This document shows, piece by piece, positions 1 to 64,000 of a DNA stretch of 64,000 nucleotides. The notes beneath the pieces were generated by a model, which saw only the letters and a program-made list of their open reading frames with translations, was not told where the DNA came from and did not search any database. Positions within the stretch are counted from its first letter, which is position 1. Every line of letters starts with the position of its first letter. The stretch is from the human T2T-CHM13v2.0 reference genome, Homo sapiens, in assembly GCF_009914755.1 (NCBI RefSeq), contig NC_060947.1; one strand, 5' to 3'. The position numbers and the translations under genes are program-made.

Positions 1-1370
1 TGGTGAACTAGTGTGATTTTTGGGGGCTGTTAAAGAGCCTTGTTATGTAATATTACCAGGGTTTGTTTTCTGTTTCATTCTCATTTGGGTATGCTCTGTC
101 AGAGGGAAGATCTAGGGCCAAAGGCTGTTGTTCAGATTCTTTTGTCCCACGGGGTGTTTCCTTGATGTAGTACTCTCCTCCGTTTCCTATGGATGTGGCT
201 TCCTGTGAGCTGAACTGCTGTGATTGTTGTCTCTCTTCTGGATCCAGCTACCCAGAGAGTCTGTTCAGCTCTGGGCTGGTACTGGGTGTTGTCTGCATGG
301 AGTTCTGTGATGTGAACCGCCTATGGGTCTGTCAGCCATGGATACCAGTGCCTGTTCCAGTGGAGGTGGCAGGGGGGGGTGCAGTGGACTCCATTATGGT
401 TTTTAGCTTTGGTGGTTTAATGTTCTATTTTTTTGCTGGTTGGCCTCCTGCCAGGAGGTGGCACTTTCCAGAGAGCATCACCTGTAGTAGTATGGAGAGG
501 GACTGGTGGTGGGTGGGGCCCTAGAAATCCTAAGATTATATGCCCTTTGTCTTCTGCTACCAGGGTGAGTAGGGAAGGAACATTAGGTGGGGGCAGGGCT
601 AGGTGTGTCTGAGCTCAGGCTGTCCTTGGGCCGGTCTTGCTGTGGCTGCCGTAGGGGATGGGGTCGAGATGCCCAGGTCACTGGAGTTGTGTACCTAGGA
701 GGATTATGGCTGCCTCTGCTGAGTTCTGCAGGTTGTCAGGGAAGTGGGGGAAAGCCAGGAGTCACAGGCCTCACCCAGCTCCCATGTAAACCGAAGTGCT
801 GGTCTCACTCCCACCATGCCCCCTCCAACAGCCCCAAGTCTGTTTCCAGGCAGTGGGCACGACTGGCTTGAAAAATTGCCCAGACTACCTGCCTCCAAGT
901 TGAGAAAGAAAAACTTCTTTCCCTGCCTGTGGAGTCTGCACACTGGATTTGTGCCCTCCCCCTAGTTCTGGCCAGGAGGCTTCTTGCCCCATTGAAATTG
1001 TTAAAAAGGTCAGCTAGAGATTTCCTTCTCCCTGTGGAGATTTACCCCCTGCTCCTCTGGCCTCCCTCCTGATGGATCCCTGTTTTGTCAGGCAGGAATG
1101 GGCTGCTTGGGGACCCAGCAAGCTTCCAGGGCCTTTCTGCTGCTTTCTCTACCCCTGTATTTCACTCGGCTCTCTAAATTGACTCAGCTCCAGGTAAGGT
1201 CATACATTTCTCCCACAAACAGACCTTCAGATTCTTCAGTGGGGGTGTGTGTTTGGGAGGGGAGGGTCTCCCTTTCTCACTTCCACAGTTGGGGCACTCA
1301 CAGTATTTGGGGTATCTCCCAGGTCCTGCAGGAGCAATCTGCTTCCTTAAGAGGGTCTGTGGGTCCTCTC
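1..1370 (-). mobile_element. L1 5' UTR region (L1PB/L1PBa-like), in UPRT intron 1, continuing off the left edge
   Basis: GC-richer sequence resembling an L1PB 5' region read on the minus strand; it resembles the ORF1-proximal sequence at ~49480-49560 of the L1PB further right. Confidence 0.7.
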
Positions 1371-1854
1371 CTCTGTCCTATTTTGAATGTTCACATTGAA
1401 TGCAGCTTTGAGGTGCAGGTAAATAGTTATTGACACTCTGTGAGTTTATTAAGAAGGCGCTAAAGTGCTGTGGCCTTGATGCCTTGCACCTGGCAAAAAA
1501 AAAAAATAGTAACATAATATTATTTTTTTTAAACTTTTTGCTTTTGGTTAAATTTGCTCCAAATTCTTCACTGGGGGTTTGTTTTTGTGAAGGTAAAGGA
1601 AGGAGAAGGAAAACCATTCATAAATCATCTGTATACTACGACAAACTTTGGGACTATATTTTAGTGATCACATAATAATAAAGTAGTTATGGATGTAAAG
1701 CTCATGTTTTCACTAAACATTAAATGAAACATTCCTTTGGTTAAAACCTGCCGGAAAAGCTTTTTTTGTTGTACTTTCCTTTAACTTGTTGCTCAAAACC
1801 AAAAAAAGCACATTAGAGCTGAGTTTGAGTCCATTTAATTCTTCCTCCTCAACT

Positions 1855-2023
1855 TAGATTGCCTGGCAAAGTACAGGATGCTCAGTTAAATCTGAATTCA
1901 AATAAAGAATGAATAATTTTTTATGTTAAGTATGTCCTAAATATTTCATGGGATTTCTGAAATACAAATTTACTTGGGGGGGGGGTGGGTCCTGATTTTG
2001 ATTTACTTAATCTGGCAAACCTA
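1855..2023. mobile_element. MER3/MER33-like hAT-Charlie MITE
   Basis: Degenerate palindromic element 'ttgcctggcaaagtacaggatgctcagttaaatctgaattc...aagtatgtcctaaatatttcatggga...tctggcaaacct'. Confidence 0.65.
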
Positions 2024-3286
2024 TGCCCAACTACAACACCCAACCTGCCCCTCGCCCCATATGCTACAAACAAACTTTGTATATAATCCTCCCAGAGAGA
2101 GTGATATATTTAAATTTTTGAAATGACAATTAATTCAGTGCTACTAGCATTTTATTTAAATTAAGTTGTTTTTAGGTGATAAGTCACAAGATTTTGCTTT
2201 AGTCATTGTTGGAAAGGGTGTATTCTTGTATGTGGTAACCTTAGTATGTATTTTACAAGCCACGTTATAAAAACTTTTCCCTCTTCAGAAGGAATATTTT
2301 AATGATGTTTTATTTGCCTCCCAAACTCTTTCATTGTTTTGTGTTTCCATTGTATATACATATCAATCGGAGTCACAGGGAGAGAAGTATCATAACAGGA
2401 CATCTAAAAAATTGGCTACCTTTTAGTAGTAAGCATTCCCTTATTAGGGCAAAATATAAGTCATTGCTTTTCTCAGAGACTTGGAATTGGAGAGCTCCAG
2501 GCTGTGAGGAACCTGACTTTACTTTTGGAAGCCTCACTGTTCTCATTGCTAAAGTGGTAGTGATAATAAAATCTACTTCTTAAATTGTGTGAAGATTAGA
2601 TGAGATAATATACCAAAAGTGGTTACTACTGGGCACCAAGGAAGCTTTTAATAGATGGTGGCCTCTGGAAAAGAAGGTAGTAATATGTGTATAACATTAG
2701 GTACCTCCTGTAATTTATGGACCTTTTTTTAAGAAGAGTTATATACTTAAGTCTTTGTAATTTAGGATATATATATGTCACACACACACACATACGTATG
2801 TATATGTAGTTGTTAAATTGATTTTTGTAAAAAAAAGATGAGGGTTGTTAAGTGTATTCTGAATAGAGAGAAGAAACAGAATGAGTGATAAAATGTCAAT
2901 ATCTGCTGTGAGAATTGAAGTTGTAATTATCCCAGGGGAGAATCCCTCCATTTAGAAGTTGTAGTAATAGTAATAGTACTAGTAGTAGTGAGGCTTAGTA
3001 AGAAGATGGGAGAAGCTCCCCATGTTAACATTTTAATATTATAAAAATTTTCCTCTTTTTCATATTTCTATATCTTGTGGATAGGTAACTATTAGTTTAT
3101 TGAAAGAAAGATCAGTGAGACTCTTAAAAGGTTTCATGTTGTTTTGGGTCTACTATGAGATGTAGATATTTTTAAATATATACAATTGCTACAGCCCCAG
3201 GAAATGTTAAAGTGCTTTATAGACAGTCTCACTTAATATTTAGGAAAGAGTCAGGTTTAACAAGTCCACATTAAATTGAGGATTTG

Positions 3287-6200
3287 CAAAAAATTCTTTG
3301 AAATAAAACAGAGACACAACATACCAAAATCTCTGAGATGCAGCAAAAGCAGCATTAAGAGGAGTTTATAGTGCTAAACACCTCAAAAAGTTAAAAAGAT
3401 CTCATTAACAATCTAATGTCACACCTAGAGGAACTAGAAAAACAAGAAAAAACTAACCCCAAAGCTAGCAGAAGAAAATACATAATTAAAGTCGGAGTGG
3501 AAGTGAATGAAATTGATACACAAAAATTCATACAGAGGATCAACAAAGTCAAAAGTTACTTCTTTGAAAGGATAAACAAAATCGATAGACCATTAGCTAG
3601 ATTAACAAAGGAAAAAAAGGGAGAAGATCCAAATAAGCGCAATCTGAAAAGGCAAAGGTGACATTACAAATAATCCCATGTAAATACAAAAGATCCTCAG
3701 AGACTATTATGAACAACTCTAGATGCAGAAACTAGAAGATCTAGAGGAAATGGATACATTCCTGGAAACAAACATTCTCCTAAAATTGAATTAGGAAGCA
3801 ATTGAAACCCTGAACAGACCAACATTAAGTTCCAAAATTGAATAAGTAGTGAAAAACCTACCAACCTAAAGAAGACCTGGACCAGATAGAGTCACAATTG
3901 AATTCTACCAGACATACAAGAAGAGCTTATACCAATTCTACTGAAACTATTCCAAAAAAATCAAGGAGGAAGGACTCCTACCTAACTCATTCTATGAATC
4001 CGATGAATCCAGCATCACCCTGATAACAAAACCTGGCAAAGACACAATGAAAAAAGAAAACTTCAAGCCACTTATGATGAACATAGATGCAAAAGTCCTC
4101 AACAAAATACTAGCGAAACAAATTCAACAGCACATCAAAAAGTTAATTTGCCATGATCAAGTAGGTGCCATTACTGGGATGCAAGGATAATTCAACATAT
4201 GCAAATCACTAAATGTGATTCAACACATAAAAAGAATTTTAAAATATATGATCATCTCAACAGCTGCAGAAAAAGCTTTTGATAAAGTATACCATCCATT
4301 TATCATAAAACCACTCAAAAAATCATTTCTTAGTTATCAAAGGAAAATACCTGAAAATAATAACAGCCATATATCTATAACAAACCCACAGCCAACACTG
4401 TACTGAATGGGCAAAAACTGGAAGCATTTCCCTTGAAAACTGGAACAAGACAAGGATACTCACTCTCACCACTCCTATTCAACACAGTACTGGAAGTGCT
4501 AGCAAGAGCTATCAGGCAAGAGAAATAAATAAAAGGCAACCAGATAGGAAAAGAAGTCGTCAAACTATCTCTCTTCATGGAAAATATGATTCTATACATA
4601 GAAAACCCTGTAGATTCCACCAAAAGGCTCCTGGAACTGATAAATGACTTCAGTAGTGTTTCAGAATACAAAATCAGTGTACCAAAATCAGTAGTATTTA
4701 TATACACCAATGATATTCAAGCTGAGAGCCAAATCAAGAACACAATCATATTTACAGGGCTGGGCATGGTGGCTCGCCAAAGCAGGAGGATCACTTGAGC
4801 TGAGGAGTTCAAGACCAGCCTGGGCAATATAGTGAGATCCCATATCTATAAAGTAAATAAATGAAAAAAAGTTCCATTTACAATAGCTGCAAAAAAATAC
4901 CTAGGAATACATCTAATCAAGGGGGCAAAAGATCTCTACAAAGAGATCTGCAAAACACAGCTAAAAGAAATAATAAATGACACAGTAGAAAAACATTTCA
5001 TGTGCATGGATTGGACGAATCAATTTTGGTAAAATGGATACACTGCCCAAAGCAATCTATAGATCCAATGCTATTCCTCTCAAACTACCAACATTATTTT
5101 GCTCAGAATTGGAAAAAAAAAAACTATTCTGAAATTCGTATGGTGCCCCAAAAGAGCCAGAATAGCCAAAGCAATCCTAAGCAAAAAGAACAAAGCTGGA
5201 GGCATCACATTACCTGACTTCAAACTATACTACAAGGCCACAGTAACCAAAACAGCATGGTTCTGGTGAAAAAACAGACACACAGACTGATAGAACAGAG
5301 TAGAGAACCCAGAAATAAAGCCACAGACTTACAGCTATTTAATCTTCAACAATGCCAACAAAAATAAGGAATAGGGAAAGGATTACCTATTCAATAAATA
5401 GTTTGGGGATAGCTGGCTATCCATATGCAGAAGAATGAAACTGGACCCCCACTTTTCACCATGTAGAAAACTTAAGATGGATTAAATATTTACATGTAAG
5501 ACCTCAAACTACAAGAATCATAGAAGAAAACCTGGTAATTACCCTTCTTACCATTGGCCTTGGGAATTTATGACAAAGTCCTCAAAAGCAATTGCAGCAA
5601 AAACAAAAATTGACAAGTGAGACCTAATTAAACTAAAGAGCTTCTGCACAGCAAAAGAAACTATCAACAGAGTAAGCAGACAACCTACAGAATGGGAGAA
5701 ACTATTCACAAACTCTGAATCTGACAAAGGTGTAATATCCAGAAATCTGTAAGGAACTTAAACACATTGAACGAGCAAAAAACAAAGAACCCCCTTAAAA
5801 AGGTGCAAAAGACATAAACAGACACTTTTCAAAAGAAGACATACAAACAGCCAACAAACATATGAAAAAATGCTTATCATCACTAATCATCAGATAAATG
5901 CAAATCAAAACCACAATGAAATACCATCTCACACCCGTTAGAATGGTGATTATTAAAAAGTCAAAAAACAACAGATCTTGGCAAGGCTGTGTAGAAAAGG
6001 AGATGCTTATACACTTTTGGTGAGAATGTAAATTAGTTCAGTCAGTGTGGAAAGCTGTTTCAAGATTTCTCAAATTATTAGAAACCATTTGACCCAAGAA
6101 TCCCATTACGGGGTATATATTCAAATGAAAACAAATTGTTCTACCAAAAAACCACACGCACTTGTATGTTCATCACAACAGTATTTACAACAGCAACGAC

Positions 6201-6642
6201 ATGGAATCCATGTAGGTGCCCATCAACAGTGGATTGGATAAAGAAAGTGTGGTAAATATATATGATGGAATCCTGTGTAGCCATACAAAAGAATGAAATC
6301 ATGTCCTTTGCAGTAACATGGATGCAGCTGGAGGCCATTATCCTAAGTGAATTAATGCAGGAACAGAAAATCAAATACTGCATGTTCTCACTTATAAATG
6401 GGAGCTAAACACTGGGTACTCATGGACATGAAGATGGCAACAGTAGACACTGGGGACTACTAAATGGGGGAAGGATGGAGGGGGACAAGAGTTGGGAAAC
6501 TAACTGTTGTGTACTATACTAAGTACCTGGGTGATAGGATCATTTGTACCCCAAACCTCAGCATCATGCAATAGACCCAGGTAAAAAACCTGCACATGTA
6601 CCCCCTGAATGTAAAATAAAAGTTGAAAAAAAGTAAATTAAA
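3287..6642 (+). mobile_element. 5'-truncated L1 (L1PA15/16-like), disrupted ORF2 and 3' UTR
   Basis: ORF2 fragments (3416-3661, 4577-4798); L1 3' end with AATAAA and A-rich tail; TSD tgaggatttg at 3277-3286 and 6646-6655. Confidence 0.9.
4757..4870 (+). mobile_element. Alu monomer (FLAM-like) with internal deletion, inserted in L1 ORF2
   Basis: gggctgggcatggtggctc joined directly to gccaaagcaggaggatcacttgag...gaccagcctgggcaa, then an A-rich tail; atttaca repeated on both sides. Confidence 0.75.
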
Positions 6643-9139
6643 AAATGAGGATTTGGCTTCCAGTATGAATCCCATTCTTTTGTTGTTTCAGTGTGAAGAT
6701 AACTTTTTAAAATGACTGCCTTTGGCGTTTGTCTTATGCTACAGGTGTGTGACACATTTGTTTATGTGAGGAGGTGTCAAGAAAAGTGGGTTCTCAGATA
6801 TGGTTAAATCTGCATCGCTAAACCTGCTTGGGGTTTGTACAATTTAAAATATGCTCAGCTTAACAATTAGATATCTATACTTTGGATTACAAGTGCCTGG
6901 ATATCATTATCTGTTTAAATATTTGATATTTGGTTTTTTAGATGTATTTAAAAATATTCCAGGGATGTGTGCATGTGTGTTTTTTACATTGTGATAATTT
7001 TACATTAGACTTTATTTGGAACTATTATCAGATACAAGATAATTAATGTGTCTTTCAAAGCTTTTTTTCCAGTAGGAGAGATTACGGTTATGATTTAAAA
7101 TGAAGTGTGTGGAATGAAGAAGATCTGGAGTCTGGTTCATATTAAAACATCCCTGTTAACAAATAATTCAGCCTAGCGTTGTGTCTAAAATAGAGCCTCA
7201 GAGAATACATGCAGCTTCATTGATACAAGTAAATACCTGCTTTATGAAGCTCTAGTCTTAACAATGTTAAAGATTTAAATATGATATTGAAGGCCATTGT
7301 GGAATTAAAAAAAAAAAACGAGGTCAACTTATTGTATTCTAGATATACTTTAATTTCTAAATGGATTTAAAATGAATAGTATGGATCTGAAGTCCGTCTA
7401 TACAGCAGGAAATAGGTAAGTAATTACAGCTTGCAGTAGAGTTACTTGGAGTGGTAAATGATTTTATTGGAGGTCAAATAGCTGTCAAGAGATAACAGCT
7501 CATATTAGGTTCTCACAGTGTGTACCTTTTTTGGAATATAGAGAAAGCAGGTGCTTATTGTGCAAAAGTTATCAGCTGAGGCTGATTTTTTTGTGGGGGA
7601 GGGTGTGAAAGGTGGTAAAATGTTTGATTCCAAAGTAAAATAACAGATTTGGGCGACTCTGATTACTTAACCTAATATACTGTTTCTCTGTAATAAAGTG
7701 ATATCTAACTGTTCAGAAATTAAAACTGACATTTCAGGTGTCTCCTATAATATATAACACCGCATATGTCTTTAAGTCAAATCCAGACTTCTTTCTTGTT
7801 GAAAAACTATGTTCTAGCTGCCTAGGTAAGTTAGTATAGACCTAGCAAACAGAGCAGTAGGTTTCAGTATTTTTTGCAGTTCACTGAGTGAAGATTAATT
7901 ATATAAATGAAAGGTGCTGGTGTAATTGTATAGTCTTATTTGAAAACCACAGTACGTGAAATTGAGCCTGTTTTAAAGGGGCTCTGTGTGTGTGTAGGTA
8001 TGTGTGGATAGAGTTTTCTGAGTTTAAGGAATTTTTGTAAATAAACAACACAGACCTATATTCTTGCTGTTGCTAAATTGTGGTTTATATTTTAGAGAGC
8101 TAATATCTGTAGTATGATAGAACTGTGGTTAAGAAACCTAATGCCATTTGTGTCAGGGCTATTTCATTGCTTTTTCCATCTCAGGGAAATCAAATGCAAC
8201 TTGAGGCAAAAGAGTGGAAATTAATGATATACTGAGATAATATGTGTTTGCATATATCATTTTGAGGCTGTTTTGGAGAATACTTTAGGTGGTCCATAGA
8301 TAGGCAGATGGGGGTTTTTAAGTACATAAGCTGTAAATCAATCCATTCAGTCAGATCATTTAACTTATATGGAAGAAAGATGAGGAACAATACTACATTT
8401 TTATGTGCAGAAATAACATCAGTTATTTAACATTCCCTTTTTGGCTCGTTAACAGCTTGTGGGTAGACGTAGCCCTGGATTATTATTACTTGGTTACCTC
8501 AGGATATTGACCAGAGGAAATGGACAGGAAAATGGCAGAAAGATCTAGGGAATGAAGTACTCATTTGAAAAAACAGTCAAAAGGAACAAATTATCAATTA
8601 TTTGAGAATGAGTTCTTGGAAATTAGTTTATATGTTTTTGAAAGCAGTAGCAAAAGCAGAGGATTTATTTATTGGTACCATTCTAGTTCCAAAAAGGATT
8701 ACAAAGTAGATGGGTTACTTATCTTGGTAATATGGGTTTTAGATCAAGGTGAGTTGAGGGGGAGAATGGGGAGAAACTGCTTCTCTTACTGCAAAGTTTC
8801 CTCTCAACTTTAGCTCTGGACTTGCTCTCACCCTCCAGGGGTAACTTGTTCATCTCCCGGTTGACTAATATGTACTTGGGCAGCTCAGTGGGGGACTGCA
8901 TGATCTTTTCAGTTCCAGTCTCTAATGTTGGTATCAAGCATTTTCATTATTGATCAAGTTATCTCATTTAGGTGCCTGTATCCTAGTAAAAAGTATCTTG
9001 CCTCAGTAATAGTCTGTACATGTAAGCATTTAAGCTTTTAGTATGTTATAGGTCTTAATATCAGTGTTACTGTACATATTAAATAACATTTTGCCTTAAA
9101 GCTCTAATTTAGACTAAAACTTGTATTATCTTTTTTTAG

Positions 9140-9182
9140 GACAGCCAGTAGAGGTGACTTCATGTTTTCTGCGGATCGTTTG
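9140..9182 (+). CDS. UPRT: UPRT coding exon 2 (TASRGDFMFSADRL)
   Basis: tttttttag acceptor, gtaggt donor; 43 bp; translation matches uracil phosphoribosyltransferase homolog; phase joins next exon. Confidence 0.95.
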
Positions 9183-12009
9183 GTAGGTGGGGGCTTTTCA
9201 TTTTCATTTCATTGTTTTGCCTAGTGATATAACCATGGTAGACCAAGGGATATTTTTGTTCTAGAGCATTCTGGGGCTGAAAGAGATTGTACTAAGTAAC
9301 CATCATCTTGCTAGGCTAATGAAGTGTTGTTTCACTGTTGCATTAAAGATCTACTTCAATACTTTTCACCACAAAGCATTGCCCATGAACTAATTCCCTG
9401 TATTTCTGAGATAACACTACCTCTCAAATGGATCTTGGTAACTTGAGTTTCAGCAATTCTTAAGTGCCTCCTCTTAGGGCAGTGAAGTACATTAAAAGAA
9501 AACCAAAAATGTAAGGAGACCTCATAGTTACACTTGTGGTATCCAACGAATGTACAAAAATATATATTTCTTGTAGTTTACGGCGGCAGCAGGGGGAGGC
9601 TTATTTTGCCTCTTCTTTCCTGTACTAGCCTTCACATGTGAAATAGTACATTTGACTGTCTATGGTTTCCTCAGGCACTTCCTATTAAGAATTGACCAAG
9701 CTCAATTCTGTTTAGCTAGTGTGATCTGAGAGGATCTCAGTCCAAATTGGTTTGTCTTCAGGGTAAGCACTGTGTTTTCTTCTTGTGTTAATATCTAAGC
9801 ATGCTTAGTGCTTGAAGTGAGGTTGACATGTTTTCTGCTGTGGCTATTAGTTTCAATCCACAGCAGAAAATACATTACATTCAGGAAAGTTTAGTGTATA
9901 TTTATATTTATATATAGTTTAATGTATATTTATATTCAGTGTATATTCATGAAGTTTAGTGTATATTTCATGAATGTATTTCACTAAAATTGCGTGAATC
10001 AGGTATTGTGCTAGGCTGTGTCCAGAGAGATGAGATACAATAGTGAAGAATGTAGGCATGGTCTCTAATCTCTTGGTGTTTATGATCTAAATACTAGATT
10101 TACAAACTAAGTGCAAATTTAGTTTGGGAAAGAAAGGAATGAACAGGGCTTCTTAGCCCCAAAGTTATAATCAGATTAAGGTAGATGATTAAAAGGAATG
10201 TGAAAAAAAGGCATGAAACTTTTCATTTAGGTTTTGCCTGAGGATTTATTCCAAAAGAGCATAGACAACTCCTGTTCTGCTTTTCATCGTAAGTATTCTT
10301 GGTTCAGAGACCAATTTTATTTAAAATTATTTGAGTTTTCATTGGCAGTAATAACCCTTAGATAGTAACAAGATAAATGTGGTTGACATTCCTGGAGCAA
10401 TAGTTACGTCATTCTGTCTTTTATGCTTTTATCAAACCAAAAGAACAGGCTTGAAGAACTTGTATCTTAATGGCTGCTGTTTTGGTGTTTACTGGTAGAA
10501 AACGGTTCCTCTTTCTTTTGCTGTTCTTATGCTCTTTTTCTATAGAAAGTAGGAGTTAAGTTCACGGTTATTGTAAGATGCTTCCCTGAAAGGGCAAGCA
10601 TAATCTTAGCCCAGTGAGATAGTAAGGACCTATGGCATAATTCACCTGAGGGGATAATGATTTGGATCTCTCTCTGTTCTCTGCAGGTGGCTTTCAAGGT
10701 CCTGATATGGGGTGAGAAAGGGTCTGTTGTGGTTGTGGTAGAGACTGGAGCTATTTAGGTTTAACTTCTTGAGGATTTCTAGTACACTATCTCCTGCAGC
10801 ACATGTCATTAATATATATTATCATATATATATTAATTTCATCCTGAATTTGTCAGGGTTGGCTTCCTTGGCCCTCAGATCCTTGGGTTCTTTATATTTT
10901 AGTCACTCTTCTGATTTTATGCACTCCTGTAAGAGTTGGGCACACTAATTTCTGTCCCAGTGTTGGAGGGGATGGGGATAGGAGGTAAGACTCATTAGAG
11001 GACTGTTACTAGGAGGAAAAGATCTAGGCTCTTCAAAGAAAATAATCCTCTTTTACCCTTGTAATTTGCTCATAAAAAAAAATCTCCACAGAAGATGGTG
11101 GCTGGAAGTGAGTATGCACACATGTGCAGTATTCATGAGGTGCCTGGGCCCTCTGTCTGATGCTGCAGGCTGACAAAATCCTGGCTTATTTAGAATTGAT
11201 TGTTTTAATGGCAGCAGGGTGTTATTATATGTTGTGATAACAGAGCATAGGGCCTGGTGCTGCTCCCTGCTGTTGCAGATTCTCAATCAGTAATGTAATG
11301 TTGATTGGATAAAATGTGCATTGCAGACTCAGCATTACTTTTACTGTAGTTGGCTTTGGTTGTTCATGGAATTACCATATCTTGTTTTTGGAGGCTCTTG
11401 TAGTAGTTCTGAGTGATGCTTTCCTTTGTACCACACATTATGATTGATATGAGCCTTTTCTTTAGCTGAGAAGCCCCAGTGCATTTTACTGGATCCTCCT
11501 TCAAGCTCAGTAAATTGGTTCAGCCAATGCACTCATTTATTTCCTCTAAAGAAGTTTCAGGCTTTATTTACATTATAGTGGGCCTTTGTTAAAAATAATC
11601 TGACTTAATGATTTCCAAGGTACTGAATAAAGCAGAGAAATTCCCAGTGAGCACTATTTCCAGAATAATAAGAAGTATATTACTTCCAAGAGTGCTTGCC
11701 ATGACTGTTGTCACTTGCTGGAGTTTTGTGTCCCTCATAGTCTGGACTGACAGAATGAGAATCAGAAGGAATATTGGAGCCTTTTGGTGGCAATCATGGC
11801 CTATCTGAGGTTGGATACCTAGCAGCAAGTAGTATGGCATTTGGATCTATCCCTGTATCTAACACATGATAGGGGGCCCCTTACTGCCTCCACAAGTGAA
11901 ACCTTTGCCTAGTGTGTTCATGACTCTGCCTACTGTTCAGCTCCTGAAGCTAACAGCTAACAGGAGATTCCCAGCAGGTTCTCAACTTCTTCTTCCTTTG
12001 ACTCTCTAG

Positions 12010-12079
12010 ATCAGACTTGTTGTGGAAGAGGGATTGAATCAGCTGCCATATAAAGAATGCATGGTGACCACTCCAACAG
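12010..12079 (+). CDS. UPRT: UPRT coding exon 3 (IRLVVEEGLNQLPYKECMVTTPTG)
   Basis: ctctctag acceptor, gtaact donor; 70 bp; phases consistent. Confidence 0.95.
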
Positions 12080-13158
12080 GTAACTAGGGCTGTTATTCTC
12101 AAATTTTCCTCATAAAAATTCTGAGCTAGAATGGGGAAAGATGTAAGTAAAGCAGTCTAAGTAAAATAAATATGCAAAATGAAGGGCTAGGTGGAGCTAT
12201 TCTTTTAAAATCTTAAAAATAAAACTCAGGCATTTAGGAAAGAAATCTGTGTAGATGACTTTTTGTTAAGGGCTTGCTTGTCAATTCAAGTTAAAGGTTA
12301 ACAAATACTCTTCAGCATGCACGTGTTGCCTCTAATGATGGCCCATTGAGACCATAGTTAAGAATTGCTGGCAGCTTATCTTCATCTCTATGGGAAAGCT
12401 GCTGGTGAGCACAAATGGGCAAGTCTGTTTTGGCACTGAAATTACATGTTAAAAAAGGATAGAAAGTAAAAAAGAAAACTAAAAATGATAAGAATTGGAG
12501 AAGGTGCTTTGTTCTATCCTTTAATAGAAAGTAGCCAAAGATCCCTGTTTCAGGGATTTGAAATTATGATTTGGTTTAGTAAATAACGTAAAACTGTTCT
12601 ATTCAAAGGGTTTACTTTATGAAACTTGGGGACTGAGTTTGTAGCATCATAATTGACACAAATTCAGGATGAGACCAAGAGTTGAGCATGTCTTAATAAC
12701 TATTTCAGCCACTTTCTTCTGCTTTTAAGGCAGAATGGAGGCTCATAAAGAAGAACAGAGGCTCATAAAGAAGAATGGAATGAGGAAGCTTTCTGCTGTG
12801 GCTCACAGTGGGGTCCCAGTTTGAATTGATGGGGTATATAGCATTCTCAGAGTGCAGTGATTCTCTTTGAATTCAGTTTGAGGAATGTGTATGTGAATAT
12901 CGTGTTATAATAAGTCCTATTCCCATTCAATGAAGTCTGCCTCTCCCAATTATCCCCACAGGTTTCTTATGAAGAATTAAGAAATAACTGAAAAATCATG
13001 ACTCATCTCATTATTTCCACAGGGAATCTCAGGCATTATACAGTGTGTCTGAACAAGGGTTGCTTTGTGCCCATCTACTTTAAACCGTAGACACTTTATA
13101 AAATATGTAGGTTACTCCAGTGATGAAAGATAAATTCTTTGGTTTTATTTCCTAACAG

Positions 13159-13221
13159 GGTACAAGTATGAAGGAGTGAAATTTGAGAAGGGAAATTGTG
13201 GGGTCAGCATAATGAGAAGCG
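13159..13221 (+). CDS. UPRT: UPRT coding exon 4 (YKYEGVKFEKGNCGVSIMRSG)
   Basis: cctaacag acceptor, gtaggt donor; 63 bp; contains the UPRTase VSIMRSG motif. Confidence 0.95.
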
Positions 13222-13651
13222 GTAGGTTCACGTGTGTGTGATTTTTGTCTCTTTGTATGCATAGAAATGGTTGCTGTTTTCCAGAAGAGAGGCAGGCTTG
13301 TCTGTCATAATTGCAGCCTGCCTTTAGTTAAATCTCACTACCTGTGTTATCTAGCCTCATGGTGCTGTGGAGTCATGGCCTGTGTGAGGCTAGGTTTGGC
13401 TAATTTTAACTACAGAGCGTATTCCCTAATAGAGTGCTCCCATGGGCAAGCCAGCTTTCAAAGAGATTCAGAGGAGGATGGGAGGATAGGAGGATGTGGT
13501 GATGCTATCTTGGGGAGAACAGGTCAGTTTGAAGACTGAGGGAATATGGTATAAATTCGGGCTTGGAGAACTTTGAATACCTGACTGGAGAAAATATTTC
13601 TTCTGTTTTTATTTCTGTTGTTGGGCTAAATGACTTGTTTGATATTTTTAC

Positions 13652-13960
13652 TTTTTTTTTTTTTTTAGACAGGGTCTCACTCTATTGTCCAGGCTGGAGT
13701 ATGGTGGCGTGATCATAGCTCGCTGTAACCTCAAACTCCTGAGTTCAAGTAATCCTCCCACCTCAGCCTCCTGAGCAGCTAGTACTACAGGCACATGCCA
13801 CTATACCTAGCAAATTAAAAAACAATTTTTTTTTTTTTTTGGTAGAGATGAGGTCTTGCTATGTTGCCCAGGCTGGTCTAAAACTCCTGGCCTCCAGTGA
13901 TGCTCCTGCCTCAGCCTCCGAAAGTGCTGGGATTATGGGCATGAGCCACCATACCCAACC
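13652..13960 (-). mobile_element. AluJ-like element
   Basis: Poly-T, then dimeric Alu in reverse with T-rich linker. Confidence 0.9.
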
Positions 13961-15403
13961 TAATACTTTAAAACTTTATATATGATGAGTACATGACCAC
14001 ATAGGCAAAAGTGCTTGACTGTCATTAATTCTAGGTATTTCCATCTGCTGGTCTTATGAATGTTGTATTTGTGTTTGAGTCCAACTGATTACCCTTCTAA
14101 ACCAACCTTTGTATAGCAAAATCACTTGCCTGTGATTAGAACCTTTACCTGTTACATGGGGTTTTTTCCATTCAGCCAACTTAATTGTTTCACGTAAGAT
14201 TTATGTTTTTTTTGCATAAGTGGTAGAAGCTCCACTTGTTTGCACTGAATACATATAGTTTAATTTTTAACATATAAACATTCACTTTTCTCTTCTGGTT
14301 ATGAAGTTATGTTTGTGAACAATTAAATGCCTCAAGTAAACTAGGAACTTTAAGCTCCTTTTTTCTAGGAGGAAGCTCTTAAGCACTGATAGCATTTCAG
14401 GACATTTCAGGACAATGATGTTCAACTTTTAAAAACTGGTAAAGACAATGGACTTTTAAGGTGCAGTTTCTTCTGTTTCAGTTCAGCTTCTTCTCTAAAG
14501 GCACAAGCATGGTCCTTGTACCCTTAGTATGTACTAGATGACTTGTGGTGATGTACAGCATTGCTTATAACCTTAATAGCCATTTGTTGATTTTCATATA
14601 TATTAGAAAGAAACTTGTTTTATGTTTACACTAGTGATATAGTTTCCTCTTAAAATAAATTTAAGTGAAAACAATAAATTTAAGAAAAATGTTAAGTAAA
14701 TGCCAGTATTGGTAGAATTCTGATATGGCCTAAAATCTTGAAGATGGCATGAGAATGACTGCCTTTTGGCAAACACTTCTTTAAAGGAATTCAGACTCAA
14801 AAATAGCTCTGTGTTCAGAAATCAACGGTGGTAGTGCTAGTTATTATTACCTGGGAGAGGGGGAACAATATACAACTTTTTCACTGCTTGCAGCAAAATC
14901 TTTGCTGTTGAGAAGTCATTGTTGAGCTAAGTGATGTCCCCTGATGCTACCTTGACCTAAAAGGAGACTTTCTGATCTACATCCTTTATTCTTCCATAAA
15001 TCTTTTGCATTTTCTCATACAAAAGTCACAAATTTAGGTGGTTTAAAGGCTTCTTTAAAATAATAGAGATAAAAATATTCCTGATATTAAAAAAGCTCAG
15101 GGAGCTGCTCAACAAAATGCTTTATTTCCTATAATCACGGAAGCATGACAGCTCTAAAACTTGTAAGCTAGCAATAAAACTAGCTTATTCTAGTTTCATT
15201 AACCAGCCCTTAACCTGGTTTCATTAACCTCCACTAAGTATGAAATATGAGCATATCAGAAATAAAAGCTGTCAGCTTCAAAATAATTATTTTCATCTTC
15301 CTTCCTTTTTGTATTAATAACAGTGACAAACTATACTTTGGCCTGTTCTTGGACTTTCTCTCTCTTTCCCCTAATCTTTTTTCTTTCTTTTTTCTTCTTC
15401 AAG

Positions 15404-15565
15404 GTGAGGCAATGGAACAAGGTTTACGAGACTGCTGTCGATCCATACGAATTGGAAAGATCCTGATTCAGAGTGATGAGGAGACACAAAGAGCCAAAGT
15501 ATATTATGCCAAATTCCCCCCAGACATTTACCGGAGAAAAGTCCTTCTGATGTATCCAATTCTCA
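15404..15565 (+). CDS. UPRT: UPRT coding exon 5 (EAMEQGLRDCCRSIRIGKILIQ...YYAKFPPDIYRRKVLLMYPIL)
   Basis: Long polypyrimidine tract with aag acceptor, gtgagt donor; 162 bp; lies within ORF 15247-15633. Confidence 0.97.
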
Positions 15566-16145
15566 GTGAGTGGCTTCCATTTGTTTGTAACCTTTGGTTA
15601 GGGTTTAAATTCAACTTAGTGCCTGCCTCCTAGGTACCCTTATATAAAAGGCAAAAAGAGTTTCTAAATGTTTTTTTCTCAGTTGGGAAAACTGCCCCAG
15701 GCAGTTCACTGGAGAGTTTTTATTGCATAATAAGAGAATATACAGTAGTCAGACCTTATTAGCCCCAACAAACTTCCGTCTTGAACACATTGAAACAAAG
15801 GATTTAATGAGGCAAAATATATGGAATACAGAAAATATATTGAAACATATCTCCTCTTTAGCCTAATGAGTACAGCAGTGATTTTCCTCAATAATTTATT
15901 CTCTCTGGAGGTAACATTTTTTCCTGCTATTCTGTTCTGTTTCTTAAGCTTACTCAGACCACACTTGGCATGGTCTTTAAGGGAGGTGAGAGGGAATATG
16001 TTAAATTTGATACCTCATATACTAAATGAATTTAGGGCTTGGTATTTGATAACTGAAAAGTGTATGTGTCATGTTCATTATTGAAGATAGCATTAATAAA
16101 GAACAAGTACCTTCATATGAAGTGGTTTCTTATGTTAGATTGCTA

Positions 16146-16496
<351 letters not shown>

Positions 16497-16535
16497 TTAA
16501 GGTTGCTAATTCATTTGGTTATCTTTTGATTTCAG

Positions 16536-16634
16536 GCACTGGAAATACTGTAATTGAAGCTGTAAAGGTTCTTATAGAACATGGAGTTCAACCCAGTGTT
16601 ATCATCCTACTCAGTCTGTTCTCCACTCCTCATG
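16536..16634 (+). CDS. UPRT: UPRT coding exon 6 (STGNTVIEAVKVLIEHGVQPSVIILLSLFSTPHG)
   Basis: tttcag acceptor, gtgagt donor; 99 bp. Confidence 0.95.
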
Positions 16635-18580
16635 GTGAGTTCAGCATGAGGCAGTAACTAGGGCTCCATATAGTCCTGAGGTGGGTAAGTATGCATTTTC
16701 TAGCTTCTAATCCTGAGGAAAAGTTTATCTGCTTTCACATTAAATCTGAATCTAATTTGGGTAATTATAACTTGTGTTTGTCATCTGTAAGCTTAGTGAT
16801 AACATTTTATACCATTCTAATGTTCAAATGCAAATGGAGAAGTATGAACTAACCCCATTTAAAAGAATTGCAATTGTTTTCCTGGTTTGGCCTGCAAATG
16901 ACTCAAAGGTTCCTATTTCCCTTGGCTCGCCACTTGAGCCTGAGAACTGCTCACAAACAGCAAGAAACATAAGGTTCTAGCTAGCCCTGTAGTCTTACTG
17001 AAGTAATCTTTGCAGTGTGAAGTGAAGAGCAGAAGTTTTTAAAGTTAGACTTCTGCTCAAAGGGCAGAGAGAACTGTGTGTTCTCCATTCCTGAAGGAGG
17101 TGTACCTAACTTAAGATCTTAGTGTTTTTCGCCATACATTGCAGAACAATTGGGAATATATTTTAAGAAAATAAGTATAGGTGCATGTAGAAATTTAGCT
17201 TCTAGGATGTTTATTGTAGAGTTATTTGGTATAAGAAAAAATGTGAAAGTATACAAATGACTCACAATAAGGAAATGGTTAAATAAATAATATATATTCA
17301 AAGGATATACTATTATGTAACTGTTAAATCATGTTTTTGGAAAATATTGAATGGCATCCAAAAATGTACATGGTAAATGTAAAAAAGCAGTATAAAAATA
17401 ACAGCATTAGAATAGGGTAAAGTGTTATCACCAAGCTTGGAGATGACCAGTACAAATTATGACTATTTTAATTACAAAAATCAGAGTTGGATTTAATATG
17501 GAACCTAATAAATCTTTCCTTAGCATGAGAGGCTAGACAGACACACAGTGTTGTTTCAATTTTGGTTTCAAAATGCATACACAATATTAATAGTGGTTAT
17601 TTTAGGCTGGTGGGATTCTAAGTGCTTTTCATTTTATTTTTAAGCTTTAAATTGGTATTTTTCAAATGTTCTACAATGAATTTGTATTTGCTTCATAATT
17701 TTTAAAAAGGGCAATATATGGCTTCTCTAGTCAGGTGTTTTCTCATTTCCAAAATTTCTAAGTCTTAGCCAGTTCTGAAGAGGCTACAGTATATCTAGTT
17801 GGGAAAGCTGGTTTCAGTAGGTTATTGACAGGAGTTATGGCCTGTTTGATTACTTTGCTGTTTCATAACTAAATATTACTTGTAGTTCAAATGTTGGTGG
17901 TAACAAAAGGCGATTTGCTTAAGTTATCATTTATATATATAAAACACAGGTGGCATTGAAAATATTGAGAGAATCCAATAATTATTAAAATTTTTACCTT
18001 TGGGAATAGAAAAGCACTCTTTTTAGTTCTAATAGTATACATGAGAATGGTGTACTATTCTTTGAAATTTATAGCTGAAAAATTTTATTCTGTGGCAACT
18101 TTGCTATGGATTTTTAGTTTGACAGGGTAATTAAAATAGTCATAATTTGTATTGGTCATCTCTTAAGCTTGGTGATAACATTTTATGTGATTCTAGTGCT
18201 GTTATTTATACATTTTTTACATTTTTACATTTACCATGTACATTTTTGATGCCATTCAATATTTTCCAAAAATATGATTTAACAGTTATATATTACATCC
18301 TTTGAATATATGTTATTTATTTAACCATTTCCTTATTGTGAGTTATTTACATACTTTCACATTTTTTCTTATGCCAAATCACTCTACAATGAATATCCTA
18401 GTCCTTGTTACTTTTCCCTACCTATTCCCCTCCCCATAAGCTAGAGTCCTAACTTCTAAAAAGCTGGCGTGCTCTGACACACCAGCTTTTTCTGTGAAAA
18501 GCAAGTACACTGTGAAACACTACACTTGTTTCACAGTGTTTCAGTTGAGAAACCATCATCTTACGTGTGTTCCTCTTTAA

Positions 18581-18709
18581 TTTTTTTTTAATAGAGATGG
18601 GGTGTTGCCGTGTGGCCCAGGCTGGTCTCAAATTCCTGGCCTTGAGTGATCCTCCTGCCTCAGCCTTCTAAAGCTCTGAGATTACAGGCTTGAGCCACTG
18701 TGCTTGGCC
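18581..18709 (-). mobile_element. Alu monomer (FLAM-like)
   Basis: Single left-arm Alu in reverse with T tail; imperfect TSD tgtgttcctc/tgtgatcctc. Confidence 0.8.
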
Positions 18710-19073
18710 TGTGATCCTCATTTTAAAAAGGACTGTATTCACTCTATTACAGTCACCTTTAAAATTAAACAAAATAAAAAATACTCTTTAGGGGGAAAGT
18801 TTCTATAACTGAACAATTATATTTTTCAACTTGAGTATAAAATAATAATTCTAAGAATGTATTAGTGAGATGGAGGGGGCATAATCTGACTACTGTCAAA
18901 GCTTTTCAGACTTTATACAAAGGAAGAGATTAACCAAGTCTGATTAGGTATCCAAAGATCATTGCTCTCTGTCTTCTCTCAATTTTAGACCTAGTGGCAA
19001 TAACTACAAAATTCCTGAATTACAACTGGTGTTACCAAAACATCCTACCATAATAACTTTTGTTTTTTTGAAG

Positions 19074-19180
19074 GTGCCAAATCAATCATTCAGGAGTTTC
19101 CAGAGATCACAATTTTAACTACTGAAGTTCATCCTGTTGCACCTACACATTTTGGACAGAAATACTTTGGAACAGACTAA
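19074..19180 (+). CDS. UPRT: UPRT last coding exon (AKSIIQEFPEITILTTEVHPVAPTHFGQKYFGTD-stop)
   Basis: tgtttttttgaag acceptor; TAA at 19178-19180; C-terminal FGT motif of UPRTases. Confidence 0.95.
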
Positions 19181-20540
19181 GTTATTTAAGTAAAATAATT
19201 GTCTTATGTAATATTACAATCATGTTTTGATTTTCTATTTGTTTTACTGATTCACTTGAGGGTGGCAGAGAAAAATGTGTTAAAATGCTTTTTAGTTTTG
19301 GAAGTGGGTATATTTGAGGTTATATCTCATTTAGTTATTTGTTTACTGTTGGCACCGAATTCAACAATGAAGTATATGCAACTCTTACAAAACATAAATT
19401 TTAATAATATTCTAATGCAAATTACTGAACCCTCAGTGCATTAAAATTATTTCCTAATTTATGAGCCTCTTAGTTTGGAGGTTGCTTGAAGCCACAAATA
19501 AAACTCAAATGAGAGTCAGTTCTTTGTCCCACTGTAGTTTGCATTTTGTTTAGTTTGGTTTTAGCTCTACTAAGGTTTCACATATGTGGCTATTGCCACA
19601 TTCCTCTACTGTTTTCTTTCTGATACTGGACATGCTAGTAACTTGGAGAGGAGAATAAAAGAATGTCTCCTGGAATTTTACATTCCCATTAATGTCCTCA
19701 TTCAATTGGCAGACCTAGGATGTATGGTTAACTCTCAGGCCATTATGTTTTTCATGGCTCATTTCCCAAACTGCATTGTTGGTAGGTGCCTTGCTAAGCT
19801 GTAATGCAGTGAAGAAGATGGTGGGGCATTTTTAGTAATTGGAACTGTAACATTAATTTACAAGATTGAACCGGGGATGTCTGGATGCTGACAAGGGAGA
19901 GCCAAGTACTGTTAATGCCATCAATCCTCTAGGAAGGAATTGGTGGTTTTTCTGAAGTGTGGGGGAAAGGGTGGTTTCTTGCTGGATTTCATGGCCAGTA
20001 AGTAAATTTAAATGCTTCATTTTTAATTTGGATGTTTCTGCTAGAGACCTTTGATTTGGAAATTAGTTATTTTGCATGTTTGTCAACTGTATATGTATGA
20101 AAATAGAAAAAAAACATGCTTTTTGTAAAAACCCCTAAGATTTGTATATGTTCATCTTTAGGCTTCTGAAAGGGAGAGAAATCATATTGGAAATCAGTGT
20201 TGGTGTTCTGAAATCTGCTTGTAAAACTCTCATCTCATTTTACATTGATATTAAAACATTTTAACAGTGTTGGCTAGCTGATTACTTGATTAATTATACT
20301 CCCATGGCCCCATAGGAAGCTGTTGTGGGCCTCTGTTCAAAAGCACAGAAAAGAGCAGAAGGAAATGTCTTAGAAAGAATCAAAGCTGATGAAATCAGCA
20401 AAGATTGGGGGAAAGGAAGGAAGCCTGGTGTAGATTGGATTATATTTTTCCTTTGGGGACTAGAATACTAGAAGAACTTCAGTATATTTTTCCCTTTATT
20501 TTTGAATACTGTCATATAATAAATTGAGATTAATAAATTA
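19181..20540 (+). other. UPRT: UPRT 3' UTR with candidate poly(A) signals
   Basis: Unique AT-rich sequence; AATAAA at 19497, 20518 and 20532, ATTAAA at 20250. The true cleavage site cannot be determined from sequence alone. Confidence 0.55.
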
Positions 20541-21343
20541 CTCATATTACAGTTCTTCCATGGCAAATGTTGCTTTCAAGTTGTTACTGAAATTCTCATC
20601 TATACTTGTCAGTTAACTGTCTTGATACAGTGTGGATTTTGTTTACTCCTGACTAGCAGAAGTTATAACTAAAGCCCGTTAAAGCTAGAATTTCTATCTC
20701 CCTCTCCCAGCACAGATGTGAACCAGCAAATTTAGATGGAGAACAGATATGCTTGAGATTGGTGCATCAAACTAGTTGAAAAGATGATGCCTACCACTAT
20801 AGGAGTTAATGCTTCTAAATTATTGCTTATGTTAGGGCTTCAGTATTTCATTTGAGGTGACTTTCCAAAACAGCAGACAAATTTATATTCAAGTGTAGAT
20901 ATAAAACCATATTTTAAGCAAATTATTTTTGTATTACCAGCCATTTAGATTTAACATGTCTTTGTTCCTCGATTGATATTTAGTTGACTACATTTGGTTC
21001 CCACATGAAGGGCCTAGAATGAGCAGTAGGAAGTATTCAATGAGGTCATAGTCGCCCCTGATATTTGTCTTCTATCCCTCTCTAGATTTCAAGAAAATTA
21101 TACCTATGGGTTTTGAAGTTTGGGTCTTTTTAGCAAATGAGGCATTATTTGTAGGGTTAATCACTTGCAGGACTCTGAGCGTGGGACATTTTTTAAGTAT
21201 TCTAAATTTAACACAAGATTAACAGACTATTGAAAACAACATTGTTTTTAAGTAATATGAACTTCAGAGTAGTATAAACTTTGTATATTCCTTGCTGAAG
21301 AACACACCCTAGCACAATAAAAAGAACAGTCCAATCGTATATG

Positions 21344-21455
21344 CAGTGGTTCTCAAAACTTGAATGTGCATCAGAATCACCTAGAGGGCCACAGATTGCT
21401 GTGGCCTAACAAGTTCCCACGAGATGCTAACATTGTTTTGGAGACCATATTTTGA
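21344..21455. mobile_element. MER5A-like DNA transposon remnant
   Basis: cagtggttctcaaaacttgaatgtgcatcagaatcacctagaggg...aacaagttcccacgagatgct. Confidence 0.7.
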
Positions 21456-22239
21456 TTTAAGACATTTCTTTTATAATAGAAGCATTTAATGTTATAAGTT
21501 TTCCTATAAATATTGATTTAGCTGTACCTCACAAATTTTGATATAGAATGTTTCATTTTCATTTATATTAAAATAATTGCTCATTTTTCATTTCTTCTTT
21601 GACCCAGGGTTATTTAGAAACATGTCATTTAATTTCCAAATATGGGATTTTCCAGATTTCTTTCTGTTATTGCTTTCTAATTTAATCCCACTGTGGTGAG
21701 AGAATATACTTCTTATTATTTGAATCCTTTTAAATTTATGGAGACTTGTTTTATGGCCCAGAATATAGTCTCTTCTGGTAAATCTTCCATGGGTGCTTGA
21801 AAACTATGTTTTATCCTGCCATTTTTGGATAGAGTGTTCTATGTCAATTAGGTTAAGTTGGTTGATAGTGTTGTTCAAGTCTACTTTACTGATTTTCTCT
21901 TTTTTCATCTGCTCCTTCTGAGGCAACTTTATTGACTTTCTGTCTACTTATTCTATCAGTTGTTGGGAGAGATCGATGAAATCTCTGACTAAAATTTATA
22001 TTTGTTTGTTTCTCCTTTCAGTTTTATCAGTTTTTGCTTTATGTATTTTGAAGCTTTGTTGTTAGGAGTGTAAACTTTTAGGATTGTTATGTTCTCTTGA
22101 TAAGCTGACTCATTATCATGAAATATTCCCTTTTATCCCTGTTATTCTTCTGAAATCTACTTTGCCTGATGTTAATGTAAATATTCTGGCTTTCTTTTGA
22201 ATAATACTAACATGGCATATCTTTGTTCATCCTTTTACT

Positions 22240-23000
<761 letters not shown>

Positions 23001-26000
23001 ATTGTTTTTATATTTAATCTGGGTTTCTTATAGGTAACCTAGAGTTGGGCCTTGCTTTATTTTTCCAATTTGACAGTCTCTGCCTTCTAATCAGGATGTT
23101 TAGACCATTTTTATTTAATGTGATTATTGATATGATTGGTTTAAAATCTACCATCTTGCTATTTGCCTTCTATTTGTTCATTATTCACTTTTTCCTCTTT
23201 TTCTACCTTCTTTTGCATTATTATTTATTATTCCATTTTATCCATTTGGATTATATTAGATGCAATACTTTCTTCTTTTAGTGGTTCCTTTAGGGTTTAT
23301 AGTATATAACTTTAATTTATCACAGCCCACTTCAAGCGTAAGATAAGAACTTCATGTACTTCTATTCCCCCACTCGAGTCTGTTCCCTATTATTGTCATG
23401 TTTTACTTCTACACATGTTAAACCTTATAATACATTGTGGGTTTTTGTTTGTTTTTGATACTTTTAAAGTGATATAAAAAGAAATAAGAAAAAAGGTATT
23501 TTCATTTTTTTAAATATACTTTAAGTTCTGGGATACATGTGCAGAACGTGCAGGTTTGTTACATAGGTATACATGTGCCATGGTGGATTGCTGCACCCAT
23601 CAACCTGTCATCTAGGTTTTGAACCCCGCATGCATTAGATATTTGTCCTAATACTATCCTTCCCCTTGCTCCCCATGCCCCAACTGGCCCAGTGTGTGAT
23701 GTTACCCTCCCTTTGTCCATGTATTCTCATTGTTTAACTCCCACTTGTGAGTGAGAACATGTGGTGTCTGGTTTTCTGTTCCTGTGTTAGTTTGCTGAGA
23801 ATGATGGCTTCATCCGTGTCCCTGCAAAGGACATGAATTCATTCTTTTTTATGGCTGCATAGTATTCCATGGTGTATATGTGCCACATTTTCTTTATCCA
23901 GTCTATCATTGATGGGCATTTGGGTTGGTTCCAAGTCTTTGCTATTGTAAATAGTGCTGCAATAAACATACGTGTGCATGTGTCTTTATAGTAGCATGAT
24001 TTATAATCTTTGGGATATACCCAGTAATGGGATTGTGGGTCAAATGGTATTTCTGGTTCTAGATCCTTGAGGAATCGCCACACTGTCTTCCACAATGGTT
24101 GAACTACTTTACACTCCCACCAACAGTGTAAAAGCATTCCTATTTCTGCACATCCTCTCCAGCATCTGTTGTTTCCTGACTTTTTAATGATTGCCATTCT
24201 AATTGGTGTGAGATGGTATCTCATTGTGGTTTTGATTTGCATTTCTGTAATGACCAGTGATGATGAGCTTTTTTTCCAATGTTTGCTGGTTGCATAAATG
24301 TCTTCTTTTGAGAAGTGTCTGTTCATATCCTTCACCCACTTTTTGATGGGGCTGTTTTTTTCTTGTAAATTTGTTTAAGTTCCTTGTAGATTCTGGATAT
24401 TAGACATTTGTCAGATAGATAGATTGCAAAAATTTTTGCCCATTCAAAAGGTAGCCTGTTCACTCTAATGATAGTTTTTTGTTTTTTTTTTTCTGTGCAG
24501 AAGCTCTTTAGTTTAATTAGATCCCATTTGTCAATTTTGGCTTTTGTTGCCATTGCTTTTGGCATTTTAGTCATTAAGTCTTTGCCCACGCGTATGTCCT
24601 GAATGGTATTACCTAGGTTTTCTTCTAGGGTTTCTATGGTTTTAGGTCTTACATTTTAGTCTTTGATCCATCTTGAGTTAATTTTTATATGAGGTGTAAG
24701 GAACGGGTCCAGTTTCAGTTTTCTGCATATGGTTAGCCAGTTTTCCTAACACCATTTATTAAATAGGGAATCCATTCCCCATTGCTTGTTTTTCTCAGGT
24801 TTGTCAAAGATCTGATGGTTGTAGTTGTGTGGTATTATTTCTGAAGTCTCTGTTCTGTTCCATTGGTCTATATATCTGTTTTGGTACCAGTACCATGCTG
24901 TTTTGGTTACTGTAGCCTTGTAGTATAGTTTGAAGTCAGGTAGGGTGATGCTTCCAGCTTTGTTCTTTTTGGTTAGGATTGTCTTGGCTATACAGGCTCT
25001 TTTTTGGTTCCATATGAAATTTAGTTTTTTCTAATTCTGTGAAGAAAGTCAATGGTAGCTTGAAGGGGATAGCATTGAATCTATAAATTACTTTGGGTAG
25101 TATGGCCATTTTCACAATATTGATTCCTCCGATCCATGAGCATGGAATGTTCTTCCATTTGTTTGTGTCCTCTCTTATTTCCATGAGCAGTGGTTTGTAG
25201 TTCTCCTTGAGGAAGTCCTCTACGTCCCTTTAAGTTGTATTCCTAGGTATTTTATTCTCTTTGTAGCAACTGCGAATGGGAGTTCACTCATGATTTGGCT
25301 CTCTGTTTGTCTATTATTGGTGTATAGGAATGCTTGTGATTTTTGCACATTGATTTTGTGTCCTGAGACTTTGCTGAAGTTGCTTATCAGCTTAAGGAGA
25401 TTTTGGGCTGAGACAATGGGGTTTTCTGAATATACAGTCATGTCATCTGCAAACAGAAAGAATTTGACTTCCTCTGTTCATATTTGAATACCCTTTGTTT
25501 CTTTCTTTTGCCTGATTGCCCTGGCCGGAACTTCCAATACTATGTTGAATAGGAGTGGTGAGATAGGGCATCCTTGACTTGTGCCAGTTTTCGAAGAGAA
25601 TGCTTCCAGCTTTTGCCCATTCAGTATGATATTGGCTGTGGGTTTGTCATAAATAGCTCCTATTATTTTGAGATATGTTCTATCAATACCTAGTTTATTG
25701 AGTGTTTTTAACATGAAGATGTGTTGAATTTTATTGAAGTCCTTTTCTGCATCTATTGAGAAAATCATGTGGTTTTTGTTGTTGGTTTTGTTTATGGGAC
25801 GGATTACGTTTATTGATTAGTGTATGTTGAACCAGCCTTGCATCCCAGGGATGATGCCCACTTGATCATGGTGGATAAGCTTTTTGATGTGATACTGGAT
25901 TTGGTTTGTCAGTATTTTATTGAGGATTTTTGTTTCAATGTTCTTCAGGGATATTTGCCTGAAATTTTCTTTTTTTTGTTGTGTCTCTGCCAGTCTTTGG

Positions 26001-26826
26001 TATCAGGATGATGCTGGCCTCATAAAATGAGTTAGGGAGGAGTCCCTCTTTTTCTATTGTTTGGAATAGTTTCAGAAGGAATGGTAGCAGCTCTTCTTTG
26101 TACCGCTGGTAGAATTCGACTGTGAATCCATCTGGTCCTGGGCTTTGTTTTTGGTTGGTAGGCTATTAATTACTGCCTCAATTTCAGAACTTGTTATTGG
26201 TATATTCAGGGATTCGACTTCTTCCTGGTGTAGTCTTGGGAGGGTGTATGTGTCCAGGAATTTTTCCATTTTTTTCTAGATTTTCTAGTTTATTTGTGTA
26301 GAGATGTTTATAGTGTTCTCTGATGGTAGTGTGTTTTTCTGTGGTGTCAGTGGTGATATCCCCTTTATCATTTTTTTATTGTGTCTATTTGATTCTTCTC
26401 TCTTTTCTTCTTTGTTAGTCTGGCTAGCAGTCTATTTTTTTAATCTTTTCAAAAAACCAGCTCCTGGATACATTTTTTTTGAACCGTTTTTCCCGTCTCT
26501 ATCTCCTTCAGTTCTGCCCTGATCTTAGTTATTTCTTGTCTTCTGCTAGCTTTTGAATTTGTTTGCCCTTGCTTCTCTAGGTCTTTTTATTGTGACGTTA
26601 GGGTGTTGATTTTAGATCTTTTCTGTTTTCTCCTGTGGGCATTTAGTTGTATAAATTTCCCTCTAAACACTGCTTTAGCTGTATCCCAGAGATTCTGGTA
26701 TGTTGTGTCTTTGTTCTCATTGGTTTCAAATAACTTATTTATTTCTGCCTTATTTTCGTTATTTGCCCAGTACCCATTCAGGAGCAGGTCGTTCCATTTC
26801 CATGTAGTTATGTGGTTTTGAGTGAT

Positions 26827-27107
26827 TTTTTTTTTTTTTTTTTTTTTTTTTGCGATGGAGTCTTGCTCTGTCACCCAGGCTGGAGTGCAGTGGCGCGATA
26901 TTGGCTCACTGCAAGCTCCGCCTCCTGGGTTCATGCCATTCTCCTGCCTCAGCCTCCCTAGTAGAGTAGCTGGGACTACAGGCGCCCACCACCACACCTG
27001 GCTATTTTTTTTGTATTTTTAGTAGAGATGGGGTTTCACTGTGTTAGCCAGGATGGACATGATCGCCTGACCTTGTGATCTGCCTGCCTTGGCCTCCCAA
27101 AGTGCTG
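26827..27107 (-). mobile_element. AluY-like element, slightly 5'-truncated, in L1 ORF2
   Basis: gcaagctccgcctcctgggttcatgccattctcc Y-type positions; TSD ttgagtgat at 26818-26826 and 27108-27116. Confidence 0.85.
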
Positions 27108-30100
27108 TTGAGTGATCTTCTTAATCCTGAGTTCTAATTTGATTGCATTGTGGTCTGGAGAGTCTGGTTTTTATGATTTCTATTGTTTTGCATTTGCTGA
27201 GGAGTGTTTTACTTCCAATTATGTGGTCAATTTTAGAATAAGTGCGATGTGGTGCTGAGAAGAATGTATATTGTTGATTTGGGGTGGAGAGTTCTGTACA
27301 TGTCTATTAGTTCTGCTTGGTGCAGAGCTGAGTTCAAGTCCTGAATATCCTTGTTAATTTTCTGTCTCATGATCTGTCTAATACTGACAGTGGTGTGTTA
27401 AAGTCTCCCACTATTATTGTGTGGGAGTCTAGGTCTCTTTGTAGGTCTCTAAGAACTTGCTTTATGAATCTGGGTGCTTCTGTATTGGGAGCATATACAT
27501 TTAGGATAGTTAACTCTTCTTGTTGCATTGATCCCTTTACCATTATGTAATGTCCCTCTTTGTCTATTTTGATCTTTGTTGGATTAAAGTCTGTTTTATC
27601 AGAGACTAGGATTGCAACCCCTGCTTTTTTTTTGCTTTCCATTTGCTTCATAAGTACCCCTCCATCCCTTTATTTTGAACCTATGTGTGTCTCTGCATGT
27701 GAGATGGGTCTCCTGAATACAGCACACCAATGGGTATTGACTCTTTATCCAATTTGCCCATCTGTGTCTTTCATTTGGGGCTTTTAGCACATTTACATTT
27801 AAGGTCAATATTGTTATGTGTGAATTTGATCCTGTCATCATGATGCTAGCTAGTTACTTTGCACATTACTTGATGCAGTTTCTTCATAGTGTCATTTGTC
27901 TTTATATTTTGGTATGTTTTTGCAGTGGCTGGTACCAGTTTTTCCTTTCTATATTTAGTGCTTCCTTTGGTATCTCTTGTCAGGCAGGCCTGGTGGTGAC
28001 AAAATCCCTCAGCATTTGCTTGTCTGGAAAGGATATTATTTCTCTTTTGCTTGTGAAGCTTAGTTTGGCTGTATATGAAATTCTGGGTTGAAATTCTTTT
28101 CTTTAAGAATGTTGAATATTGGCCCCTACCCTCTTCTGCCTTGTAGGGTTTCTGCAGAGGCATCCATTGTAAGACTGATGGGCTTCCCTTTGTAGGTAAC
28201 CTGACCTTTCTAACTGGCTGCCCTTAACATTTTTTCCTTCATTTCAACCTTGGTGAATCTGACGATTATATTTTGGGGTTGCACTTCTCAAGGAGTATCT
28301 TAGTGGTGTTCTCTGTATTTCCTGAATTTGAATGTTGACCTGTGATGTTCTCTGTATTTCCTGAATTTGAATATTGGCCTGTCTTTCTAGGTTTGGAACG
28401 TTCTCCTGGATGTCATCATGAAGTGTGTTTTCCAACTTGTTTCCATTCTCCCCCTCACTTTCAGGTACACCAATCAATCATAGGTTTGGTCTTTTCACAT
28501 AGTCACATATTTCTTTGAGGCTTTGTTTGTTCCTTTTCATTACTTTTTTCTCTAATCTTGTCTTCACGCTTTATCTCATTAAGTTGATCTTCAATCTTTG
28601 ATATCCTTTCTTTCGCTTGATCGATTCGGCTATTGATACTTGTGTATGCTTCACGAAGTTCTCGTACTGTATTTTTCAGCTACATCAGATCATTTATGTT
28701 CTTCTCTAAACTGGTTATTCTAGTTAGCAGTTCCTATAACTTTTTATCAAGGTTCCTAGCTTCCTTGCATTGGGTTAGAATATCCTACTTTAGCTGGAAT
28801 CGTTTGTTATTACCAACCTTCTCAAGCCTACTTCTGTCAATTCATCAAACTCATTCTCCATCCAGTTTTGTGCCCTTGCTGGCATGAGGTTGTGATACTT
28901 TGGAGGAGAAGAGGCATTCTGGCTTTTGGAATTTTCAGCATTTTTGCACTTTTTTAAAAAATTTTTTTATTTTATCAAAATGTAATTTAATCCAGGATTT
29001 TAAAAAACAATCTTCCTTATTTCACAGTTTATATTAGAGAATTTCTCTAACATGTGGTTCTGTTTTTCTTTTATTTTACATATACCATGTTTCTGAATTC
29101 CACGACCACTTATAAAATATAATGATAATTTTTTACTTTACTTAATTCTGTCTTTTTATGAGAAATAGTGTTTTATCTTTTTTTATTCTTTTTCTTTTTT
29201 TTTATATACTTAAAGTTTTAGGGTACATGTGCAGAACGTGCAGGTTAGATACATATGAATACATGTGCCATGTTGGTGTGCTGCACCCATTAACTCATCA
29301 TTTAACATTAGGTATATCTCCTAATGCTTTCTCTCCCCCCTCCCCCTACCCCACAACAGGCCCCGGTGTGTGATGTTCCCCTTCCTGTGTCCATGTGTTC
29401 TCATTGTTCAATTCCCACCTATGAGTGAGAATATGCGGTGTTTGATTTTTAGTCCTTGCGATAGTTTGCTGAGAATGATGGTTTCCAGCTTCATTCATGT
29501 CCCTACAAAGGACATGAACTCATCCTTTTTTATGGCTGCATAGTATTCCATGGTGTATATATACCACATTTTCTTAATCCAGTCTATCATTGTTGGACAT
29601 TTGGGTTGGTTCCAAGTCTTTGCTATTGTGAATAGTGCCGCAATAAACATACGTGTGCATGTGTCTTTATAGCAACATGATTTATAATCCTTTGGGTATA
29701 TACCCAGTAATGAGATGGCTGGGTCAAATGGTATTTCTAGTTCTAGATCCCTGAGGAATCGCCACACTGACTTCCACAATGGTTGAACTAGTTTACAGTC
29801 CCACCAACAGTGTAAAAGTGTTCCTGTTTCTCCACATCCTCTCTAGCACCTGTTGCTTCCGAACTTTTTAATGATCGCCATTCTAATTGGTGTGAGATGG
29901 TATCTCATTGTGGTTTTGATTTGCATTTCTCTGATGGCCAGTGACGATGAGCATTTTTTCATGTGTCTTTTGGCTGCATAAATGTCTTCTTTTGAGAAGT
30001 GTCTGTTCATATCCTTTGCCTACTTTTTGATGGGATTGTTTTTTCTTGTAAATTTGTTTGAGTTCATTGTAGATTCAGGATATTAGCCCTTCGTCAGATA

Positions 30101-30965
30101 AGTAGATTGGAAAAATTTTCTCCCATTCTGTAGGTTGCCTGTTCACTCTGATGGTAGTTTCTTTTGCTGTGAAGAAGCTCTTTGGTTTAATTAGATCCCA
30201 ATGGTCAACTTTAGCTTCATTGCCATTGCTTTTGGTGTTTTAGACATGAAGTCTGTGCCCATGCCTATGTCCTGAATGGTATTGCCTAGGTTTTCTTCTA
30301 GGGTTTTTATGGTTTCAGGTCTACCATGTAAGTCTTTAATCCATATTGAATTAATTTTTGTATAAGGTGTAAGGAAGGGATCCAGTTTCAGCTTTCTACA
30401 TATGGCTAGCCAGTTTTCCCAGCACCATTTATTAAATAGGGAATCCTTTCCCCATTGCTTGTTTTTCTCAGGTTTGTCAAAGATCAGATGGTTGTAGATA
30501 TGCAGCATTATTTCTGAGGGTTCTGTTCTGTTCCATTGGTCTATATCTCTGTTTTGGTACCAGTACCATGCTGTTTTACTTGCGGTAGCCTTGTAGTATA
30601 GTTTGAAGTCAGGTAGCATGATGCCTCCAGCTTTGTTCTTTTGGCTTAGGACTGACTTGGCACTGCGGGCTCTTTTTTGGTTCCATATGAACTTTAAAGT
30701 AGTTTTCTCCAATTCTGTGAAGAAAGTCATTGGTAGCTTGATGGGGATGGCATTGAATCTATAAATTACCTTGGACAGTATGGCCATTTTCATGATATTG
30801 ATTCTTCCTACCCATGAGCATGGAATGTTCTTCCATTTGTTTGTATCCTCTTTTATTTCATCGAGCAGTGGTTTGTAGTTCTCATTGAAGAGGTCCTTCA
30901 CATCCCTTGTAAGTTGGATTCCTAGGTATTTTATTCTCTTTGAAGCAATTATGAATGGGAGTTCA

Positions 30966-33242
<2,277 letters not shown>

Positions 33243-34880
33243 TTATTTTGCTCGTTAGTTGATGCAGTTTCTTCCTAGCTTTGATGGTCTTTACAATTTG
33301 GCATGTTTTTTCAGTTGCTGATACCGGTCGTTCCTTTCCATGTTTAGTGCTTCCATCAGGAGCTCTTTTAGGGCAGGCCTGGTGGTGATAAAATCTCTCA
33401 GCATTTGCTTGTCTGTAAAGTATTTTATTTCTCCTTCACTTATGAGGCTTAGTTTGGCTGATATGAAATTCTGGGTTGAAAATTCTTTTCTTTAAGAATG
33501 TTGAATATTGGCCCCCACTCTCTTCTGGCTTGTAGATTTTCTGCCTAGAGATCAGCTGGCAGGCTGATGGGCTTCCCTTTGAGGGTAACCCGACCTTTCT
33601 CTCTGGCTGCCCTTAACATTTTTTCCTTCATTTCAACTTTGGTGAATGTGACAATTATGTGTCTTGGAGTTGCTCTTCTCGAGGAGTATCTTTTTGGCGT
33701 TCTCTTTATTTCGTGAATTTGAATGTTGGCCTGCCTTGCTAGATTGGGGAAGTTCTCCCGGAGAATATCCTGCAGTGTTTTCCAACTGGGTTGTATTCTC
33801 CCTGTCACTTTCAGGTGCACCAATGAGACATAGATTTGGTCTTTTCACATAGTCCTATATTTCTTGGAGGCTTTGTTCGTTTCTTTTTATTCTTTTTTCT
33901 GTAAACTTCTCTTCTCACTTCATTTCATTAATTTGATCTTCCATCACTGATACCCTTTCTTCCAGTTGATCGAGTCGGCTCTTGCGGCTTGTGCATTCTT
34001 CACGTAGTTCTCTTGCCTTGGTTTTCATCTCCATCTGGTTCTTTAAGGACTTCTCTGCATTGGTTATTCTAGTTAGCCATTCGTCTAATTTTTTTTCAAT
34101 TTTTTTTAACTTCTTTGCCATGGGTTCAAACTTCCTCCTTTAGCTCAGAGTAGTTTGATCGTGTGAAGCCTTCGTCTCTCAACTCGTCAAAGTCATTCTC
34201 CATCCAGCTTTGTTCCGTTGCTGGTGAGGAGCTGTGTTGCTTTGGAGGAGGAGAAGCACTCTGATTTTTAGAGTTTCCAGTTTTTGTGCTCTGTTTTTCC
34301 CCCATATTTGTGGTTTTATCTACCTTTGGTCTTTGATGATGGTGATGTACAGATGGGGTTTTGGTGTGGATGTCCTCTCTGTTTGTTAGTTTTCCTTCTA
34401 ACAGTCAGGACCCTCAGCTGCAGGTCTGTTGGAGTTTGCTGGAGGTCCCCTCCAGACCCTGTTTGCCTGGGTATCAGGAGTGGAGGCTGCAGAACAGCAG
34501 ATACTGGTGGGCAGGAAATGTTGCTGCCTGATCGTTCCTCTGGAAGTTTTGTCTCAGAGGAATACCCGGCCCTGTGAGATGTCAGTCTGCCCCTACTGGA
34601 GGGTGCCTCCTAGTTAGGCTACTTGGGGGTCAGGGACCCTCTTGAGGAGGCAGTCTGTCCGTTCTCAGATCTCCAGCTGCATGCTGGGAGAACCACTACT
34701 CTCTTCAAAGCTGTCAGACAGGGACATTTAAGTCTGCAGAGGATTCTGCTGCCTTTTGTTTCGCTATTCCCTTCTCCTAGAGGTGGAGTCTACAGAGGCA
34801 GGCAGGCCTCCTTGAGCTGTGGTGGGCTCCACCCAGTTCGAGCTTCCCAGCTGCTTTGTTTACCCACTGAAGCCTCCGCA

Positions 34881-35051
34881 ATGGCGCGCACCCCTCCCTC
34901 GCTGCCACCTTGCAGTTTGATCTCAGACTGCTGTGCTAGCAGTGAGCAAGGCTTTGTGCGCATAAGACCGTCTGAGCCATGCGAGGGATATAATCTCCTG
35001 GTGTGCTGTTTGCTAAGACCATTGGAAAAGTGCAGTATTGGGTGGGAGTGA
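34881..35051 (+). pseudogene. L1 antisense ORF0 homolog, frameshifted near its C-terminus
   Basis: MARTPPSLPPCSLISDCCASSEQG...SEP..GY resembles primate ORF0 (MAGAPPPASLPPCSLISDCCAS...). Confidence 0.7.
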
Positions 35052-37889
35052 CCCGATTTTCCAGGTGCCATCTGTCACCCCTTTCTTTGACTAGGAAAGG
35101 GAATTCCCTGACCCTTTGCGTTTCCCGGTTGAAGCGATGCCTCGCCCTGCTTCGGCTCACACACGGTGCGCTGCACCCACTGTCCTGCACCCACTTTCCA
35201 ACACTCCCCTGTGAGATGAGCCCAGTACCTCAGTTGGAAATGCAGAAATCACCCATCTTCTATGTCGCTCACTCTGGGAGCTCTAGACTGGAGCTGTTCC
35301 TATTTTGCCATCTTGGCTCCACCCCCCATGCTGTTTTTTTCTCATCTTGTTCCATTTATTTACCTTTGATCTTTGATACTGATGACCTTCGGATGAGGTT
35401 TTTGCATGGTTGTCCTTTTTGTTTATGTTGATGCTATCCCTTTCTGTTTGTTAGTTTTCCTTCTAACAGTCAGGTCCCTCTTCTGTAGGTCTGCTGCAGT
35501 TTGCTGGACATCCACTCCAGACCCTGTTTTCCTGTGTGTCACCAGCAGAGCCTGCAGAACAGCAAAGATTGTTGCCTCCTTTTTTTTTCTGGAAGCTTTG
35601 TCCCACTGGGGCATCTGCCAGATGCCAGTCAGAGTGCTCCTGTGTGAGGTGTCTGTAGACCCCTTTTGGGAGTTATCTCCCAGTCAGGAGGCATGGGGGT
35701 CAGGGGCCCACTTGAGGGGCAGTCTATCCCTTAGCAGAGCTCAAGCACTGTGCTGGGAGATCTGCTGTTCTCTTCAGAGCTGGCAAGCAGGAACATTTTG
35801 TCTGCCGAAGGTGTGCCAACAGCTGCTCCTTCCCTCAGGTGTTCTGTCCCAGGGAGATGGGAATTTTATCTATAAGCCCCTGACTGGGGCTGCTGCCTTT
35901 CTTTTAGGCATGCTCTGCCCAGTTAGGAGGAATCTAGAGAGGCAGTCTGGCCGCAGTGGTTTTGCCGTGCTGTGGTGGCTTCCACCAATTCCGAACTTCC
36001 TGGCAGCTTCGTTTACACTGTGAGGGAAAACAGCCTATTCAAGCCTCAGTAATGATAAACGCCCCTCCCCTCACCAAGCTCAAGCGTTCCAGGTTGAGTT
36101 CAGATTGCTGTGCTGGCAGTGACAATTTCAAGTCTGTGGGTTTTAGCTTGCTGGGCTCCATGGGGGTGGGACCCACTAAGCAAGACCACTTGCCTCCCTG
36201 GCTTCAGCCCCCTTTCCAGGGGAGTGAATGGTTCTGTCTCGCTGGGGTTCCAGGTGCCACTGGGGTATACAAGAAAACTCCTGCAGCTAGCTCGGTGTCT
36301 GCCCAAACAGCTCTCCAGCTTTGTGCTTGAAACCCAGGGCCCTGGTGGTGTGGGCACACGAGGGAATCTCCTTGTTTGTGGGTTGCAGAAACCGTGGGAA
36401 AAGTGTAGTATTTGGGCCAGATAGCACAATACCTCACAGCTTCCCTTGAGGGAAGGTTCCTGACCCCTTGCACTTCATGGGTGAGGCAACACTCCACACT
36501 GTTTCTGCTTGCCCCCCATGGGCTGCACCCACTGTCTGAACAGTCCCAATGAGATGAAGTGGATACCTCAGTTGGAAATGCAGAAATCACCCACCTGTGT
36601 TGGACTGGCTGGGAGCTGCAGACCAGAGCTGTTCCTATTCAGCCATCTTGCTAGATCTCAAAATGTCTTTCTTATTTACCTACATATTTACCACTTTTGG
36701 TGTTTTCTGTTTGTGTAGATTTAGATTTCCATTAGGTATTTTTTTTCTTATACCTGAAGGACTTCCTATTTCTTGTAGTGCACATCTCCCAGTAATGAAT
36801 TATTTCAGCTTTTGTGTGTCTGAAAAGTTGCAAAAGTTCACCTATACTTTTGAAAGACATTTCACTGTTATAGAATCCTAGGTTGGCAGCATTTTTCTTT
36901 TAGTACTTTAAAAATGTTTCTTCACTGTCTTTGTTGGATTTCTTTGATGATAAATCTGCTGTTATTCTTCCATTTATATTTAATATAATTACTGCCTAGG
37001 TAGGATTTACATCTGCCATTTTGCTGTTTTCTATATATCTTGTATTTCTATTACTGCCTTCTTTTATGTTACTTAGATTATTTTCTGTTGTACCTGTTTT
37101 GGTGATCCCCAAGACCAACTCTAGGACTCATAGTACCCAGAAGTCATTATATTCATGGTTATAGCTTATTACAGCAAAAAGATGCAAGGCAGTATCAGCA
37201 CAGGGAATAGGCACATGTGGCACAGTCTGGAGGAAACCAGGCAGGTGCAAGCTTCCAAGAGTCCTTTTCCAGTGGAATTGTACAGGATTCACTTAATTCC
37301 TCTATCTACAATTTATAGGAACACATGTGAAGTGTGGTCTACCTGAGAGCTCATTTGAGCCTAAGATTCAAGTTTTTTTAGTGGGGTTTGGTCACATAGG
37401 CACACAGTGCCTGCATGGTTGATTGCAGTTACCAAAACAGACCACTAGAAAGAAAGCAGGTGTTCCCCATAAGTCACATTATTTCACAGACTATGTTTTT
37501 TTTTTAAATTTTTTTATTTAAATATATTTTGGTGTACAAGTCATTGTTGATTACATAGATAAATTGTATAGTGTTGAAGTCTGAGATTTTAGTAAACCCA
37601 TCATTCGAGTAGTGTACATTGTACTGAATACGTAGTTTTTTTAATCCCTTACTCCCCTTCCACCCTACCCCTTCTCAGTCTCCAAAGTCCATTATTCCAG
37701 TGTGTATGCCTTTGCATACCCATAGCTTAGCTCCCACTTATAACTGAGAAGATACAGTTTTGGTTTTCTATTCCTGAGTTATTTCACTTAGAATAATGGC
37801 CTCTGGCTCCATTCAAGTTGCTGCAACAGACATTATTTCATTCTTTTTTATGGCTGAGTAGTATTCCATGGTGTTGTATATGTACCACA

Positions 37890-38172
37890 TTTTTTTTTGA
37901 GACAGGGTCTCACTCTGTTGTGCAGGCTGGAATGCAGTGGCATGATCAGGCCTCACTGCAGCCGCTATCCCCCATAAAGTGATCATCTCAGCCCCTGGAG
38001 TAGCATGCACCTCACACCTGGCTAATTTTTTTTTTTTTTTTTTTGGAATTTTAGTAGAGATGAGGTCTTGCTATGTTGCCTAGGCTAGTCTTGAACTCCT
38101 GGACTCAAGTGATCCTCCCACCTTGGCCTTCAAAAGTGCTGGGATTACAGACATGAGCCACTGCACCTAGCC
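37890..38172 (-). mobile_element. AluJ-like element in the L1PB 3' region
   Basis: Reverse Alu; TSD taccacatttt/tactacatttt. Confidence 0.85.
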
Positions 38173-38861
38173 TACTACATTTTCTTGATCTACTCATTAG
38201 TGGATGGACATTTAGGTTGGTTCCATAGTTTTGCAATTGTGAATTTTGCTACAATAAACATATACATACAAGTGTATTTTTGATATAATTACTTCTTTTT
38301 CTTTGGGTAGATATGCAGTAGTGGGATCACTTCATTGAATGGTAGATCTACTACTTTTAGTTCTTTAAGAATTATCCATACTATTTTCCATACAGGTTGT
38401 ACTAATTTACATTGTCACCAACAGTGTTTAAGCATTCCCTCTTCACCACATCCACATCAACATCTCTTATTTTTTGACTTTTTAATAATGGCCTTTCTTG
38501 TAGGGGTAAGGTGGTATCAGATTGTGGTTTTAATTTGCATTTTCCTGATGATTAGTGATGTTGAGTATTTTTTCATGTTTTTTGGCCATTTGTATTTTGT
38601 ATATCTTCTTTTGAGAAATGTCTGTTCATGTCATTTGCCCACTTATTGATGGGACTTTTTTTTTTTGCTGATTTGTTTGAGTTCCTTGTATATTCTAGAT
38701 ATTGGACCTTTGTTGGATGCATAGTTTGCAAATATTTTCTTTCATTTTATTCATTATCTGTTTACTGTGATTATTACTTTTGCTGTGCAGAAACTTTTTA
38801 GTTTAATTAGGTCCCATTTATTTATTTTTGTTTTTGTTGCATTTGCTTTTGAGGTCATATT

Positions 38862-39371
38862 TGTTGGGAACAGGCCCCAAAATCTGGCTATGAACTGGCG
38901 CCAAAACTGGCCATAAACAAAATCTCTGTAGCACTGTGACATGCTCATGGTGACCTTGACACCCACGCTAGAAGGTTGTTGGTTTACTGGAATGAGGGCA
39001 AGGAACACCTGGCCCACCCAGGGCAGAAAACCACTTAAGGCATTCTTAAACCACAAACAATAGCATGAGCTATCTGTGCCTTAAGGACATGTTCATGCTG
39101 CAGATAACTAGCCAGAGCCCATCCCTTTACCTCGGCCCATCCCTTTATTTCCCATAAGGAATACTTTTAGTTAACTTATAATCTATAGAAACAATGCTTA
39201 TCACTGGCTTGCTGTCAATAAATATGTGGGTAAATCTCTGTTCAAGGCTCTGAGCTCTGAAGGCTGTGAGACCCCTGATTTCCCACTCCACAATCTATAT
39301 TTCTGTATGTGTGTCTTTAATTCCTTTAGTGCCGCTGGGTTAGGGTCTCCCTGACCGAGCTGGTCTTGGCA
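38862..39371 (+). mobile_element. 5' LTR (MER9-like)
   Basis: tgttgggaacaggcccc...ctggtcttggca; AATAAA at ~39217; direct repeat of 45025-45526. Confidence 0.92.
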
Positions 39372-39373
39372 AG

Positions 39374-39392
39374 TGGTGCCCATACATGGGGC
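39374..39392 (+). promoter_or_regulatory. Primer binding site, tRNA-Lys type (degenerate)
   Basis: tggtgcccatacatggggc 2 nt after the LTR, resembling TGGCGCCCAACGTGGGGC. Confidence 0.75.
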
Positions 39393-39943
39393 TTGAACCC
39401 AGGTCGAAGGGTTGCCAGAGCGACAGTTGGAGAATGTGGAACTAAGCTGGAGGACACATGAGTACTCTTAAAGCAATCCCCGCGGTGAGTAAGAAAGGGA
39501 GCTTGGAAGCATCAAGGTAACAATGGGACAAGTGTGAGCTCTGGTTCTTTCCACCTTGGAACCTTTTCACACTAATGATGAGGAAGAAGGAAAGTGTAAT
39601 GAGTAACAGAAGAGGTGACAGAGCAGGTTTGTTTGCCAGCTAAAGCTATAGTGGCAAAGGAGGGAGAGGTTCATCCCTACCCTTCTGTACCCCCTCCTTA
39701 TTTTGAAGAAAAAGAGTGGCCTGGCCCTCCAGATCTTTCTTTTCCAGAGGATACTGGGTGAAAAGTAGTTGCCCCAGTGACTGTTCGAGCAGAGCCTCAA
39801 GCGACCGCTCTCAGTTCTATTCAGGCAGGAATTCAGCGAGCTAGATGAGAGGGTTATTTAGAGGCTTGGCAGTTCCCTGTTAGAATACACCCCCCAGATC
39901 AACAGAGAAATATTATAGCTACATTTGAGCCTCTTCCTTTTAA

Positions 39944-40678
39944 ATTTGGGAAACCCATGAGGGGCCCGTCCCTGGCCCCGTTCCAAACCGAGGCATTTCT
40001 GGCTCAGGCCATTCCCTCACGTCTGTACAATGTCTGTCCCCCACCACAGCCAGTAGTGCTACAGTAGATTTTTGCTGCACAAAAACTGTGAGCCTTCTGC
40101 CTGGGGAACTCCCACAAAAAGTTCCAACAGGGGTCTGTGGACCCTTGCTAGCGGGGACGATAAGATTACTTTTAGGAAGGTCTAGTTTAAATTTAAAAGG
40201 GGTACAAATACAAACAGGAGTCATTGATTCAGATTACAATGGGGAAATTCAAATTGTTATATCTACTTCTGTTCCCTGTAAAGCAGAGCCAGGAGAGCGT
40301 ATAGCACAGCTCCTGATTGTGCCGTATATGGAAACGGGGAAAAGTGAAATTAAACTAACAGGAGGATTTGGAAGCACAACTAAACAAGGCAAAGCAGCTT
40401 ACTGGGTGAATCAAATTACTGATAAACATCCTACCTGTGAAATAACTATTCAGGGAAAGAAATTTAAAGGTTTTGTAGATACAGGAGCAGACATTTCAAT
40501 TATTTCTCTACAGCACTGGCCATCCACTTGGCCAGTTCAACCCACTCAATTTAACATAGTTGGAGTTGGTAAAGCCCCTGAAGTATATCCAAGTAGTTAT
40601 ATTTTGCCTTGTGAAGGGCCTGATGAACAACCTGGGACTATTCAACCAATTATAACTTCTATACCTATAAATTTATAG
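39944..40678 (+). pseudogene. Retroviral pro frame: dUTPase plus aspartic protease
   Basis: Open from the GGGAAAC slippery site (39948-39954); dUTPase motifs GRSS, GVIDSDYNGEI, IAQL, GGFGST; protease VDTGAD; TAG replaces the W before the GRDLL-like motif. Confidence 0.88.
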
Positions 40679-41369
40679 GGAAGTGATTTATTGCAATGCT
40701 CAGTTATGATTTCATACAGTTGAACAACTGATGACAAAAACAAAAAAGAGGGAGAAACAGGGATTACAGGACAGCCCATATGTAATTGAATCTAACATTA
40801 TTATCTTTAAACTTTTTTTTTTTTTTTTTTTTTTTTACTCATCCATGTTTCTGTTTATATACAGGATAACAAATTCAGGAACAATGGGAAAGTAATATAT
40901 GAAACCTTAATAGGAAATACAATAGAGATTACAAAACACTACCATTTGATTTTTTATGCAAATACTTCAATCTTCCAATATTTTTACTCACTTGCTAAAT
41001 AAAGCACATGACTCGAAATCCTAAATAATTCTGTTAGTCTAAATCTTTTAAAGAATAAAATGTTGGTGAAAAACCAAAATTGTTTAGTAAGGTATGTATG
41101 ACCTTGTTTATTATCTATCATAGACATGAAGATGATCATAGTTAATACCAATTTAAGCTTTACAGAATACTGTTTTAGGCCCAATATTGATATGTTAAAT
41201 GAAGGTATCAGAGAATCTTGTATTTATGGCATCAGGTTATAAAGATCTATTCAAAACCATTTTTGTCAAAGTTTAAACACTGGAGCAAAAGTCAAATTGT
41301 TTCTAAATGAGACACAAAATGATTCTTGCTAATAATACAAATTTTGTCCCATGGGTAATACTATTGTCT

Positions 41370-41580
41370 TTTTCTTTTTTAAAAAAATTTTTGATTTTTA
41401 TTTTAGATTCAGGGAACACATGGGCAGGTCTGTTAGCTGGGTATACTGTGTGATGTTGAGGTTTGGGGTATGGATGATCCTGTCACCCAGGTAGTGAGCA
41501 GAGTCCCCAGTAGGTAGTTTTTCAGCTCTTGCTCCCGCTCCCCAACCTACCTCCCCAGTGTCTATTATTCCCATGGGTCC
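41370..41580 (-). mobile_element. Short L1PA15/16-like 3' fragment within the TERF1 3' UTR copy
   Basis: Reverse complement resembles the L1 3' end at 6500-6630; imperfect TSD ggtaatactattgtc/ggtattactattttc. Confidence 0.7.
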
Positions 41581-41783
41581 TCAGGTATTACTATTTTCAA
41601 ATTTTTTTCTTTACATGAAACTACTGAAAGCAAAAGTATGTCATGCTTATAGGTCACTCTGTACATTTATCATTCTATTAATAAACATCTTAAATAATTA
41701 TGTAGTATATTAAGGCCATAAACCAAATCATTATCTCCTATCAAAGGACTACTGTTATTCAATCATCTAGAAAATTCATTTTA

Positions 41784-42074
<291 letters not shown>

Positions 42075-43667
42075 TCATTTTAATGGGTTATGTTACAGGG
42101 TTGAGGTCAGCCTACAGACACAAAATAGGTTAACTGAAAAATTTTTTTTTTGTATCAGGTTTTAATTTTTTCATTGAAACAGGATTTGGTGGTGGGGATA
42201 CTAAATGTGGCAGGGTTCAACAAATTTACATTTTATCAAAATAAAGTTCTTAAAGAATACAATGATAGCATATGCTTTAACTCTTATAGCACAAACCCAC
42301 ATATTAATTGATGGTCACAGAAAAATACTGTAATGGTTTAAACAAAAGTTTTAAAATACATCAATGACACAAGTTTCAAACAAAATGCAGTGATCAAAAT
42401 ACTTAACTGTCCTTTCATCAAGCTTTTACAAACACAATCAGTCTTCACTGTCTAAGCAAATCAGTTTTAGTTTCTTCATGGTCCTCCATCTGTCTTTTAA
42501 TATGACACTTGTCCGGTTGTTGAATTATAATGCAATAGTATTTTAGACCAGTTTCCCTCTCCATGTTTCCTCACGCCAGATCTCAAATTCTTGTCTTCTT
42601 CCCAAAGCCATGCTTGTTTTTTTTTAGCTTGATGTTTTTCAGGAGTTACCAGTTGACTCTTTGAAATAGGTATTCTGCTTTCAGTGGCTCTTCTGCTTTC
42701 TTTTTTCTTTTTTGTACTTTGAAGAGTTCCTACTCTCCTTTCTTTCTTATTAAGGTCTTGTTGCTGGGTTCCATGTTGCAACTTAGATAAGAAAAGATTC
42801 TTGTGAGACCTTTTTCTTGTATCCAAATTAGCTTCAGTTTCCATTTCAACATCATTACCATTAGGTTTATCTTGAGAAATTATTGTTCTTGTTCTTTTAC
42901 TTTCTACTACTTTTGCTGCTGCCTTCATTAGAAAGGTTGATGATTTTTCACTTAGCACATAATTCACATAACTCTTAATTTTCTCCATCATGTGATTGTA
43001 GCTGAAGTGTTGAAAAAAGGAATGAAATGTATCTTTCTGAGAGATTATCATAAGCAATTTGCTTTTGAGAGGCATATAAGAATTTGGATCACCAAATATT
43101 CTTTCAAAGACTTCTTCTGCTTCTGTAAAGTTGTCATTTTCCATACAAACAGCTATAGCCTGAATTTTAATTAAATTCTATATTTCTTCATGAAGTTTGT
43201 CATGTTCCTTTTCAATTGAACCCCAAATCATCAGGGCTGATTCCAAGGGTGTAATTCGTTCATCATTTTCAAACTGTACATCAAGGGTTTTTCCTGCTGC
43301 AATGCTTGTCAAAAACTGACATATGCATATTGTTCTCAACTGGTAAGCTGTTAGACTGGATAGTCCATGAATAATAGCCTCTGCGCTGTTGCGGGTCCGG
43401 CAGAAGTCCTCAGGGCGGCCGTCGCGGAAAGCTCAGCAAAGAGAGAGGCAGAGGAAATCGAGCATCCAGCCAGCAGCCACAGCCTCGGCCTCAGCCACCA
43501 GGCCCGGGTCCTCCTCCTCCTCCTCGGGGGCTCCCACCTGCACCCAGCACTCGAGCAGTTCCTGGCACTCGAACTGCTCCTCGTCGTTTCTCTCTGTTTC
43601 TGCCATCTGCTCCTCAGTAGGGTTGGCATCCCTACCATCTGCACAGCCCCAAGGGCTCGGGGCCCAG

Positions 43668-45000
43668 CTTTAAATTTTTTGAGCCTTCCTAAAAGCCAGA
43701 TGTTATCAGCAGCTGAACAGCATCTACAGAAACCAGCTGCAAAGACAGAAGCAGAACAACTGGTTTGGTGGAAATATCCAATACCAAAAAGTTGAGAAAT
43801 CGGTAAAATAATAACTTGGGGTAGAGGTTATGCTTGTGTTTCTCCAGGCCAAAATCAACACTGATTTGGATACCCTCAGGACACCTGAAACCTTATCATG
43901 AACCAGATGCTGAGGAAGAGATTCTGGGAGGATCCCGAGTACCCCCCAGTTGCAGTCATGTCAAGACTGATGCTCAGGAGGATCCCAACTGTCATGAGCA
44001 ACACCCATCGAACACAGCCATCCACCTGGGAACAGATCAAGAAGCTGTCACAGATGGTGGGAGAAAACCTGAGGAAAGCGGGACAACCAGTCACAATGAG
44101 TAATTTAATGGTAGCTATGATAGCAGTGATCACCATTGCCGTGAGTATTCCTTCAACAAGGGCTGACACAGAGATCAGTTATACTTATTGGGCATATTTG
44201 TCAATTTTGGCTGGCAATAATGCCTGGATATAATCACTTTATGACACAGTTACACATGCTTTCTGGTCTCAATATTTACCATAATAAGTCTGCTCCTATA
44301 ATTGAGGCATACCACCCTCAAAAATCTATTTGTAAACAAAATTGAACCTGGCCAGAAAAAATGAATGTACTTTTTTAGGAAGGTTGCATTGCAGAACAGG
44401 CAGAGGTGCTGCACAACGATTCCTATGGAATCATTATTGATTGGTCCCCTAAGGGGATGTTTAGCTTGAATTGCACCTCTTAGTCTGCATGTCACAGCCA
44501 CACTGTGTTCAACTGGTCTGAACAGAATGGTCAGATGGTACAAATGGTAAGACGTATGGCAAGAGTTCCTATTATCTGGAACCATGGCAGTATAGGGGCA
44601 CCTCAACCTCAAATGATATGGCCCATTGTAGGAGCTAAACATAAGGATTTGTGGCAACTGTTAATAGCTCTTAATAAGATCAAAATTTGGGAAAGAATAA
44701 AAAAGCATCTAGAAGGACACTCTGCAAACTTGTCTTTGGATATTGCAAAATATATATATATATTTAAAGCATCCCAGGCACACCTGACCTTAATGCCAGA
44801 ACTGGAGTGCTCGAAGGAGCTGCAGACAGATTAGCAGCTAGTAACCCATTAAAATGGATAAAAACACTTAGAAGCTCTGTGATTTCAATGATGATTGTGC
44901 TTTTAATCTGTGTTGTTTGTCTTTATATAGTCTGCAGATGCTGATCTTGACTCCTGTGAGAAGTAGCTCACCGTGACAAAGCTGCCTTTGCTTTTATCGC
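43668..45000 (+). pseudogene. HML-3 integrase C-terminus and deleted env remnants
   Basis: LNFLSLPKSQMLSAAEQHL...WW; ITWGRGYACV; env leader TQPSTWEQIKKL...YTYWAY; TM piece WERIKKHLEGH. Confidence 0.8.
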
Positions 45001-45024
45001 TTTGCAAAACAAAGAAGGGGGACA

Positions 45025-45526
45025 AGTTGGGAACAGGCCCCAAAATCTGGCCATAAACTGGCCCCTAAACTGGTCATAAACAAAATCTCTGCAGCACTGT
45101 CACATGCTTGTGATAGCCTGACGCCCACGCTGGAAGGCTGTCGGTTTACCGGAATGAGGGCAAGGAACAGCTGGCCCACCCAGGGCGGAAAACCACTTAA
45201 GGCATTCTTAAACCACAAACAATAGCATGAGCTATCTGTGCCTTAAGGACATGTTCATGCTGCAGATAACTAGCCAGAGCCCATCCCTTTACCTCGGCCC
45301 ATCCCTTTATTTCCCATAAGGAATACTTATAGTTAATCTATAGAAACAATGCTTATCACTGGCTTGCTGTCAATAAATATGTGGGTAAATCTCTGTTCAA
45401 GGCTCTCAGCTCTGAAGGCTGTGAGACCCCTGATTTCCCACTCCACAATCTATATTTCTGTGTGTGTGTCTTTAATTCCTGTAGCGCCGCTGGGTTAGGG
45501 TCTCCCCGACCGAGCTGGTCTCGGCA
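45025..45526 (+). mobile_element. 3' LTR (MER9-like), preceded by PPT aaaacaaagaagggggac
   Basis: Direct repeat of the 5' LTR, ends in ca followed by the TSD. Confidence 0.92.
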
Positions 45527-48500
45527 CATATTCATAAATTATTTGCCTGGGCCAATGTCCAGAAGAATTTTTCATAGTTTTTCTACTAGAATTTTAATGT
45601 TTTCATGTCTTAAATTTAAGTATTTGATCCATCTTGAGTTGATTTTTATAAAAGGTGAGATATAGGGATCCAGTGTCATTCTTCTACATGTGGATATCCA
45701 GTTTACCCAGCATGATTTATTAAATAGAGTGTCTTTTTCTCAATTTATATTTTTGTATGCTTTGTTGGAGATCAGTAGGTTGTAGGTGTTAGGCTTTATT
45801 TCTGGGTTCTCTATTCTATTCCATTTGTGTATCTACTTTTATGCCAGTACTGTGATGTCTTGGTAACTGTAGTCTTGTAGTATAATTTGAAGTCAGGTAA
45901 TGTTATGGCTCCAGATTGGCTATTTTTACTTAGGACTGCTTTGGCTGTTTGTACTCTTGTGGTTCCCTATGAATTTTAGGATTAACTTTTTAAATCTCTA
46001 AAAAATAATGTTGGTATTTTGATAAGAATTACATCGAATCTGTAGATTGCTTTGAGCTGTATTCTCATTTCCGCTATATTGATTCTTTCAATCCATGAGC
46101 ATGGGATGTGTTTTCATTTGTGTCCTCTACGATTTCTTTTAGTACTTTTGTAGTTGTCATTGTAGAGCTCTTTTACCCCATTGGTTAAGTATATTCCTAG
46201 GTGTTTTTTTTTTTTTTTTTTTTTTTTTTTGTAGCTATTGTAACAGGGATTGAGTCCCTGATTTCCTTCTCAGCTTGGTCATTGGTTATAGCAGGGCTAC
46301 TGATTTGTGTATACTGATTTTGTAACTTGAGACTACTGAATTCATTTATCAAATATAGTTGTCTTTTGGAGGAGTCTTTAGGGATTTCTACATATAAAAT
46401 CCTATCATTGGCAAACAGGAATATTTTCACTCCTTCTTTTCCAATTTGAATAACCTTTATTTCTTTCTCTTGCCTGATTGCTCTGGCTATGACTTCCAGT
46501 ACTATGTTAAATAGAAGTAGTGAAAGTGGCCATCATTGACTTGTTCCAGTTCTCAGCGGGAATGCTTTCAACTTTTCCTGATTTACTATGATAAAGTCTG
46601 TGGGTTTGTCATATATGGCTTTTATAATTTTGAGGTATGTCCCTTCTATACTTAGTTTGTTAAGGATTTTTATATTAAAGTTATGCTGGAATTTATTGAA
46701 TGCTTTCTCTGAATCTATTAAGATGATCATATGGTTTTTGTTTTAATTCTGTTTATGTGATGTATCACATTTATTGACTGACTTGTGTTAAACCATTCCT
46801 GCATCCCTAGGATGAAACCCACTTTACCATAGCGTATTATCTTTTTTGAGGTGCTGTTGGATTCAGTTTGCTAGTATTTTTGTGAGGTTGTTTGCATCTG
46901 TGTCCATCAGGGATATTGGTCTGTCATTTTTTTTGTTGTTTTTATGTTCTTTACTGGTTTTTGTATCAGGGTGATACTGGTTTCATCAAATGAGTTAGGG
47001 AAGTTTCCCTGTTAATCTTTTGTAATAGTTTCAGTAGGATTGGTACCAATTCTTCTTTGAATGTCTGGTATAATTCAGCTGTGAATCATCTGGAGCTGGG
47101 CTTTATTTTTGGCAATTTTTAACTTACTGATTCAGTCTCGCTGCTTGTTAATGGTCGTTCAGGGTATATATTTCTTCCTGATTTAATCTAGGAAGGCCAT
47201 ATGTTTCAAGGAATTTATTCATTTCCTCTAGATTTTCTAGTTTGTGTGCATAGAGGTGTTCACAGTAGTTTCAAATGATCTTTTGTATTTCTTTGGTGTC
47301 AGTTTTAATGTCTCCATTTTCATTTCTAATTGAGCTTATTTGAATCTTCTCTCTTCTTTTCTTGGTTAATCTACCTAATGCTCTATCAACTTTTTTAATC
47401 TTTCCAAATAATCAAGTTTTCGTTTTGTTGATCTTTTTGATTTCATTTTATTTTTGTTTCAGTGTCATTAGTTGTGTTCTGATCTTTGTTATTTCTTTTC
47501 TTCTGCTGGCTTTTAGTTTGGTTCATTATTGTTTTTCTAGTTCCTTGAGGTGTGACCTTAGGTTGTCAATTTGTGATGTTTCAGATTTTTTGATGTAGGC
47601 ATTTAGTACTATAGACTTTCCTTTTAGCACTGCTTTTGCTGTAACTCAGGGATTTTGATAACCTGTGTCATTATTATTAATCATTTTGAATAATGTTTAA
47701 ATTTCCATCTTGATTCCATTGTTAACCCAAAAGTCAGTCAGGAGCAGATTGTTTAATTTTCATGTATTTGTATAGTTTTGAGGGTTCCTTTCAGAGTGGA
47801 TTGCTAGTTTTATTCCACTGTGTTCTGAAAAGTTACTGGGTATGATTTCAATTTATTAAAATGTTTTGAGACTTGTGGCCTATTATATGCTCTATTTTGG
47901 ACAATGTTTTATGTGCTGATGAAAAGAAAGTATATTCTGTTGTTCTTGGGTAGAAGTTCTGTAAATATCTGTTAGGTCCATTTGTTCTGGAGTGCAGCTT
48001 AAATTCAGTGTTTCTTTGTTGACTTTCTGCCTTGAGGATCTGTCCAGTGCTGTCAGTGGAGTGCTGAAGTTCCCCACTATTATTGTGTTGCTGTCTATGT
48101 TTTTTCTTAGGACTAGTAGTAATTGTTTTATGAATCTAGGATCTCCAGAGTTAGGTGCATGTATATTTAGGATTGTAATTTTTTTTTGTGGGATTGATCC
48201 TTTTATCATTTCATCATGACTTTCTTTGTATTTTTTTATTGTTGTTGCTTTAAAGTTTGTTTTATCTGATACAAGAATAGATACTCCTGCTCTCTTTTGG
48301 TTTCCATTTGCATTTAGTATATATTCTATCCCTTGTACCTTGAGTCTATATGAGTCCTTACATATTAGGCGAGTCTCTTGAAGATAGCATACATTTGGTT
48401 TGTGATTTTTAAACTCTATTCTGCCAATCTGTTATCTTTTAAGTGGAGCATTTAGGCCATTTATATTCAAGGTTAATGTTGGAGTGTGAGGTGCTGTTCT

Positions 48501-49575
48501 ATTCATCATATTAGTTGATACCTATACTTTGTTTTCTTCATTGTGTTATTGTTTCATAGGCCCTCTGAGTTTTATGCTTTCAAGAGGTTCTATTCTGTTG
48601 GATATTGATCTTTTGTTTCAAGATTTAGAACTAATTTTAGCATTTCTTGTAGAGCTGGTCTGGTAGTGATAAATTCTCTCAGCATTTGTCAGAAAAAGAC
48701 TATTTATCTTCCATGTATGAAACTTAGTTTTGCTGGATACCAAATTCTTGACTGACAGTCATTCTGTTTAAGGAGGCTAAAGATAGGGCCCCATTCCCTT
48801 CTGGCTTGTAAAGTTTCTGCTTAGAAGCCTGCTGTTAGTCTGATAGGTTTTCCTTCTTAGGTTACCTGATGCTTTTATCTCACTTCTCTTTGAGTTTAGA
48901 AAGCCTAATGACTGTTTGCCTTGGTGATACCCTTTTTGCAATGAGTCTCTCAGGATTTCTCTCAGGCTTCTTGTATTTGGGTATCTAAATCTCTATCAAG
49001 GTCCGGGAGCTTTTCCTCGATTATTCCCTAAAATAAGTTTTCCAAACTTTTTGCTTTCTCTTCTCCCTCAGGAACACCATTCCTTTTTAGATTTAGCCCT
49101 TTTACACAATCCCATGTTTTTTGGAGACTTTGTTCATTTATTTTGATATTTAAAAAAATTGTCTGAGTTAATTCAAAAGCCTTGTCTTTGAACTGTGAAA
49201 TTCATTCTTCTACCAGGTCTAGTGTATTCTTAAAACTTTCCACTACATTTTGTAATTCCCTAAATGTGTAATTCATTTGCAAAAGTTCTGATTGTTTTTT
49301 CTTTAAAATATCCATCTTTTAGAAAATTTTTCATTCATATTCTGATTTTTTTTAACATTTCTTCAGATTGGTTTTTACATTTCTTTCGTATCTCCTTTAG
49401 TAGCTTAACAATCAACCTTTTGAATTTTTTATCTGGTTTTTCAATGATTTCTCTTGGTTTGGATCCATTCTTGGAGAGTTAGTGTGAATTTTTGAGGGTG
49501 TTATAGAACCCTATTTTGCCACATTGCCAAAATTACTTTTTTGGTTCCTTCTCATTTGGCTAGACTATTTTTTCT

Positions 49576-52073
49576 TTTTCTTTTTCTTTTTTTTTTTTAA
49601 GTATTTATTGATCATTCTTGGGTGTTTCTCAGAGAGGGGGATGTGGCAGGGTCATAGGATAATAGTGGAGAGAAGGTCAGCAGATAAACACGAGAACAAA
49701 GGTCTCTGGTTTTCCTAGGCAGAGGTCCCTGCAGCCTTCGGCCCTGTTTGTGTCCCTGGGTACTTGAGATTAGGGAGTGGTGATGACTCTTAATGAGCAT
49801 GCTGTCTTCAAGCATCTGTTTAACAAAGCACATCTTTCACCGCCCTTAATCCATTTAACCCTGAGTTGACACAGCACATGTTTCAGAGAGCAGGGGGTTG
49901 GGGGTAAGGTTATAGTTTAACAGCATCCCAAGGCAGAAGAATTTTTCTTAGTACAGAACAAAATGGAGTCTCCTACGTCCACTTCTTTCTACACAGACAC
50001 AGTAACAATCTGATCTCTCTTTCTTTTCCCCACATTTCCCCCTTTTCTTTTCAACAAAACCGCCATCATCATCATGGCCCGTTCTCGATGGTCACTATCT
50101 CTTCGGAGCTGATGGGCACACTTCCCAGATGGGGCGGCCTGGCAGAGGCGCTCCTCACTTCCCAGACGGAGCGGCCGGGCAGAGGAGCTCCTCACTTCCC
50201 AGACGGGGCGGCCGGGCAGAGGCGCTCCTCACTTCCCAGACGGGGCAGCCGGGCAGAGGTGCACCTCACTTCCCAGATGGGGTGGCGGCCAGGCAGAGGT
50301 GCTCCTCACCTCCCAGATGGGGTGGCAGCTGGGCAAAGGCGCTCCCCACATCCCAGATGATGGGTGGCCAGGCAGAGGCGCTCCCCACCTCCCAGACGGG
50401 GCAGCCCGGCAGAGGCGCTCCCCACCTCCCAGACGAAGAGCGGCCGGGCAGAGGCGCCCCCCACTTCCCAGACGGGGCGGCCAGGCAGAGGTGCTCCTCA
50501 CATCCCAGATGGGGCAGCCGGGCAGAGGCGCTCCTCACCTCCCAGACGGGACGGCCGGGCAGAGGCGCTCCCCACTTCCCAGATGAAGAGCGGCCGGGCA
50601 GAGGTGCCCCCCACTTCCCAGATGGGGCGGCCGGGCAGAGGCGCTCCTCACATCCCAGACGGGGCTACTGGTCAGAGGCGCTCCTCACATCCCAGATGGG
50701 GCGGCTGGGCAGAGATGCCCCTCACCTCCCAGACGGGGCAGCCAGGCAGAGGCACCCACTTCCCCGACGCGGTGGCCGGGCAGAGGTGCTCCCCACCTCC
50801 CAGATGAAGGGCGGCTGGGCAGAGGCACCCACTTCCCAGACGGGGCGGCTGGGCAGAGGTGCTCCCCACCTCCCAGATGGGGTGGCTGGGCAGAGGCACT
50901 CCCCACCTCCCAGATGAAGGGCAGCCAGGCAGAGGCGCCCCTCACCTCCCAGGCAGGGTGGCCGGGCAGAGGCGCCCCTCACCTCCCAGACAGGGCGGCC
51001 GGGCAGAGACGCCCCTCACCTCCCGGACGGGGAGGCCGGGCAGAGGCACCCACTTCCCAGATGGGGCGGCCGGGCAGAGGCGCTCCCCACCTGCCAGATG
51101 AAGGGCGGCCGGGCAGATGCGCCCCTCACTTCCCAGGCAGGGCGGCCGGGTAGAGACGCTCCTCACTTCCCAGAGGGGGCGGCCAGGCAGAGGCGCTCCT
51201 CACTTCCCATTCGGGGCAGCCAGGCAGAGGCGCTCCTCACTTCCTCCCAGACGAGGCAGCCAGGCAGAGGCGCTCCTCACTTCCTCCCAGACGGGGCGGC
51301 CAGGCAGAGGCGCTCCTCACTTCCCATTCGGGGCAGCCGGGCAGAGGTGCTCCTCACTTCCTCCCAGACGGGGCAGCCGGGCAGAGGCACTCCTCACTTC
51401 CCAGACGGGGCGGCTGGGCAGAGGCACTCCTCACATCCCAGATGATGGGCAGCCAGGCAGAGACGCTCCTCACTTCCTAGACAGGGTGGCAGCCTGGCAG
51501 AAGCGCTCCTCACCTCTCAGATGGGACGGCCGGGCAGAGGGGCTTCTCACGTCCCAGACGATGGGTGGCCAGGCAGAGACGCTCCTCACTTCCTAGACGG
51601 GGTGTCCGACAGGCAGAGGCTGTAATCCTAGCACCTTGGGAGGCCAAGGCAGGCGGCTGGGAGGTGGAGGTTGTAGCGAGCCGAGATCACGCCACTGCAC
51701 TCCAGCCTGGGCAACATTGAGCATTGAGTGAGCGAGACTCCGTCTGCAATCCCAGCACCTCGGGAGGCCGAGGCGGGCAGATCACCTGAGGCCAGGAGCT
51801 GGAGACCAGCCCGGTCAACACGGCGAAACCCCGTCTCCACCAAAAATACAAAAACCAGTCAGGAGTGGCGGTGTGTGCCTGGAATCCCAGGCACTCGGCA
51901 GGCCGAGGCAGGAGAATCACTGGAGCCCGAGGCAGGGAGGTTGCAGCGAGCTGAGATCATGGCGGCACAGTCCAGGCTCTGCAAGAGAGGGTGACCATAG
52001 AAAGAGGGAGACGAGAGGGAGAGGGAGACCGTAGAAAGAGGGAGACGAGAGGGAGAGGGAGAGGGAGAGGGAG
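49576..52073 (-). mobile_element. Full-length SVA, probably an old subfamily (SVA_A-like)
   Basis: On the minus strand: CCCTCT hexamers (~52048-52073), Alu-like region (~51600-51990), GC-rich VNTR (~50120-51600), SINE-R (~49600-50120), poly(A); TSD gactattttttct at 49563-49575 and 52074-52086. Confidence 0.93.
50120..51600 (-). repeat. SVA VNTR, ~35-42-bp GC-rich units
   Basis: Repeated gggcagaggcgctcctcacttcccagacggggcggcc variants. Confidence 0.95.
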
Positions 52074-54589
52074 GACTATTTTTTCTAATTATTCTTGAAT
52101 TGATTTTTTATTAAACTGTGTTTTAAAAATTTCTTTCCCCCTTTAAGGATTTGAGTTTAATGTTTACAGTTTATTGTAGCCTATTCAGTTCTCGGTGCTT
52201 TCAAGGCTGAAGACTCTGTATGAGTTCCTTGGTTATAGAGAGTCTTTGTATGTTAACTTCCCCAGATGCTTGTTTTAGTAGCAGTGTGCTTGGTATATGA
52301 TTAAGTTCACTGTTTCCTGTGGGGTTGGAGTGGCAGAGGTATCTTTTGAAACTTGTCTCTTTCCCCTGTAGTCTGCACTTTTTTATGTATTTATTTTTCT
52401 TCTGTATTTTATTTATTGGGTTGAATAGTTTACGCTTCAAGTCAGTAGAGGGGGTGTCCCCAGATAGAAACTGGCTGTGTCTAAAACAGGTGGATAAATA
52501 GAATACCCCATGGTGGGAAGAGGTCCCAGCCTTGAAAACAGTGGCTGGAGGAGCTCTCAGTGTAATGCACTAAGGTCTTATCAGGGGGAAGGGTGGGAGC
52601 CATGTCAGCTCCCCTGCCAGGCTAGCCGGAAAGCAATCCCATTGCCAGTCACACTCCTGACTCAGTGTTTCAGCTATTCAGATCAGACAGATACCTCTTT
52701 TTATCTGAAAGAATATTGATAGTCCAAGTAGAGAAGTATTGTGACTCTACTCCTCATGTAAGCCTGAACCTGGAGGGCACTACTTCTGTGGGGATACAGT
52801 CACCTTGAAGTGTTCCAGAAAAGCTGTCTACAGATGCACCCATGCTGAGCTCCCATGGTGGAAGCCCATGCTTTGTCTTCAATGGTGGATGAGTGGGAAA
52901 AGAAGTCCCCTTCTCCAAGACCCTTCACAAGCACCAGGGCTGCCTGACTGTTAAGGTAGAACCGCAGACTTTCCCTGCTGAGCCCAGCACCTTACCTGTA
53001 CCTCTGCTGAAGGAAACTTCCCACAAGTAGAAATTTCTGGAATGCAAGGCCTTCCATCTGGATTTTTTTTTTTTTGTCCTACAAGGGTGCTACTTTGATG
53101 TGGTACGCTGCCACTTCCCCTAGGAGTAGGAGTCCCTGAGAGCCAGACTACTCTGAATGCTGCCGCTTCTCTGGGTCTAGCTGCCCAGTGGAGCTGGCAC
53201 ATTCCAGGCTGTTGCTGGGGAGTGTCTGCTGGGGATCCAGTGATATGGCCTGTCTTCAAGTCTCCCAGCAGTGGGTACCAACACCAGCACTGATGGGGGT
53301 GACAGGGGAGTGATGTCGACTCTTTGAATTTCCTTGGTTATAAATAGCCTTAGTATGACAGCTTTCTGTAATGCCAGTTGCAGTAGTAATTATCTGGTCA
53401 TGTGGACAGACTCAGGACCTCCTGGTTAGCCAGGATGCTGCAGGCAGTGGTCACAGCTGAGGTCACACACAAGTTTTTTCCTTTCTAGACACTGTTATTC
53501 TACCTGGAGATGCTGTAGTGGACTGTATTGGTTGGCCTCCAGCCAAGAGATAGTGATTGCAAGAGAGCACCAGCTGTGGTGGTAGTGGTGAGATTTGTGC
53601 TTGCTTTACATTACCCAGGGGAGGTACTTTGGTGTCTCAGGCAATGGTGGGACCATAGAGCTCCCAAAAGTTTCTGCGTTTTGTGTTAAGCTGGTGGAGG
53701 AGCAAAAGCAGGTGTGGGCTACATCAGACTGGTCTGTGCTCTGTCTTCCACATGCTGGGCAAGAAGTGGCCCTCACAGACTATGTAGACAAATTGGTACA
53801 CTGTGGGTAAAAGTTCCAAGTATGCAAAACAATCTTATTAGTTAGAACATTCCAAGACCTCAATTTCCAGTAGCTGGACAAGGACCATTCATGACAATAG
53901 ACCCTTCTGAAAATGTACAAGTTTGAGCAACTCAGACCTACTGAGTCAACTGTTTCCTGTACAGTCTACCTTCCTGGCCCTAGGCTCAGGCTCTCTTAAA
54001 GGAAAACTACTGTATTTTATAATAGATATATTAATAATATTAGCATGAGAATGTCCAACATTTGGAGGAGCTGGTGCAAGATATAGACTTGAAGAAACAA
54101 TTAATTCACCGATAAAGCCATTGTATACATCTTCATATTTTCTTCATATTTTTGTAGTAATTTGATTGCTTCTTCCCTTGGTCTAATGATACTTGTGCTT
54201 TATGATAAACTTACCTATAGTTATTTAGCATATTAATTAGCTGGTGGTTAACTAGATCTAGTTCCTCAAGCCAATAATTTTTCACTGATATCAGATCCTG
54301 AGGAGGCTTTAATTAAATTTCACAATACATATAATTACCATTATTTGTATTATATGACTTATTAACATAAGGTAATAGAACCCTACCAGCAATGCTAATG
54401 TTATACCATATCGTGCAATGGCAGTAGTACAGTTCTGTTTCATTCCACAAGTCAGTAAGAGTTATTATACCTTACCCAACATAATTGGCTCTTGACCACT
54501 TAGCAGATGTTCTTAGGGACAGATGTCATCACAAGGGACCAGGATGCCTTTATTTCCAGGTTCCAAGTAAGATGGCAACTGATGGCTTT

Positions 54590-54962
54590 AACACAGACTG
54601 GGTGGCTTTAACAGCAGAAATTTATTTTCTCATAGTTCTGGAGGCTAGAAGTCCAATATTAAGGTGTTGACAGGCTTAGTGTCTTCTGAGATCTCTCTTT
54701 GGCTTGCAGGTACCCACCTTCTTGGTTGTCCTTACAGGATCTTTCCTCTGTGTATGTGACTCTGGTTTTTCTTTGTATATCCAAATTTTCTCTTCATATA
54801 AGGACACCAGTCAGATTGGATTAGGGCCCATCCTAAAAGGCTTCATTTTAACTAAATTGCCTCTTTAAAGGCCCTATTTCCAAATATAGTCACATTCTGA
54901 GGTACTAGGAGTTAGGGCTTCAACAGGAATTTTAGGCAGGGACACAATTCAGCCCATTAATA
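54590..54962 (-). mobile_element. MLT1-family (MaLR) LTR
   Basis: ctgggtggctttaacagcagaaatttattttctcatagttctggaggctagaagtcc...gacacaattcagcccat. Confidence 0.8.
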
Positions 54963-55139
54963 TATGAAGACAAAACTAGTCATATTGTCATGATTTTACT
55001 GAAATGTTCCATTGTATACTGTTATGTACTATCTCTTTCTCATGGTAAGTCTGAGTGTAATTCACAATGGTTCCTATTTCTGTGAACTGCATTACAGGAT
55101 ACAACTTATTTTAAACCATTCTTGGAGTGAGGGCAGGCA

Positions 55140-56640
55140 GAGTATACCAATGTAAATTACTCTTAACCTACTAATTTGCTATCTTTATGAATTTGGCTAT
55201 TCTGAACATTTGGTATAAATGGAATCAGGTAATATTTGATCTATTTCAGTTAATTTTCATGTATGATATAAGGAAAGAAGGTGACTTTACTCTTTTGCCT
55301 GTGGTTATTTAGTTGTCTCAGAACCAGTTGTTGAAAAGACCTTTCATTCTCCATTAAATTGTCTTGGCACCCTTGTCAAGAATCAGTTGTCCACAAATGT
55401 AAGGGTTTATTGCTGGATTCTCAATTCTATTTTATTGCTCTATGTATCTATTGTTATGCCAGTTTTGATTGCTGTAGTTTTGTAGTAAGTTTTTAAATCA
55501 GGGGCTGTGAGTCCTCCTGCTTAGTTTTTCTTTATCAGGATTGTTTTGGCTATTTGGGCCTTGAAATTCATTATTAATTTTAGGATTAACGTTTCAATTT
55601 CTACAAAATGGGTCATTTGAATTTTGATAGGGATTGCATTGAATCTGTAAGTCATTTTGGGTAGTATTGACATCTTAATAGTAAGTCTTTCAGTCTATAA
55701 ACATGGAATGCCTTTTTATTTAGGTCTTTAATTTATTTCAATAATGTTTTGTAGTTTTCAGTGTACAAGCCTTGCACCTCCTTTGTTAAATTTATTCCTA
55801 AATATTTTCTTCTTTTTGATGCTATTGTAAATGGAATTGTTTTCTTCATTTAGTTTTGTTATTGCTAGTGTAGATGTAGCGTGGTTTTGTGTGTTGATTT
55901 TGTATCCTGGAACTTTGCTGAATTCATTTATTAGCTTTACCTATTTTTTTTAGGTGTGTGTATTCTTTAGGATTTTCCACATATAAGTTCATGTCATTAG
56001 CATATAGAGATAGTTTTACTTCTTCCTTTCCAATTTGGATGCTTTCTATTTCTTTTCTAATTGCTGTAGCTAGAACTTCCATTACAATGTTTAATAAAAT
56101 TTGTGAAAGCAAACAGCCTTGTACTGTTACAGGTCTTAGAGAAAACAATTCAGACTCTCACCATTGAGTATCATTATAAAATGTACCTCTTCATCTCTAT
56201 TAACATGTTTTGTTTAAAGCCTACTTTGGCTGATAATAGTATAGTCTCTCCAGTTTTCTTATGGTTTATCTTTATATGATATACATTTTTCCATCGTTTT
56301 ACTTTCTATCCACTTTTATCTTTGAACCTAAAGTATCTCTCCTTAGATAAGATACAGTTGGATATTATTTCATCCATTCTTGCAATCTCTGACATTTTAT
56401 TGGATTGCTTAATCCATTCACATTTAATATTATTATTAATATAGTTGGATTTGTGTCTGCAATTTTACTTTTTCTTTTCTGCATATGTTGTGCCTTTCTT
56501 GTTCCTCTGTTCCCTTTTGTCTACTTTCTTTTTCATTAAGTGAATATTTTATAATGTTAGAATTTATTCTATTTTTTACTACATTTTTTGTTAGTTTCTT
56601 ATTCGTTACTTTAGACTCTCCCTATACATCTCAACTTACC
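55140..56640 (-). mobile_element. Old L1M ORF2 fragments
   Basis: ORF 55924-56148 resembles L1 RT ([16 protein letters not shown]...LYANDM). Confidence 0.75.
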
Positions 56641-56659
56641 AGAATCTGCTAAGTAGTCT

Positions 56660-56935
56660 ATTAGAGATAGGAAAACCCAGTGTTTTTTCTACTCTCACAC
56701 ACTTAACACACATTTATGATACCAGATGTGTAGGAATTTCTGTCCACACACCAAGCAATCAGTTGTCCAGCATACACCAGCACACACATCAATTCAATTC
56801 AATTCTAACACTATCAATCTGGAGATAATGTCAGATCTCACAGGTTAAGTGCTCAGTCTCACAAGACTGCCTCTTACTTCACATGCCAGTGGCATACCCA
56901 AGTGGTTTTACCTGTGTTTATGACCAACCAGCTAT
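56660..56935. mobile_element. MER21-like LTR fragment
   Basis: aattcaattcaattctaacactatc...gtcagatctcacaggttaagtgctcagtctcacaagactgcc. Confidence 0.6.
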
Positions 56936-56939
56936 ATCA

Positions 56940-57475
56940 TATTTTTTATACAAAATTTTAATTTGTAATTTTTGTGGGTACATAGTAGGTATATACATTT
57001 ATGGGGTACATGAGATGTTTTGATATAGGTGTGATGCATAATAATCACATCATGGAGAATGGGGTATCCACCCCCTTAACCATTTATCTTTTGTGTTACA
57101 AACAATCCAATTATACTCTTTTAGATATTTAAAAATGTACACTAATTATTGACTATAGTCACCCTGTCGTGCTATCAAATAGTAGGCCTTATTCATTCTT
57201 TCCGACTATAATTTTAAACCCATTAAACATCATCAAATCCCCTCACCAGCCCCACTGCCTTTCCCAGCCTCTGCTAACTAACCTTTTACTCCCTATCTCC
57301 ATGGTACAACTCTATTGATTTTAGATCCCACAAATAAGTGAGAACATACAAAGTTTGTCTTTCTGTGCCTGGCTCATTTAACTTAACATAATGACCCCCA
57401 GTTCCATCCATGTTGTTGCAAATGACTAGATCTCATTCATTTTCATGGCTTAATAGCAGTTCATTTTGTATATGT
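56940..57475 (-). mobile_element. L1MA-type 3' end
   Basis: ttgtgggtacatagtaggtatatacatttatggggtacatgagatgttttgat... typical L1MA 3' UTR in reverse. Confidence 0.75.
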
Positions 57476-58249
57476 ACTTTTCTTAACTTTTATTTTAAGT
57501 TCAGGGGTATACAAGGGTAGGTTTGTTACATAGGTAAACTTATGTCATAGGAATTTGTTGTACAGATTATTTCATCACCCAGGTATTAAGCCTAGTACCC
57601 ATTAGTTATTTATCCTAATCCTCTCCTTCTTCCCACCCTCCACCTTCTGAAAGGCCCCAGTGTTTGTTGTTCCCCTCTACATGTCCACGTGTTCTCATCA
57701 TTTAGCTCCCACTTAAAAGTGAGAACATGTGTTATTTGGTTTTCTATTCCTGTGTTAGTTTGCTAACGATAATGGCCTTTAGTTCCATCCACATCTCTGC
57801 AAAGGATATTATCTCATTATTTCTTATGGCTACATAGTATTCCATGGTGCATATGTACCACATTTTCTTAATTCTATTATTGATGGGCAGTTAGGTTGAT
57901 TCCATGTCTTTGCTATTGTGAATAATGCTGCAGTGAACATACACGTGCATGTGTCTTTATAATAGAATGATTTATATTCCTTTGGGTATATACCCAGTAA
58001 TGGGATTGCTATGTTGAATGGTATTTTTGTCTTTAGGTCTTTGAGGAATCACCACACTGTCTTCCACAATTGCTGAAATAATTTACATTCCCACCAATGG
58101 TGTGTAAGCATTCCTTTTATGCCACAACCTTGCCAGCATCTGTTATATTCTGATATTTTAATAACAACCATTCTGACTGGTGTAAGATGGAATCTCATTG
58201 TAGTCTGCTTTGCATTTCTCTAATGATCAATGATGTTGAGCTTTTTTTC

Positions 58250-58545
58250 TTTTTCTTTTTTTTTTTGAGACAGAGTCTTGCTGTCGCCCAGGCTGGAGTG
58301 CAGTGGTGTGATCTCTGCTCACTGCAGGCTCCGCGCCCCGGGTTCACGCCATTCTCCTGCCTCAGCCTCCTGAGTAGCTGGGACTACAGGCGCCCGCCAC
58401 CTCACCCAGCTAATTTTTTGTATTTTTAGTGGAGACGGGGTTTCACCGTGTTAGCCAGGATGGTCTTGATCTCCTGACCTCGCGATCCGCCCGCCTTGGC
58501 CTCCCAAAGTGCTGGGATTACAGGCATGAGCCACCGTGCCCGGCC
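58250..58545 (-). mobile_element. AluY
   Basis: CpG-rich, Y-type positions (ttcacgccattctcc, gtgttagccaggatggtc); TSD gctttttttc on both sides. Confidence 0.92.
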
Positions 58546-59884
58546 GCTTTTTTTCATATGATTTTTGGTTGGACGTATGTCTTCTTTTGAAAAGTGTCTG
58601 TTCATGTCCTTTGCCCACTTTTTAATGGGGTTGTTTGGTTTTTTCCTTGTAAATTTGTTTAAGTTCTTATAGACGCTGGATATTAGGCTTTTGTCAAATG
58701 CATAGTTTCAAAAAATTTTCTCCCATTCGGTTGTCTGTTTAGTCTGTTGATAGTTTCTTTTGCTGCACAGAAGCTCTTTAGTTTAATTAGATTTCATTTT
58801 TCTATCTTTGATTTTGTTGCAATTGCTTTTGGCATTTTCATCATGAAATCTTTGCCTGGGCATATGTCCTGAATGGTATTGCCTAGGTTGTTTTCTGGGA
58901 TTTTATAGTTTTGGGTTTTACATTTAAGTCTTTAATCCATCTTGAGCTAATTTTTGTATGTGGTGTAAGGAAGGGGTCCAGTTTCAATCTTCTGCATATG
59001 TGTAGCCTGTTATCCCAGCACCATTTATTGAATAAGGAATGCTTTCCCCATTGCTTGTTTTTCTCAGGTTTCTCAAAGATCAGATAGTTGCAGGTGTGCA
59101 GTCTTATTTCTAGCTTCTGTATTCTGTTCCTTTGGTCTATGTGTCTGTTTTTGTACCAATACCATGCTATTTTGGTTACTGCAGCCCTGTAGTAGAGTTT
59201 AGGTTTGAGTAGCATGATGCCTCCAGCTTTGTTCTTTTTGCTTTGGATTGCCTTTGCTATTCTGGCTCCTTGTTGGTTTGATATGAATTTTAAAATAGTT
59301 TTCTCTAGTTCTGTTTAGAATGTCAATGGTAGTTTAATAGGTAGTTTAATAAGAATAACATTGAGTCTGTAAATTGCTTTGGGCAGCATGGCCATTTTAA
59401 TGGTATTGATTCTTCCTGTCCATGAACATGAAATGATTTTCCATTTGTTTGTGTTATCTCTGATTTCTTTGAGCAGTGGTCGGTAGTTCTCCTTGTAGAG
59501 ATATTTTACCTCCCTCATAAGCTGTATTCCTAGGTATTTTATTCTTTTTGTGGCAATTGTGAATGAGAGTTTGCTCCTGATTTGGCTCTTGGCTTTACTG
59601 TTGTTGGTGTATAAGAATGCTAGTGACTTTTGTACATTGATTTTGTATCCTGAGACTTTGCTGAAGTTGTTTATCAGCTTGAGAAGCTTTTGGGCTGAGA
59701 CCATGGGGTTTTCTAGATATAGGATCATGTCATCTCCAAACAGAGATAGTTTGGCTTCCTCTATTTGTATTTGCATGTCTTTTATTTCTTTCTCTTGCTT
59801 GATTTTCCTGGCCAGAACTTTCTATGTTCTGCCTCTATGTTCTAATAGTATGTTAAATAGGAGTGATGAGAAAGGGTATTTTGT

Positions 59885-60505
59885 AAAAATTCTACTTTAA
59901 GTTCCAGGATACATGTGCAGAATGTGCAGGTTTGATACATAGTTATACATGTGACATGGTGGTTTGCTGTACCTATCAACCTGTCATCTAGGTTTTAAGC
60001 CCCACATGCATTAGGTATTTGTGGTAATGCCCTCCCTCCACTTGTCCCCCAACCCCTGACAGGCCCCAGTGTGTGATGTTTCCCTCCCTGTGTCCATGTG
60101 TTCTCATTGTTCAACTCCCACTTATGAGTGAGAACATGTGGTGTTTGGTTTTTTGTTCCTGTGTTAGTTAGCTGAGAATGATGGCTTCCAGCTTCATCCA
60201 TGTCCCTGCAAAGGACATGAGCTCATAGTATTCCATGGTGTATATGTTCCACATTTTCTTTATCCAGTCTATCATTGATGGGCATTTGTTTTGGTTCCAA
60301 GTCTTTGCTATTGTAAATAGTGCTGCAGTAAACATACAAGTGCATGTGTCTTTGTAGTAGAATGATTTATAATCCATTGGGTATATACTCAGTAATGGGA
60401 TTGCTGGGTCAAATGGTATTTCTGGTTCTAGATCTTTGAGGAATCTCCACACTGTCTTCCACAATGGTTGAATTAATTTACATTCCCACCAACGGTGTAA
60501 AAGCA
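59885..60505 (-). mobile_element. 5'-truncated ~620-bp L1PA6/7-like insertion inside the older L1
   Basis: L1 3' end plus ORF2 C-terminus (60168-60464); TSD gagaaaggg(t/c)atttt at 59868 and 60506. Confidence 0.85.
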
Positions 60506-61988
60506 GAGAAAGGGCATTTTTGTCTTTTGCCCGTTTTCAAGGGGAAGGCTTCCAGCTTTTACCCATTTAGTATGATATTGGCTCTGGGTTTGTCATATGT
60601 GGCTCTTATTATTTTGAGGTATGTTTCATCAATACCTAGTTTATTGAGTTTTTAACGTGAAGGGGTGTTGAATTTTACTGAAAGCCTTTTCTGCATATAT
60701 TAAGATAATAATGTGGTTTTTGTCATTAGTGCTCTTTATGAGATGAATTGCATTTATTGATTTGTGTATATTGAGCCAAACTTGCATCCCAGGGATGAAG
60801 CCTATTTGATTGTGGTGGATAAGCTTTTTGATGTGCTGCTGGATTGGGTTTGCCAATATTTTATTGAGGATTTTTGCATCAATGTTCTAGTATGTTGGCC
60901 TGAAGTTTTTTTGTTTTTGTCTGCCAGGTTTTGTTTTCAGGATGATGCTGACCTTATAGAATGAGTTAGGGACGAGTCCGTCCTCCTTAATTCTTTGGTA
61001 TAGTTTCAGTAGGAATGGTACCAGCTCCTTTGTACATCTGGTAGAATTCAGCTGTGAATGTATCTGGTTCTGGGCTTTTTTTTTGGTTGGTATGCTACTA
61101 CTGCCTCAATTTTAGAATTTGATATTGGTCTGATCAGGGATTTAATTTTTTGTTGGTTCAATCTTCAGAGGGTGTGCGTGTCCAGAAATTTATTTGTCTC
61201 TTCTAGGTTTGCTAGTTTGTGTGCATAGAGGTATTAATAATATTTTCTGATGGTTGTTTGTATTTCTGTGGGTTCAGTGGTAATATTCCCTTTTTCATTT
61301 CTGATTGTGTTTATTTGAATATTCTCTTTTCTTTTTGATTAGTCTGGCTCGATGTCTATCTATTTTATTGTTTTTTTCAGGAAACCAACTCCTGGCATTG
61401 TTGATCTTTTGAGTGGTTTTCCATGTCACTATCTCCTTCATTTCAGCTCTGATTTTGGTTATTTTTTATCTTCTGCTAGCTTCAGGGTTGATTTGTTTTT
61501 GCTTTTCTAGTTCAGTTGTGAATTAGGTTGTTAATTTAACATCTTTCTAGATTTTTGATGTAGACATTTAGTGCTATAAATTTCCCTCTTAACACTCCCT
61601 TATCTGTGTCCCAAAGTTTCAGGTATGTAGTATCTTTGTTCTTATTGGTTTCAGAGAACTTCTTAATTTTTGCCTTAATTTCACTATTTACCTAGAAGTC
61701 ACTCAGGAGCAGGCTATTTAATTTCCATGTAATTGCATGGTTTTGAGTGAATTTATTAGTCTCGATATAAAATTTGATTGCTCTGTGGTTTGAGATACCA
61801 CACATATTTCACATCTTTTGCATTTGCTGGGGAGTGTTTTGCTTCTGATAATGTGATCAGTTTTAGAGTAAGTGACATGTGGCATTGACACAAATGTATA
61901 TTCTGTTGATTTGGCTGGAGCATTCTGTGTACGTGTGTGTGTGTATGTGTGTGTATATACATATACACACACAGAATGCTCCAGCCAA

Positions 61989-61995
<7 letters not shown>

Positions 61996-62032
<37 letters not shown>
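61996..62032. repeat. (TG)n microsatellite
   Basis: About 18 uninterrupted TG units. Confidence 0.95.
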
Positions 62033-62037
<5 letters not shown>

Positions 62038-62163
62038 CATCAGGTCCTTTTGATGCAGTGCTGAGTTCAGGTCCTGAATATCTTTGTTAATTTTCTCTCT
62101 CAATGATCTGTCTAATATTTTCAGTGGGTTGTTAAAGTCTCCCACTATTACTGTGTGGGAGTT

Positions 62164-64000
62164 TGGTATGGTTTGGCACTGTGTCCCCACAGAAATCTTA
62201 TCTTGTAGTTCCCATAATTCCCACATGTTGTGGGAGGGACCCAGTGGGAGATAATTGAACCATATGGGTCTTTCTCATGCTGTTCTCATGATAGTGAATA
62301 AGTCTCATGAGATCTGATGGTTTTATAAACAGAAGTTTCCCTGCACAAGTTCTTTTTTTGCCTGCCATCATTCATGTAAGACATGACTTGCTCCTCCTTG
62401 CCTTCCACCATGATTGTTAGGCCTCTCCAGCCATGTGGAACTGTAAGTCCATTAAACCTCTTTTTCTTCCTAGTCTCAGGTATGTCTTTATCAGCAGCAT
62501 GAAAACAGACTGATACAGCAAATTGGTACTAGTAGAGTGGGGCATTGCTGAAGATATCCAAAAATGTGGAAGTGACTTTGGAAGTGGGTAAGATGCAGAG
62601 GTTGGAACAGTTTGGAGGGCTCAGAAGAAGACAGGAAAATGTGGGAAAGTTTTGAACCCACTAGAGACTAGTTGAATGGCTTTGACAAAATGCTGATAAT
62701 GATATGGACAATGAAATCCAGGCTGAGGTGGTCTCAGATGGAGATGAAGAATTTGTTGGGAACTGGAGCAAAGGTGACTCTTGTTATGTTTTAGCAAAGA
62801 GACTGGCAGCATTTTGCCCCTGCCCTAGAGATTTGTGGAGCTTTGAACTTGAAAGAGATGATTTAGTGTAGCTGGTGGAGAAATTTCTAAGCAGCAAAGC
62901 ATTCAAGAGGTGACCTTAGTGCTGTTATAGGCATTCACTTTTAAACAGGAAACAGCATAACAGTTCAGAAAATTTGCAGCCTGACAATGTGATAGAAAAG
63001 AAAATCCCAGTTTCTGAGGAGAAATTCAGGCTGGCTTCAGAAATTTGCATAAGTAACGAGGAGCCAAATGTTAATCTCCAAGACAATGGGGAAAATGTCT
63101 CCAGGGCATGTCAGAGATCTTTGCAGTAGCCCCTCCCATCACAGGCCTGCAGGTTTACGAGGAAAAATTGGTTTCATGGGCCGGGCCCAGGGTCCCTCTG
63201 CTGTGTGCAATATAGGGACTTGATGCCCTGAATCCCAGCCACTCCAGCTGTGACTACAAGGGGCCAAGGGACAGTTTGGGCTGTTGCTTCAGAGGGTGGG
63301 AGCCCAAAGCCTTGGTAGCTTCCATGTGGTGTTGAGCCTGCAGGTACATAGAAGTCAAAAATTGAGGTTTGGGAACCTTCGCCTATATTTCAGAGGATGT
63401 ATGAAAATGCCTGGATGCCCAGACAGAAGTTTGCTGCAGGGGTGGGGCCCTCATGGAGAATCTTTGCTAGGGCAGTGCAGAAGGGAAATGTGGGGTTGGA
63501 GCCCCCATGCAGAGTCCCTACTGGGGCACAAACATAGTGGAGCTGTGAGAAGAGGGCACCATCCTCCAGACCCCAGAATGGCAGATCCACCAATAGTTTG
63601 CACCTTGAACCTGGAAAAGCCACAGACACTCAATCCTGGCCTGTGAAAGCAGCCAGGAGGGCAGCTATACCCTGAAAGCCACAGGGGCAGAGCTGCCTAA
63701 GACAATGGGAACCCACCTTTTGCATCAGTGTAACCCAGATGCGAGATACTGAGTCAAAGGATACCATTTTGGAGCTTTAAGATTTGACTGCCCCACTGGA
63801 TTTTGGACTTGCATGAGGCTTGTAGCCCCTTTGTTTTGGCCAATTTCTCCAATTTGGAGTGGCTGTACTTACCCAATGGCTGAACCCCTATTGTATCTAG
63901 GGAGTAACTAACTTGCTTTTGACTTTACAGGCTCATGGGCAGAAGGGACATACCTTTTCTCAGATGAGACTTTGTGGACATGTGTGTTAATGCTGAAATG
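62164..64000 (+). mobile_element. THE1 (MaLR) element: 5' LTR 62164-62517 plus internal region running off the window
   Basis: tggtatggtttggc...gtatgtctttatcagcagcatgaaaacagactgataca, then THE1-int (aattggtactagtagagtgggg...). Confidence 0.88.

What the first reader, a model, noticed from the sequence alone, without database searches (positions are those of the whole stretch)
38856..45532. Gutted HERV-K(HML-3) provirus carrying an antisense TERF1 cDNA: candidate retroviral vector for a telomere gene
Seen in sequence: the provirus keeps both LTRs, the PBS, the PPT and a perfect 6-bp TSD (catatt), but has lost most of gag, pol and env, leaving ~3.8 kb of viral sequence. A ~2.85-kb TERF1 retrocopy with its own poly(A) and ~13-bp TSD sits in the integrase remnant, giving ~6.7 kb in total. 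Because the cargo is antisense, its own poly(A) site would not cut short an LTR-to-LTR transcript. Established knowledge: several dispersed TERF1 pseudogenes exist in humans, and ERV transduction of a host gene has been described for FAM8A1. Inference: L1 may have inserted TERF1 once into an HML-3 provirus, which helper virus then re-mobilised, so that several TERF1 pseudogenes are one virus-amplified family. This window alone cannot separate that from a single insertion into a provirus already fixed here.
Basis: partly seen in the sequence, partly recalled or inferred. Interest (0 to 1): 0.8.

Follow-up and report, generated by a model that had tools for sequence, protein, structure and literature searches.

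The report
TERF1 pseudogene nested in old provirus
A dead, intron-less copy of the telomere gene TERF1 was pasted by the L1 machinery into an old, already defective endogenous retrovirus on the X chromosome; it is an ordinary nested insertion, found only here, not a virus-spread gene family.

Summary
There are two LTRs (38862-39371 and 45025-45526) and a 6-bp target duplication (catatt). About 3.8 kb of betaretrovirus-like sequence remains. A 2.85-kb antisense, intron-less TERF1 retrocopy sits in the integrase remnant, with a poly(A) tail and a 13-bp duplication of proviral sequence.

- In the whole T2T genome, only this locus spans either TERF1/provirus junction.
- None of 13 other TERF1-derived loci fetched with flanks holds any sequence like this provirus.
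- Copies with readable ends have their own target duplications, flanks and 5' truncations.
- The chr13/18/21 copies are one retrocopy spread by segmental duplication.
- The gene tree is a star around the parent gene.

Other HML-3-like copies carry the uninterrupted target site. The cargo shows all L1 hallmarks, so it is not a template-switch transduction of the FAM8A1 type. Its reading frame is broken.

Divergence dating cannot order the two events: the TERF1 branch is 0.023 and the LTR half-divergence is 0.029. Primate orthologues could not be examined.

Verdict: an ordinary nested processed pseudogene (TERF1P7), of low interest.

The parts
38856..38861 (+). left copy of the 6-bp proviral target-site duplication (catatt)
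   Evidence: identical to 45527-45532
38862..39371 (+). 5' LTR (510 nt, TG...CA; AATAAA at 39217)
39372..39946 (+). leader with a primer-binding-like site (TGG... 2 nt after the LTR) and the 5' part of gag. It ends at deletion D1, which removes about 860 nt of capsid-to-nucleocapsid sequence relative to the comparison copy.
   Evidence: the D1 junction is also spanned by 17 other loci
39949..40696 (+). dUTPase and retroviral protease remnant. It ends at deletion D2, which removes about 1.7 kb from the protease end through RT into RNase H and is private to this locus.
   Evidence: Pfam PF00692 at 1.2e-18 and PF00077 at 9.6e-19; mapping; 0 of 39 other scored loci span the D2 junction
40697..40805 (+). 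short RNase H and integrase remnant. It includes the shared deletion D3, about 640 nt, at roughly 40735.
   Evidence: the block is contiguous in 39 of 39 other scored loci
40806..40818 (.). left copy of the 13-bp L1-type target-site duplication, made of proviral integrase sequence (tttaaaCtttttt)
40819..40836 (-). poly(A) tail of the TERF1 retrocopy. It reads as a T-run on the + strand and merges with the T's of the duplication (24 T's in all, 40813-40836).
40837..43667 (-). TERF1 processed pseudogene (TERF1P7). It has nine exon blocks, the 60-nt cassette exon is skipped, and the complete 1.78-kb last exon with its 3' UTR, including its Alu and L1-like piece, is present. The 5' end lies at parent position C8:73437947. 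The reading frame is broken.
43668..43680 (.). right copy of the 13-bp L1-type target-site duplication (tttaaaTtttttt)
43681..45024 (+). integrase C-terminal remnant, env remnant (the N-terminal, Rec-like part at 43889-44233) and a purine-rich tract next to the 3' LTR
   Evidence: Pfam PF15695 at 1.9e-06; collinear with the comparison copy over 43668-45528
45025..45526 (+). 3' LTR (502 nt; AATAAA at 45372)
45527..45532 (+). right copy of the 6-bp proviral target-site duplication (catatt)

Best explanation
Two unrelated retroelement events are nested at one X-chromosome site.

1. A betaretrovirus-like (HERV-K-type, by name HML-3) provirus integrated and made the 6-bp duplication. It was already a defective variant, because its gag deletion (D1) and integrase-region deletion (D3) are shared with other loci. 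A further 1.7-kb pol deletion (D2) is private to this copy.

2. Later, or at an indistinguishable time, the L1 endonuclease/reverse transcriptase nicked a T-rich site inside the integrase remnant. It then copied a polyadenylated, spliced TERF1 mRNA of the cassette-exon-skipped isoform into it by target-primed reverse transcription. This left a poly(A) tail and a 13-bp duplication of proviral DNA. The orientation is antisense by chance.

The copy has since decayed and is a dead pseudogene (TERF1P7). Nothing indicates that the composite element ever moved again.

Shown: the anatomy, the L1 hallmarks, uniqueness of both junctions in this genome, and independence of the other TERF1 copies. Inferred: the order of the two events and the L1 enzyme as the agent.
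For: Processed-pseudogene hallmarks:
- Nine exon blocks are joined at the parent's GT/AG boundaries, and the whole last exon is collinear over 1786 nt at 96.75% identity.
- A poly(A) tail is present.
- The two 13-nt flanks map to the same 13 nt (positions 8928-8940) of the comparison copy.
- In 5 of 5 paralogous proviral copies where both sides aligned, the target occurs once and is uninterrupted.

Junctions are unique to this locus:
- 1 of 40 scored hits spans the 5' junction. Of the rest, 5 are TERF1-only and 34 are provirus-only.
- 1 of 40 spans the 5' junction.
- 1 of 40 spans the 3' junction. Of the rest, 10 are TERF1-only, including the parent, and 29 are provirus-only.
- 1 of 31 spans the 3' junction, and all 31 candidates were scored.

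The other TERF1 loci are independent:
- 0 of 10 ten-kb loci and 0 of 3 further loci of 6-7.6 kb show any similarity to the viral parts.
- Five have different 5' truncations, starting at positions 1224, 1292, 1595, 2221 and 2481 of the retrocopy.
- The chrX:82.18M and chr4:139.68M copies have their own 16-19-nt duplications and unrelated flanks.
- The chrX:82.18M copy retains a 60-nt cassette exon that the window copy lacks.
- The chr13, chr18 and chr21 copies share their entire 10-kb flanks at 96.6-98% identity, so they are a segmental duplication.
- In the ML tree the window copy has an end branch of 0.023. Its nearest row is the parent gene, and it joins no supported clade with any other retrocopy.

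The pseudogene is dead:
- Its 5' end lies downstream of two in-frame ATGs of the parent.
- It has 9-nt and 1-nt deletions and premature stops at codons 61 and 146 of the 392-codon frame.
- It has 26 nonsynonymous and 16 synonymous codon changes.

Background rate: 518 human retrocopies are flanked by LTR elements, and only 3 lack L1 hallmarks (passage in the Methods and Results of PMC5131818).
Against: The order of events is not proven.
- The TERF1 lineage divergence is 52-73 derived substitutions in 2824 sites, or 1.8-2.6%. The ML end branch is 0.023.
- This overlaps the per-lineage LTR divergence: K2P 0.058 / 2 = 0.029, and non-CpG 0.043 / 2 = 0.0215, with a 95% range of about +/-1%.
- So a cargo older than the integration is not excluded.

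LTR dating is itself shaky. 18 of 27 LTR differences fall in the first 130 nt.

Defective variants of this provirus family did spread. D1 is spanned in 17 other loci and D3 in at least 39. Trans-mobilisation of defective genomes is therefore plausible for the family in general.

The genome search scores only the best 40 candidates. It covers one human assembly. No other primate genome could be searched.
Confidence: 0.9

Rival explanations
1. The composite arrived here as a unit. L1 inserted TERF1 into a source HML-3 provirus elsewhere. An LTR-to-LTR transcript of that composite was packaged by helper virus and integrated here. The source and all siblings were later lost or never fixed.
For: - Both LTRs, a primer-binding-like site, a purine tract and the leader are kept.
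- Dating does not exclude a cargo as old as the integration.
- Deleted variants of this provirus family occur at many loci, which is compatible with complementation in trans.
Against: - No sibling exists: only the window spans either junction.
- 0 of 13 fetched TERF1 loci have viral context.
- The private D2 deletion is found nowhere else among scored hits (0 of 39).
- The proviral-sense strand of the cargo carries 4 AATAAA and 1 ATTAAA hexamers, which could cut short a genomic transcript.
- It needs several extra unobserved events compared with an in-situ insertion.
- Point estimates put the cargo slightly younger than the LTRs (0.023 against 0.029).
Confidence: 0.05
2. Several human TERF1 pseudogenes are one family amplified by the virus from this or a sister composite.
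For: - Three full-length copies (the window, chrX:82.18M and chr4:139.68M) start at exactly the same parent base, C8:73437947.
- Most copies have similar divergence from the parent, 2.3-4.2%.
Against: - The two copies with the same 5' end have their own L1-type duplications, poly(A) tails and non-viral flanks.
- One of them comes from a different splice isoform.
- No viral sequence lies within the fetched flanks of any of 13 loci.
- The tree is star-like, with the window copy nearest to the parent.
- The only supported retrocopy clade, chr13/18/21, shares 10-kb flanks, so it is a DNA-level duplication.
Confidence: 0.01
3. Retroviral capture by template switching during reverse transcription, as in FAM8A1-type LTR-mediated retroposition, without L1.
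For: The host mRNA copy sits between two LTRs of one element.
Against: The criteria come from PMC5131818 (passages read) and are not met here.
- L1 hallmarks should be absent, but a poly(A) tail and a 13-bp duplication are present.
- The flanking LTR element should be discontinuous by more than 20 bp, but here it is continuous and duplicated.
- The mRNA is usually partial, but here the copy is near full length with its entire 3' UTR.
Confidence: 0.01

Closest known systems
L1-mediated processed pseudogenes nested in older repeats. For TERF1 these include the other retrocopies found here, for example at chrX:82.18M, chr4:139.68M, chr6:103.83M and chr15:75.17M of this assembly.
   Same: Intron-less, polyadenylated, with a 13-bp target duplication at a T-rich site, decayed coding frame, and independent origin from the chr8 parent.
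   Different: Only the landing site differs: the integrase remnant of a provirus rather than other DNA.
FAM8A1 capture by HERV-K and LTR-mediated retroposition. Sources: Jamain et al. 2001, seen only as a citation; Tan et al. 2016, PMC5131818, passages read.
   Same: A host mRNA copy lies between the LTRs of an endogenous retrovirus.
   Different: Those cases lack L1 hallmarks. They show microsimilarity at the fusion points, and the virus is discontinuous there. Here the L1 hallmarks are complete and the viral sequence is continuous across the insert.
HERV-K(HML-3) / HERVK9 proviruses with MER9a LTRs. The family-to-name table is in PMC5753468. An age of about 35 Myr is given in PMC5142424, citing Mayer and Meese 2002.
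   Same: Paired 0.5-kb LTRs, a 6-bp duplication, dUTPase-protease arrangement and an env N-terminus resembling HERV-K Rec. Hundreds of related loci exist at 84-95% identity.
   Different: This copy has an extra private 1.7-kb pol deletion and the TERF1 insert. The HML-3 name itself was not tested here, for lack of a repeat library. A locus called HML3_Xq13.3 is named in PMC9318874, but its coordinates were not seen.

Membership tests
L1-mediated processed pseudogene | Spliced: exons joined exactly, no introns, with a parent gene with introns elsewhere | tested here: met
   Nine exon blocks lie on chr8 across about 39 kb. GT/AG-consistent boundaries were resolved for all 8 junctions.
L1-mediated processed pseudogene | Poly(A) tail at the 3' end of the copy | tested here: met
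   A T-run of 24 on the + strand at 40813-40836, of which about 18 lie beyond the duplication.
L1-mediated processed pseudogene | Target-site duplication of about 7-20 bp flanking the copy plus its tail | tested here: met
   13 nt with 1 mismatch. Both copies map to one 13-nt stretch of the paralogous proviruses, which have it once.
L1-mediated processed pseudogene | Insertion at a T-rich L1 endonuclease-type site | tested here: met
   The target reads TTTAAATTTTTTT/G on the primed strand. The consensus it is compared with is recalled, not taken from a call.
Endogenous betaretrovirus-like provirus (HERV-K supergroup) | Two LTRs in direct orientation bounded by TG...CA, flanked by a short target duplication | tested here: met
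   LTRs of 510 and 502 nt; catatt on both sides. The first base of the 3' LTR is A.
Endogenous betaretrovirus-like provirus (HERV-K supergroup) | dUTPase fused upstream of the protease, and HERV-K-type env/Rec | tested here: met
   PF00692 and PF00077 fall in one open frame; PF15695 matches the env N-terminus.
HML-3 (HERVK9 / MER9a) specifically | Match to the family's reference LTR and internal sequences; primer-binding site for tRNA-Lys | not testable with these tools
   No repeat library is held, and the tRNA identity of the primer-binding-like site was not tested. The only support is the naming table in PMC5753468 and the locus name HML3_Xq13.3 in PMC9318874, with no coordinates.
LTR-mediated retroposition / retroviral transduction (FAM8A1 type) | No L1 hallmarks at the host-virus fusion points | tested here: not met
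   A poly(A) tail and a 13-bp duplication are present. The criteria are from PMC5131818.
LTR-mediated retroposition / retroviral transduction (FAM8A1 type) | Viral sequence discontinuous (gap of more than 20 bp) where the host sequence replaces it | tested here: not met
   The viral sequence is continuous. The left flank ends at position 8940 of the comparison copy and the right flank starts at position 8928.
Trans-mobilised cargo-carrying provirus (vector-like amplified family) | Two or more loci with identical cargo-virus junctions but different integration flanks | tested here: not met
   Only the window spans either junction. 0 of 13 fetched TERF1 loci have viral context.
Trans-mobilised cargo-carrying provirus (vector-like amplified family) | Cargo at least as old as the integration (cargo divergence >= LTR per-lineage divergence) | tested here: inconclusive
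   The TERF1 lineage is at 0.018-0.026, with an ML end branch of 0.023. The LTR per-lineage figure is 0.029, or 0.0215 for non-CpG sites. The ranges overlap.

The most novel reading that the evidence does not exclude
This composite integrated here as a unit. On that reading it is the only surviving product of a defective HERV-K-type genome that carried an L1-delivered host cDNA through one round of helper-dependent retroviral replication. Divergence dating does not exclude this, and deleted variants of the same provirus family clearly did spread to many loci.
Probability: 0.04. Interest if true: 0.6.

Novelty: already known. Interest (0 to 1): 0.1.

Why it matters
It matters little in itself. 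The pseudogene is already annotated as TERF1P7, and retrocopies landing in LTR elements are common: 518 such cases in human were filtered in PMC5131818. The useful result is negative. The dispersed human TERF1 pseudogenes are independent L1 products of the chr8 gene, plus one segmental-duplication trio. They are not a retrovirus-amplified family, so this locus gives no evidence that an endogenous retrovirus ever shuttled a telomere gene.

Tried and rejected
1. Dating to order the two events. The ranges overlap. The LTR differences are oddly clustered, with 18 of 27 in the first 130 nt, split 9 derived in the 5' LTR and 8 in the 3' LTR. A foreign conversion tract in one LTR is therefore rejected. 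Homogenisation of the remaining part by LTR-LTR conversion, or rate heterogeneity, stays open. I do not rely on the dates.

2. A shared 5' end as a sign of common descent. Three copies start at the same parent base. They have separate duplications and flanks, and one is a different isoform, so this was rejected as evidence for viral amplification.

3. Treating all three internal deletions as private 'gutting'. Only D2 is private.

5. Literature on TERF1 pseudogenes in a retroviral context. The terms TERF1 + pseudogene + retrovirus returned 2 irrelevant papers. TERF1P7 returned 3 papers, 2 of them listed and judged unrelated from title and abstract. Nothing in print on this nesting was found by those two searches.

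For chr7 only the junction result is available: the match starts in the poly(A)/TERF1 part and has no viral part.
Full report
**Observation.**

- A 510-nt LTR (38862-39371, TG...CA) and a 502-nt LTR (45025-45526) are direct repeats, 87-97% identical by segment.
- They are flanked by identical hexamers, catatt, at 38856-38861 and 45527-45532.
- The LTRs differ by 27 substitutions and two indels. K2P is 0.058, or 0.043 without CpG sites. The run included one extra flanking base per LTR.

Pfam supports a betaretrovirus-like, HERV-K-type provirus.
- dUTPase (1.2e-18) and retroviral protease (9.6e-19) lie in one open frame at 39944-40678.
- A HERV-K Rec-like env N-terminus lies at 43889-44233.
- The more specific label HML-3 / MER9 could not be tested, because no repeat library is held.
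- PMC5753468 (table passage) equates HML3 with HERVK9I and MER9a1-3. PMC9318874 (passages) names a locus HML3_Xq13.3, without coordinates.

**The cargo.**

The minus strand of 40837-43667 aligns to nine exon blocks of the chr8 gene, spread over about 39 kb. All eight junctions were resolved to GT/AG-consistent boundaries.
- The last block is the entire 1.78-kb terminal exon (1786 aligned positions, 96.75% identity).
- The Alu and the L1-like piece inside the cargo therefore belong to the parental 3' UTR.
- A 60-nt cassette exon (C8:73459383-73459444) is skipped here. It is present in the chrX:82.18M copy.

The copy ends in a poly(A) tail, read as a T-run at 40813-40836 on the + strand. It is bracketed by tttaaaCtttttt (40806-40818) and tttaaaTtttttt (43668-43680).

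On a 7,033-nt comparison provirus (C4:179682768-179689800), the left flank ends at position 8940 and the right flank begins at 8928. Thirteen proviral bases were therefore duplicated and none was lost. In 5 of 5 paralogous copies where both flanks aligned, the 13 nt occur once and the sequence is uninterrupted.

Pfam on the comparison copy places the target between the integrase core and the integrase C-terminal domain.

These are the full hallmarks of L1 target-primed reverse transcription. The endonuclease-site consensus I compare the target with is recalled.

**State of the provirus.**

Relative to the comparison copy, three stretches are missing.
- D1, about 860 nt, capsid to nucleocapsid, at 39946/39949. 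This junction is spanned by 17 other loci at 84-92% identity (40 of 355 candidates scored).
- D2, about 1,709 nt, from the protease end through RT into RNase H, at about 40696. Up to 12 nt overlap at the junction. It is spanned by 0 of 39 other scored loci.
- D3, about 639 nt, from the RNase H end through the integrase zinc and core domains, at about 40735. The block across it is contiguous in 39 of 39 other scored loci (40 of 378 scored, a set biased towards copies that share it).

So this provirus descends from an already defective variant that reached many loci, and it carries one private deletion. Its env is collinear with the comparison copy and is not further reduced.

**Test of the vector / amplified-family idea.**

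The whole assembly that holds the window could be searched.

| Query | Candidates scored | Spanning the junction | Other scored hits |
|---|---|---|---|
| 701 nt across the 5' junction | 40 of 234 | window only | 5 stop at the TERF1 end; 34 hold only the proviral half |
| 91 nt across the 5' junction | 40 of 143 | window only | 39 hold only the proviral half |
| 801 nt across the 3' junction | 40 of 376 | window only | 10 TERF1-only (parent included); 29 provirus-only |
| 141 nt across the 3' junction | 31 of 31 | window only | 11 TERF1-only (parent included); 19 provirus-only |

Ten other TERF1-copy loci were fetched as 10-kb stretches. Three more (chr2:190.41M, chr18:12.20M, chrY:13.52M, found) were fetched as 6-7.6 kb stretches. 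None of the 13 shows any similarity to the 1,951 + 1,847 nt of viral sequence.

One more short 3' fragment, at chr7:54.67M, was seen only. Its match has no viral part.

**The other copies look independent.**
- Five are 5'-truncated at different points, starting at positions 1224, 1292, 1595, 2221 and 2481 of the retrocopy.
- The chrX:82.18M and chr4:139.68M copies have their own poly(A) tails, their own 16-19-nt duplications and unrelated flanks.
- The chr13, chr18 and chr21 copies share their whole 10-kb neighbourhoods at 96.6-98% identity, and also 14 derived substitutions. They are one retrocopy multiplied by segmental duplication.
- A maximum-likelihood tree of the ten rows of at least 1.2 kb is a star. 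The window copy has an end branch of 0.023, its nearest row is the parent gene, and it joins no supported clade. The only supported groups are the chr13/18/21 trio and parent + chrX:82.18M. The two short copies, chr1:219.92M and chr8:6.03M, were left out of the tree.

**Against my reading.**

The order of the two events is not settled by divergence.
- Polarising the 93 differences between the window copy and the parent with the other copies gives 52 derived in the window copy, 20 on the parent side and 21 ambiguous. That is 1.8-2.6%.
- The per-lineage LTR figure is 2.9%, or 2.15% for non-CpG sites, with a wide error.
- With a neutral rate of roughly 1-1.3 x 10^-9 per site per year (general knowledge), both events fall about 18-29 Myr ago.
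- PMC5142424 (passage) gives about 35 Myr for HML-3.

The LTR differences are also unevenly placed. 18 of 27 lie in the first 130 nt, of which 9 are derived in the 5' LTR, 8 in the 3' LTR and 1 is ambiguous. The LTR clock is therefore unreliable here. A unit arrival from a lost source stays possible at a few per cent.

Three further limits apply. The search tool scores only the best candidates. Only one human assembly is covered. No other primate genome could be searched.

- The claim that antisense orientation protects an LTR-to-LTR transcript is weak. The proviral-sense strand of the cargo contains 4 AATAAA and 1 ATTAAA hexamers. These are hexamers only; their use was not tested.
- The cargo is no working telomere gene. 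Its 5' end (C8:73437947) lies downstream of the in-frame ATGs at parent positions 7816 and 7924 of my numbering.
- Within the remaining 392-codon frame there are 9-nt and 1-nt deletions and premature stops at codons 61 and 146. There are 26 nonsynonymous and 16 synonymous codon changes. The longest ATG-started frame is 215 aa.

**Comparison with the known.**

The element is a member of the ordinary class of L1-made processed pseudogenes, nested in an endogenous retrovirus. It is not a member of the FAM8A1-type LTR-mediated retroposition class. As read in passages of PMC5131818, that class requires absence of L1 hallmarks and a discontinuous LTR element at the fusion points. Both were tested here and not met. 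[quoted passage not shown]

**Verdict.**

This is an ordinary, already annotated pseudogene (TERF1P7) in an old defective provirus, of low interest.

Noticed in passing
window 43664-43667; L033 about 7676; L034 about 6449 (parent C8:73437947): Three independent full-length TERF1 retrocopies begin at exactly the same parent base: the window copy, chrX:82.18M and chr4:139.68M. Each has its own target duplication and flanks, and one is a different splice isoform. That base lies 23 nt downstream of an in-frame ATG of the parent. The chr13/18/21 copy begins 22 nt further in. This suggests a discrete internal transcription start, or a strong reverse-transcription stop, in TERF1 exon 1.
   Followed up: partly
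window 38862-38991 versus 45025-45153: 18 of the 27 substitutions between the two LTRs lie in the first 130 nt (about 14% there, against about 2.4% in the rest). They are split 9 in the 5' LTR and 8 in the 3' LTR when polarised against 12 paralogous LTRs. Possible causes are LTR-LTR gene conversion of the downstream part or local rate heterogeneity. No explanation was tested.
   Followed up: partly
window 39946-39949 and about 40735; many other loci: Two internal deletions of this provirus are shared with other loci. The gag capsid-to-nucleocapsid deletion (about 860 nt) is spanned in 17 other loci. The RNase H/integrase deletion (about 640 nt) is spanned in at least 39. Defective variants of this family therefore reached many sites.
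   Followed up: partly
L049 (G000:C24:13514401-13522000), matches at about 2152-5062: A chrY locus holds four TERF1-like pieces at 74-83% identity (67-75%). They are spaced like exons, with 0.3-1.1 kb between them, unlike the intron-less copies. It may be an old DNA-level relative or a decayed, interrupted retrocopy.
   Followed up: no
window 38700-38855 and 45533-45700: From memory, the host DNA on both sides of the provirus looks like the 3' part of an L1 element. The nesting may therefore be L1 < provirus < TERF1 retrocopy, with the retrocopy carrying an Alu and an L1 piece from its parent's UTR. This was not tested.
   Followed up: no
window 42012-43667 (annotation row TERF1P7): The RefSeq model for TERF1P7 is a two-exon prediction reaching 31 kb beyond the retrocopy, to window position 75155, which lies outside the window. 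Its in-window exon stops inside the Alu of the 3' UTR at 42012. The annotated pseudogene therefore covers only about 1.66 kb of the 2.85-kb retrocopy.
   Followed up: no
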